NCBI GenBank assembly: GCA_016748015.1
Contig: JAAOMT010000602.1
Coordinates: 943,696-1,007,695 of the forward strand
Reading direction: 5' to 3'
DNA length: 64,000 nt
Source: Geosiphon pyriformis uo1
Taxonomy: Eukaryota; Fungi; Glomeromycota
The first letter of the stretch is position 1; every line of letters starts with the position of its first letter. The notes beneath the pieces were generated by a model. It had not been told where the DNA came from. It saw nothing but the letters and a program-made list of their open reading frames with translations, and searched no databases. Shown piece by piece: positions 1 to 64,000 of the stretch. The translations under genes and the position numbers were made by a program.

Positions 1-373
1 ACAATTTTCAAGAAACTATTGTTATTTCTACTTGGGAAAACACATAAACATTCAGAATTTGTACACTAATAAAACAAAGCAGTTATTCAACATAACAATA
101 CTACAACAACTAGAACAGTTTGTGAGAAAAAACAACTTATCTACACAGGCCTGAGCCATATATCAAATACACACAGCATTTTAAGATCAACCAGAAATCT
201 TACTCAACAAAGCAATGAATACAGTTACCAGTAATCAATTAGAAAAGATCACCAATGCTCAATTTGAAAAATTACAGACCCAAATAACACAAGTAATTCT
301 CAAAACCAAAATTCAGAAAATACTTCAAGAAGGGGAATTTAAAGAGCTAAATTTTGATGAAGCTCAATATTAA
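1..373 (+). pseudogene. C-terminal part of an extra 3' ORF (ORF3, env position) of a Ty3/Gypsy element running off the left edge
   Basis: Frame from nt 2 reads QFSRNYCYFYLGKH...DQPEILLNK...NFDEAQY* (two internal stops). It is homologous to the minus-strand ORF at 7991-8626 and ends at the polypurine tract. Confidence 0.7.
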
Positions 374-386
374 AAGGAAGAAATAA
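372..386 (+). promoter_or_regulatory. Polypurine tract (PPT) of LTR retrotransposon
   Basis: AAAAGGAAGAAATAA lies directly before the LTR start. The equivalent AAAGGAGGAGATAA precedes the minus-strand LTR at 7978. Confidence 0.75.
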
Positions 387-1225
387 TATTACTCATAGAA
401 ATATAGGAAACATATCAGTATAGTTATTAGCCAATCAAAAGTAGACGTAGTAAATGTAGAATTCTAGGATTCTTCTTAGAGAAATTGCAGGATTCTCACA
501 TAAAGAATTGCAGAATTCCAGAATTCTAGGATTCCTCTCAACGGAATCACAGGATTCCAGGAATTCTAGGATTCCTGTCATAAAGAATTGAGGAATTAAG
601 GAATCTCAATTATGTATATATAGCAGTAGTATTAGAAGCTGAAAAAACAGACCACTCCATTTGATTTTATCTAGACAATCTTCCAATTCACAATCATCAA
701 ACAAATAATTATTTGAATATCTAATTCTACTCTCTATTATCAACATCTCATGTTGATAATAATTGATACTTGACCACACTAGAACAATAGCTCTTGATCA
801 CGGCTATTAATGAAAACTAATCTGTACATTGCCTTGACTTATTTTCTTATTTTCTTTATTTTCTTATTTGCTTTATTTCTTTCTTTAATTTTATTGTTGT
901 GTACTAATTGATTAAAAACACTAAATTACTGACATCAAAGATTGTCTGGTAAAAGACCCCTGTAAGTGGGTAAAGCACATAAAGCAAATTACAGATTACT
1001 TACCAGAGGATTGCCGGCCACCAAGCCGAAAAAAAAATTGACAGAATTGCAATTCTGGGAAGCTACAAATAAAACAACCATTAAATCTTTGTCCATTATA
1101 CAAAGAACTCAATCAAAATTTTTAGATAAACAATACCTTCAGATCATCATCTACACAAATAACTTTTGAGCACCAAGTTATGGGTTTGTTATTTGATTTG
1201 AAACCCCAAGTAATTACCTATAACA
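387..1225 (+). repeat. 3' LTR, Gypsy family A (~840 bp)
   Basis: Starts TATTACTCATA (decayed TGTTAC) and ends ...CCTATAACA. Colinear with the reverse complements of 19766-20591 and 57790-58645. Contains a GGAATTCC/GGATTCC array and a TATATATA box. Confidence 0.9.
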
Positions 1226-2159
1226 TCACTTATTAATTAATCAAATTATCAAATATTATTATTCAATCAATAATCTGATTTGTATTATAGAAATTAAGAT
1301 AATCAAATTACACAATACCTTGAACCATTTATTATAGTCAAAATTCGCCGAAATTAATGAAAATTGGCTGAAATAATCAATAGTTCAGTGAAATAACTTG
1401 TAGTTTGCTAAAATATATCTTTAGTTTACCAAAATTAGAGCAAAAAGAAAAGTGCAAGTTCAAAGACTAATACTACAACAAGTTGTATAAAAGAAGAGCT
1501 TTTCTCTTCAAAAAAATGTATTTTCTCATAATATCTTACTTTAGATATCTTAATTAGAACAAATTACTTTTTATACATCTCAAATAAAAATTAAATATTT
1601 GAAAACCAAATCTTTTAAATTATTACACTTGAAATTCTTTCAACACAACTAACATTTTGAAATTGATTAGCTACCAATTTCAGTAATCTGTTAATGACTT
1701 CAGGTCTGAATAGAAAACGTTTCCCTTAATAAAATCCTATTTCTTTTACATTTCTTTTATTTTTTTTTTCTTTTCTTATTACAATTATTAGAATAGTCTA
1801 CAAATGAGATTCCTGTAGAAGAGTTGACTTTTATAGCAAAATAACTACACATTTTTTAGTGAGCTTCCAGACAAGTATTTTCTGGAAAAAAGTTGACATT
1901 TACTACAATATAACTATAGAAAGTAACTGGCACAGAATTGGCCATTCTATTTATAAGCCCAGCAATTCAAATTATAGAAGATAATTTGAAGATAAATTCA
2001 GTTATTGGAGATTCAATTGCTTTCAGAAAACGTGAAATTAGCAACAGACAAATTGTAACAACATTTAAAAAAAGAGACCAAAAACCTCTGATAACATCAT
2101 GTACAAAGTTAATTCAATAATAGAAAATTAGACCAAAAAACATGCAGTTAAGTCTAATA
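1226..2159 (+). repeat. Probable solo LTR, family B (~930 bp)
   Basis: Clearly homologous to the reverse complement of 63147-63808 and to a decayed copy at ~43040-43875. Has a 20-bp-period array, a TATAAAAG box and decayed TG...CA-like ends. Confidence 0.65.
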
Positions 2160-2944
2160 TTTTTTTTTATTAACAAAAACAATTTTTACTTCTAAATTAT
2201 ATAATAGATAATGCATTTTTTGGTGTGATGTTTCATATAGATTTTGATAAATTCTCATTGGTAGTTAAAAATTTTTCTAATAACAAAGCTGCTAAAATAA
2301 CCAATATTTTCAGCAAACAATAAAAGCACTATAACAAGATTTTTCTAAAGTTTCTCTTGTGTTTGTTCAATTTATGTTTAGTGGCTAAGTTAATAATGCT
2401 TGAAAAAAAGCCTAGGTGTTTATAATTCTAAAGCCTTATAATTGGAAGAGTATCTTAATAAACACAAAACCAATTGTATTTATTAAAACAACAAGAAAAA
2501 TTCTTTCAAAAATTTTGTCTGATTGTATTTCTATTACTTGCAACAAACATAATGGTTTACATAAAGACAATTTTTCAGTTTTAAAAAATATTTTAACTCA
2601 ATTTATTATTTTTGTGGTTGAATTGGTGATTAAAAATAGCTTAAAAAAAAGAAAAAAAATCTGGCTGGTGCTTCAGAATATGCAAAAAGCATACAATTTA
2701 ATAGATTGGTCATATTTAAAAAACAGCTTAATTCAAGTCAAAATATGTAATAAGTTCATTAAGTTCTTTAGCCATATTTATATTGACTGCACAAATAAAA
2801 TTATAACAGATTTTAGATTATCTAAGAGTTATAAGGTTTATAATAGGCTAAATTAAAAAGAGATCTTTTTACTTCTTTTTTGAAAAATCTTTTATGATTT
2901 TTTTTATGTGAAGTAAAGAGACAAAAGTTTTTGTTCAAATACCA
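2160..2944 (+). mobile_element. LINE ORF2 (reverse transcriptase) fragment
   Basis: ORF 2416-2856 (KPIVFIKTTRKILSKILSD...LQNMQKAYNLIDW) matches the RT N-terminal motifs of the longer LINEs in the window. Confidence 0.85.
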
Positions 2945-5900
2945 TATTATTATTTAAGTAGAAAAACCAATTCAAAAGATATTAAAAAAACATAATTATA
3001 AAATATAATAACTTAGAAAAATGTGATAATACAAAATAATTTAAGATAACACAAGATAATATACAATAATGTGAAATAGCACAAAATAACTAGTTGTAAT
3101 ATAAGATAACTAGTTATAGTATAAAAAAACAAAGCAACAACAGAAATAGCAAATAATAACTAATAATAACAAGTAATTAAAAACAATTTTGTAAAATTAG
3201 AAATATGTATAAAAACAAATAGTTTTAACAGTAAAGAAAAAACAAACCAACAAACAAAAAGATGAGATAAAAAATATATCTTTTTATTCATATTTATTAG
3301 ATTTATTTTACCTATATATCTATATTATTTCAAATAAAAAAAATATTTAAAACTTCAAACTCACTTATACATAATTTATCAATTTTATGTTGAAAACTGA
3401 ATTAATTGTTCTTCTATTTTTGTTTTCAGCCAGATGCTCTTAGCATAAAATGCTGTAAACAATAATAACTTAGACCAATTACTCTTGATTATAGTAATTA
3501 ATAATATTAATTTTTTTTATTTTTTATTTTTTTATTTTTTGTGGAGTGGTAACTTTGTAAAATTGACTGTTTGAAAATATATTTCATAATAGTTTAATAA
3601 AAAAGAAAAGCTTTCTCTAAGATTGAATATTAACATTATTTTGTTAATTTATTAGAAGAGCAAAAAAACATTACCAGATTTTAGTAACTGTGCTTGACTA
3701 GCTTAGAAAAGATAGTTTATATACTTAACACATAAACAGCCAAATACATCTCTGTATCTTATAACCAAAAAACTCCATAAGTAAAATTAGCAAAAATCTT
3801 CAAAGACTAATATTACTAACTTACTTCAAGTATTTAGAATAGAAATTTTCAAGTTCTCTATTATTCAAATTTAGAGTACCAAATGTTATTACAACATTCT
3901 ATCAAGTTTATCTGTAATATTTAGTGTTTTTTATGAGGTTATAAAATCCACAGAAACAGAGCACCCCAAAAATTCACCAAAGTAATGACTATTAAGATTG
4001 CAAGAAAAAATTATTTACTATTTAAAAAAGTATTATTTTAGCATTTTAAAAAAAACTTAGAAATACTAATAGAAACTGTTATTATAGAGAATAATTTTTG
4101 TTACTATGTATATGCTAAAATTTACTACTTACTAGGCCAAATAACAAACACAAAAAAACTTAGAGAACAAATCTATTAGAAATTACTAATATATTCAATT
4201 TCAATAATTATCTAAACAATAGCTACAACTTTTTTAATAATTGATTAAAAAATTCAGAAATACACCAACAAACAGTACTCTTAAGTAAAAAAAAGACAAC
4301 CATTAAGACCCAACTTTAAAAAATCTGAATTTAAAAATAAGAGTATATTAGCTACACAAGAAAGTATTTAACTTATAATTAACAAGAAATCAAAACTTCT
4401 CTTACTAACAATCTCTTTATATCATCAAATCCTAAGAATAGAATCTTATTTAATTAACTCACTAAAACACAATTAAAAACTTCAAAAACTTTTAGAACTC
4501 TGTATCTTTAAGACTATAATCAAAATCTCTGGACCAAATTCTTAAGAGAATATAGATTATTGTTTAAAAATTTTACTCCAGCAGTTAGTAAACCTAGCAG
4601 AAATACTTCTTCTTAAACATAACCATCAGTATTATTTCTTTATGAATCAACTATTATACTTTTAGATGAAATAGTTATTCTATAATCTATTGGCTATACT
4701 ATCAAAAAAAACAATTAGCAGTAAATTTAACAAAGCAATTACATATACTTTTGTTCATATTCTTTTTGTTAACAATTAAACCAATTTTTATTGCTTAAAT
4801 CATAGTCTACAGAAACATTGCCAGACTGAAAAAATTCTCTGGTGAAGAAAAAACACATATATCTGAATTATAGAAGCCAAAAAAGCAATTAGAGCCAATA
4901 ATTGAGATAAAACCAAAACAATCCAAGCCTTATTATTCTTCTTAACAAAAAATACAGATTTATGCTATCAAAGTTTTGAGAAGAAACCAGTTGACTTTGC
5001 TGTTTTTAAATTTATCTTTCTACAATACTTCTGTAAATTCAATATGTTTATTAAGCTATAAAATCAGTTTAATGTAATAAAACAGAAAAATTATAAAGCA
5101 GTAACTATTTATCTTGGACAATTTAATCAAATTTTTCACCAAATTTAGATAATTAAAAGAGATTATTATACATTAAGACAAATTCTCAACCAATTTATTA
5201 AAAAACTAAAGAGTAGTATCTTTTGATCTATCAAACTTCATCATTCTGACAGCTTATAAGAGACTGTAATACTTGCCTATAACTTTGAATTAGCAAAACA
5301 AGAAGCCAATCATACCCAAACTGTTAACTTAATCATAAATAAAACATTAAATATTAATGCCAAGCTTATTCAATTAAGTGAAAAATTGACTTAAAAAATT
5401 AAAAAATTTTTGACAAAAAACTCTAAAACATATTAACTGCCATAATATAGAAACAATTTCAACAACTATTAACAACAGCAAAATTGACAACAGTAATAAC
5501 AACTCTGAAATTTAGATTCTCATAATTGTTATTATTGCCAAAAACTCAGACACATTATAAGAAATTGCAAAAAAAAACTAGTTAATCAAAGCCAAAAAAA
5601 TCAATATTAATCTCAATTAAGATATCCTCAAGCCATAAAATTTCAATATTCTTTGTTATAATACTCATAATTATAGTACTTATCTTAATTATCCTTGACT
5701 TATTATCAGTTTTTACAAGTAATAGCACAAACAATATTTTAGTACCAAGCTATAATATATAATAATCCTAGACTTTAAGTTATTAATTATAGTCAAAAAT
5801 GGTAAAACAATAATAGACATTAGATATAATCCAACAATAGATCATTTTGTTTAGCAAATATAGCAATATATTACTTTAAGCAATACAAACTAGATATCCA

Positions 5901-7109
5901 AATCAGGTTTTATATCTTGGTCTTATAAAGACTCTGAATTTTTGTAATACTACATCTTTAGAAGAAAAAAATATAGTTGAAATTACCAATTATTTTTTTT
6001 TTAATCTTAATAAAACTGTTAATATGTTTTTTTCTGTTATCATTACTGAAAACAATACACCAACCATCATATTTTTATTTAATATTGACAATTTGAACAC
6101 TGCTAATTTTTTTAGTAGAGCTGTTATTAATCAAGATAAGCCAATTATGGCAATATATACCAATGTTAGAGTAAGACAATTAAACATTAAATTAATACTT
6201 GACAGCAAATTTACAGACAACATAATGATAAAACAATTTATGAATCAATTAAGTCACTAATTAGAACATGTTACCACTGCTAGAATAATTACTGTAGATA
6301 GAAATACTAAAACACTAATAAGAAAGATTAATAATTTCTTTTTTGAAATTCATGGCATTAGCATCTTAACAAAAATACTTGTTATAAAAGCCACTTAATA
6401 TCAAGTCTTAGTTAAAAATAATTGGCTATTCAAAACACATATCATGTTGGACTAAAATACACAAAAACTTTAAATTATCTTTAATAAATAACATACTAAA
6501 GTATCTGCCATATATGAACACTTTAGAATAGTGGCTTTAGAACAACTTCTAATTGAATTTAAAAAACCTATCTTTTAGCCAACTTTGGAAATCTATCAAG
6601 TTTCTTGGACTAATAATTTTAGAACAGAGCTATCACCACCTTCTATATGGAAAAAAAAAGATAAAAAAAAGACTAACAAAAAATTCCAGAAATTATCATC
6701 AATCTATTTAACTCTAAATTAAAAAAATCAACTATATTGACTCCCAAAATTAATCTGTGTTGATTGTAGAAAGAAGTTATCTTTAGTAAATGCCTATATT
6801 AGAGACAATAAAATATGGTTTATTATTACCAGATACTATTGCAAATTTTGTGTGTTAAAACAATTTAGATGACCAAAATAACAAAACAAATAGAAAAATA
6901 TGTTATGTTTTACATGTGGCAAAATTTTATCAGATAAAAAATTATAGAATAATGTTTTTGACAGAAAAAAACATATAACAAATCTTGTCACTACACTATT
7001 TTAATTAATAACTGGACTCAAAAAAAAAATTTTTTTGCTGCTGTCTATAATTAAGCAATAAATTGACTGAATTTATATTCTTAAAATAAAGAAAAAATTT
7101 GAAACATGA
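2945..7109 (+). mobile_element. Old Ty3/Gypsy element, 5' half (LTR ~2945-3919, decayed PBS, gag with CCHC knuckle, protease, Cys-rich domain), cut off at 7110
   Basis: Decayed PBS TTTAGTGTTTTTTATGAGG at 3920, zinc knuckle CYYCQKLRHIIRNC at ~5527-5570, protease LILDS motif in ORF 6024-6260 and CVDC motif at ~6757. Colinear with the 14.5-20.6 kb element. Confidence 0.8.
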
Positions 7110-7978
7110 TGTTACAGATGATTACTTGGGGTCTTAAGGCAAATAACAAACCCATAACTTGGTGCTCAATTGATATAATGTTGTTAGTAATATCTGAAGC
7201 TGTGTTTATCTGAAGGCTTTGGTTGAGTTCTTTGTATAATGGACAAAGATTCAGTGGTAATAGTTTTATTTGTAGCTTCCCAAAACCGCAGTTTTGTCAA
7301 TTTCTTTCTCAGTTTGATGGCTGGTATTCCTCCTGGTAAGCTATCCTTAATTGAGTGTTCTACCCTTATTCTTGGGTTTTTTACTAATGCTATATCCTGA
7401 CATCAGTACTCCATGCATTAATCTTCAATAAAGTTAGTAATAACAATAATTAAAACAAGAAAATAAAAGAAATAACATAAAGAAATGAGCCAAGACAATG
7501 TGTAAGTTAGTATCCGTCAATAGCCATGATCAAGAACTATTGTTCCAATGTAGTTAAGTATCAATTGCTATCAACATAGAGTGTTGATAGTGAAAAGTAG
7601 ATTTGGATGGTAAATAATTTATTTATTCAATATTTGTGAATTGGAGATTTCTAACTAAAAGATCCTGCTCTTTTCTACTTCTAATGCTACCACTATATAT
7701 ACATAATTAATATTCTATGAAATTGCTTACATTTCCAAGTGATGTGCTATGATTTCTTGAGCAATGCTCATATTGCTGAGTAATATGCTCTAATTTTCTA
7801 ATATTGCTCCATATTGCTGAGCAATGTGCCATGTTTTCTGATATTGCTCCATATTGCTGAGCAATGTGCCATGATTTCTGATATTGCTTCACATTGCTGA
7901 GCAATGTGCTCACATGCTAACTACTATTTTCTTATTGGTCTGCTATTTTCCATATCTATTTTCTTTTTATAAGTAACA
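7110..7978 (-). repeat. 3' LTR, family A variant with a different U3 array
   Basis: TGTTAC...TAACA termini and PPT at 7979-7992. R/U5 is homologous to the other family A LTRs. Confidence 0.9.
7755..7910. repeat. 40-bp tandem repeat in LTR U3 containing the palindrome ATTGCT-G-AGCAAT
   Basis: ATATTGCTCCATATTGCTGAGCAATGTGCCATGTTTTCTG at 7801-7840 and nearly identical at 7841-7880, with partial or degenerate units on either side. Confidence 0.9.
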
Positions 7979-7990
7979 TTATCTCCTCCT

Positions 7991-8626
7991 TTAATATTGA
8001 GCTCTGTCGAAATCTTTGTTTTGAATTAATTTTAATACTTCTTTTTCAAGTATTGTTTGTTTAACTCTGTTCTTTACATTTTCTACTTGTGTATTGTTCA
8101 TTCTTCCCCATTGGTTAATGGTTATGGTTTTCATGTCAGAGTGTAACAATATTTCTGGATAGTTCTGAAATATGTTGTGTAGTCAATAAATTGTTCTCAC
8201 ATATAGTGTTGAGTTTGTTTTTTTCTCAATAAATTCTTCAATTTACTGTATTATATTTTGGTTAAATACTCTTTTAAATTTGTCAATATACAACTCTTAA
8301 ATATTCAACTTTCATTCTAGCTGGTAGTAACAGTATGATATTGGAAGTTGTTTTGTCTATTGCTTCCAATTTTCTTTTGTAAGCTCTTTAGTTAGTACCA
8401 TAGTAGGTATTTTTCCAAAAGTGTTTTTTACTTTTTCTACTATCTTATCTGACCAGTTTTTATTGTTCTTTGGTGGTTGCTAATATGGTGTATTCTCTGT
8501 TTTTTTTTTGGTGTTTTGATGGCAAATTGTTTGGTTATTAATGATAATTTCCATATCTAACTGTTGTTGACTTAAAGTCTGAAACAATTGTTGAGCTATC
8601 GTATAAATATGATCTGGTATTTCCAT
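7991..8626 (-). pseudogene. Extra ORF3 downstream of integrase (~210 codons, unknown function)
   Basis: MEIPDHIYTIAQQLFQ...QLPISYCYYQL...YPEILLHSD...KDFDRAQY* read across stops and frameshifts. Protein-level match to 1-373. Confidence 0.7.
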
Positions 8627-11600
8627 TTTTCTTGGTTGCTTTTGTCACATATACTGTGTCTTTATATACTCTTTTATTGTTTGATTTTATGTGTTTGGTC
8701 CAATGATTATGATTGGTCCCAAATCTCGTGAAATTTCATCTGGTTAAACTAGTATTCATTGTACTCTTAATTGTGGAATGTTATTGGTGGATGATGATAT
8801 TATTTGGTGATATGGTTTCAGTCAATCACCATGTGCTGTTTTGGTCAAGATTTTGTTGTTCAATCTTAATTTATAAGCTCCATTTCCAAGAATTTCTTCA
8901 ATGTGGAATGGTTCATCCTATTTGGGGTCAAATTTTCCACTCTATTGTTTTTCTGCTTTAGTACAATGTAGAAGTACTTTGTCTCCAATCTTGAATTCAA
9001 CTGGTTTGTCTGGTAGTTGGTTATTGTGTCTCTTTTTTTGTTTCTCTTGTGACTTTTGGATATTATCAGCTGCTTTTTATTGCTTGTTTTCTAGAGTTTC
9101 CATCAAGTCATATGTTCTTCTTAGCAACATTTCCTGAAAATTGTCTTCAGTTATTGGTTCTGTTGAATAAGTGTTGACTTCTATCTTGACTGGTAATGTT
9201 GCTGTTTTACTGTATACTAATTTAAATGGTGTTGCTTGTGTAGTGTCTTGCTTTATTGTCTGATAAGCAAATAGTATTGATGATATAAACAAATCCCATT
9301 CATCCTGGTTTCTCAGCTGAGTTTGGCAATTGCTTCACACAATGTTCTATTAAATCTTTCAACTAAACCATTTGTTTGTGGATGATATGATGATGATAGT
9401 GGTTTTTTAATTCCGAATCTTTGGCTCAATTCTGCTAGTGTTCTGTTCACAAAGTGAGTTTCTTGGTCTGATAATAATTCTTTTGGACATCTATGTTGAC
9501 AAATCAAGTCTTGATAAATGAATTCAGCAACAGATTCTGTATTTGCTCTTTGAATTGCTTTTGCTTCTGGCCATTTAGTGAGATAGTCTATGATTACTGC
9601 AATATATCTATTTCCTCTGTTGATGATTGTTAATGGTCTGACTAAATCAATTCTAATGCGATCAAATGGTTGTCTTATTTTGATTGGTCTTAATGGCTCA
9701 CTGGGTTTTGTTTTTTCTTTTTTTTACAAGAATCACAATTTTGGACATATTAGATGATGTCTGGATACATTGATGGCCAATAGTATCTTTTTTTGGTCCT
9801 TTCCATGGTTGCTTCTTTGTGGAAATGTCCTGCTGTTGGATCTGAGTACATGTTGAACAGTATTGTTTCTTTCTCTGGTTCTGTAACTACTCTAGTTGGT
9901 TGATCTGAATTTTGTCTATTTTTCTGATAAAGTATGTTTTGGTAAGTGATAAAATATTTTGATTGTTGTTTGATACTATTTCGTTCTGATTGAGATAATT
10001 TCTCCTTGAATTGCTAAGTATCTATATAATGTTTGAGTTGTTGGTATTTTTTTGTGTTTATCTTTTGTTATATTTCTGTTGGATTTGGTTTAATTTTGTT
10101 ATATTTTTGGGTTGAATGTTCTTAGATTTATCTTATTCATAACAAACTGTCTGCATTTCTATTGTCTTTTCCCTTTTTATAATATATAATATAAGTATAT
10201 AATGAGAGTGCCATTTTCCATCTGGATTGTCTGCCATTTCCAAATTTTTGTTTTTGGAGTAATGTCAGTCTTTTGTGATCTGTATACACCTTAAACTTCT
10301 GGTTCAAGTATTTTTTCCATTTTATGACTGCCCAATAAATTGCTAAATATTTTAATTCTGGTGTTCCATAATTTCTTTCAGCTGGAGTTAAACCTTGGCT
10401 GGCATATGTGACTGAATGTTCTCTTCTATCTGGTTCTCTCTGTGATAATACTGTTCTTAATGCTTGGCTTGATGCATTAGTGGTAATGATGAATAATTTA
10501 TTGTGATCTGGATAGATTAGTACTGGAGCTTATATAAGCCTTCTTCTTAGAATATCAAAAGCTTCTTGTTGTGCTTCTGTCCATTTATATTTTACATTCT
10601 TAGTTTGGAGATGATTGAGTGGGTGGGCTATCTTAGAAAAGTTTTTGATAAAGCGTTAATAATAGCCTGCGAATCCCAAAAATGACTTCAACTCTGTCAC
10701 ATTGGTTAGTACTGGAAAGTTTTTGACTATCTCTATCTTTTCTAGATCCATTTTGATGCCATTTTTGCTTACTATGTGCCCTAAAAAGTTTAATTCTGTC
10801 TTGCCAAAGAAGTACTTATTGGCATTCAACTTTAGCTCTGCTTGTTATAGTCTTTTAAACACTTGTTATAAATGATGCAAATGATCATTGAATGTTTTGG
10901 AGAACACATTGGTGTTATCTAAATAGACGACTACTGATTTCCACAATAAGCCAGTATATACTATTTCCATTAGCCATTGAAATATGGCTGGAGCATTTAT
11001 CAAGCTGAATGACATGACTTCAAACTTGAAATTCTCTTCTCTAATCATAAAAGCCATTTTTTCTTTGTCTGTTGGATCCATGGCTACCTGCCAGTATCTA
11101 CTGTTCAGATCCAGTGTTGAGAACCATTTATTTTCTCCAAAAGCATTGAATAGCTTCTGGATTCGTGAAGTTAGATAACTGTCTCCACAGGTGACTCCAT
11201 TGAATTTTCTGTAGTCCACACAAAATCTGATTTTTCCATTCTTCTTTCAGATGAGTACCACTGGTGATAACCATGGACTTATAGATGGCTGAATTAGCCT
11301 GTTTTTAAGCATTTGGTTGATCTCTTGACGAATAATCTTATGGCTGGCTGGTGGTACTCTGTATGCTTGCTGTTTAATTGGCATAGCATCTCTAGTCTTG
11401 ATCTAATGTTAGATGATATTAGTTCTGCCAAATTCATTTTCACTAGCGAAGATTGAAGTTGTTGAGTAATATCTTGAGTTGCATATGTTGGAGCAGATCC
11501 AAATTTCCCATGTTTATTTGTTCTAATTGTTCTGATTGGAGCAAATAACATTCATTTCGTCTGTAGATTGTTTGTGATGTAATATCCATGTATTCGCATA

Positions 11601-11944
11601 GCTGTGCAAAGTCTGGAATAATACTTGGTGGTTGATTTTCTAATTCAGTGCTTATGTATCCAATGATGGTTCTCTCTAGTATTGTGATGACATCTTCTGT
11701 AGTGTTGTAAATGGGAATTTTAATATGATTGTGGTTTTTGGCTGGTATGTAGAGATTGATGAGTCCAATCTCTTCTGATTCACAAAGGCTTGTTTCTGCT
11801 TCAAAAATCTGATTCTTATCTTTCACTTTTCTCTCTATAATTACCATATACTGGTCATATGGTGGAATGGAAATTATTTGACTGGTTGAGATAATTTTTC
11901 CTTGGCCAATCATTTCTTCTTCTGCCATATTGACTGGTACATCT

Positions 11945-12375
11945 ATTCTATCCATGAATCCGAATCCCTGTATTCCTCTAGCTGTTATTCCTAATTCTTC
12001 CTTTTTTCCCACTGATACTAATTGAGCTACTCTAACCAAAGGCAGGAATATTACTTGTGCTATCTTTTTATTGGGTTTTATGATATAGATCTTTTCTGAG
12101 TCATTTTGTAGCATTGCCATAATATTTTCTATATATCTGGCATTGATTATTCCTCCTTTTATAGTAATCCTTTTTTTGCTAAACTACTTCTGGAAGCTAG
12201 TTAAACCATGGTTGTTGCTGGTATTTTCAATACTATGTTTAAATTAATGCAGGTATGCAAATGTGGCTCTAATTTGATGGCATCTTTCCTTGGATACCTT
12301 AGATTAAACCCTGCATCAGTATTATGTGTACACTCTGGCATGATACCTTTACCATTATCACTGAACCATTTAAGT
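11945..12375 (-). pseudogene. Trimeric dUTPase domain within Gypsy pol (between protease and RT)
   Basis: All five motifs are present: DAGFNL, ASRSSLA, GGIINARY, KIAQ, RGIQGFG. Confidence 0.9.
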
Positions 12376-15309
12376 TCCTGTTTCTTAGTGAGGTCAAGAA
12401 GTGTGATAAATGTTTCAGGGTTTGAATCAAAGTTTGAATTATCGTAAATTTCATTGCTATTCAGAATAAAGCTGAAACTATTGTTTTCATCATTATTGTT
12501 GTCAGAGTTTGAATTGGGATTAAAAGTTGATTCCAATTCTAATGTGCAGTTGCTTATTGGTTCATCTTTTTCTGGGATTTGTGTAGATCATGCATAGTGG
12601 TTGATTGTAAATGAGGTCACACTCATTACAATACTGAAAGTCATAGAGAATTAAGCAATGTTGATATAATCAAGTGTTTAACTGCTCTAAATGCTGCTCC
12701 TGTTTTTCTCTAGTAGGTGCCAAATGCTGGTAATGTTCATGAAATTCTTTTGGGTTATTTTTAATGTTGCCAAAGATGTCAAAAGTTTGGATGTATTCGG
12801 GTTCAGGAAAAAATAAAGGGTTGTTTTTGATCTCTAGTGTTCACTGGTGGTCATGCCTTCTGCTTTCGCATACACTATTCTCCATAGTTCATTTTTGTTG
12901 TGGGGATATCCTTCCAATCGTCACAATGCTTGTTTCCAGGCATCATTGATTGGTGTTTCTTTGCTTACCCAATCGTTTATTAATATAGTGTACTGGCATG
13001 TCTCATCACATGTTCTTCTATGTCCAGGAATGTCATTCCACATTCCTTCATCAGGTAAGATAGTTCTACATACAAGACATGGTTGGTTATTCCACTTTTC
13101 TTGTCGTTTTGGTTGTCCAAAGTGCTCTATGACACATGGGTGGTAGTAGAATCTTGTGGCCATAGAGTATTCCTTGTCATTACCACAGCATGCACCCATT
13201 GATGACAATTTCTTGCCACAATCAATGCATTCCAATTTTGGTTGACAATAATTAGATGGTGGTGCTAAAGTGTAAGCATATGAACTATACGTGCTGTTGG
13301 TGAAAGTGGTTTCTTTTTCTTTCTTCTTTTCCTTTCCCTTATTAATTTCTTCCCACTTTCAGTTTGCTGGTTTGTCATGGTCATTATCAGTTTCCTAGTT
13401 TTGGTCAGTATTCTAGGTAAGTTCTTTGTTTTCCTTTCCTTTTCCCTTGTCATCCCAAAAAAGTATTGGTGGTACCTTGTTGTGGTCTTCATCGGCCCAA
13501 GAGACTTGGTACACTTTCCAGATAGGTTTCTCTTTTTCTTCTTCAAATTTGATAAGTGGAGCTGATGGCATGGTGATGGGTTTGAAATGGCCACATGTGA
13601 CTGGTACATGTGTGTGTTGTCTGTTCTGGCTAAGCTGAAGCTCTTGGGTGTTCTAATCAAGTGTCGTGTTGATTTTGGACAGCCAGTCATTACCCACCAA
13701 TACTTGGTATTGAGTGGCTTCCATAATTAATACCTTAATTAATACAGTGATGCCATTGATTTCTATGAGCAAGTTATCTATTTCACCAATTGGAGTCTTG
13801 GTGGCTCCATCAGTAGTGATTATCTTTGCACTGGCAGCTTGATCAACTCAGTGATCTAATTGGTCCATAAGCTGTTTTGTAATGATGCTGCCTGCTGATC
13901 CACTATCTAAGATCAGTTTGATGAACTGACCATCAATTTTGGCATCCATGTACATTACCATGATAGGTTTTTCCTCGAGTGCAGCTCCACTAAACAAAGG
14001 GGTTTCTGTCAGTTCCTCAATTTTGAAAGGAAATATAGCTGCTAGAAACTTGTCTTTCGTGACAGTGGCTGGTAGAATATTGGTAAGTGATTGCTTTTGT
14101 TTGGGTTTCCAAGTGTTGGGTGAGGTGTCTTCTGAGATAGCCAAAAGACTTAAATAGTTCTGGGAACTTGGGTTTTAAGTATACCCAGTTCCTGAACTTC
14201 TCTGTTGTGATCCTGATAACTGGTTGGATGAATTGGAGATTGGTTGGTAAACAACCATTACTGATCTTCAGTTTTAGATGACTCTTGATCTAAGGTTTCC
14301 TGATGTCATTTGAGCTGGGTTTGATGGTGGTGTTTGAACTATGGATGTCTGATAAATTATTTGTGGCTGTGGTGGTTGATATATTATCAGTGACTGTAGT
14401 TGATAAACTGAAGATTGATATATGGGTGGTTGATATATTGGCTGTTGTGTCATTGGCAGGTAAGTTGGTTGATATAGGGCTGAGTTGGATTGGTAACTCA
14501 GAGTTGAGAACCGGCAATTAGGGTTTTGATATTGATTTCCCTTACCTTTAGTTACTTCATTTAGTTTTTAATAGTCCACACAAAAACGGATTTTTCCATT
14601 TTTCTTTTAGACTAGTACCACTGGTGATGATCATAGACTTATTGATAGCTGAATTAGCCCATTGTCAAGTATCTAATTGATTTCTTGACAAATAATCTTA
14701 TGGCTAGCTGGTAGTACTCTGTATGCTCTTTGTTTAATTGGCATTGTATCTCTAATCTTGATCTAATACTGGATGATGTTGGTGTGGCCAAATTCATTTT
14801 CACTAACACAGATGTCATTGAAATTGCTAAGTAATATCTTTAGTTGTATCTGTTGAAATGGGTCTAGATTTTCTATGTTTATCTGTTCCAATTGTTCTGA
14901 TTGGAACAGATAACATTTGCTTCATTCATAGATAATTTGTAATGTAATATCCACATATCCACAAAGCTGTGAAAAATCTGGAATGTGATTTGGTGGTTGA
15001 TCCTCAACTTTGGTGGTTAAATATCCAATGATAATTCCCTTTGGTATTTTAATGACACTTCCCGTTGTATTGTAGATGAGAATTTTGATGTTTTTGGGGC
15101 TTTTGGCTAATATGTAAAGATTAGTGAGTCCAATCTCTCCTGATTCACAAATGGTGGCTTCTGCTTCAAACAACTGAGCTTGATTTTTTACTTCTCTTTT
15201 AATGGCTAACATATACTGGTCATATGGTGAAATAGAAATTGATTGATGGTTTGAGATAATTTCTCCTTTGTCAATAACCTCTTTCTCTGCCATATTAACT
15301 GGTATATCT

Positions 15310-15740
15310 ATTTTATCTATTGATCTGAATCCTTGTATCTTTTTAGTAATAATCCCTAATTCTTCCTTGTTTCCTACTAACACTAACTGAGCTATTTTCA
15401 CCAGAGGTAAGAATATTGTCTGTGCTATCTTTTTATTTAGATCTATGATATATGCTTTTTCTGAGTCATTTTGTAGCATTGCAATAATATTTCTTATGTA
15501 TCCTGTATTAATTATTTCTCCTCTGATGTTGATTCCTTTTTTGGCTAAGCTACTCTTAGATGCTAACTGAACTATTGTTGTTGCTGGAATTTCCAGTACT
15601 ATTTTGAGATCAATGCAAATGTGCAAATTGGGTTCCAATTTAATAGGGTCTTTTCCCAGATATCTTAGATCAAACTCTGCATTAGTATTATGTGCATGTT
15701 CTGGCATAATATCTTCATTGTTGTCACTAAACCATTTTAG
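15310..15740 (-). pseudogene. Second dUTPase domain (in the other Gypsy half)
   Basis: NAEFDL, ASKSSLA, GEIINTGY, KIAQ, KKIQGFRS are decayed versions of dUTPase motifs 1-5. Confidence 0.88.
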
Positions 15741-18700
15741 TTCTTGTTTTTTAGTAAGGTCAGTAAGTGTGATATATGTTTTGGGGTTTAAATCGGAGTC
15801 CAAATTGTTGTTATTTTTGTTGTCATATTGAGTGGAACTAGAACTGTTATTTTTGTCATTGTCATTGTTAGAGTTTAAATTAAAATTAAGAGTTGATTTC
15901 AATTCTGATGTGCAGTGGTTGATTGGTTTATCTTCTTCTGGGATTGTATAAATTATGCATGGTGGGGGATTGTAAATAAAGTCACACTCATTACAATATT
16001 GGAAGTTACATGAAATTAGGCAATGTTAATACAGTTGAGTGTTCAGCTGCTCTAAGCATTGTTTTTGTTCTTCCCTTGTAGACACTAGTCCTTGGTAGTG
16101 TTCATGAAATTGTTCTGAATTCAGGAGGTTTATGACTGGTTTTGGGTTCCAGTCAAGCTTGATGGGCTCTGGTGGGTTGTTCTTGATTTTTCTGATTTCT
16201 TCGGATGATGTTCCTTCTATTTTGGCAATTGCTATTCTTTATATCTCATCATTGTCATGTAGACAACTGTCCAATCACTGTATGGCTCTTCTCCAAGTGG
16301 CTTCTATTGGTGTTCTTTTCCTAACCCAATCGCTGATAAGGATTGTGTACTGGCATGATGCATTGCATGTTCTTCTTTGACCAGGAATGTTGTTTTACAT
16401 TCCTTTATTGAGTAATGTTTCTCCACAAGTTAGACAAGACTCGTTGTCCCATTTTCCTTACTGTTTTGGACATTTAAAGTGTTCTATGACACACGTGTGG
16501 CAGTAAAATTTGGTTGCTGTTGAGTATTCCTCATTGTCACCACAGCATGCACCCATTGATGACAATTTCTTGCCACAATCATTGCATATAAGCTTTGGTC
16601 AATAATAGTTTGGTTGTGGTGGTGTGTAAGTATATGTAGGGTGAGTAGAGGTTGGTATTGAATTTTCTTCTTTCTCTTTCCTTTTCCCTTTACTATTATC
16701 TTTTTCCCATTCCCAAGTTGTTGATAATTTGTCCTGATAATTGTTGGTTTTCTAATTTTGATCATTATCTCATATAGGTTCTTTTTTTTGCTTTCCTTTG
16801 TCTTGGTGGTTCCATAAAGGCACTGGTGGTAATTTGTTGTGCTCATTGTCAGCCCACAAAACTTGATATGCTTCTCAGGTAGGTTTTTCTTTTTCTTTTT
16901 CAAACTCAATGAGTGGTGCTGTTGGCATGGTGATTGGTTTGAAGTAACTACATATGGCTGGTACATATGTGTGTTGACTGTTTTGACTGAGCTAAAACTC
17001 TTGGGTGTTCTAATCAAGTGTCATATGGGTTTTAGACAGCCAGTCATTGCCAATAAGTGCTTGGTACTGGGTGGCTTCTATGACTAATACCTTGATCAAT
17101 ACAATAATGTCATTGACTTCAATGAGTAAAGCATCTATTTTACCAATTAGAGTCTTAATGGCTCCATCAGTGGTGATTATTCTTACACTGACAGCTCGAT
17201 TAACTTGGCGACCTAATTAGTCTATGAGCTGTCTTGTGATGATGCTGCCAGCTGATCCACTATCTAGAATTAGTTTAATGAACTGATCATCAATTTTAGC
17301 ATCAGTGTACATTGTCATGATAGGTTTTTCCTTGAGTGCAGCTCCACTAAACAAAGGGGTTTTTGTTGGTTCTTTGATTTCAAAAGAAAATATAGCTGCT
17401 AAGAACTCATCTTCTATGATAGTGGCTGGCAGAATATTGCTGGTAAGTGGTTGTTTCTGTTTGGATTCCTAATTGTTGGGTAAGGCATCTTCTGGGGTAA
17501 TCAGAAGACTTAAATAGTTTTGGGAACTTGAGTTTTGAGTATATCCAGCTCTTGAACTCTGCTGTCATAATCTTGATGGCTGGTTAGATAAACTGGGGAT
17601 TGGTTGGTAAACAACCATTGCCAATCTTCAGTTTTGGGTGACTCTTAATCTAGGATTTCCTGATGTCATTTGAGCTGAGTTTGATGATGGTGTTTGAACT
17701 GTGGGTGTTTGATAAATTATTTGTGGCTGTGATGGTTGATATATTACTGGTGGCTGCAGTTGATAAACTGGAGGTTGATATACAGGTGATTGATATATTG
17801 GCTGTTGCATCATTGACAAATAAGTCAGTTGATATAGTACTGGGTGGAATTGGTAACTCAGAGTTAAAAACCAGCAATCGGAGTTTTGATATTGATTTCC
17901 CAATCATTAATTATCTATCCTTAACCTACAGTCCATCCTTAAATGTTTTTGTTTACCACAGTAGTGGCAAACACACATCTCCTGCTGCCACTGTGGATTG
18001 GTTGAGAATGATGAACACGACTAATTCTGGAAACAATTCACGTTTTCTTGATTATTGCATTGTTGTAAAGGTTGATAGATTGCCTAATTGTTAGCTAAGT
18101 ATTCCTCTAATTTTTGGTTGATAGAATTACTGAATTGTTTCAACTTAGAATCCAATTCAGATGATCTGTTCATTACTAGATTGACAGCTTGGACATGATT
18201 AGCTTCAAGTTCAGCTGCTTCAAAATCTCTGATGTTTGTAACTGCAGCTTGAAGATCTGCTGGATGCATGAGATATATATGTTGAAGGATGCTACTGTGC
18301 AGACCTCTAATGAATTGATTTAGGATTTGTGGCGCTGTGAAATAATCAGCCTGTATGGCCTGAATTTGGTGCAAATTTCTGTGGAAGTGTCCTAAGTAAG
18401 TAGTAACTGCTTCAGTTTCTCTTTGTTTGATGGTAATAAAAGTGTTTTCTAATCAATTAATGCTGTTATTATTACTAAAATATTGTAGGAATGCAAGCTT
18501 GAATGTATTGAAATCTTGGGGTTTGTTGACTAGGCTTTAATACCATAAATCAGCAGTATCCTAAAGAAAGTAAGAGATGGCTTGGAGGGCTTTCGCATTA
18601 TTCCATCTATTTGCTGTAATGGTCTTTTTAACGTTATTGAGCCATATTTGGGCATTGTTTTCTTCGCCAGTGAACTTTTCAAGTTTCACTATTGGAGCAT

Positions 18701-19745
18701 AGGCCATTGGATCTAAGTTTGGTTGTTGTTGTTGTGGTGATAATTAAATCGGAGGTTGTGGTGGTGCATCAATTGGTAGTGAATTGATGATGATTGCTGG
18801 AGATAAGTGGTGTTGATTATTAATGTTGGGATTTTGATCGTTCTGATTGTACTGCATTTGAAAATTCGGAGTTTCAATTTCCAGATTTTCTAAATTTGGA
18901 TTTTGTTGAGTTTGAAAGTTTGGAGTTTCAATATTCAGGTTCTCTGGAATTGAGTTCTGGTAAGTAAATTCTTGATCTTCAGTTTCTTTTTCCTCTTCTT
19001 CTGATTCCATTATCTTCCAAAAACTTGCATTTCTAAAATCAGGTTGAGGTGGTGGTGATCAGAATCCTGATGGCATTGGTGATTGTGATTTAAATCCTTT
19101 AAAATAATTGCCATAAGTTCCTAGTAATTCTGCTTTTTTTTGTTTACTTTGAAATAGGAGTCATCCAAATGTTGATGTTGCATGTAATGTGGATGCGTCT
19201 GTTGATAAAATGTTAATGGCACTTCTGGATGTATAGTGGTATGATGGGTTTATTGGTGATTCAACTCTGGTTTTCTTCCAAGTGGGTGGTTGTATTTGTT
19301 TTGGTGTTACTGTTGGTGTTTGCAACCTTCTTTTGCCTTTGTTTGCATAGGTGATGGGGAATTGTTGTTGTGTGTATCTTTCAATAGTTTGATTAATTTC
19401 CCTAATGAATTGTTGTTGTGTGTATCTTTCAATAGTTTGATTAATTTCCCTGATGATTAGTGTGAAACTGTAGCTTTTTGGAAAGCTAGTATGTTGAAAT
19501 AATTCTGTATAAAAGTTTTTTCTTGCAGATTGAATGTTAACTGTTCCTCCTAAGCAGTCTGTGATTTTATTGTTGACATAAAAGTTAAAGGCTGATTCTA
19601 CTGAGAAGTGATTATTGTTTAATCCTAATTGTTGGCTGTACTGTTAAAACAAGAATTTGGCAAATCATAAATGGTTTGTTCCTATGATTTCTGATTCTGC
19701 CACTTTTGGATGATTGTTGTTGGTACTGGTTTTCTGTAAGATTAT

Positions 19746-19763
19746 ATCTTACAGGGAGCACCA
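19746..19763 (-). promoter_or_regulatory. Primer binding site (PBS)
   Basis: TGGTGCTCCCTGTAAG lies 2 nt after the LTR end, complementary to a tRNA 3' end ...GGGAGCA-CCA. The tRNA identity was not determined. Confidence 0.85.
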
Positions 19764-19765
19764 AA

Positions 19766-20591
19766 TGTTATAGGTGATTATTTGGGGTCTTAAATCAAAT
19801 AACAAATCCATAACTTAGTGCTTGATTGGTATTCTGGTGTTAATATCTGAAGGTTTTGTTGATCTGAAAATTTTGTTGTAGAGTTCTTTATATAATAGAC
19901 AGAGATTTGATAGTTGTTTTTAGTAGTCTCCTGGAACCACAATTCCGTCAAATTTTTTTCTCAGCGTGGTGGCTGGTAATCCTCCTGGTAAGCTATCCTC
20001 AAATCTATGAGTGTTCTACCCTTAATTTACGGGTCTTTTACCAGTTCCTATGATGTCTATAACTCAGCACTTTAATTCTTAATCAATTAATTAAACAAAA
20101 AAAATACAAAGAAAATAAAAAAAAATAAAGAAATAAACAAGCAATTGCAAGTTAGTATTTCATTAATAGCCATGATCAAGAGCTATTGTTCCAGTGTGAT
20201 TAAGTATCAATTACTATCAACATGAAGTGTTGATAGTAAAGAGTGGGTTGAAATAGTGAATAATTATTTATTAATATTTGTAAATAGAAGGTTTCTAACT
20301 TTTGAATTCTGTCTTTTTCTGCTTCTACCACTACTACTATATATACATAATTGAGATTTCTCAATTTCTTAATTTTTCACATCAGGAATTCTGCAATTCC
20401 TGAAATCCTGCAATTTCTTTTAAGAGAAATTCTGGAATTTTGGAATCTTGCAATTTCTTATACGAGAATTCTGAAATTCCTGGAATCCTGCAATTCCTCT
20501 TGAGAGGAATCCTGGAATTCCACATTTACTATGGCTACTTCTGATTGGCTGATTTATGCTAATATATACTTCCTATATTCTATGAGTAACA
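19766..20591 (-). repeat. 5' LTR, family A (826 bp)
   Basis: TGTTACTCATA...CCTATAACA termini, followed by the PBS. 40-bp GGAATTCC array at 20387-20506. Confidence 0.92.
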
Positions 20592-23500
20592 CCAGAAAGA
20601 AAGGGATCACCATAAACAGCAATCTTAAAAAACAAAAAATCTATTTAAATCAGGCTGTGGTAATTAAGAAAATTCTCATGGACATGCCAAAGGAAATAAT
20701 TGTCACCATGGTGTCTGTATTTGGAGAAATCAAGTCAATCAAGATTCAGCTAATTAGAATATGGTAGAAGACTGTAGTAGAATTCGCTGAATTGAAACAG
20801 GCAGAGCAACTGGCATCAAGATAGTCATTTCTCATTGGGAAAAACTTAGTATGTGTGACTATGGCTGTGAGAGATTGGAATACTTAAATGTCTAGGAATT
20901 GCTTTAAAGTGCTTTTGTTTACTTTGCTAGTAGGAACAACTGCACACAATCTTGGTACTCTTTTGAAAGAGGCTGGTAAAAAAACTTGTGTAATCAATTA
21001 TTTACTGGAGACTGGCAATTGAATTTACTGTACTGTCATTGGTTTTAAATCTAAAAATGAGCTTGAATCTGCATTTTACACTGAACCAATTTTTGGTGGT
21101 GTGAGACTTTCTTTGACCAGATTGGACTTGGTTTGGTATGAAAGATGTGGAAAGTTTGGACACTTAGCCTTAGAATATGATGCTTTTAATGCTCTGGTGT
21201 TTGCTCCTTCTAAAAAAAGCTTTAAAAGAAATGTTTCTGATGTAAGTCATTTTTAATTGGCCAGATTATATGCCAAGAAAAATGTTCTTATCTCTTGCTC
21301 TGCTGCTTTCAATAGCAAGTTATGGGCTCAGGTAGCCTCTTTTGCATCTTCTTTTAGAGATCTTCAATTTTGTTCTGGTTCTGGTTCTGGTTTTTTTCCT
21401 CTTGTTCTGACCAACAATTTATTTTTGAGTACTCATTTGGCCTTTTTAGAATGTTCCTTAAAACTCTTAAGTAATCAGGTTTCTGATATTGTGTGCAAAA
21501 TCAGTGGCATAAAATTGGTGCTTTTGGCCTCCCTTCTTTCTTTTGGTTGTTTGGTTGCCCCAATAAATGTCAACTTAGATTTGAACTCAAATATGGTTTT
21601 GGATGGTTCTGTAATAGTGCCTGTACCTCCCTCTGTTGTTCTGGCTCTGGGCCTTAGTAGCTCAAAAATTTTGATAACTAAGATGGGCTGTTTGGAGTTT
21701 AAGTTGGTGGCTCTTAAAGCCTTAATTGGTTTAGTTTTGGCAAAGTTGGATTAGTTGTGTGCTGGCTTGGGTTTTCAGATGTCTTTTTCTTTTCAATGAG
21801 TGGTTTGATTTGGAAAATTGCTACTTGCAATGTTAGAGAAATGAACAATCCTGCAAAACAGAATGATATTATTTGTTAGCACAAAGACAAAAACAATTTA
21901 GTTTCTATTTTTACAGAATCAAAGTTAAAAGGGAAAGTTTGCTTCTGGATTATCAACAAATTTGGTAATATGCAAGTGTTTACCTCTGGTTTGAAATCTG
22001 GTTATCTAGGTGCTAGTGTTGTGGTCATCATAAACTTTTCTTTGACAAAACATGTGTGCAATATTTTAGAGGTGCCTGGTTGGCTCCTGTCTATCAAGTT
22101 GCTTTTCAAAAATAAACTTTCAGTGTCAATTTTGAGGCTTTATGCTGGTGCTTCTTTGGCAGTTTGGTTTTCTCAGGCTGGTAATGTCAACTTTCTTATT
22201 GCAAAGACTGTTAATAAATCTTCTTTCATCATTTTTGGTGGTAATTTTAATGAAAACAGCTCCCATAAGTGTGCAAGTTTCAAAAAATGCCTTGATTTGG
22301 GGCTGGTTAATTCCTTGGTCAACAGCCCAATTGTAAAAGAGTTTACTTGGACAAATTCTAGAGATGTTATAAAAACAATTGATTATGTGCTTGTTTCCCC
22401 AAATTTGATCAATGTGATAATGCATTGTGATGTTTCAGAAGTCAGTGAGCGTTTTGACATGGATTACTAATTCATTTCTGTGTCTGTGAATTTAAAAGGA
22501 CTTTTAAATACATAGTTGAACTCTTTTTGCAAGCAAGCAAATAAGGATCAATGAAAGTTCGAGTTCAAGAGTGCCAATGAGACTAGATAGAATGATTTTA
22601 AGAATGTCACATCAGCCAATGCAGCAATGTTCTCAAATGAGTTTGCTGCCTCCATGAGATTCTCAGATTTGGATGTAATATAAGATATCATTTACAAGAT
22701 AATAGTTCTCTCAGCTAATAAGATGTTCAAAAAGAAATGGTTTAAGAGCTTTAATAATGTTTTCACTAAGAAATCTTCAAGATTTCACAAGTTGAAGCTT
22801 TTGGTTTCTAGAATTGTTAAGGCTTCACATAAGGAGAGTGTTGTGAATTTTGATTCTTTTATAAGATGCTGGATTTTTTTGGACAATATTAAGACTTCAG
22901 TCATTCAGAATATAATAGACTCTGGTGCTGGCTCTGATCATATCTATTCTGCTCTCTTTGGTGTTAGAAAATCTTACTATACTGCCAAGCTTGCTAAATT
23001 TCTGAGGACTAAAAAGGCAAACATCAGGTTTGCTATTAATAAAAGGATGGAGAGCTTTAAGATTAATAAAGATTATATAATCAGGAGTGTGCTAGAGCAT
23101 CTATTTTACAAAGTGGTACTTAATTATCTGGTGGTTAATAATGAACTGATTTTGAAGTCTGATTTGGTTAAGTCTAAGGTGGATGTGATCATAGAAAGTT
23201 AAACTAAAAAGCATAGAGTAGTAGATAATATCTCTGATAACTGGCATTGTCAATATCAATCTTTGGAGTATGTTTTTAATGAAGCTTTTTCTGGTGTCAT
23301 GTGTTCAATTAAATTTGATAAATTGTTTGGAGTGGTTTCTAATCTGCTTGACAGCAAAGCTGCTGGTTTTTTGGGTGTATTGAATGAGCTTTGAAAGCAT
23401 TGTGATAAGACAGTCTTGAATATGCTTTTAGTGTTTTTGAATTCTTGTTTGTCTAGTGAATTGGTGCTCAGCTCTTGAAAGGAGGCTTGAGTCTTAATGA

Positions 23501-26500
23501 TTTCCAAACCATATGAATAGAAGGGTGTTCTAATGAATATCTATCCTATTGCTTTAATTAAAACAGCTTGTAAGATTCTTTTCAAGATTCTCTCTGACAG
23601 GATTTCTTTGACTTGCAGTACTTTTGATGTTCTTCGTGGGGACAATTTTTTGGTTTTGAAGGATATGACAACTCAGTTTCCTATTTTTACAATTGGTTTG
23701 GTTATTAAGGATGCTTTGAAAAAGGACTGGAAGCTTTGGCTAGTTTTGCAAGACATACGAAAAGCATATGATTCAGTTGGCTGGAAGCATCTTGAGAAGA
23801 GTTTGGTCAGGATTAAAATGTGTGGCAAGTTCATTTGATTTTTTGGTAGTATTCATAGAGATCATACCAACCGAATTATAACAGATTTTGGTTTAATAGA
23901 TGATTATTGTGTGTATAATGATCTGAACCAGAAAGAAGTATTTTTTCCTCTTCTGTGATGCATATTTTATGATCTTTTATTGTAAAGTCAAGCACCAAAA
24001 GAGTGTATATAGGTATAAGTTGAATTTTTAATTTAATTACAGAAGTGGTTGTACTGAATTTCAGACTGAACTTTCTTTCTTTTTTGCTGCTGGCACTTTC
24101 ATCAATGATACAAATTGGATTGGTAGCAATCAAAGTGTTACCCAACATATTCTCAATGTTGCTAGTGAATTTTTTCAGATCAATAACATTTTAATCAACA
24201 ATGACAAGATGGTGATTATTCTTATTAATAGCAGGGTCAGCAATTCTTCTCTTTTTATCAGTGGCTTGCCAATCTCTATTACCAAAAAGAGTGAATTTCA
24301 TCAGTATTTGGGTATTTTTTTTTCAACTGAGGGTCTTTTAAAGCCTAGTTTGGTTAAGGCAAATTTAGATGTTTGTTTTTTCACCAATCTGGTTCTGAGA
24401 AAGGCTATCTCGAATAAACAGCTCTTGTATTTGGTGTCAATAGTTTTTCATCTTATAGTCAGCTATAAAACACAGTTTAGCTTTGTTTTTGTTAATGTGT
24501 GCAACAAGTGGAATGCTCTAATTCATAAGGGCTTAAAACTTAAATCTGGTCTATCACTCAATTTTCTTAGTGATACAATTCACTCAATTTTCCTAGTGAT
24601 ACAATTCACCACCTTTCTTTTTATGGTTTGTAATCTTTTTTACAAGTTTAGTCTAAGAATAAGATTGCTTTCTTTGTTAATTTTGTGAACTCTAGTAATA
24701 TTTTGGGTTACTTGTTTTCTCACAGGTCTCATAACTTATAAGTTTTGTGTTGGTGCTCTGTTTATTTATTGAGTTCTCCTGTCTGTATTCATGTTAGTGC
24801 TTCTAATAACTTTTTGGCAGGCATGGTTTGTATTTTTTTTGATTGCAATTTGTCCCTGAGTAGCTTTTTGGCCAGTTCTTTTCAGTGTTATGATAGAATT
24901 CCCATGTCTGCTGTTCTGGGCAAGTCAAAATTTCTCAAGTTTCTCCCTTCTCTCAATTAGCATAACATAGTTTTTGTGAATCAATTTTGTAATAGTCATG
25001 GTGCTGTCTTTAATTGGTGTACTTTCAGACAGTGAAAAAAACTGGATCCCTATGGCTCTGTTCTCAAGTAGTTCAAAATTTCTACAACATTTCTCAATGA
25101 TGTGGCTTCTTCTCCTACTCATTTCTTGGTTTTGAGTAAAGTTGGTCCTTTAAACATTCTTGACTCTAGTGATTTTGCATTTGTTTGTAATCATCTCTCT
25201 TGGATTGGTTTTGGTAGTTTATCTGTATATACAGATAGATCTCTAAAGGATTTGGGCATGGTTGGCTGTAAAGCTGACACTGCTGCTTTTTTCAAGAACA
25301 TTAATTTGGGTTTGGGTGTTAGTGTATTGGGTATAATATTATCAACTATAACAGAATTACAGGCTATTGTGTTGGCCCTGAAGTGTGTTCTCTTATCTAG
25401 TTCTGTTCATTTGTTTTTAGATAGTCAATCTTCTTTGGATGCTTGTAAGTTGGAATTGGGTCTGATGTATCCTGACTTTCACAATTAGTATTGGGTTGAG
25501 TGTCAGCATATTGTTAATGTCATTTGTAGTAAGAATTTAAGAGTTAGTTAACACAAAGTAAAGGATCACTCTGGTGTTTCAGAGAATGAGCATGCTAACA
25601 TAATTGCTGATGCCACCTCTCTTTCTGGTTGGCATCTTCCTTTTTACTTGGATAAATGCTTTATAGTGGCTAATAGTGGTGTTGTTTTTGGCAATTCTAA
25701 ACATTTTGTATATAATGTTTATTGTTCCATTTGTCATGCATGCTGGGAGGTTGGTTTTGGTTCCAAGTTTTTAACAAGTAATTTGCTTTATAAAGTCAAT
25801 TGGCTCTGCTCATTGCTGGTGTGGCATCCTAATTTGCACATGGCTGCTGGTTTTATCAGCAGGCCCTTGGCTAGTGCATGCACTTATTTTATAAAAGTCT
25901 TGTATCATTGGCTGCTTATTGCCATTCAGAAGCACCTTTATGACAAACATTATTCTAGTGTATTGTGTTTGTATTATGATAATATGGAAGTGTTGAATTA
26001 TGTGTTTTTTTGTGAGGTTAATGATTCTATTAGGCATCAAATATTGGACTCTCATATGGCTTTATGGAAGGCTTTTTTTGGTTTCTCTCACTCCTCTTCA
26101 AGTGTGCTACAGCTGTTGTTATCTTGTGTTTCTAATTTCTCTGTATCCATGGCTTTTTATAAAGATTTTGTTTTTAACAGTTGGTTTCGCAAGGCTGTTT
26201 CCATTTTCCACAATTCCAAGATTGCCAGTTCAGAGATTGTCAAATTTGTGCACTCTCTTGGTCTTGCCTTTAGGGATGATGTTTGGGTGGTTTATGCTAA
26301 ATACTATGCCTATATAAAGAAGATTGGATTGATTCTATTGAATGGTTCAGCTCTTGTGTCAATTTCTGGTTTGGCATTAGGATTTTCTGCTGGTGTAATC
26401 AAATTGCTTGGCATTACCAAAGCTTTTGGAGTTTATTTTGGGTTCTACAAATCTTGTTTATTTTTCTTAGATATAAGTGACTCAATTTTAGTTTATATAG

Positions 26501-26643
26501 CTGCATAGTATTGTTCTGATTGGTTCGAGTGGCTGGTTACATGTAAAAAGTGCATGATTTATGCCTAGTTTAGATTATTTCTTTGATGTATAGCATTAGG
26601 TAGTGTTTGGATCTCACTTGTTAAAAAAATAAATAAAAAAAAA
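20592..26643 (+). mobile_element. LINE, 5'-truncated at the LTR (partial ORF1; ORF2 21796-26508 with APE, RT, RNase H and C-terminal zinc finger; 3' UTR and A-tail); pseudogenised
   Basis: WKIATCNVR, GGNFNE and TIDYVLVS (APE); QDIRKAYDSV and FINDT, a decayed FVDD (RT); VYTDRS, ELQAI, LDSQ, KVKDHSG (RNase H); A-rich tail. Confidence 0.93.
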
Positions 26644-27532
26644 CCCCCCAATTTTAATGTAAGTTTTATAAAAAAAATAATCAAATTTTATAAAAACACA
26701 AAAAATATAATTAGTTAAAAATTAAAACAAATTTAACAAAATTATAATCAGAATTTTCTTAATTAATTATTAAAAATATATAATATTTAAAAGCCTAATT
26801 TATAAAAAACAAGAATAAAAAAATTATTAAAGAGTTTATAAAAAAAACATAACTAAAATATTATATTAATTAAATATTATTATTGAAATTTTATTTTTAA
26901 TAATATAATAATTTTATTATTAAATTAATATTATAAAAAAGACAAAATTAATTAATTTAATTGTGAATTTTACTTAAAATATTATTTTTTTATAAGTTAA
27001 TAATTTAAATAATCAGATTTAAATAACTAAATTTAAAACTTTATTATATATATCAATTATTTGAGTAACTAGTTATATGCAGAAAGAGCATGAATTATAC
27101 TTAATATAAGATTTTGTATGGTTTTATGATTTTTGATAGTAGTTAAACTGTATTCCTAAAACAATTAATAATAAAAAAATATTAATTATATTAATTATAA
27201 TTATAATTAAATAGTTAAATTGCATTATATTTTTTTATTATAATTAAACTAATTATTAATCTTTTAATTTCTATTTGTTAGCTAATTTTGTTAATTAAAT
27301 ATAATAATATAAATTTTTTTTACATGATTTTAATAATAATTTTCATAGTATATATTATAATTTTTACATTAAAAAACATAAAAATTTACTGAAAACAACA
27401 AAAAAATGTTTAAAACTTTGAAAAATTAAAAACATATAATTTAAAAATACATAACTATATTTTATAATAATAGTTGATTTTATTTTTTATTATTGTTTAT
27501 ATATATTTAACATATTTTAAATTTTAAATTTT

Positions 27533-30398
27533 TATTATTATTAATGTATTTAATAAGCAAAATCCAACTGCTATCTAATACATAGAACCAAACTAAGTGG
27601 CTCAAATTAAATGCAATTTATGTACTTTCTACATATGGCTAGCCACTTAGGCCAGACAAGGCAATACTACACACCTATATTAACATGGGGACTACCATTC
27701 AGACCAAAAAAGAAAAGACAAGGCCTGCAATGACCAAAGCTAACAGCAAAAAATTTTAACACACCAAGAAATCTGACCACATCATCTGATAAAACAGACT
27801 CAGCACAACTTAAAAGACCTGACAATACATCACCATTACCAACCAAACCAGTCTTCTCTATATGTACTCTAAACTCAGATCTCATTAACCACACTCTAGA
27901 ATAATACAGCTCAACTAACTATCTAGCCAAATCAACAACAAAGCTAACAGCTTTTTTTTTTTCATCAAAGACCCCAACAGCCTTCTTATACCAATCCTTT
28001 AGCACAAAATTCTTGCATATTACTGAATACAAGCCAACATCTGACTGACAAAGATCAAGCACCCAAAAAACTGCAGAAGAAAATAAACAATGAACACCAA
28101 CCAAAGTTCAGAAAGCAAAAGTCTTGAATAAAATCTCTCTTTAAATATCAACATTCCGAGCACAAGTAAAGACATAATTCAGCAATTTTACCTCACTGCA
28201 CAACAAACAAAGCACACCAAGATACTCTTTATTATATAGTCTTTTATAGATGACAACAGGCAATCTACAATGCATAACTTTCATCATATATGTGCACAAA
28301 GTGGAGAACTTCCGATTAGTAAACTCTGTAAACATGTGTGAATTAGGGTGCCACACTCTTGAAGTGGCAACCCAATTCATATCACCAACCAACACTCTTG
28401 AAATCACATCATGATCGAGACTTGTTTCCTAATGAGCTTAACAAATAGATCTGAATAAATTTTGAACAAAGTGATAGATATTGTCAGATACAGCCATGCC
28501 CTCAGTCATTAAAAAATGTTCCTGCATACCCATGGGTAAAAAAACAGAAGAGCCCGCCACTTCACTGGCCAAAGTATCAGTCTTTATATTACCAGTAACC
28601 CCAGAATGATTTTTGATTTTAATCTAATGTACTATAAAATTTTTATCTTGAACCAAATTGAAAATATGTCTCCTTTTACCCAACACCAATTATGAAAATT
28701 GGGAGAAGTAAGTGACATCTCAGACACACATATATTAATAGCAACTTGACTGTCAAGATACAAATTCACATTACAAGAGGACAAAACACACTCTAAAGCC
28801 AAGATGACTGCTTGTAATTTAGCCATAGTAGAAAAAAAAAGACCCCAAACTCCCATGCCAACACTTATGTTCAAAACCAGAAAATATGCAGCTGTCTCAT
28901 TCATGACATTAGCAGAATTAGCATTCTTTAACAAACTATCTGTATAGACTTTAAAAATACCAAACCAAACTTCATGTAAACCATCTCAAATATCCAAAAA
29001 CTTTTTGGAATTCAAAATGCTCAGACCAGACAAAGGAGAAGGAGAAATTACAAAAGCAGATTCTAAGGAACCCTTATCATTCAAAAACTTTAAAGTAAGC
29101 ACAAACCAATGGGGCACAAGACCTCTAAGATTCAATCTTTTCCAGTGGCAAAAAGTTTTTTAATCTATCATTCTTCCTTTTTTATCATAAAATTGGTCAC
29201 CAAAAACAACTCCAAAATGCTTTAAGGAATAAACAAAATTAAAGAACATAGACTTTTTCAAGACCAAGGACATTGGAAAGACACTAGAGTCACGGAAAGC
29301 ACTGGGTAATATGTTTGTCAAAGACAGCTTATTGTCCAAAAAAATCCTAACCATACCAGCCAAAAAATTGTTTACTAGACTAACACACAACTTAACAAAA
29401 AACTGTAAAAGATCCAAAAGAGCCCAACCCAAAATTTGCAAATCCAAGAACTGGTAATGAAACAAACAACCAAGAATGCCATAAGCATTAGAAAATGAGA
29501 TCACAGCAGCCAATTTACTTTCAGTCTGAACCTGTTTAAATAACTTTAAACCATACAAAAATGGATAATGCAAAGCCTTACTAAAAAAATCACATGGTAA
29601 GCACATTTTAGACTTGAGACTCTTTCTAATCATAACATCCCATTTGCAACAAATATTTGATAAAACAAAACTAAACTAAGTTCAGTAGCCAACTATAGGC
29701 TACAAAACAGCCAAGACCAAGTATGAAAACTGTTTATCCATAACAGTCTTCTTGAGCAAAACATTAACAAAGAAACGAATGTCAAAATGAGCTTTAACAA
29801 CACTAGGCTTGGACAATCTCTCTGTAAACAAAAAAATCTCCAAGTACCAATATGTTTTGCTTTTTTTGGCAATTAAAATTGGCTAACCACAAATACTTAA
29901 AGAAGTGACTCTAATACTTTGGTTAATGAAAATAGCTACTGTTTTCTTACTGTTGATAAAGATATTATTAATTTCAAAGAACTTACTGGCAATGTTCAAA
30001 ACATACTAAGTAGAGGCCTGACAATTCCCAACCCAAATAGTATTATCAACAAATATGCCAGCTACAAAACAAGAAATCATCTCATCATTACTTTCAATTT
30101 TGTCTGTCCTTGAAATAAATTTAGTATTAATCTAGTACTCACACAATTGTTCATGTCTTTTAATCTTGCACAAGAGTGGATCATAAAAGATTCTCCACAA
30201 AAAAGGTGAGAAGATCTTATCTTAATCCAAACCATCATGTATTCTGTAACTATTTGACAGACCAAAATCAGTCATTACTCTGTTAATTCTATCTACATGT
30301 ATATTCTCAAAGAACTCAATAAACCTGTTACACATTTTAACACACTGCAAGCTAGCTTTTAAATGGTATCACTTAACAGAATCATATGCATTTCGCAC
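27533..30398 (-). mobile_element. 5'-truncated LINE (RT C-half, RNase H, zinc finger, 3' UTR, (TAA)n tail)
   Basis: Minus ORFs 27667-30265 match ORF2 of the other LINEs, including AGIFVDNT and AYDSV at the truncation. The 3' UTR is shared. Confidence 0.9.
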
Positions 30399-30440
30399 AG
30401 TTTTGTTATTAATTTATTAATTATATTAATAAAAAAACTT

Positions 30441-32705
30441 TTTGTTTTTTTAATTTTATAACCATAATTAGAACAAAAAATAAAAAAGCTGTATTTGATA
30501 TTTTTTAAGATATTTAATAAAGTTTTAACCAAAAAAGTTTTTTTTATTGTAAAAACAATTAAACAAAATGTCTTAAAGGTTTTTTTTTTAAATAATAGTA
30601 GTAAAAGACTATATTTGGTGGCCACTAAAGTATTTTTTTATCTTTGACTGGTTTTTTTCCAGTCAAAGTTCTTTTAAAAAAACACACCTAGATCAATTTT
30701 AATATTGTTTTTACTTTTTTTAAAAATTCAAAAGTATTTAATAACAAACCAATTATCAAGCTAGTTTTTTTTACTTTTTTTGTTATATTTAATGTTTTTA
30801 ACATCTCTTTTTCTAAAATAATTAAGAAAATTATAAATTCAAAAAGACAATAGCAGTTATTTGTTTTTGTTATTTTTATATTAAATTTGGTTGTGGTTTT
30901 TAATAAATCTTAAATAAGATCTTTGTTGCTTTATCTGGTTTGTTTTCTAAAATAAACCAGAATTAACTACTTGTTGTATTGTTTAATATAATGTTTTCTG
31001 ACAAATTATTATTGATTATAGAAATAAAGTAAATCTTTTCTTTTAAGTTATCTGTTCTTGGAAATTGGACTAACCAAATAAAAATCAAATTAACTTTTCG
31101 ACTAGTTTTTAATGCTGTTACTAATGGTGTTTAAGAAACTATTATTAATTATTAAAAATTTGCCAAGTAAGTGGCCTTTACTTTAATATTTAATGCAACT
31201 TTTAAGGTCAAATTGGCTTATGTTAAAATTGTTTTCCAGTTTGTATGTGGTTTTTTGGATACAAAATTAATGACAAAAGACAATGTAAAGTTTTTTTGTG
31301 TAAAATTTGTTTTTTTAAAGTCTTTAAAAACTGCATTTTTGATTGAATTTACAAGCTTTGTTTACTTAATTATTTTTAAAATTACCAAATCTTTGGTGGT
31401 TTCTGAAACTAGTTCTTTTTCTGTTGTTATTACACCATATAATATGTCTTTGAATATATTTGCTACTAATATTAAAACAGCACTTAGTGAGTTTAATAAG
31501 ATTATCTATATTATATTAAAGTTTGCTAGTATTTGATAATATATTATTGTTTATTTTAAAAAGCTAGATATTGCTATATCTGCTTTGAATTATTAATTGA
31601 TATTAGTAAATAAGAATAATATTGAAATTTTTTTTTGGTAAATTAAAATAAGATTATTCTGTTTTATAATAAGTTTAAAGCCAAGTTGGTTAATCTTTTT
31701 TCTGGCTGTATTGTATTTAAAATCAGTAAAATAATTTTTTAAGTTGATGATCAGACTTGTTTTATTTTTTATTTTTTATTTTTGGTTATTATTCTCAGTT
31801 TGCTTTGATTATGTTTAAATATTAAATTAATTTAGATACTATCATTATCAAAACTAGTACTTTGAAAAAATGTTATATTTGATGAAATTTTTTTGAAAAT
31901 TAGCACTATTTTAAATGTCAAAATTCAGATTATTTAATTATTAATTATAAAATGTTTTCACTTTTTTCTCTTAAAATTTTTAAGACTTTTATTTCTTATG
32001 TTTTTAATATTAAATTATATACCAAAACTGCTGTTTCTATGTCTTTTTTAATTTTTGATTCTCTAATTGGTTTTATTTTTTCTGTTAATATAGTAACTGG
32101 TAATTTTATAGTTTTTTTTAGTTAGCTGTTTTAAAATCTGATTTGGTCAAGTTTTTTGCTTTGGTTAAGTTATTATTAAGTTGATAAATTCTTTAGTTAT
32201 AATGTTTAAACAATTTGTAAATGGTAATTTGGTTTCAAATAATCTATTTAGTCTTAAAATTAATAAGTTTTTGATATATATAAGTACTTTTAGCAAAGCT
32301 ATTAGAAAGCTAAAATAAGAGATAATAATATTAAAAACCAAATATAGTTATAATAATATTGATATATTTGGTTTATATATAAGTTTGTCTACTATTAATA
32401 ATAATATATTTTCTAATTTAATGTTTTTGTGAAAATATAAATCTTCTAGTATTAAAACTAATGTCTTAAAAACTGCCAAATAACTGGTTAAATTGGTTTA
32501 TAATAATGCTATATTGTTTAAAATTGTTTAAAAAATGTCTTTTTTGAGTAAGTTTTCTTTTAAAGCATTAGTATAATGTTGTTTTGATTAATCTAAATAA
32601 CTGGTTACATGTAGAAAATAGGTAAATTGTATCTAGCTAAGATTTTTAATTTTGGTTCTGTATATTAAATAATAAACTATATTTGTTAAACTTTAATAAA
32701 AAAAA
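30441..32705 (+). mobile_element. Non-autonomous ORF1-only LINE derivative (HAL1-like) with LINE 3' UTR, A-tail and ~17-bp TSD
   Basis: One decayed reading frame ~30458-32576 with RRM-like blocks and a decayed CCHC (YFKCQNSDYLIINY), then directly the LINE 3' UTR (ctggttacatgtag...ggttctgtat). Flanked by ATATTAATAAAAAA(A)CTT at 30423-30440 and 32706-32722. Confidence 0.75.
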
Positions 32706-33343
32706 ATATTAATAAAAAACTTAAAATAAAAAAAAATTTTATTTAAAGCCAAAAGATATTTTATTAATAGCTAAAAACTGTTTTATATTTATATTAATAT
32801 TATTACAATTAAGTTACAATTAACTATAATTAAAGATAAAATTTCATATATAACAAATAAGCATTAAATAAATTATAATTAATTATGTTTGCATAATCTA
32901 AAGTTGTAACTATGTAATAATTAAATATTACATTAATTGTAACTTATTAAAAATATTAATTCTACTTGTAATTCAAAACAAAAAAATATAGTTTTAAAAT
33001 AAATATATTAATTTCAATAACATATACAAAACAATTATTTGCTTGTGTTTATTTTTTACTTATCAATGTTTATTTGTTGAAAAAAATAGAAGTCAACTTT
33101 TTGCAAGCATTATGAAAAGTTAAACAAAAGTTCAATTTTACAAAACTAAATTAAATTTTAAACACTGAAACTTCACATCAAATATTTGCTGTCTGGTTTT
33201 GTTGCGACCCGCCCCATTCGACATAGAATTCGCCATTCAAAGTTCACCTGAATTCAGGAAATTCAGATATACAAAATCTATTTGGCGTCTATTATAATAT
33301 CTATTAGAATAAAATGATGGGTCTTCGATAAACGACCTTAATT

Positions 33344-36300
33344 TCATCGTTGCAGTTCAGCTCGAAGTTGAAGAAATCGCTGAATGAGAACTTGATCTGC
33401 CCCAATAGCGGGTGACGAATCAGTGTAATTAGAAATAAGCTCGCATATATGTTGGGAATCAAAATCGTCGGCACTAATATGTGAATATGTCAATATCGTA
33501 CCCATATATATAAATCAAAATCAAATCTTGAAAAAAGATTACCTGGTGTCTTGTTTCCATTGAATGATAAGTTGTAAGATCTCCTCAAGTATAAACCGGA
33601 GACCTTGGGCCTGGTTGAGGGGTGGTGGCTACGTTCAAAAGGTATTTCATAAGAACGATAAAGAATTCAATTTTGTTTAAATTGACCATTAATACTAAAA
33701 TTTGATAAATTTAAATCACCCTTTCCGAATGCAAGTCTACCAGAATATCAAATATGGTGCGGTAGGGGATATTAAGCTGATGGAAAATATTAACTATCCA
33801 GCCTTGCTGAGGTTTGGGGGGATTTTGAACGCAGTATATTATCAAAAGTCGACAAATCAGCCCTATTTCAAAAAAAAGATGATGAGATTCCACAAGTTAT
33901 CTTCGAAATAACATGTTTGATTGAAGAAAACGAACATGGGGGAAATACAAGTAATTCTCCTGGATAATATTTTCTTCCAAGCCTGATTACTTCCTCACGC
34001 AGTTCTTCATAATTAGGCGCTAAAAATACATATAATTAAAATAATTGTCGACATAAGTTGCGGTTTTGCTGTTTGGGATATATACCTTTCCGTATTATGC
34101 TCTGCCAAATGCTAGAAACCAAGTCTATATCCGGTGGTTCGTTGACAGTTAACAAATCTAATGTACAATCGTATAGCTCAAAAGGATTTATAAATTGATC
34201 CCAAAGCTGATGTAGATTTTAATAAAATTAAAATGTTATTGATATCGATATAAATTTTGAAATAATAGGCAAATGAACTTACTGCCTGCTTGGTTAATAA
34301 CCTATTATTGAGGGCATTCAGAATCTGTTGACTATTGGGTTGCCCTTGAAGCTGTAACCTTAATCTATTATAGATTTCGTATTGCACTTGACCAATCTAG
34401 TAATAGAATATGATTATTATAAGCAAGTGACATTAATATCAATAAAATCCGAAAAAAATAAACCTGTAAAAGGTCTTCGTATTCTTTTAGTGATTCCATT
34501 GCACCAGATGGTGCATTATAACCACCAATCCCGGCCTTCATGAAAGATACAGCTAAGGATAAATGTTTAAGCCGCATTTCTAGGTTGAGATCAAACCTAT
34601 ATAGCGCGAAGAGAACTTTTTGTGAGCTCAAAAGATTCTCCCATTATTATCTGACAATTGGAGGGGTACATTAGGTGCTTAAAGTATCACAATGGTTCTC
34701 GTATCTTTGAGGAAATAATAGAATCCACTTACTCGGGTGATTCAGCCAGTTGATGTTGGATGCTTGCTGCATTAAAATGTTGATTATGTCTAATGTGATA
34801 TTCACAATATATTTCCAATTTTCCAATTTTTTCAGTAGGGCCGCCTTCTTTGAAATATTCTTCAAGATATGGAGCCGCTACCTAAAAAGTTAAACAAAAT
34901 CAGGAAAAGGACTAAATATCAATCGAGAATATTATTGTTAGGGTACCTCAAAGAGATTACGAATAGAGCCACCTCTGAAAAATTCATCGTAAACTCTGAA
35001 TAAGAAATCTTTATCCCTCATCTTTGCCCCAATATTCAGCGCTTTGTGCAATACTTGACTCGAAAATTCTGAAGATACCTCTATGAATGTAAAAATCTTT
35101 CAACAACTGTTAAAGAGGCTATACTTTGAATTAATAATAAAAAATAACGAAGCTTACTTATTGGAGGCCCTTTTCCAAACACTTCTGCCGTTTTCATGCT
35201 CTCAATGGCCAAGTCTTGATAGGGAGCGCGATTCGTGATCCCTGGCGCTTGCGAGCCATTCAAAGCAAGTTCCAAGGCACCTTTAAATTTTTTAAATCAA
35301 TTTTTTATCAATTGGTTGAAATTTGTAAGAACGAGGTTTAATCAATAAAGACATGCTATTTGAGTTATTTGTAATGGTCCTTACTAGACCTAGTAATATA
35401 AAGCAATTGGAGTTTACGTACCATCATTATAATGAAGAGCTTGATATTCGTGACATATGTTTTCCAAGGTGTCATAGGTCATATTCTCAATATTTTCCAA
35501 AAAAAGCTTCAAAGAACGCTCAAAATATTTCATCCTTGCATGACTCTCTTGCGAGTTTTTGGCTTGTTGTAATTCTTCGTAAGCCTAATCAGTAGTCCAT
35601 TTTATACAATATTCAAAATGTGTCGAATCAATCTTCATCTAACTCCAAATAATAAATGCTTTCATCACCTGATAGATTTTAACATCAGCTGCTTTACAAA
35701 ATGAATGACATCTTTGTTCTAGTGAATGACTGAGATTATCAACCTATTTTAATTATTTATAAAATCAAATCATAATTAGTTCATTATTGAAATAATTGTG
35801 GATTGAAATCTCATTTGTTCAGCAGTAAATACTACCTGTGGCCTATTTTCTCGGCGAATTATAGCCAAAACCAATTCCTTCCAATTTTTTTTGGTTTGCT
35901 CATCTGTCATCAACATTGAAAATGTTGAATTCCATAATGCTGGTTGTGACCGCTCTGGAATACTAGCAGAATTGGTTTTATATTTAGCCAAACAAACAAG
36001 GAGGTAAAATATATATATTCCTTAATCGTCGAATAGACCTAACTCAAGGAACATAGCTCTTAGAATACCTCGCAATGGCATCGGGTAAATTGTAGTCAAT
36101 CATGAGAAGAATAAACGATAAGGCATCAGCGCAGCTTCTCGTCAATTCATACAAATCAATGAGCCATAGGTTTTCATTCTGAAATTGGAGATTTGTGAGC
36201 TGCTCTCCAACGAGTTCAAGATTTTAAAAGAAAGAAATTACTATAACATTTCTACCTTCCAAGCCTCATTTGGAATGTCTGGTACATAGCTGAGGGCAGG

Positions 36301-39300
36301 ATAGCTGTAGTTTGGGATGGCAAAAAATACAATTTCCAGACAATCAGAGGATCACTTATGCAACCTCAGGAACTGAGAAAAACATACTCTTCGTAGAACT
36401 TCTTAAGCCGAATTAAACGGCGAACAATTTCATGCAATAAATCGGGCGGAAAATTAATATCTCGCCGATTTGGATTAGTGCGATTAGGACTAAAATAAAA
36501 AAATTCCGAAATGTCCAAAAGGATTAGCGAGCCGTTTTTCTAAAGGACATGATTTGCAGTCAAACAAGAGGCCATTACTAGTGAAGTAATGGAAGATAAT
36601 TGAGACAATTACCTTGGTTTCAGAATAGTTTTTTTCCATATTGGGCGAAGCGTCCTGGCAAGACATGTAGCAAAGCCCTCGTACACCGGTGAACGTGTTA
36701 TGTTTAAAAGGTTTCCCACTTTAATTCAGTAAAGTATACGTTTCAATACTTATAAACGGATGAGATAAATGGGGAATTAAATATCGAAATACTTGGCATT
36801 GCTCTTGGCTCTCCCCTAAAGCTAAGCAAGAAATCGTGGCTTTCACGAGTCGCGATGTCAAAACACATGGCGGATGTCTCCAATTCACCATAGCTGAAAT
36901 TATAAAAAAAATGAATGGAATTAGGAATACTATAAACGAAATTGCAGATTTACAAAGGACTTTACTTTTGTAAAAATCTTTTGGGATCTGGCATATCTGA
37001 GCGGTACTTTTCTAATATCTGTTTAAGATGATCGACGGGGCGTAGCCTGGATACGATTGTCAACGCTAATTAAGGAAAGATTAGAAAATGGGGAAATTTT
37101 CAAGATTAAAAACCATGATCCTAACCTTCTTCGGCTGCAAAAATAAATCTTCGACGGGGAGCGGAATATTGGTTGATTAATTCGTTTGAATAATCTTTTT
37201 CAAAAAGGGGATCACGCTGCGGATTGTAGATTTCGGTAATGTCATGCAATATTCGCGAGTTAACTTCAACTACACTGAAGAATTCGTGGTATTTGGCCTG
37301 TTTGTGCTAAGAATATTGAAATCTCAGTTAAATGGTGATCAGGTCTTGCATGCACAGGAACTAATAAATATATAAGTGGTATCTACATACATATACATTT
37401 GTCCCTTGCGTTTTTGTGACTTCAGCAAATATGGCGCCGTAATTAGGAGAAGTCAAAAGTAATTTGGCCTTTTCCATGTCGCCACGTTGTGTGAAGAAAA
37501 AACTATGGTGGTATCTAGCTATTTCATATTTTGAAGACTCCACGGTTACGGAAGGTGCTGGCGGAGGATAAAGAATGAATAAAAGTCTAAAGGTTTCTGG
37601 TTCTTTGTTCTCTAGGTCAACGAATGGAGAAAACCCAGTATTTGTTTGATAAACAGGATATGGTGGATTTGGAGATTGATAGCCCAAGGCATTAAAGGAA
37701 GTAAAATACCAACGGTGGCCTAAAGAAAGATTATGTTTGATGGAGGTTCTAGATAATAATCCTCACTTTCATATTCGTTTGGAATCCCTACCGAAATCCG
37801 AAACGGCAACAAGGCAAGTGGATGGGGATTCAGTTTTCAAGATAGGGTAGATAGAAGCGAAATTCCCCGGATCCACAGAAGAAGGGGGCTGTCCCTGTTG
37901 TATTCTAGATTCGATATTTTTATAGATATGAAACTCTCCTTTAATCTTCCAAGCGCTTCCATCTTTACCAAGGTAGTAAGCCTGAAAGAGCCAAGCTTAT
38001 CGTCAAAAAAATTATTTCCATATTTCCATAGCGTTAGTTCTCTTACCCTAATTGCATTATCCAATGATAGAGAGTACAACATATTTCTCGAGCCGTCAAA
38101 AACCAGTGACGTAATATTTTGATCTAGATGCAATGCAGGTGTCAGTGTCAACCAAACTAATAAACTACGAAAACAACGATATGTGAATCTCTTAACTAGA
38201 TCCCCTATCAGCCCAACTGCCAAAGAATACATTTGTTCCTGTGAGGGTTTTTATGCTGGTGGATCCTTTGAACCAGCCCTCCTCCTTTAGAATCCCCAAG
38301 AAAGTTGTTTGCATCATTAGGCAAAGGAATTCGAGAAATCTTTCTGAGCAATAAAATCAGCGAGTATAATAAATATTACATACCTGATAAGTAAGCTCGC
38401 ATATTCTACCTTTACTGTTCATAAAAATACGTCCTAGGGTTGTTCCCACCATCACATTTACTATGGCTCCATTAATTGGGGTCCACAGACTTTCTTTAGG
38501 ATTGTAATATGCTAACCAGGTGTCATTCTGCCGATATAATGCATATACCATAGCTTTTTCATTTGTAACGATGACTAGAACATGTTTGATATGTTCCTGA
38601 AAAAAGTCTTTTGCATAATTTCAAAGGTTATAGGGATAATTTATTTGATTCAATAAAAACTTGGAGAATCTACTAAAACCTGCCTGGTCTAGCATTGAAG
38701 ACGCCCACTTGTTGAATAAATTTGTCCTCAACGCGAATATATTGCGGGTTGGTAGAAGACAAACTAAGAAACTTAAGAAGATCAGGAAAAGGATTTCAAG
38801 AATATTTGTTTGTGTGGTTGTATAGGACCGGAAAGTCTTCTAAGATAGGACACCACCACAGTTTGGATTGGATATTTGGTTAATTTCCCTGGGAATTTAT
38901 TAGGTAAATCAAGAACTAGTTGGATGACCAGGCCAACAAATTCCAAGCAAAAAGATTTCTAGATCCCATTCAAATCCAATAAACGGGTCGTTCGAAGCTC
39001 AAGTGATTTGCATATTTCCCCTATATAGATTGAAGTCGGATAGCGCTCTTAGAAATCTTGTTTATTGGCGCGGTGACCTATCTTAGAAGAATTCCCGGTT
39101 TTTAGGTGTAGGGAGTGGTTTTGATGAAAAATTATTATATTCTCAATCAAAAAACGCGTCGTAATTCAAACATGCGCGTCTTTCTGACGCAATAATACGT
39201 ATAAACAAAAATAAAGACAGTTTAAAAGAAATTTACGCTTTTTCATAATCCCAAAAGTAGAAGTGATTTTCAGCGTAGAAGTAAAAAGCGTTTATGAGCG

Positions 39301-39632
39301 AGAAAATACCAAATTTGTAGGAAACTCCTGAGAGTTATGTGAAAGGTTGTTAGGTTCGAAAGGTTCAAGGGAGGACTTGAGAATAAAAATAAAGTAAGAA
39401 CAAACTTACCGTTGAGACGTTGGGTCAATTGGTCTGGGTACTTTAACCTTTTTTCGGGCTTGAGCAGAAGTGGCTGTTCTTGATATCTTTCAGCGAAAAC
39501 CGGATCTGATTCGAACGAATGCTTTTGGGGTCGATCATAAGCTTCAACAAACAAACGAACTTTCAAAAGTTCCTCAGAATGTGTTACTTTTGCTTCTATG
39601 TCGGCTTTGACTGTAGAAGGAATAGCTTGCAT
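33344..39632 (-). CDS. NUP155: Nucleoporin NUP155/Nup170-Nup157 family, multi-exon
   Basis: Exonic motifs FGIFSLINAFYFYAENHFYFWDY, GRIFMNSKGRICELTYQ, ITSLVFDGSRNMLYSLS, LVAVSDFGHRWYF, YEGFATCLARTLRPIWKK, ADALSFILLMIDY, last exon ...RAELQR*. Many short GT-AG introns and normal CpG content. The exon structure was not fully resolved. Confidence 0.85.
38827..39099. mobile_element. MITE-like 273-bp element with 28-bp terminal inverted repeats in the long NUP155 intron
   Basis: ACCGGAAAGTCTTCTAAGATAGGACACC (38827-38854) versus GGTGACCTATCTTAGAAGAATTCCCGGT (39072-39099), 25/28 complementary. No clean TSD. Confidence 0.6.
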
Positions 39633-39855
39633 AATGAATGGTCAATGTACTATTTTGTTAAGTAAAGGCCTTTCAATTTATGCTAAAAATTTTTGATTGA
39701 TATGATATAGATGAATTGAATAAAAACGATCATGTTTCAAATGTAATTTCATACCTTTTTTTTTACAAAATATAATAAAAAATTTTATTTTTATTTATAA
39801 AAGTTGATTTAAATAAATCGAATTTTAAATTAAATAAAAAAGGCATTATCTTTTT

Positions 39856-40044
39856 ACCGTCGAATGCGTTCATCCCCGCTGCCCAGCGAGGAGGAACAAC
39901 CACACCACAAGAGGAAGAGATGCAAACGCGGCGGTGAACATTGCTCTTTCCGGGGCCTCCATCATCCTCTCGTCTGACCACCAATCACTTCCTCCTTTTC
40001 GCCGCGATGCCACATTTCATAAAGTGGAAGAATTTTTATCTTAA
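39856..40044 (+). pseudogene. Fanzor (eukaryotic TnpB-like) nuclease C-terminal fragment
   Basis: ATG-less frame VECVHPRCPARRNNHTTRGRDANAAVNIALSGASIILSSDHQSLPPFRR: second Cys pair of the zinc finger, RuvC-III RDxNAAxNI motif and the LPPF tail typical of fungal Fanzor1. Confidence 0.78.
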
Positions 40045-40376
40045 ATTAATTAATAATATATATTTATACAATTTATTGTAAATTTCTTTTGTAAGTAAAA
40101 ATATAAATTATTTTTTAAAATTTTGTTGTTTTAAAATCTTATTGTTTGCAATTTTAAAAAATTTAATTACTTTAGGTTTTCATATAAATATATTTTATAT
40201 CTTATTATAATAAAAATAAAACACAATGTAATAAAGAAAAGTATCTAAAGTTCCCAGATCATGTGAACAAAGACATTTCCTTTATTTCTTAAATTAGCTT
40301 AAAACTGTTATGACTATTGGATGGAACTCGTGGTTTCATTGAAAATATTTTTGAGAAATTCAAATTCTAGCAGAAA

Positions 40377-42626
40377 ATGAAAACTTGCTATTACCAACTT
40401 TTAGAGGTCGAATCAAATGTTAACTCGGAAGATCTCAAAAAAGCGTATCGCAAAAAGGCGCTTGAATGGCACCCAGACAAAAATTTTGAGCGAGTCGACT
40501 TGGCTACTCAACAATTTTCCTTAATTCAGCAGGCTTATGAGGTTCTATCTGACCCTAATGAAAGATCATGGTATTGAAATACCCCCCCCCCCCCCGAAAA
40601 TTTTCCAATATTTTGTTTATCTACCATAATACGTTTATCCAAATATTTTATGCTATAGGTACGATGGACACAGGGACGCCATTTTAAGAGGTTTTAAACT
40701 TTTCTGTTTGACTTAAGTTCGTCTTACAAGCTTAAAAGAGCTAGTGATCTCAAAAATTTTTTGCAGAGGAAGATGATGAGGATAAATCGGAACAGCTACC
40801 TAAAGCAAGTTATGGTGGATCCGCCGTAGCAGGAACAACCACCAATGATATTATGAATTACTTTAGCTCGGGGTGTTTTACCGGTTATGAAGACGGCACA
40901 AAAGTAGGTTCAAAGTTGAAGACCTATGCTCGAATTTCATTATTTTCAAATCAACGAAATTTGACGATTTAGTACCCTTTATTTAGGGTTACTACTCAGT
41001 TTACAGAAACCTTTTTCAGAAGCTAGCGGAAGAGGAAGAGCAAGCATTTAACTATGATCGAAGCGAAGATGCAATTGAATTCATTCCAATGCCCTCATTC
41101 GGTAACAGTAGCACGCCAATTAATGATGATATTTATGAAAATATGATAAAATTATTTTACAACGTCTGGAGTAATTTTTCAACTCGGAAAACTTTCAAGT
41201 GGCTTGATAAATATCGTTTGTCTGAGGTAAATTTTTTTTCACTGGCAAATTCTTATATCCATACAATAGAGAACAAATAGTTAAAAGCCAGCGATTTCTT
41301 ATTTAAAGTAGGCACCTGATCGTCGAACCAGGAAATTAATGGAAAAGGAAAACCAAAAAACTCGCGAAACAGGTCGGAGAGACTACAATGAAGCAGTGCG
41401 AGTAAGTATGAATCTATTAACTTTGTTTTTGATTAAAGTTTTCGACAAAATTTGACCGTATAGGCTATTATTTTTAGGAATTAGTAAAATTCGTGCAAAA
41501 AAGAGATCCTCGCTGGAAGGTATATTTAGAAACCTTAAGCCTAAAGAATGAAGCTCGTGCTGCTCAAGCCAAAGCACTTGCAGCTCGTGATCGTGCTCAG
41601 CATATCGCTGAATTATCAAATTACAAGGAACCAGAATGGGCAAAAGTTGAAATTGATCAAAAGCAAGTGGATAATGATGAGAACGAAGAAGATGAAGATG
41701 AAGAGAATGATGGTGATGAAACTGAAGAATTTTTTTGTGTGGCATGCAATAAGAATTTCAAACATGATAAGCAATGGAAAAATCACGAAAAGAGCAAAAA
41801 GCATTTGAGAAACGTTCATATATTAAAGAAAGAAATGTTATATGAAAATGATGACATATCTTCACGCTCCGAAATCAATTCACCCCAGGAGACCTTAACT
41901 CTCCTCGATAATAAGGACGGCTCCGATAAATTTAAAATCGATCAATATTCTACGGTCAGCTCCCCACAGATAGATCCAATTTCTATAAAAATAGATCAAG
42001 AGGAGGCAGAAGATATAAATTATATATACTCAAATCTCAGTTCTATAAAAGGGACTAAAAAGCAAAAAAAGAAGCAGAGAAAGCCAAATTGGGGTTACGA
42101 CGATAATATTAGTGAAAACAGGGCAGTCCAGGAGTTGGACTCTGACAGTTCAATATCAAATGATGTTAAACTGGATACAAATGAAAATGATCTACCTGAT
42201 CTGTTCAATAACCAAGCCCAAATTTCAAACTGCGGAGAAACATCAAAAAGGCTACCCGATGATGTACAAGGGAAAGAAAAAGGCCATATTTTGAAGAATC
42301 GTAAATTTGAGGATGATAGCGATGATGAAAATATTCATGATGCTAAATCAATTAAAAAGACGTCGCAGATTGATCACAAAAAGGGAAAAAAGAATGAGAA
42401 GAAAAAGGCAACACCAACTGATAATTCTAATCAGGTAACCAGATCAATTCTTTCAACTTTGCTTTCATTTATTAAAAAATTAATACATATCTTGCGTTAG
42501 GTTCAATGCAATCTATGTTCTCAAGCATTTGCTTCTAGGAACCAGCTTTTCTCACATATCGAAGCTACGGGTCATGCTATGGTTTCAAAAAGTGGGCGGG
42601 GTATTAAGACCAAGGGAAAAAAGTAA
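40377..42626 (+). CDS. JJJ1: J-domain protein JJJ1/DNAJC21 (60S biogenesis co-chaperone), 7 exons: 40377-40570, 40659-40690, 40767-40903, 40987-41226, 41312-41401, 41478-42433, 42501-42626
   Basis: J domain with HPD, zuotin-homology region (FYNVWSNFSTRKTF, APDRRTRKLMEKEN, FVQKRDPR) and two C2H2 fingers (FFCVACNKNF...HEKSKKH; CNLCSQAFASRNQLFSH). GT-AG introns join in frame. Confidence 0.95.
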
Positions 42627-43039
42627 TGTAAATTTTGGTTATTGTATGCAATGAAAACTGATTGTAATCCTCCAATTTAAGTGGAACATAATTTCTTAAA
42701 TATTGTTGAAATTCTACCATGAAATCGACGTGAAATAATAAGATATGATTTTATCTTTTGTGTCAACTTGCAAACCATTCATGTAAACTGAAGTTGCAAA
42801 TTATTGTGTTTTTGACCAGAAGTTATTTGTTAATATTTTATATAACAAAATATAAATTTTATTATTTTTTATTAAAGCCTTTTTATAATATTAAATGTTT
42901 TGATTTTTTTTACAAAAACTAATTTATATAAATTTCATATCATAAATTGTTAAAAATAAATAAAAAATTTAAAATATTGTTGGTAAATATTTATTAAATC
43001 ATATATTAAAAAAAATTTTCTTATTTTTTTCTTTAACAA

Positions 43040-43875
43040 ATGTAATTCAATTATTACTTATTGTTATATAGTTACAATAAACTTTAAATATTTAAAAATT
43101 CGACAAAATATTCAACAGTTTACTAAAATAATCTATAATTCACAAAAATAACTTATAATTTGATAAAATATATTTTTAATTTGCTAAAAAATTAAAAAAA
43201 AGTATTAGATTATAAAATAATATTACAATAAATTATATAAAAAAAAGTTTTTTTTTGAGAAAATATATCTTTTCTTAAAATTTTAATTTAAAATATCTTA
43301 CTTAACAATTAGTTATTACAAATTTTTTTAATAAAATTACTTTAAAAACTTAAAAATTTTTAATTATCATTATTTATAATTATTTAAAATTAATTAATTA
43401 TTAATTTCAGTAATTATTAATAACTTTTAAGCCTGAATTTGAAATAACTTCTTTAATCTATTTTTTATTTTATTTTATTTTCTTTTTTTCAGGTTATTTT
43501 TTCTTTTTTTTTTCTTTTTTTTATATTATTAAGTAGTTTATAGTTAAGATTTTTTGTAAAAAAGTTAATTTTTACAAAAAAGTAATTATATATTAATTAA
43601 AAAACTTATAAATAAGATTTTTTGTAAAAAAATTAACTTTATTACAAAATAATTATATCAGTAATTGGCACAAAATTGGCTATTTTATTGATAGTATATA
43701 CAATTTAAAGTATAGAAAAATACCTTAGAACAAAAATTAATTTATTAAAAATTTATTAACTTTTATTAGCAGCAAAATTAACATCAAAATAATATTAATA
43801 ACATTAAAAAAAACAAAAAAACCTTTAATAATACCAATTATTTAAACTAATTAAGACCAAATTACATTAAATATA
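43040..43875 (+). repeat. Heavily decayed copy of family B LTR within a near-pure AT tract
   Basis: Anchors gtaattggcacaaaattggctatt, aatttcagtaat and aaagttaatttttacaaaa match 1226-2159 with C>T/G>A changes. Confidence 0.6.
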
Positions 43876-45312
43876 TAAAAAAAAATTTACCAAAAAAAAT
43901 TATTTTAACTATAATTACCAAATTATTATTATTAAGAACCAAATTAACTATTTATATAATAATTTTATTTGTATTAAACTTAATATAATAACTTAAATTC
44001 TTAAAATTATTATTTTAGCAAAATATTTTTTTTTACAAAAAAATCTTTGTTATTAATATTTATATTATTATTAGATAAATTATTTATATTATATTTTATT
44101 TTAGAAATAATAATTTTTTACTTGAGTTATTTATAATTTTGCTAAAAATATTTATATGTTTTTTTATTACAAAATTTTTTTATCTTAATATTTATAAAAA
44201 TAAAGTACTTTTTAAATTTGTAATTAAAACAACTAAAAAACCAATAAATTTAATTAGCAAAGCCAATTTAACTAATTAAATTTCAAAAAAATCAATTATA
44301 AAATTAACAACAAAAAAAATTAACTTTAATATGTAATTTAATATATAACTTTAAATTAATTACAAATGTAAACAAAAATTTTAATAATAAAATAAAAATA
44401 TTATTTATTTAAAACCCAAATAATTTAAATTTTAATATTTAAAACAATATTAACAATTAAAAATTTTTTATTAAATATAATTTTTTTTTAAAATATTGAA
44501 TTTAATAATAATAATTTTTTTTTTATATATTTCAAATTTTTTAAAAAATTTATATTTTAAAAAAAAGTTTAGTTTTTTTATCATATTTATTATTAAAAAT
44601 TTAATAGTTATTATATGTGATTTATGATTAAAAAAAGTTAATTAGAAATATTGCTTCTGGTTTTATTAATAATAATTTGATTTAAAAACCTAAAATTTTA
44701 GTTAATAATATTAAATATTTTAATAATAAAGCAAATTTGAATTTTAAAATATTTTTGTATAATATTAAACAATTTTAAAATATAAAAATAGATGTAAATA
44801 AAATTTTAAAGTTTTTTAATTGTTAATAATAATTATAAAATAAAAAATAAAAACAAAATATTCTTGAATTTAAAAACTAGTATTTTTAAAATAAAACAAA
44901 TTAATATTAGTAAATTAGTTGGCTTTTATTTTGGTTTTTTTAATTTTAAAATAAATAATAAAGTATTACTTTTTTTTATTGTATTATTGTTTTAAATAAA
45001 GTTTAAATTAATTTTAAGATTATTAAAAAAAAATAAAAGTATTTTTAATATTAAATATTATTATTTATAGAATAAAGCAAAATAAAAAAAAAAAATATAG
45101 TATAAATAACCAATAGCAGACTATAAAATTATTAAAGCAAATAATATTAAAAATTTCAAAAATACTAAAAATTTTTAGAAATTTTGTATTATAAAAATTT
45201 ATATATATATAATAAAAGTATTAAAAGCAAAAAAACAAACAAGTTTAATTATACAAGTTTAATTAAAAACAAATTTAGTTTTAATTTATTAAAATAACTT
45301 TATTTTTTTATA

Positions 45313-48300
45313 TAAAACTTCTTTCTCTCCTTCATCCTAAATTCCCAAAAAAGAGTCTAAGTTTTTTGAAAAAAGTTTTTTACAATTCAGTATAATAAAT
45401 CCAAACCCTTTATTCTTGACTACAAAGCCACTGTTGACTGCAGTATTGCTGTCATGAAAAAAACTGCTAAGATTTCTGGTTCTAATGATGGCTTCAAATC
45501 TGTTCTTCCAAAGAAAAAGAGGAGGGGTAGTGTTTTAGAAGATGGTTTTGGTGGTAAGAGTATTGATTCTAAGGTTCAGAATAGCCGCTCATGGAGTTTG
45601 GAAACTGGTGACACTACTGAGTCTAATAGTATTAATATAGAGAAGGAATGTTTGGTAGAAAAGACCAGTTTTGATTTTGGTGAAGGCAGTGCTATTGCTG
45701 AAGAGGATCCTAATCAGACACTTACTGGCTCAAAAGTCAAAACCAAAAAAGCATTAAGCAAGCCATTAGGTAAGATAAATTTTTCATCTAATGGCATTGA
45801 TGATAACGTTCTTTTGGATACTCCATTGGAACTCCCCCTACCTCTCAAAAATCTGGTCAATATTTCTGTTCACAAATCCTTTGCTTTGGATATTGGGTTA
45901 GACAAGATGGTTGGAAAATCTTCTCAAGAAAAACTTCAAGTGGTCAGAAGGTTATTTTCAAAAATCAATGGTTTTGGGGGGGGTCTCTACCCCCTCAAAA
46001 TTTGCTGGGATCATTAGAGCATTATTTACTTCCGAATTAAGCTTGACACAGGCTTCCAAAAAAGCTAAAGATACAAAAATTCTAGTAAACACTGATCTCA
46101 AGAAGTTTTCTGGGTGCTCAGATCGGGCTGTGGTAGTAAAAGAAATTCCTGTTAAAACTTCAGCTGAGGCTGTGCACACCATGTTGTCTGAATTTGAAAT
46201 AATTAAGTTGATTAAAATGCAATTAGTGTGGCTGTGACAAAAAGCAGTAGTTGAATTTGAACAGGTTAATTATGCTGATTTGGTCACAGCAAAATGGTCT
46301 ATTCTGATTGGGAAAGATGCAGTGTGTGTTGCTAGATCTGATATAGACAAAAAAACCTGGGACAGAAGAGATATTTACAGAGCTTTTTTGTATACTCTAC
46401 TAATAGAAACCAATGCACATGATATTTGGGATTATGTCAATTCAGTGAGTGAGAAAACATGTGCAATCGATCATCATTCTATTACATATGTCTGGGCCAA
46501 ATATGCCATTGTTTGTTTTGAATCTGCTGAATTCTTAGATGCTGTCATGAACACTATTCCAGTTTTGAAAGATGTGAATCTGCATTGGTCTTGATTAGGT
46601 CTTTTTAAATGTGCTGTGTATAAAAAAATGGGTCATACATCATTGAATTGTTCTGTGGATGGGAATTTTTCTCCTGGTAAATCTCCTCATAAAGCACTTT
46701 TAGATGTGAATAAAAGCAGGTTGGCTGCTATTTATTCCAAGCATTTGGTTCTTATTGCTCATCCTGTTGTTTTTGGTGGGATTTCTTAGGCAAAGATTGC
46801 TGGTGGATCTTTGTTTCCCCTCTTTCTTGTGAAAAATGATACGTTCAATCCTGGCTTCTCTTCGGAAATGAAGTCTACCCTTCTTGTTACTTTTGACATT
46901 GAAAAAAAGTTTGCTGTTTTGGAAAGCAGTCTTACCAACCTTATGGGACAGATTAGTGAGTTGGCTAAGAGGTTGGACTTACTTGTTCCAGTAGTTTCCC
47001 AGCCTAGTCTTGGATGTCAACTGCCGGTAACCCCCCCATTATAGAATCAGGTGGGCAATATAATGATGGAAGAGGGCTTGAGTGTGGTCACTAGTAGTAA
47101 GGCTGTTGTACTTCTGAAATTATTTTTTTCTCCTGATATGGTCAAATTTGAGAATATGTTGGAAGGTCTTTCTACTTCTGTTTTGAGTTTGTTAGTCTGT
47201 CTTGATGGTTTGGTTCTGGCTGGTAGTGTACACCTCCAATCTCTTTCTCAATAAGTGAATTAGTCTAGAAGATTGCAACATGTAATGTCAGAGACATGAA
47301 CAATCCTACAAAGCAGGAGGACATTGTGTATTGGTATGTGGAATCTAAAAATATGATCTCAATTGTTACTGAAACAAAGTTGAAGTCTGGTTGTAGATCA
47401 TAGATTATAAACAAGTTTGATGGTATTAGAATTTTTTTATCTGGTGTGGACAAAAGATTTTTTGGAGCTGGGATGACCATTATTATGAACAACTCTCTGG
47501 CTCACCATGTTTCTAAAATTGATGAGATCTCTGGTCGGGTTATTTTGGTGCATCTTTTCTTCAAAGGCAAACTCTCGGTTATGGTTTTGGGTTTGTATGC
47601 TGACACATCCTCTGGAATTAGGTTTGGTCAGGCTGTGGAAGTCAACTTTTTTGTCACAAGGGCTCTGAACTCCAGTACTTTTGTGGTCTTAGACAGTGAT
47701 TTCAATGAGAACAATTCTAAGAAAAGTGCAAGTTTTAGGTTTTGTTTGGATCTGGGTTTGGCCAACTCATTTGGTACATACTCATTGGTCAGAGCTCCTA
47801 TGTAGAGCAATTCAAGAAGTGCCAAAAAAATAATTGATTATATTTTTGTCAATGATAGTTTGTCTTTGGCAGTTGCTGGTCAGATTGTGGCTTCTGTTTC
47901 TGATTATTTTGATACTGATCATAAGACTGTTATAGTGTCAGTTGGTCTAGGTGAGCTCTTGAATGTTCATCTGAATGGTTTGTGCAAGCAAGCTAATAAA
48001 GATCAATAAAAGTTCAAGATTGCAGATGTAGATGGTCCCAAATGGGCTTGTTTTAAAGAGTGTTCTTCAGTTAAGTTTTTTTCTGTGGTTAATGAATTTT
48101 TGGTTGCTAGTAATGGTGGAAATTTTAATTCTATGTGGTCTTTGTTGGTAAAAGTGTTGGTCAATTCAGCTAATGAAGCATTCTTAAAACATTGGTTTCA
48201 TGAGGTCAAATGTTCTTTCAACAAACAATCTTCAAGATTTTTTAAGCTGAAACTCCTAGTTGCTAAATTGGTAAAGTCTCTTCAGTCTGGTGATGCTTTT

Positions 48301-51300
48301 AGAACTGGTTCCCTTCTTAATGTTTGGCTGATTGCAGATGAATGTAAGGCTCTTGAGATTTGAGACATGTTGAATAATAGTGCCAACAGTGAGGATGTTT
48401 TTGTTTATCTGTCTGGGCTTAGGAAGAGTTATCACTGCTCTAAGATGCATAAGGCTAAAGCTGTTGAAGCTATTGTGATTAGGCATGCCATTAATAAGAG
48501 GATAGAAAATTTTTGCACAGACAAAGACCATATGATCAGGAGTATTTTAAATAGGCCATTTCACAAGGTGGTCTTTGACCATTTAGTGATGAATAATGAA
48601 CTTGTTTTAGATTCTGGTGAAGTCAAATCCAAAGTTGATGTGATAATAGAAAGATGGACCAGAAAGTGGTCAGCATCTACACCTCTTTCTACTCCTTGGG
48701 CTTGTCAATATGCTCCTTTGCAATATGTGAATAATGATGTTTTCTCTGGTGTTATGGATGTTATAGGTTTTGATGAGCTTTTTCAGATGGTCAAACATTT
48801 ACCGGATGGGAAGGCTGCTGGCTTTAGTAGTATTCCTAATGAATTGTGGAAGCATTATGATGAGGTCATTCTCAAGAGCTTATTGGATCTCCTAAATTTG
48901 TGTCTAAAGATGGGCATGGTTCCGATCTTGTAGAGAAGGGCATGAGTTTCCATAATACCTAAATCTTATGATTGAGATGGAGTCTTGACAAATACTCATC
49001 CTATTGTTTTACTGGAAACTGCTTGCAAGATCTTTTCTAAGATCCTTTCAGATCGGATTTTCCTTGCTTGCAGTAAGTTTGGGATATTGTATAGGGATAA
49101 CTTCTCAGTTCTTCATGGTACCTCTACACAGTCTCCTATTTTTACTGTTGGTTCAGTAGTGAAAAATGCTCTGAAAAAAGGCAGAAAGGTTTGGTTGGTT
49201 TTGCAGAATATGTGCAAAGCATATGACTCAGTCGGCTGGCACCACTTGGAGATTAGTTTGCAGTGCATCAAAATGTGTAGCAGATTTATTAAGTTCTTTG
49301 ATAGAATTCATGAGAATAGATTGAACTGTGTTATAACAGATTTTGGTCTTTCAGATGGTTATCAAGTGCTGGATGGTCTTGACCAAGGTAAAGTGTTCTT
49401 TTTTCTCCTTTGGCAGATCTTTTATAATCTCTTACTGTGTAAGGTTAAGAGACAGAAAAGTTTATGTGGCTACCAGATTAATACCAAATTTGTGGCCAAA
49501 TCAGACAGAGTAAACAATATGGATGGAATAATTTCATTCTTTGCAACTGGTGCTTTTGTTAATGACACTATCTGAGTAAGGAGTAGTCAGGCTGCCATAC
49601 AATTTATATTAAATGTTGTTAGTAAGTTCTTTGTGATTAATAATATTTTGATTAATAATGACAAAATGGTGGCCATTTCCATTAACCAGAGAGTTCAGAA
49701 TGCTGTTTCAGGATTAGTGGGTTGCCTATTTCAATAGCCAAACATGATATATCTCATAGATACCTGAATATATTCTTGTCGACTAATGGTCTGTCCAAGT
49801 TCAGTTTAGCTAAAACTCAATTTGATGTGAAGTTCTTTTCCAATATGGTGTTACATAAGACTATTTTTGACAAACAATTTTTGTATTTGGTTTCAGCTGT
49901 TCTTCAGTCCATTATTGGCTACCACACTCAATTTAGTTTTGTGTTCTCTTCTGTTTGTCAGCATTGGGATGCTATAATCAGAAAGGGTTTTAAGTTAAAG
50001 GCTGGTTTGTTTCAGAACTTTCCGAATGAGATGCTGTATCACCCCTTGCTATATGGTCTAAAGACATTTAAGCAAATTTAGGCTGAAGTGAAGTCTGCCT
50101 TTGTCATCAATTTTTCTAATACTTCTGGGATTGTTGGTCAGCTTTTTGAACACCAGTTCCTGAATTTGCAAATTTTGAGCTGGGTCCCCCTGAATCTCTT
50201 GTAGTATTCAGTGAGATTATGAATTAGTCCATTCAACAATTTTCTGGCTAGGATAGTGCATGTCTTTCTAAACAATAATATTTCATTGGTAAACAATTTG
50301 CCTAATGCTTTTTTTAATTCTGGCAGGTATTCAGTTTCTAGTGTCTTGAGATCTTCTTTGTATTATGATCAAATTGTTTTATTGAAGAAATTTGGTATGG
50401 CTTTCTGCAACAGACTTTTGGACAAATATGGTAGAGTCTTGGACTGGCAAACATTCTGGTATTGGAAGAAACTGGATCTCAGAAGACTTATGTCTTCTTG
50501 GTTTGTCTTGGTTTTAAGATTCTTACATGATATGATTTCTTCATTAGCATCCTCCAGTAATGATTTTATGGTGGATGTCAATGACATTTTGGTCTCAAGT
50601 TAATTCTCTAATGTTAAAAATAGTCTACTGAAGGTTTGGTCAAATTCTATATCTGTTTTTACAAATGGATCTTTGAGAGGACTTGGTTCTAATGAGGTGG
50701 CTGGAGGTGCTGCAAAATTCTTTTCTGAAGTCAGATTAGGAATAGAGGTTAAGGTAGTAGGTCTTTTATCTTCAACAATGGCTGAATTACAGACTGTTGC
50801 TTTAGTACTGAAGTGTGTTCCTTTTTCTTGTTCAGTAGAGGTGTGTTTGAACATTCAAGCCACTTTGAATGCATGTGTTTCAGAATTGAAGATGGGTGTC
50901 TCTGATTTTCGTAATTGCTATTGGATAGAAAAGAGGCATATTGCGAATTTGGTTAGTCAAAAGAACATTTCTGTGGTTTGGTCAAAAGTCAAAGGCCACT
51001 CTGGTGTAGTGAGTAATGATTATGCAGATGTGTTAGCAGACATTTTTGCCCACTCTTTCTTGCTGCTGCTGACTAATGTGTGTGAACATTTTATAATGGC
51101 CAATGGCATGCTGATTTCTGGTAACATTTGCTACTTTGTTTATAATATTTTTAGATCTGTGAATTACACACATTGGGAAATTGGTTCTGGTTCTAAGATT
51201 CTGTGTGGTTTTTCGGTACATAACATTAATTGGGTTAGGACTGTGGCCATTTGGCATCTGGATTTGGACATGCTATTTGGGTCGACAAGTAGAGCTTTAG

Positions 51301-52080
51301 TTAGTTTGCATTCCTATTTTATGAAGGCTGTGTATGGCAGATTGCCTGTTGCAGTTAGGAAGAGACTTTATGACAAGAAATATCCTGGCATTTTGTGCTT
51401 GCATTGTGGTAAAATTGAATTCTCAGATTATGTGTTCACTTGTAGCAAAAAAGCTGTCTTTCATAGTGAAATTTTGTTCAAGTGGGTAGCAGTTTGGAGG
51501 TCTTTAGCTGGCTTTTGTTTCCCAGTGCCTTTAGTGGTCTTAGAATTTCTTCTCTTATGTGTACATGATATTGGCTTATATGCCCTTCTTTGCAAAGGCT
51601 TTGTGCTTGTAGGATGGTTTGAGAAAGCTGTGCAGATATTTGAGAATCACAAAAAGGCTGTCTGGATTCTTGTTGATTTTGTGTGGAACATGGGAATGTA
51701 ACATTGTTCTGAGTTGTGGGGGTTTAGATCCCAGTTTAGAGCTGATATGAAGAAAAATAATTTGGTCAGTGACTTAGGTGTATTGTCTGTGGCATTATGT
51801 GGCTCAGCACAGAATTTATCAGATGATACAGTTAGGTTGGTTGGTACTAATGATTCCTTTGGAGTCAGTTTTGGTTTTCATAAGCCTTATTTGTTTTTTT
51901 CTGGTTTGGATGATTTGGCTACTGTTCTTATAAGTGTGTAGTATTGCTTTGATTAGTCTGAGTGATTAGTCATATGTAGTAAATACATGAATTGCATCTA
52001 GCTGGGATTTATAGTTTTGATTCTGTATACTAGATAGTGATTGGACTGCATTCATTAAACTATTAATAATAATAAAAAAT
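45313..52080 (+). mobile_element. Full-length LINE (ORF1 45454-47254; ORF2 ~47251-51941 APE-RT-RNaseH-zinc finger; 3' UTR; (TAA)n/A tail); pseudogenised
   Basis: KIATCNVRD, DFNEN, KAAGFSSIPNELWKH, KAYDSVGW, GAFVNDT, KVKGHSG, CLHCGKIEFSDYVFTC, shared 3' UTR. Confidence 0.95.
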
Positions 52081-55000
52081 AACTTTTATAATTAATAATT
52101 TAATTTTTAAAATCTATAATTATATAAATAAATTTATTAATTATATTATTTAAATTTAATTAATAAGTTTTAATTTATTTTATTAAAATCTTATTATTTC
52201 TTTATTAATATAATATTATTAATAATACTAAAATAATAGTAAAAAAACTTTTTTCTTTCTTTTGTTTTAATTTTCAAAAAAAAGTTCAGAATTTTAAAAG
52301 AAGTTTTTTCTGTTTTACTATTGTATATTTCACTATTTCTAAAATACCAAATTCTTTTGTTGTCAAACTGGCTATCACTATAAGTAATTTTGATGCTAAG
52401 AAAAAATTAGTTAGAGTTGTAGCTTTAGATTTTGTTAATCATAGTTTGGCTCAAAAACAGAAGTTGTTACTTAACAATATTAAGCATTCTGATAATAAAG
52501 TGAATTTAAGTTTTAGAAATTCAGAAAAAGTTGTTGAACAGTTTGCTGGAATAGATATAAATAATAATACTAGTAATAAAAGTAAAGCTTAGTTAAATTT
52601 TAGAATTAATACACCTAAGACCAAAAAAGTTAACACTAATGTTGTAGTTGGTTTTTTAATTGGCTTTCTAATCTATAATATGAATAATAAAAATGAATTT
52701 TTCCTTTTTTTCTGCCTACTTATTTCTTTAAATAAGAAGTAGATTGATCCAAAAATTGTAAAAACTCAAATGGAAGTTGCTGTCAAGAAATTATTTGTTT
52801 TGGATATTAATTTTTCAGCAGTGAAAAGCAAGTTAGCAATCATAAAAACTCAGTTGATTAGAAAACTTTTTACAACAATCAATGGTTTTGGGGAGACTAC
52901 TATTTCTTCAACCTTTAAAGAAATCATTAAATTTACTTTTATTTCAGAAAATAGCATAGAAAAGGCTGTATTATTGGACAGAAAAAAATAAATTACTATA
53001 AACAATGATCTCAAAAAACAAGAAATGTATTTAGATTGAACTGTAATTATTAAAGAAATTCCCATAAATATGCCAAAAGAAATAATTGTTGTTGCAATTG
53101 CCAAGTTTAGTCAAATTGTATTAATCAAAATTCAACTTATTGAATTATGGCAGAAAGCTGTAGTAGAATTTGTTAAATCAGATTAGGCTAAGCTATTAAC
53201 TTCTAAATAATCATTCTTAATTAGAAAAGATTCAATACATGTGGTTATAACAGTGACAAATTATGGAATTTGGACATTTAAAAATTAATTTAAAGCATTT
53301 TTGTTTACATTGTCTGTGAACACAACAGTTTATAATTTGGACACTTTGTTGAGAGGAACTGGTAAAAAAATTTGTATTATTAATCACTCAATAGAAACTA
53401 ACAACTGAATTTGTTGTGCTGTGATTGGTTTTGAATTTAATGAAAAATTAGAGTCTGTGTTTTACATAGAGCCAATTTTTGGTAATATAAAACTCTTATG
53501 AGCTAGAATAAATTTGGTTTGGTGTAAAAAATATGAACATTTTGGACATTTGGTTCTTAAGTATAATACATTAGGTGTGTTTGTTTTGCCTTCTTCAAAA
53601 ACTTATAAAAGATTTGTCTTAGAAGATAATTGTTTTTAACTTGCCAAATTATATGCAAAGAAGAGTGTTCTGATTTCTTGTCCTACTGTTTTTGGTAACA
53701 ACTTTTGGACTTAAGTAGTTTCAGTTGCTGTTTTTTCTGATGCATCTTATCTCAGTTTTGGTTTTGGTTCTGAATTATATCTCTTAGATTTGTTTTATAC
53801 TGATAAAGTTTCTTTAATTCTTAATAATAATTTGTTAATAGTTGCTTACTTGATCTTTCTGAAATGTATTTTGGAACTTTTGGCTAATCAGGTATTTGGT
53901 ATGATGTGCAAATTCAGTAATGTGAAATTGGTTTCCTTGTTTTTATTCTCTTCTTTTCATAATTTAATTAATATAATAAATTCTGACTTGAGTTTGAATT
54001 TAAACATAGTATCAAATAAGTCAAAAATTTTATTTCCATTTTCTTCTCTGGTCATAACTGAAGTATTAGTATTAGATTAAAGTAGTTTAAAAATCTTAAC
54101 CACCAAAGTGGGTAGTTTAGAATTAAAATTGGTAGCTTTTAAAGCTTTTGTTGATTTAGTTTTAATAAAATTAGATCTGTTGTGTACTGGTTTAGATTCT
54201 TTGGTATCTTCTTAATTTTAATAAGTAATTTAGTTTGGAAAATTGGAATTTATAATATAAAAGGCATAAAAAATTTAGCTAAACAGAAAGATGTGATTAG
54301 ATGACATAAAAACTTTTGTAATTTAATTTTTATTATTACTAAAAAAAAGCTTAAGAGCTGTACTAAACTTTGGCTTAAAAACAAGTTTTTTGGTTTGAAA
54401 ATTTTTAGTTCTGAATTAGATGCTGAACATTTGGGTTTAGAGGTGACAATAATTTTGAATGAAAATTTTGCTTGTCATATATACAAAGTTTTTGAGATAT
54501 TTGGTCATCTTCTATCTGTCTGTTTTTTTTTGCTAGTAAAAATTTTATAACAATTTTGGGTTTATATACAAGTGTTTTAGTTAGTATAAGATTTGATCAG
54601 ACATTCAAAATTAATTTGCTTATAGTCATGATTGTTAATTTAAGTTTTTATGTAATATTTGATGGTAACTTTAATGAAAATAGGGTGGGGCACTGTGCAA
54701 GTTTCAAAAAATGTTTGGATTTGGAATTACACAACACATTTTTAGACAGTTCACTTTTTAAACTTCCAACATAGTACAATTCTAAGAGGGCAAAAAAGAC
54801 TATTGATTATGTTTTTGTTAGTGGGCATTTTTTAATAGCTGTACTAAATTGTTGTGTTAACAATGTCTCTGAGTTTTTTGATATTAATTATTTAGCTGTG
54901 TCTGTTTCTGTAGATCTGAATGGCTTTCTGAAAAAACAATTAAGTATATTGTATAAAACAGCTAATAAAAATTGTTGGAAGTTCAATTTTAAAAATACAG

Positions 55001-57478
55001 ATGCTATTATATAGACCTATTTTATTGATTGTGTATTTGCTAAAATATTATTGTTAACAAATAAGTTTACAATTGCTAAGAATTTTAGTGGCTTGAATTT
55101 TATGTAGAAGATAATAAAAAAAGTAATGACTAACTCTGTAGATTCAATTTTTTCTAAACATTTGTTTAATATCTTTGACTGTTTAAGAAACAAACAGTCT
55201 TCTAAGTTTTACAGGCTTGAATTGTTAATTGTTAAGATACTTAAAGTTTAAGTTCAAAGAATAGCTTAGAATTTGCTTGTTTGATTAAGGTTTGGTCAAA
55301 TTTTAATATTACAGAGGCTTCTAAAATCAACAGCTTGCTTGGTAGTAGTATTAATTTTGTAAATATCATTAAACATTTGTTAATGGTCAAAAAAAGTTAT
55401 TATAAGTCCAAGTATAGAAAATTAAATCTGGCCAAAAGTGCTTTTGTTAAAAAAACAATCAACAAATGTATAAATAATTTTAGTTCAGATAAAAAAAGTA
55501 TAATTAAGAGTATTCTGGATTGGCTATTTCACAAAATTGTTTTTAATTATTTGGTTGTTGAAAAAGAGTTGATTTTAAAGCCAACCAATGTAAAACTCAA
55601 AGTTAACTTAATTATAGTAGATTAGATAAGAAAATAAAAAATATCTATGACTATACCAAATTTATGGTTTTACTAGTATGCACTATTGAGCTATATAGAA
55701 AAAAACACCTTTTTAGATATAATAGATGAAATTAAATTGATTGATTTGGTCTTAGTTATTAAGAATTTACTTGATAGCAAAGCTATTAAACTCTTAGGTA
55801 TATTAAATAAACTTTGAAAGCATTGAGATAATATGATTTTGGATTGTTTTTTGGCTTTGTTAAATGCTTATTTGTTACATGATAATGTTTTAACTTCCTG
55901 GAAGAGTGCTTAGGTGTCAATGATTCTCAAGCCCTATGATTGAAATAATAACTTTATAAACACATATCCTATTGTTTTGATTAAAATAACTAGAAAAATT
56001 TTGTCAAAGCTTTTATCAGACCACATATTTTTAGCTTGTAGTAAGTTTAATGTTCTTTGAAATAACAACTTTTCAGTCTTAAAAAGTACTTTAACCTAAT
56101 AATCTGTATTTGTTATTAGTTCTATAATAGAAAATGTCTTAAAAAAAAGGAAAAAACTCTAGTTATTTTTACAGAATATGCATAAAGCTTATGATTTAGT
56201 AAAGTGGTATCATCTGGAAGCTAGTTTAAAGCATATTAGAATATGTAACAAATTCATTAAGTTCTTTGGAAATATTTATTTGAACAGAACCAACAGGGTA
56301 ATAATTAATTTTGGTCTCTTAAATAGTTATAAAATGCTAGATGGATTTGATCAAGGTGAAGTTTTTTCACTACTTTTTTAGAAAATTTTTTATGACTTTT
56401 TTTTATGTGAGATCAAAAGACATAAATATTTGTGTAAATATAAAGTTGATTTGAAATTCATTATAAAATCTGGTAAAATATAATTTTAGGCTGAGATAAC
56501 TATTTTTTTTGCTGTTGGGGCATTTATGAATAATACAATTTGAATAAACAGTAGTCAAGCTACTACTTAGTACATTTTAAACATAACCAGTGAATTTTTT
56601 GCACTTAATAATATTTCTATAAACACCAAGAAGACTGTTGTTATTCTTATTAATCAAAAAATCAGAAATGTTTCCTTGTTTATTAATGGCTCATTAATTG
56701 CAGTGGCTAAAAAAAGTGAATTTTATTAGTACTTGAATATATTTTTGTCAACAGAAGAACTGTTTAAGCTTAGTTTGGCTAAGGCATATTTAAATATATA
56801 GTTTTTTTCAAACATGGTTTTGTGCAAAGTGATTTCTGATAAACAATTTTGTTTTTTGGTTTTCTTGGTTTTACAATTCATTATTGGCTACAAAATATAA
56901 TTTAATTTTATTCTAGAAAGCACTTGTTCTAAATAAGACATTATAATTAAGAAAGATCTAAAAATCAAGTTACCTATAGCTACATTGTTGTATTTTTTTT
57001 TTATGGTATTAAGACTTTTAGCCAAATGCAGACTGAGTGTAAATTGTTTTCTGTTATGAGTTTTGTGAATGCTCCTGGTATTCTGAAACAGCTTTTTGTT
57101 TACAGATGTTTAGATTTGCAAGTTTCTAGTTAGTTATTATAGTGCAAACTATTTATAGTCATCAAACAATTTATATAATTTTAAATTATATCTAGTCTTC
57201 CAATTTTAATAATATTAAAAAACTAAACTGTAAATATAATAGATTAAGTTCTTTTCTTTTACATTTATGATTTACTTTTTTGAATTATATTATATTTTAT
57301 AAAGTTATTAAAATTTAAAATTAGCCACTTTTATTATTAATCTTTAATTTTCAAATGCCAATCAATTAGATTTTAGCCAATCAGCAATCATTAAAATTAC
57401 ATTACCACATGATAAATCATCAAAGTATTATTATTTTTAGAAAAGCTTTCAATTAATATTAATTTAATCTTTAGATAG

Positions 57479-60375
57479 TTACTTTTTTATAAAAATATAA
57501 TATCTCTTGGCCTGTATGTTTTCTACTAGTAACACAGCACTATTAATCATGAATATTCTATTTATATTATTACTATATTTGGTTGTTATTATTGAGACAG
57601 AAATCCAGATATTAATATTGTTCACATTAGGTGTTAAAGAAATTGTAAAAGTATTATGAACGATTGTCGAAAAATTTGAAAATGTTATTTATGTTCTATT
57701 TGTAATTTTGTATTGATAAATATTGAGAACAACTGGCTTTGGTACTGGAAGCAACAGATTTCAGGCAAAAATTGGAATGACTGTAACATTGTTACAGGTG
57801 ATTATTTGGGGTCTTAAAGCAAATAACAAACCCATAACTTGGTGTTTAATTGCTATAAGAATGTTGATTTCTGAAAGTTGTTTGTATCTAAAGGTTTTTG
57901 TGATTTGAAGATTTGAGTTGAGTTCTTTGTATAATAAACAGAGATTCACTATGATTGGTGTTGGTTGATTTCTCAAGTTGTTTTTCCCAATTTCTGTCTT
58001 CAGCATAGTGACTGGTTTAATCTGGCAGTTATGTCTTTTTGATAAGCTATCCATTAATATATATATAATTCTACTCTTATTTCTGAGTTTTTTACTAGAC
58101 TATCTATGACGTCAATAACTTAGCACTTTAATTCTTTTAATCAATTAGTACACAACAACAAAAAATAAAAATAAAGAAAAGAAAATAAAAGAAATAAAGA
58201 AAAGATAAAAAAAATAAGCCAATGTGATTGCAAGTTAGTATTTTGTCAATAGCTATGATCAAGAACTATTGTTTCAGTGTGGTTAAATATCAATTATTAT
58301 TAACATAAAGTGTTGATAGTGGAGAGTAGATTGAGATAGTAAATAATTATTTATTGATATTTGTGGTGTGAAAGATTGCTTAAATTAAATCTAAACTAAG
58401 AGATCTGTCTTTTTTTCTTCTAATACTACCACTATATATACATAATTGAGATTCCTCAATTCCTCAATTTTTTACACCAGGAATTCTGGAATTCTTAGAA
58501 TCCTGCAATTTCTTTTGAAAAGAATCCTAAAATTCTGGAATCTTGCAATTCCTTATATAAAAATCCTGAAATTTCACATTTACTATGGCTATTTCTAATT
58601 GGCTAATTTATATGCTAATATACTTTCTATATTCTATGAATAACAATGTGATTGGCTGTCAGCCCAAGAGTAATACTGTAAATGAAATGTTTGGTATTAA
58701 GAAACATTACAAAAGATTAATTACTTACTTCAACTCCTATACCTTAAAGTAAAGGCGTGGTTCAAAATTTATGAAAAAAATTAATGCAATTAATTTTTTA
58801 ATAAATGGACTCTGCGGTAAATTATAGATGGCTTATCTTTTTTTGCAGCATCATATACACAACATATGTTCTTTAATAATTGATGTTTTAACCACTTTTT
58901 TTTTGTAAAATTTTAGGAATAAATTGTGTTTTGTCTGATAAGAGAAATAATTAAAAGCTTAAAAATATAAAGCATAAGAGTAGTATTCATGATTAAAAAT
59001 TAACTTGATTAGGTTTGAAAAAAAAAGAATCTGCAAATTATTTTTGCAATTTATAAGAGATAAGAAACAGTAAGCAACTTTAAAAATTTTGACCAATATT
59101 ATTTTTATTATAATGTGGATACTTACTTTGAATTTACAAATAACTTTTCAATAACTATAATATTGTGTTTTAAAGAATTACTTGGATCTAAGAAATATAT
59201 GAAATCTCTTGTAATAAAGATTTCTGGTTAAATTTAATATTTGAATAATAAATTATATTAAAGAAAAATATAATAACTAAAATACCTATCATGTATTCGA
59301 TTAAATCATGATCTAGTTTTAAAATTGGTTTCTTAGACTGTAAAAGAAATTTCAATTGCTGAATATTTCAACAATTTATTAGAATGTAATATATAATAGC
59401 TTATTACAGTAATCAAAAAATTTATATTAGTTGGTGTTAATTTAGAGGAATTAGGTTAGAATTGAAAGATCTTTGGCTTTATCTTAATTGAGAGAACTGA
59501 AGTTATCTTAAAGCCCATAATCTTAAATAGCTCTTTTTTGTTAGTGTTGTACATTTTCTAACAAGTTTGTTTTAATGCAAAAAATATATAAAATGTATTA
59601 GTTCAAGTAAATAAAACCCAGATTTTTTTGTGAAGGCCTAATAAACTTCTTAATTGTAAGAATTTAGCATCTTTGAAAATATGTAAATCATTATTAAAAT
59701 ACATGGCATTTTCAAAATCAATTACAAGTTCTGATTAAATTTATAAATGGATAATATTTTTTTCGAATTTTCTATTGATGTAATATAGAAAACATATATT
59801 AAGTATTAAGTAACCAATGAAAAAGAAGTGCATAGTATCAATCTTGATCATGTTTAAGAATCTTGGCTTTTTAATCACATCATAATATTCTGAATATTTT
59901 TTTTTGGATGGTAAATCCATAAATAATTCAGCATATTGTTGATCACTGAATATGAAAATTAGAGGTTACAACTAGGCTGTAATACTAAAATTGAAATTTA
60001 TCTCAAATATTCTTACTTACTATCTTTTTAATTAACAATTATTTGCAATAAATTTTTTATTAGCTTTGAGAAATTGGCTTTAATTTGAAAATCGGGTTTT
60101 TTTTGAGTTGGTTGTTTAATTGTTAATATTAGACTTTTTTGCCCAAATTCCTTGTTATAAGTTGAAGAGATTTTTGTGGTAACTATTTTTATTGATGTTA
60201 CTTGAATTTTCGGCTCAGATGATCTCTTTAATCCCAATAAAAAATTTTTTTTGATGAATGCCAAAGGAGCTTTTTTTGATTGCTTCTTATTCAAAACTAC
60301 AAAACAGAAATTAAAGTTTAAATTGAAACAAAAAAAATTTAAAGAATAAATATATACCTAAGTTAAAAACACTAT
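57479..60375 (-). pseudogene. Transposon cargo gene: bromodomain + BAH (RSC1/2-polybromo-like) chromatin reader, intron-containing, interrupted by a solo LTR
   Basis: Spliced translation KDSN|DQQYAELFMDLPSKKKYSEYYDVIKKP...ENAMYFNNDLHIFKDAKFLQ (bromodomain, ~60060-59654); RDFIYFLDPSNSLKHNIIVIEKLF, FADSFFFKPNQ|TKHNLFLKFYKKKVVKT (BAH, 59223-58880). Confidence 0.82.
57790..58645 (-). repeat. Solo LTR, family A (856 bp), 4-bp TSD
   Basis: TGTTA...TAACA termini, homologous to 387-1225 and 19766-20591. Flanks ACAT and ATGT are both one transition from ACGT. Confidence 0.92.
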
Positions 60376-60480
60376 TTTTATTATAATACAATTTTGTTGT
60401 ATAATATTATATGGTTTAAATTCTTTAATTCTGTCTAAGCACCAATTACATACTAAATTAATATCACATCACATAAAAAA

Positions 60481-62610
60481 ATACCACTTTATTTTAAAGA
60501 AAAAAGAAAAGCTAAAGATTAAGTTAGAAATGCAAAAAGATCATATAAAAAAACACATCATATTACTTTAATAAATGATCATAATATTAAAGTAAATAAA
60601 TTTAACAGATTGAATGTTAATGATAAAGAGTGGGATAATAATAATAACAGTGAATGAGATAATACAGAAGATATGAAAACTGCGATTAAAATAAATACAA
60701 AATTAAAAAAACTCAGTTTAGTATGGAAAAATGACAATCATCTAAAAAAAAAGTGAGGCTTTTACATAACAAAAGATACCAAAGTCAATTTATTACAATA
60801 AATATAGACCAAATGATTTATTCATCAAAGCAGCAACCAAAACTAAAAAAATTACCACTTTCTTTAATATTAGTGATGCTTAAACTACAGATTTACAATG
60901 TTCCAAATCTAATAAATTTTTAAACAATTCAGAAAGTGAGGTTAATTTGTATGCTAATCAAATAAAAAAAGAACAAAAGTTAAAAAAATATTTAGAAAAA
61001 CAACATACTCAGTTAAATGTCTTTAAATATAATCAAAAAAGAGCTATTTTTGAATATCTTACCTTATTAAATAATAATAATAGACATGGAAAAATTAATA
61101 CCAGTTTGAAAATTATTCAGAAGATTTTTATTGATGGTAGTATATAGAAAACACAAAAAATTCGATATCTTGCAAAATATTGGTTGCTTAATAATAAATT
61201 TTCAACATCAAAACATGAAAAACACCAAAAAATAATTAGAATAATTGATGATGAAGACATTGTGGAAAGATGTCATATTTGGATTAGAAACCAAAAACTT
61301 CAATGCCATTCCAGCCATATTTAAAAAATTCATTAAGCATAAATTGTTTCCTAATATTAGAATAATAAAAAAAAAACTATTAGTCTTATGATTGCAATAA
61401 GATAGCTCAAAATTCTTGGTTATTCATTCCAATAATATTATTAAGGCTTATATTATAATAGACATAAAAGAAATAATGTCTTGTAATCTCGAAAAAAAAT
61501 TTTAGAAAAAATATTTGAGCATAAAAAATATATGTCAAAATATGAAAGTAAATTTATGGATTGAATACATTCTAACTTACTTAATGGAGAGAAAAAAAGA
61601 GTTCTTGTAGTCCATGATAAATGTATTTTTTATTTAAATAATGACAAGCATGACATATAGACTGAACATAAAAATTTTTACTAAGAAAAAAAGAAAAAGG
61701 AAGATCAATTATAATTAGTAAATTTCTAACTGAAATTAATGGATATTTACATTTACAACAAAATGATATAGAAAACTATTCTAATATACTGGAAAAGGCA
61801 CAATGCTATTTGTAATTTAATATAAATCAAAATGGTTATTAGACAGCAGACCATCTTCTTAAACAAATTAAATGTAAAGCAATTCCAATTTTTAAGAAAT
61901 TATATTTGAACTGTACAGTTATATTTGCTTTTGATAATAGCTCTAATCATACAGCATTTAGTAAAGATGTTTTAATTGTAAGCAAAATGAATTTAAGTCC
62001 AGATAAAAGCAATCATTGATGCAAGATACTTCTTTTGGATTAGATAATCAATTACAATTGATGATCTTTCCAGAAACATATTCAAATAAAAAACTTTAAA
62101 GATTGCCTAAAAGAATTAAACAAGTATTAATAGAATAAAGAAAATGGCCATCAAAAAGATTAGTATTAGAATGCCAAAAATGCAAAGAAAAAATCAAAGA
62201 TTTTTCAAGAATTTCTTGTTGTGCATATCAAGTAATATCTTTGGAATTTGATTTTCTTGCTTAAAAAAATGCAATTAAAGAATTAATTGAAAGTATAAGA
62301 CATAAGTGCATTTTTTTTCCAAAATTTCATTGTGAATTAAATTTTATTGAAAGATATTAGAGAGCTGCTAAAAGATATACACATAACAAATGTAATTATT
62401 TATGGAAAAAATTACAAAAAACAGTACTTGAAAGTCTTGAATCAATATCTTTAATAACTATTAAATGATTTTCAAGAAAATGTTGGTGTTATATGAATTT
62501 TTATAGAAAAAGTCTTAATAGAAAATTAGTAAAATATGCTATAAAAAAGTATAAATCTTATAAAAAAATTCCAGATTATATTCTTAAAAAATTAGACAAA
62601 TTAAATAATA
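60481..62610 (+). pseudogene. DDE transposase (IS630/Tc1-like)
   Basis: IIDDEDI, VLVVHDKCIFY (D1, ~61616), IFAFDNSSNH (D2, 61933), FFPKFHCELNFIERY (E, 62349). Many C>T-type stops. Confidence 0.92.
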
Positions 62611-63146
62611 TTCAAACTTTGTAATACTGTATTTGGTTTTATATTATATAAAATTTAATAAAATTTTATTTTTTATTATAAATAATATATTAAAAACACA
62701 TGTATATTAACCAATAAAATTTAATTATATAAATAAAAACATGTAAAAATCATCATTTAAAATTTTGGACTAATCTATATTTTTGATAATTATAAATAGT
62801 TTGCACTATAGTACATATATTGTGTTATTTTATTAAATTGTGTATCAGTTCTAAGAATAATTTTTTAGTTGGAATTGTGAAAATTTTTTTATTTTGTGAC
62901 TTGTTTTTTTTTGCAGCTCTGCTAAGTGTTTTTTATTTTTTTAATGGAATCCCAATGTCTGAGATTCCTGGATGCAATGGTTTCTTTGAAATGGCTTATT
63001 TTCTAAAATGCTATAGTATTGGTTTTGTGGAACAACTGTTAAACAAGAGTGGTAAATGTTTTAAATACTGAAAATATCTAGATTCACAAGGTTTTGTCTC
63101 TGCTTAATTTAGCTTGGCTGTCTGTTTTTTAAGTAACAAGCTATCT

Positions 63147-63808
63147 AACTTTTTCCCAGAAATTGCTTATTTAGAAGCTTATTAAAAATGTGTAGTTACT
63201 TTTGCTGTAAAAATCAATTCTTCTACAGGAATTTCATCTCTAAGCTATCCTAATAATTATACTATGAAAAGTAAAAAAAAATAAAAAAAATGTAAAAAAA
63301 ATAGAATTTTGTCAAGAAAATCGTTTTCTATTCAGATCTGGAGTTGCTAACAGATTACTAAAATTGGTAGCTAATCAATTTCAAAACATTAGTTGAAGTT
63401 TGGGAAATTATCAAGTATAATAATCAACAATTAGATTTTCAAATTTTTATTTTTATTGATTTGTAAAAATGTGTAAGGAATAATTGATTCTAATTAAGAT
63501 ATCTAAAAATAAGATATATTTTCTTGAAGAGAGAAGCTTTTCTTTTATACAACTTGTTGTAGTACTAGTCTTTAAACTTGTACTTTTTTCTTTGCTATAA
63601 TTTCAGCAAACTTAAGATACATTTCAGTAAACTACAAGTTATTTTTATAAATTATTAATTATTTCGGCCAATTTCTACCAATTTTGGCGAATTTTAAATA
63701 TTAAATAGTTTAGAATATTGTGTAATTTAATCATCTTAATTTCTATAATACAATTGGATTATTAATTGAATAATGATATTTGATAATTTGATTAACTAAT
63801 AAGTAATA
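63147..63808 (-). repeat. Family B LTR, 3'-truncated
   Basis: Reverse complement aligns over ~660 bp with 1226-1895. Confidence 0.75.
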
Positions 63809-64000
63809 ATTGAAATAATAATAATATATACTAATTAATGCTAGGAATTAAAAGGGTAATTTCATGCTAATTAATAGCTAAAATTTTACTGGTAACAACA
63901 CCTTATAGTATCATATATAGTCTTAACAAAATGTCAAATATTGCCAAAAATTACCAAATTATTAGCCAGTAAGAATTTTTTCCGAATATTTATTGGGAAA

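Follow-up and report, generated by a model that had tools for sequence, protein, structure and literature searches.

A gene fragment of chromatin-remodeller origin, probably a passenger pseudogene, in a TA-duplicating DDE transposon of Geosiphon pyriformis

A window of 64,000 nucleotides from the genome of Geosiphon pyriformis contains a transposon in which a multi-exon gene lies beside the transposase, and this gene resembles subunits of chromatin remodellers. Does the element carry a chromatin reader of its own? A first-pass annotation made from the sequence had proposed exactly this, a compact working reader that could serve as an anti-silencing factor or as a targeting guide. Our analysis favors another answer: the cargo is probably a transduplicated passenger pseudogene in an autonomous Tc1/IS630-like element that was later hypermutated from C to T.

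The element in the window has a size of 5.7 kb, inverted ends of about 27 nt, and TA on both sides. Its terminal arms (57135-57166 and 62782-62813) are 91% complementary. The left terminal inverted repeat occupies 57140-57166 (plus strand; the unmutated form starts TGGTGCAAACC) and the right one 62782-62808 (minus strand), and they are bordered by the TA target-site duplication at 57138-57139 and 62809-62810, respectively. Across about 25 copies with readable ends, an invariant TA adjoins both ends and the next flanking base varies; together, these two observations set the limits of the element at 57140-62808 and bear out the earlier description of a TIR-bounded DDE transposon with a TA duplication. 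Between the ends, two genes are arranged head to head, a decayed DDE transposase on the plus strand (approximately 60481-62624) and the multi-exon cargo gene on the minus strand, and their presumed start codons are about 105 bp apart, close to the distance of about 100 bp that had been noted for the divergent pair. The canonical length of the family is about 4.8 kb. The window copy also contains an unrelated nested repeat of about 860 bp (57790-58646), overlooked in the first-pass annotation, which splits the last exon of the cargo; it is missing from canonical copies, in which the flanks are contiguous.

The transposase gene of the window copy is full of stops, and this copy is dead, as had been stated. 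In a C>T-corrected reading it encodes about 720 aa, and the motifs VVHD, FDNSS, and FHCELNFIERY can be recognized. The DDE_3 profile (PF13358) matched fragments of the transposase and its homologues with 14 to 27 bits, below the cut-off of 28.6, and only over HMM positions ~81-136 around the catalytic E; some of the homologues in databases carry a precomputed PF13358 hit. The assignment to Tc1/IS630 is made because of the TA duplication and these sub-threshold matches, and the carrier is best read as an autonomous cut-and-paste transposon that is distantly Tc1/IS630-like. Like members of Tc1/mariner/IS630, it has a TA duplication, short TIRs, and a C-terminal catalytic motif that resembles the 'DLNPIE..W' block of Tc1, and its homologues are labelled Tc1-like DDE_3. 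Unlike them, the protein is as large as about 720 aa and has 133 residues, including a Cys-rich insert, between the second D and the E, a spacing that differs from that of classical Tc1. A search of the PDB sequences with the transposase matched nothing relevant, and ESM Atlas features of one transposase piece belonged to unnamed fungal clusters only. The transposase has a relative in Rhizophagus irregularis (54-72% identical); the cargo is absent within 6-8 kb of it, and no clear inverted ends were seen there.

The identity of the cargo became clear from a resident gene of the same genome. Exon by exon and in collinear order, the cargo is homologous to the 3' part of the host gene G9A89_020961 (L031), an RSC1/2/4- or polybromo-like gene with orthologues in Ambispora, Paraglomus, Mortierellomycotina, and Basidiobolus. 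The host protein (P0038, 1278 aa) consists of a bromodomain, ankyrin repeats, a second bromodomain, a BAH domain, and an RSC4 Ig-like domain; the cargo holds the second bromodomain, the N-terminal half of the BAH domain, and the Ig-like tail, which confirms the proposed order of bromodomain, BAH N-half, and beta-rich tail and its derivation from an RSC/polybromo-type gene. The exons share 55-85% amino acid identity with those of the host gene, and the intron positions are identical. Compared with the host gene, the cargo is without a first bromodomain, ankyrin repeats, the C-terminal half of the BAH domain, and the long linker, and its frame is broken. GT and AG sites lie at the same positions in cargo and host, and the intron sequences are unalignable. 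Since host intron positions and splice signals are kept, the fragment entered the element as DNA, as had been proposed.

In the window, the cargo can be followed on the minus strand from exon A (approximately 60019-60375), which comprises the presumed start codon, an unrelated leader, and the start of helix Z, to the last exon near the left end. Exon B (59843-59945) encodes the ZA-loop part of the bromodomain and exon C (59654-59772) helices A-C, with two 1-nt deletions compared to the host. Exons E and D (59285-59557, including the intron between them) form the linker between bromodomain and BAH, and exons G and F (59005-59206, intron included) the N-terminal half of the BAH domain. Exon H (58837-58930), a BAH remnant, stops at the junction of an out-of-frame deletion of ~0.95 kb. 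The last exon, mapped from exon I of the unmutated copy L039, is split by the nested repeat into a 5' part (58648-58760), which belongs to the Ig-like domain, and a 3' part (57481-57787), an RSC4 Ig-like remnant that ends at a YYIFIKK stop.

Profile searches were run exon by exon, and exons were joined only for reading frames. Stop-free pieces of mutated copies match Pfam weakly; unmutated copies such as L039 and profile scans of the whole genome were used. Exon B, the part of the cargo that matches PF00439, scored between 16 and 24 bits in about 35 copies; in an unmutated copy, the score was 22.1 bits (cut-off 21.7; HMM 10-36). Exon C gave no score against the Bromodomain profile in any frame, compared to 30.4 bits for the host exon. 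The BAH profile (PF01426), which matched in exons G and F on the database gene model P0037, scored 30.1 bits (cut-off 30.8) and covered HMM positions 2-58 of 121; the cargo has no full BAH domain, and the C-terminal half falls in the ~0.95 kb that are missing from the transposon. The tail described as beta-rich exists and is now read as RSC4 Ig-like (PF22994), with 27.7 bits for the host exon (L031:1050-1502) and 20.6 bits for the last exon of the transposon (cut-off 24.2). The two exons are 65-72% identical, and in unmutated copies the transposon exon is an open frame of 142 codons.

Is the arrangement peculiar to this locus? At least 40 copies of the transposon are present in the genome of G. 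pyriformis, and the cargo was found in every copy examined, which agrees with the expectation that it is not limited to a single copy. The genome survey returned 105 matches at 30 loci; counted by place, the transposase is present at 40, the cargo at 41, and the last exon of the cargo at 85. Unmutated copies lie on contigs C54 and C689; in the one on C689, the cargo stretch reads N. Chance nesting of a transposon beside a host-gene remnant, or an artefact of the assembly, would leave the second gene outside the transposon's own content, but the survey refutes this, because the arrangement recurs on dozens of contigs, always within the same TA-flanked ends; we consider it practically out of the question. 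A plain majority consensus of the copies is still AT-mutated and rich in stops, whereas correction for C>T/G>A restores the frames, and natural copies are 97-99% identical to the corrected consensus.

Whether the element could make a chromatin reader was decided by lesions that are common to all copies. Exon C, the third bromodomain exon, carries two 1-nt deletions in 28 of 28 aligned copies and in the unmutated L039, and the ~0.95-kb deletion, which has an identical junction in all copies, includes a 2-nt loss at the junction and takes away the C-terminal half of the BAH domain and the linker. The Asn for acetyl-lysine binding that had been recognized in the bromodomain is present (YFN), but it is out of frame with the upstream helices, and a complete four-helix Bromodomain (PF00439) does not exist in any one frame. 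When joined exons are translated, the three domain remnants appear in three different frames. Since the three lesions occur in all copies, the spliced RNA has no frame that runs through bromodomain, BAH, and Ig-like tail. From this comparison of copies, the founder of them all must already have carried the two bromodomain frameshifts and the out-of-frame deletion of the BAH C-half, and would have had no intact open reading frame. The idea of a compact working reader, attractive as it is, has to be corrected: the element encodes none. Two further candidates were dismissed. What looks like a third frameshift, in a T-run of a BAH exon, is a consensus artefact; L039 reads through in one frame. Rescue of exon C by alternative splicing would have as its sole in-frame option a weak donor, at the cost of helix A and half of helix B (about 16 residues); instead, contigs from public data show the host-like sites.

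These contigs come from the public run X1. The first-pass annotation had suggested a check of splice junctions, and indeed eight introns are skipped by contigs 95-100% like L039. These introns have CT..AC ends, which read GT..AG in the direction of the cargo, and neither they nor the terminal 400 nt are covered. By this evidence, the cargo seems to be both transcribed and spliced. The library type of run X1 is not on record and was guessed by a tool as 'probably DNA', and therefore, the contigs may conceivably stem from an intron-less DNA retrocopy. The gene model P0037, which joins BAH to the Ig-like exon, was rejected, its acceptor being unused by the contigs. One contig of 1155 nt contains 751 nt upstream of exon B and, if collinear, may extend in antisense over about 290 nt of the transposase coding region. 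Together with the apparent splicing of the cargo strand and the Ig-like exon that is open over 142 codons, this contig fits a cargo that, although broken, still acts, whether through antisense RNA that feeds RNA silencing, by regulating the host gene, or as a stand-alone Ig-like peptide that disturbs remodeller assembly. However, the Ig-like frame is the third in the RNA, with no evident route to its translation, and an identity of ~70% to the host gene with a single identical run of 23 nt is too low for efficient RNA interference against that gene. An activity of this kind is distinctly improbable.

The age of the cargo is more difficult to reconcile with a simple passenger. Between cargo and host exons, synonymous sites are saturated (pS 0.77), with a pN of 0.21. 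In the tree, cargo, Geosiphon host gene, and Ambispora orthologue diverge in a three-way split that AU tests do not separate into an order, and the cargo is as distant from the resident gene as the Ambispora orthologue is. With a length of 0.31, the cargo branch is intermediate between those of the two host genes (0.18 and 0.44), and when outgroups are included, 20 amino acid changes are assigned to the cargo and 13 to the host lineage. The deep divergence, combined with a host-like protein branch, implies that purifying selection acted on the cargo for most of the time it has existed; this selection would have lasted until shortly before the last burst, and its setting may have been a host genome or the transposon. 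The cargo is far older than an incidental recent capture of the resident gene would be, and this counts against the passenger explanation, as does the accurate splicing that all eight introns still appear to undergo. A deep divergence that conserves the protein points to a lost paralogue, to a foreign donor (horizontal transposon transfer among mycorrhizal fungi), or to a formerly functional cargo.

The last of these would mean that the cargo was for a long time a working bromodomain-BAH-Ig accessory reader that guided or protected the element and broke shortly before the last burst. Besides the divergence and the host-like branch length, the intact splice sites are consistent with it, and so is the presence of the cargo in every copy at the same place, in the same orientation, and head to head with the transposase. 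On the other hand, no intact version was found, the three frame-breaking lesions are in all copies, and the BAH domain is reduced to one half; the transposase relative in Rhizophagus has no cargo beside it, searches of proteins and metagenomes revealed no more transposon-type cargo beyond G. pyriformis (a metagenome scan with the last exon found nothing), and the pattern of divergence is also explained if the fragment was captured from a foreign host or from a paralogue since lost. We regard a former accessory reader as unlikely, and it is quite unlikely that the cargo was selected as such for most of the time since the host split, at about the depth of Geosiphon and Ambispora, and broken just before the last Geosiphon burst. 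If it was, other Archaeosporales may still harbour intact two-gene elements that encode a chromatin reader of their own.

The passenger explanation accounts for the locus as follows. A TA-duplicating family would have acquired about 2.2 kb of genomic DNA from a chromatin-remodeller gene of the RSC/polybromo type; this fragment lies between the left end and the transposase promoter, and it would have travelled simply by being inside the ends. The donor was presumably not the present resident gene in a recent state; candidates are a paralogue that has since been lost and the orthologue in some other Archaeosporales-like host. Pseudogenisation of the cargo would have come late, and C-to-T hypermutation of the genome would later have destroyed most full-length copies.

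How does this compare with known systems? Pack-MULE and Pack-CACTA elements of plants are non-autonomous, and usually contain recent, near-identical fragments, which are often transcribed and mostly pseudogenes. As in these elements, a genomic gene fragment with host introns lies between the transposon ends, and a gene of the parental type is present elsewhere in the genome. In contrast to them, the Geosiphon fragment lies beside the transposase in an autonomous element, so that the strict Pack definition with its non-autonomous carrier does not apply to the full-length form, and synonymous sites are saturated relative to the resident gene. VANC of VANDAL elements and the chromodomains of chromoviruses are intact, translated proteins or domains; they have in common with the cargo only the idea of a transposon-borne chromatin-interacting module, and the analogy is unsupported for a cargo without an intact reading frame. 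To our knowledge, fungal captures of this kind are known mainly from hAT elements of ascomycetes. In Dothideomycetes, hAT elements captured histone H3 and were then hit by RIP (PMC6710886), and transduplication of histone H3 by autonomous hAT elements is described for Pseudocercospora fijiensis and Pyrenophora tritici-repentis (PMC6710886, PMC3538342). Unlike in these cases, the Geosiphon carrier is TA-duplicating and DDE_3-like and lives in a glomeromycete instead of an ascomycete, and its cargo, a 3' fragment of several exons and their introns, was frame-broken before amplification and is far diverged from the resident gene. The locus thereby represents a clear case of gene capture by a transposon in Glomeromycotina, with an autonomous TA-duplicating DDE carrier and a chromatin-remodeller cargo that has its introns.

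Non-autonomous deletion derivatives of 1.27 kb are also present in the genome and are nearly unmutated; they would have escaped the process that struck the full-length copies. Such weakly mutated short derivatives beside heavily C-to-T-mutated full-length copies provide matched material for studying how hypermutation chooses its targets in this genome.

The cargo of this transposon is a captured gene fragment carried by the whole family and not a working chromatin reader, and this kind of capture is already known. The first-pass annotation, which had proposed a bromodomain-BAH reader gene inside the element, is thus supported in part: the intron-bearing bromodomain-BAH-Ig capture holds for the entire family, but its role as a working reader does not.

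The element lies in an AT-rich window (GC of 20-25% around it) and ends in inverted arms (57135-57166 and 62782-62813) that are 91% complementary. In every copy with readable ends, TA adjoins both ends and the next base outward varies, and therefore, the element is bounded at 57140-62808 with a TA duplication. The two-gene element with inverted ends that had been read from the sequence is confirmed, and these inverted repeats enclose an element present in multiple copies. A DNA search of its own genome (128 Mb, 792 contigs) gave 105 matches, from which 30 loci of 84-89% identity were fetched. With searches seeded with unmutated pieces, the transposase was found at 40 places and the cargo at 41, contrary to a confinement to the window copy, which had been named as a finding that would speak against a functional module; the last cargo exon has 85 genome matches. 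The canonical copy length is ~4.8 kb, to which the window copy adds an unrelated nested repeat of ~860 bp (~57790-58646) that splits its last cargo exon. The same repeat is found in or beside several other family copies, in both orientations, as if favoring the sequence or the compartment. One subfamily has a 1.4-kb internal deletion and another has a common insertion. In eight copies (L006, L008, L009, L011, L012, L025, L028, and L029), ~0.9 kb is inserted precisely where the BAH deletion junction lies (query position 1724/1725), which points to a subfamily still mobile after the insertion or to segmental duplication.

The copies were compared with a consensus corrected for C>T and G>A. Of 14,250 differences from it, 13,525 (95%) were G>A or C>T, and 18 to 45% of the C/G sites were changed per copy (32% in the window copy). 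Neurospora RIP has a CpA bias; the spectrum here differs in that every dinucleotide context is affected and CpG is highest (CpG, 58%; CpC, 39%; CpA, 33%; and CpT, 29% of sites). Natural copies at 97-99% identity to this consensus validate the correction, namely, L039 (contig C54, truncated by the contig end), L037 (contig C689), and three 1.27-kb deletion derivatives. L037 is the least-mutated full-length copy and the one likeliest to be intact; at L037:5273-7698, however, its sequence is N over precisely the cargo together with the initial third of the transposase.

The transposase (plus strand, ~60481-62624) is a long reading riddled with stops in the window copy, with the motifs VVHD, FDNSS, and FHCELNFIERY. 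The corrected reading yields a transposase of ~720 residues, except for two shifts at homopolymer runs, with 133 residues between the second D and the E. Family fragments and database homologues matched Pfam DDE_3 at 14-27 bits, below the cut-off of 28.6 and only over profile positions ~81-136. Homologues include a Rhizophagus irregularis protein (72%), a Scutellospora protein, and a Scleroderma protein labeled Tc1-like transposase. Together with the TA duplication, these observations make a distant Tc1/IS630-like affiliation reasonable but not proven. The Rhizophagus relative (L040:6449-8564, BDIQ02000106.1) shares 72-78% DNA identity with the Geosiphon family over 2 kb, which seems high for such distant lineages and is possibly a hint that the transposon passed horizontally between mycorrhizal fungi.

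On the minus strand of the window, short open pieces read first as bromodomain parts, next as BAH-like segments, and last as a beta-rich tail, in the order first described. A genome scan with PF00439 matched exon B in ~35 transposon copies (16-24 bits; HMM positions 9-43 in each case); a scan with the BAH profile gave no significant match in mutated copies. These scans also brought up a host gene (L031 on contig C728; G9A89_020961, 1,278 amino acids, P0038) with a bromodomain, ankyrin repeats, a second bromodomain, a BAH domain, a long linker, and an RSC4 Ig-like domain, and orthologues of the same architecture exist in Ambispora, Paraglomus, Actinomortierella, Calcarisporiella, Bifiguratus, and Basidiobolus. 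Exon by exon, the cargo runs collinear with the host gene and matches its second bromodomain, the linker from there to BAH, the BAH N-half, and the Ig-like last exon. Splice sites (GT and AG) are at identical positions in both, the introns themselves being unalignable, and this supports capture as genomic DNA with retained introns, as had been suggested.

The cargo frame was already broken in the founder. Compared with the host, exon C lacks 1 nt at each of two separate sites, and a reading homologous to the host's runs across three frames; both deletions are present in 28 of 28 aligned copies and in L039. In the cargo, the large host exon encoding the BAH C-half and linker is short of ~0.95 kb; 2 nt are lost at the junction, which is out of frame and the same in all copies. 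Profile searches were run on the exons one by one, and exons were joined according to the contigs of sequencing run X1 only to read frames. In Pfam, the host exon C scored 30.4 bits for bromodomain; the transposon exon gave nothing in any frame. In the joined exons, the reading that enters from exons A and B ends after 18 codons of exon C, the one with the bromodomain C-helix and BAH N-half stops at the ~0.95-kb deletion junction, and the Ig-like exon occupies a third frame. The remnants are thus spread over three frames, and a working chromatin reader was not borne out. For VANC proteins or chromodomains, to which the cargo had been compared, an intact frame is the first requirement; the Geosiphon cargo has none, and the analogy fails.

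The cargo appears to be transcribed and spliced. Contigs of X1, a public run whose library type is not recorded, match L039 at 95-100% and skip eight 70- to 145-nt stretches that end CT..AC on the plus strand, that is, GT..AG introns on the cargo strand. Introns and the terminal 400 nt have zero cover; with dozens of copies existing, a DNA library would cover them, and therefore, we read the contigs as cDNA, although they come from one study and an intron-less DNA retrocopy is the sole alternative. In run X2, a 386-nt piece (97% identical) runs into an intron. The gene model P0037 on the contig of L039 (290 amino acids, partial) matched BAH (30.1 bits, HMM positions 2-58) and RSC4_Ig_like (18.5 bits) in Pfam; its joining of BAH to the Ig-like exon was rejected, as the contigs do not use its acceptor.

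Between cargo and resident gene, the last exon has a pS of 0.77 (saturated) and a pN of 0.21. With six outgroups for reference, the cargo lineage accounts for 20 amino acid changes and the host lineage for 13. In a maximum-likelihood tree (257 columns), the cargo and the Geosiphon and Ambispora genes form one group (support 64/94) in which the AU test rejects neither of two alternative inner orders (p of 0.19 and 0.35), with branch lengths of 0.31 for the cargo and 0.18 and 0.44 for the host genes. Judged from these values, the split of cargo and resident gene is about as old as that of the Geosiphon and Ambispora families, and the cargo evolved under gene-like constraint during most of the time since, with recent decay. 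Three histories fit this divergence: a paralogue since lost may have been captured late, the capture may have taken place in another host with horizontal transfer afterward, or the cargo may long have served the transposon as a gene under selection. A functional past of the cargo, as in the last of these, has a low probability; against it, no cargo was found within 6-8 kb of the R. irregularis transposase relative (54-72% amino acid and 72-78% DNA identity), and protein and metagenome searches found no transposon-type cargo outside G. pyriformis.

In plants, Pack-type elements are well known to capture gene fragments. In Dothideomycetes, histone H3 was captured by complete hAT DNA transposons whose copies were then ruined by C-to-T mutation (PMC6710886), a course like that of the Geosiphon family, and transduplication was reported in Pyrenophora (PMC3538342). 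In the literature, we found no report of host-gene capture by a DNA transposon in Glomeromycotina, nor of a bromodomain cargo.

The 1.27-kb nonautonomous derivatives (L035:5154-6413, L036:1543-2802, and L038:1391-2651, on contigs C357, C657, and C666) consist of the element ends, half of the Ig-like exon, and the BAH exons. All three are in gene-rich DNA and essentially without C-to-T hypermutation, whereas 18-45% of C/G sites are gone from the full-length copies in AT-rich DNA. In four annotated G. pyriformis gene models (P0054, P0055, P0056, and P0040), stretches match cargo exons of these derivatives at 80-100% identity; one model is a succinate dehydrogenase iron-sulfur subunit and another a methyltransferase, and G9A89_001207, for example, adjoins L035:5154-6413. 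Such stretches reflect either exonization of a derivative or annotation run-on.
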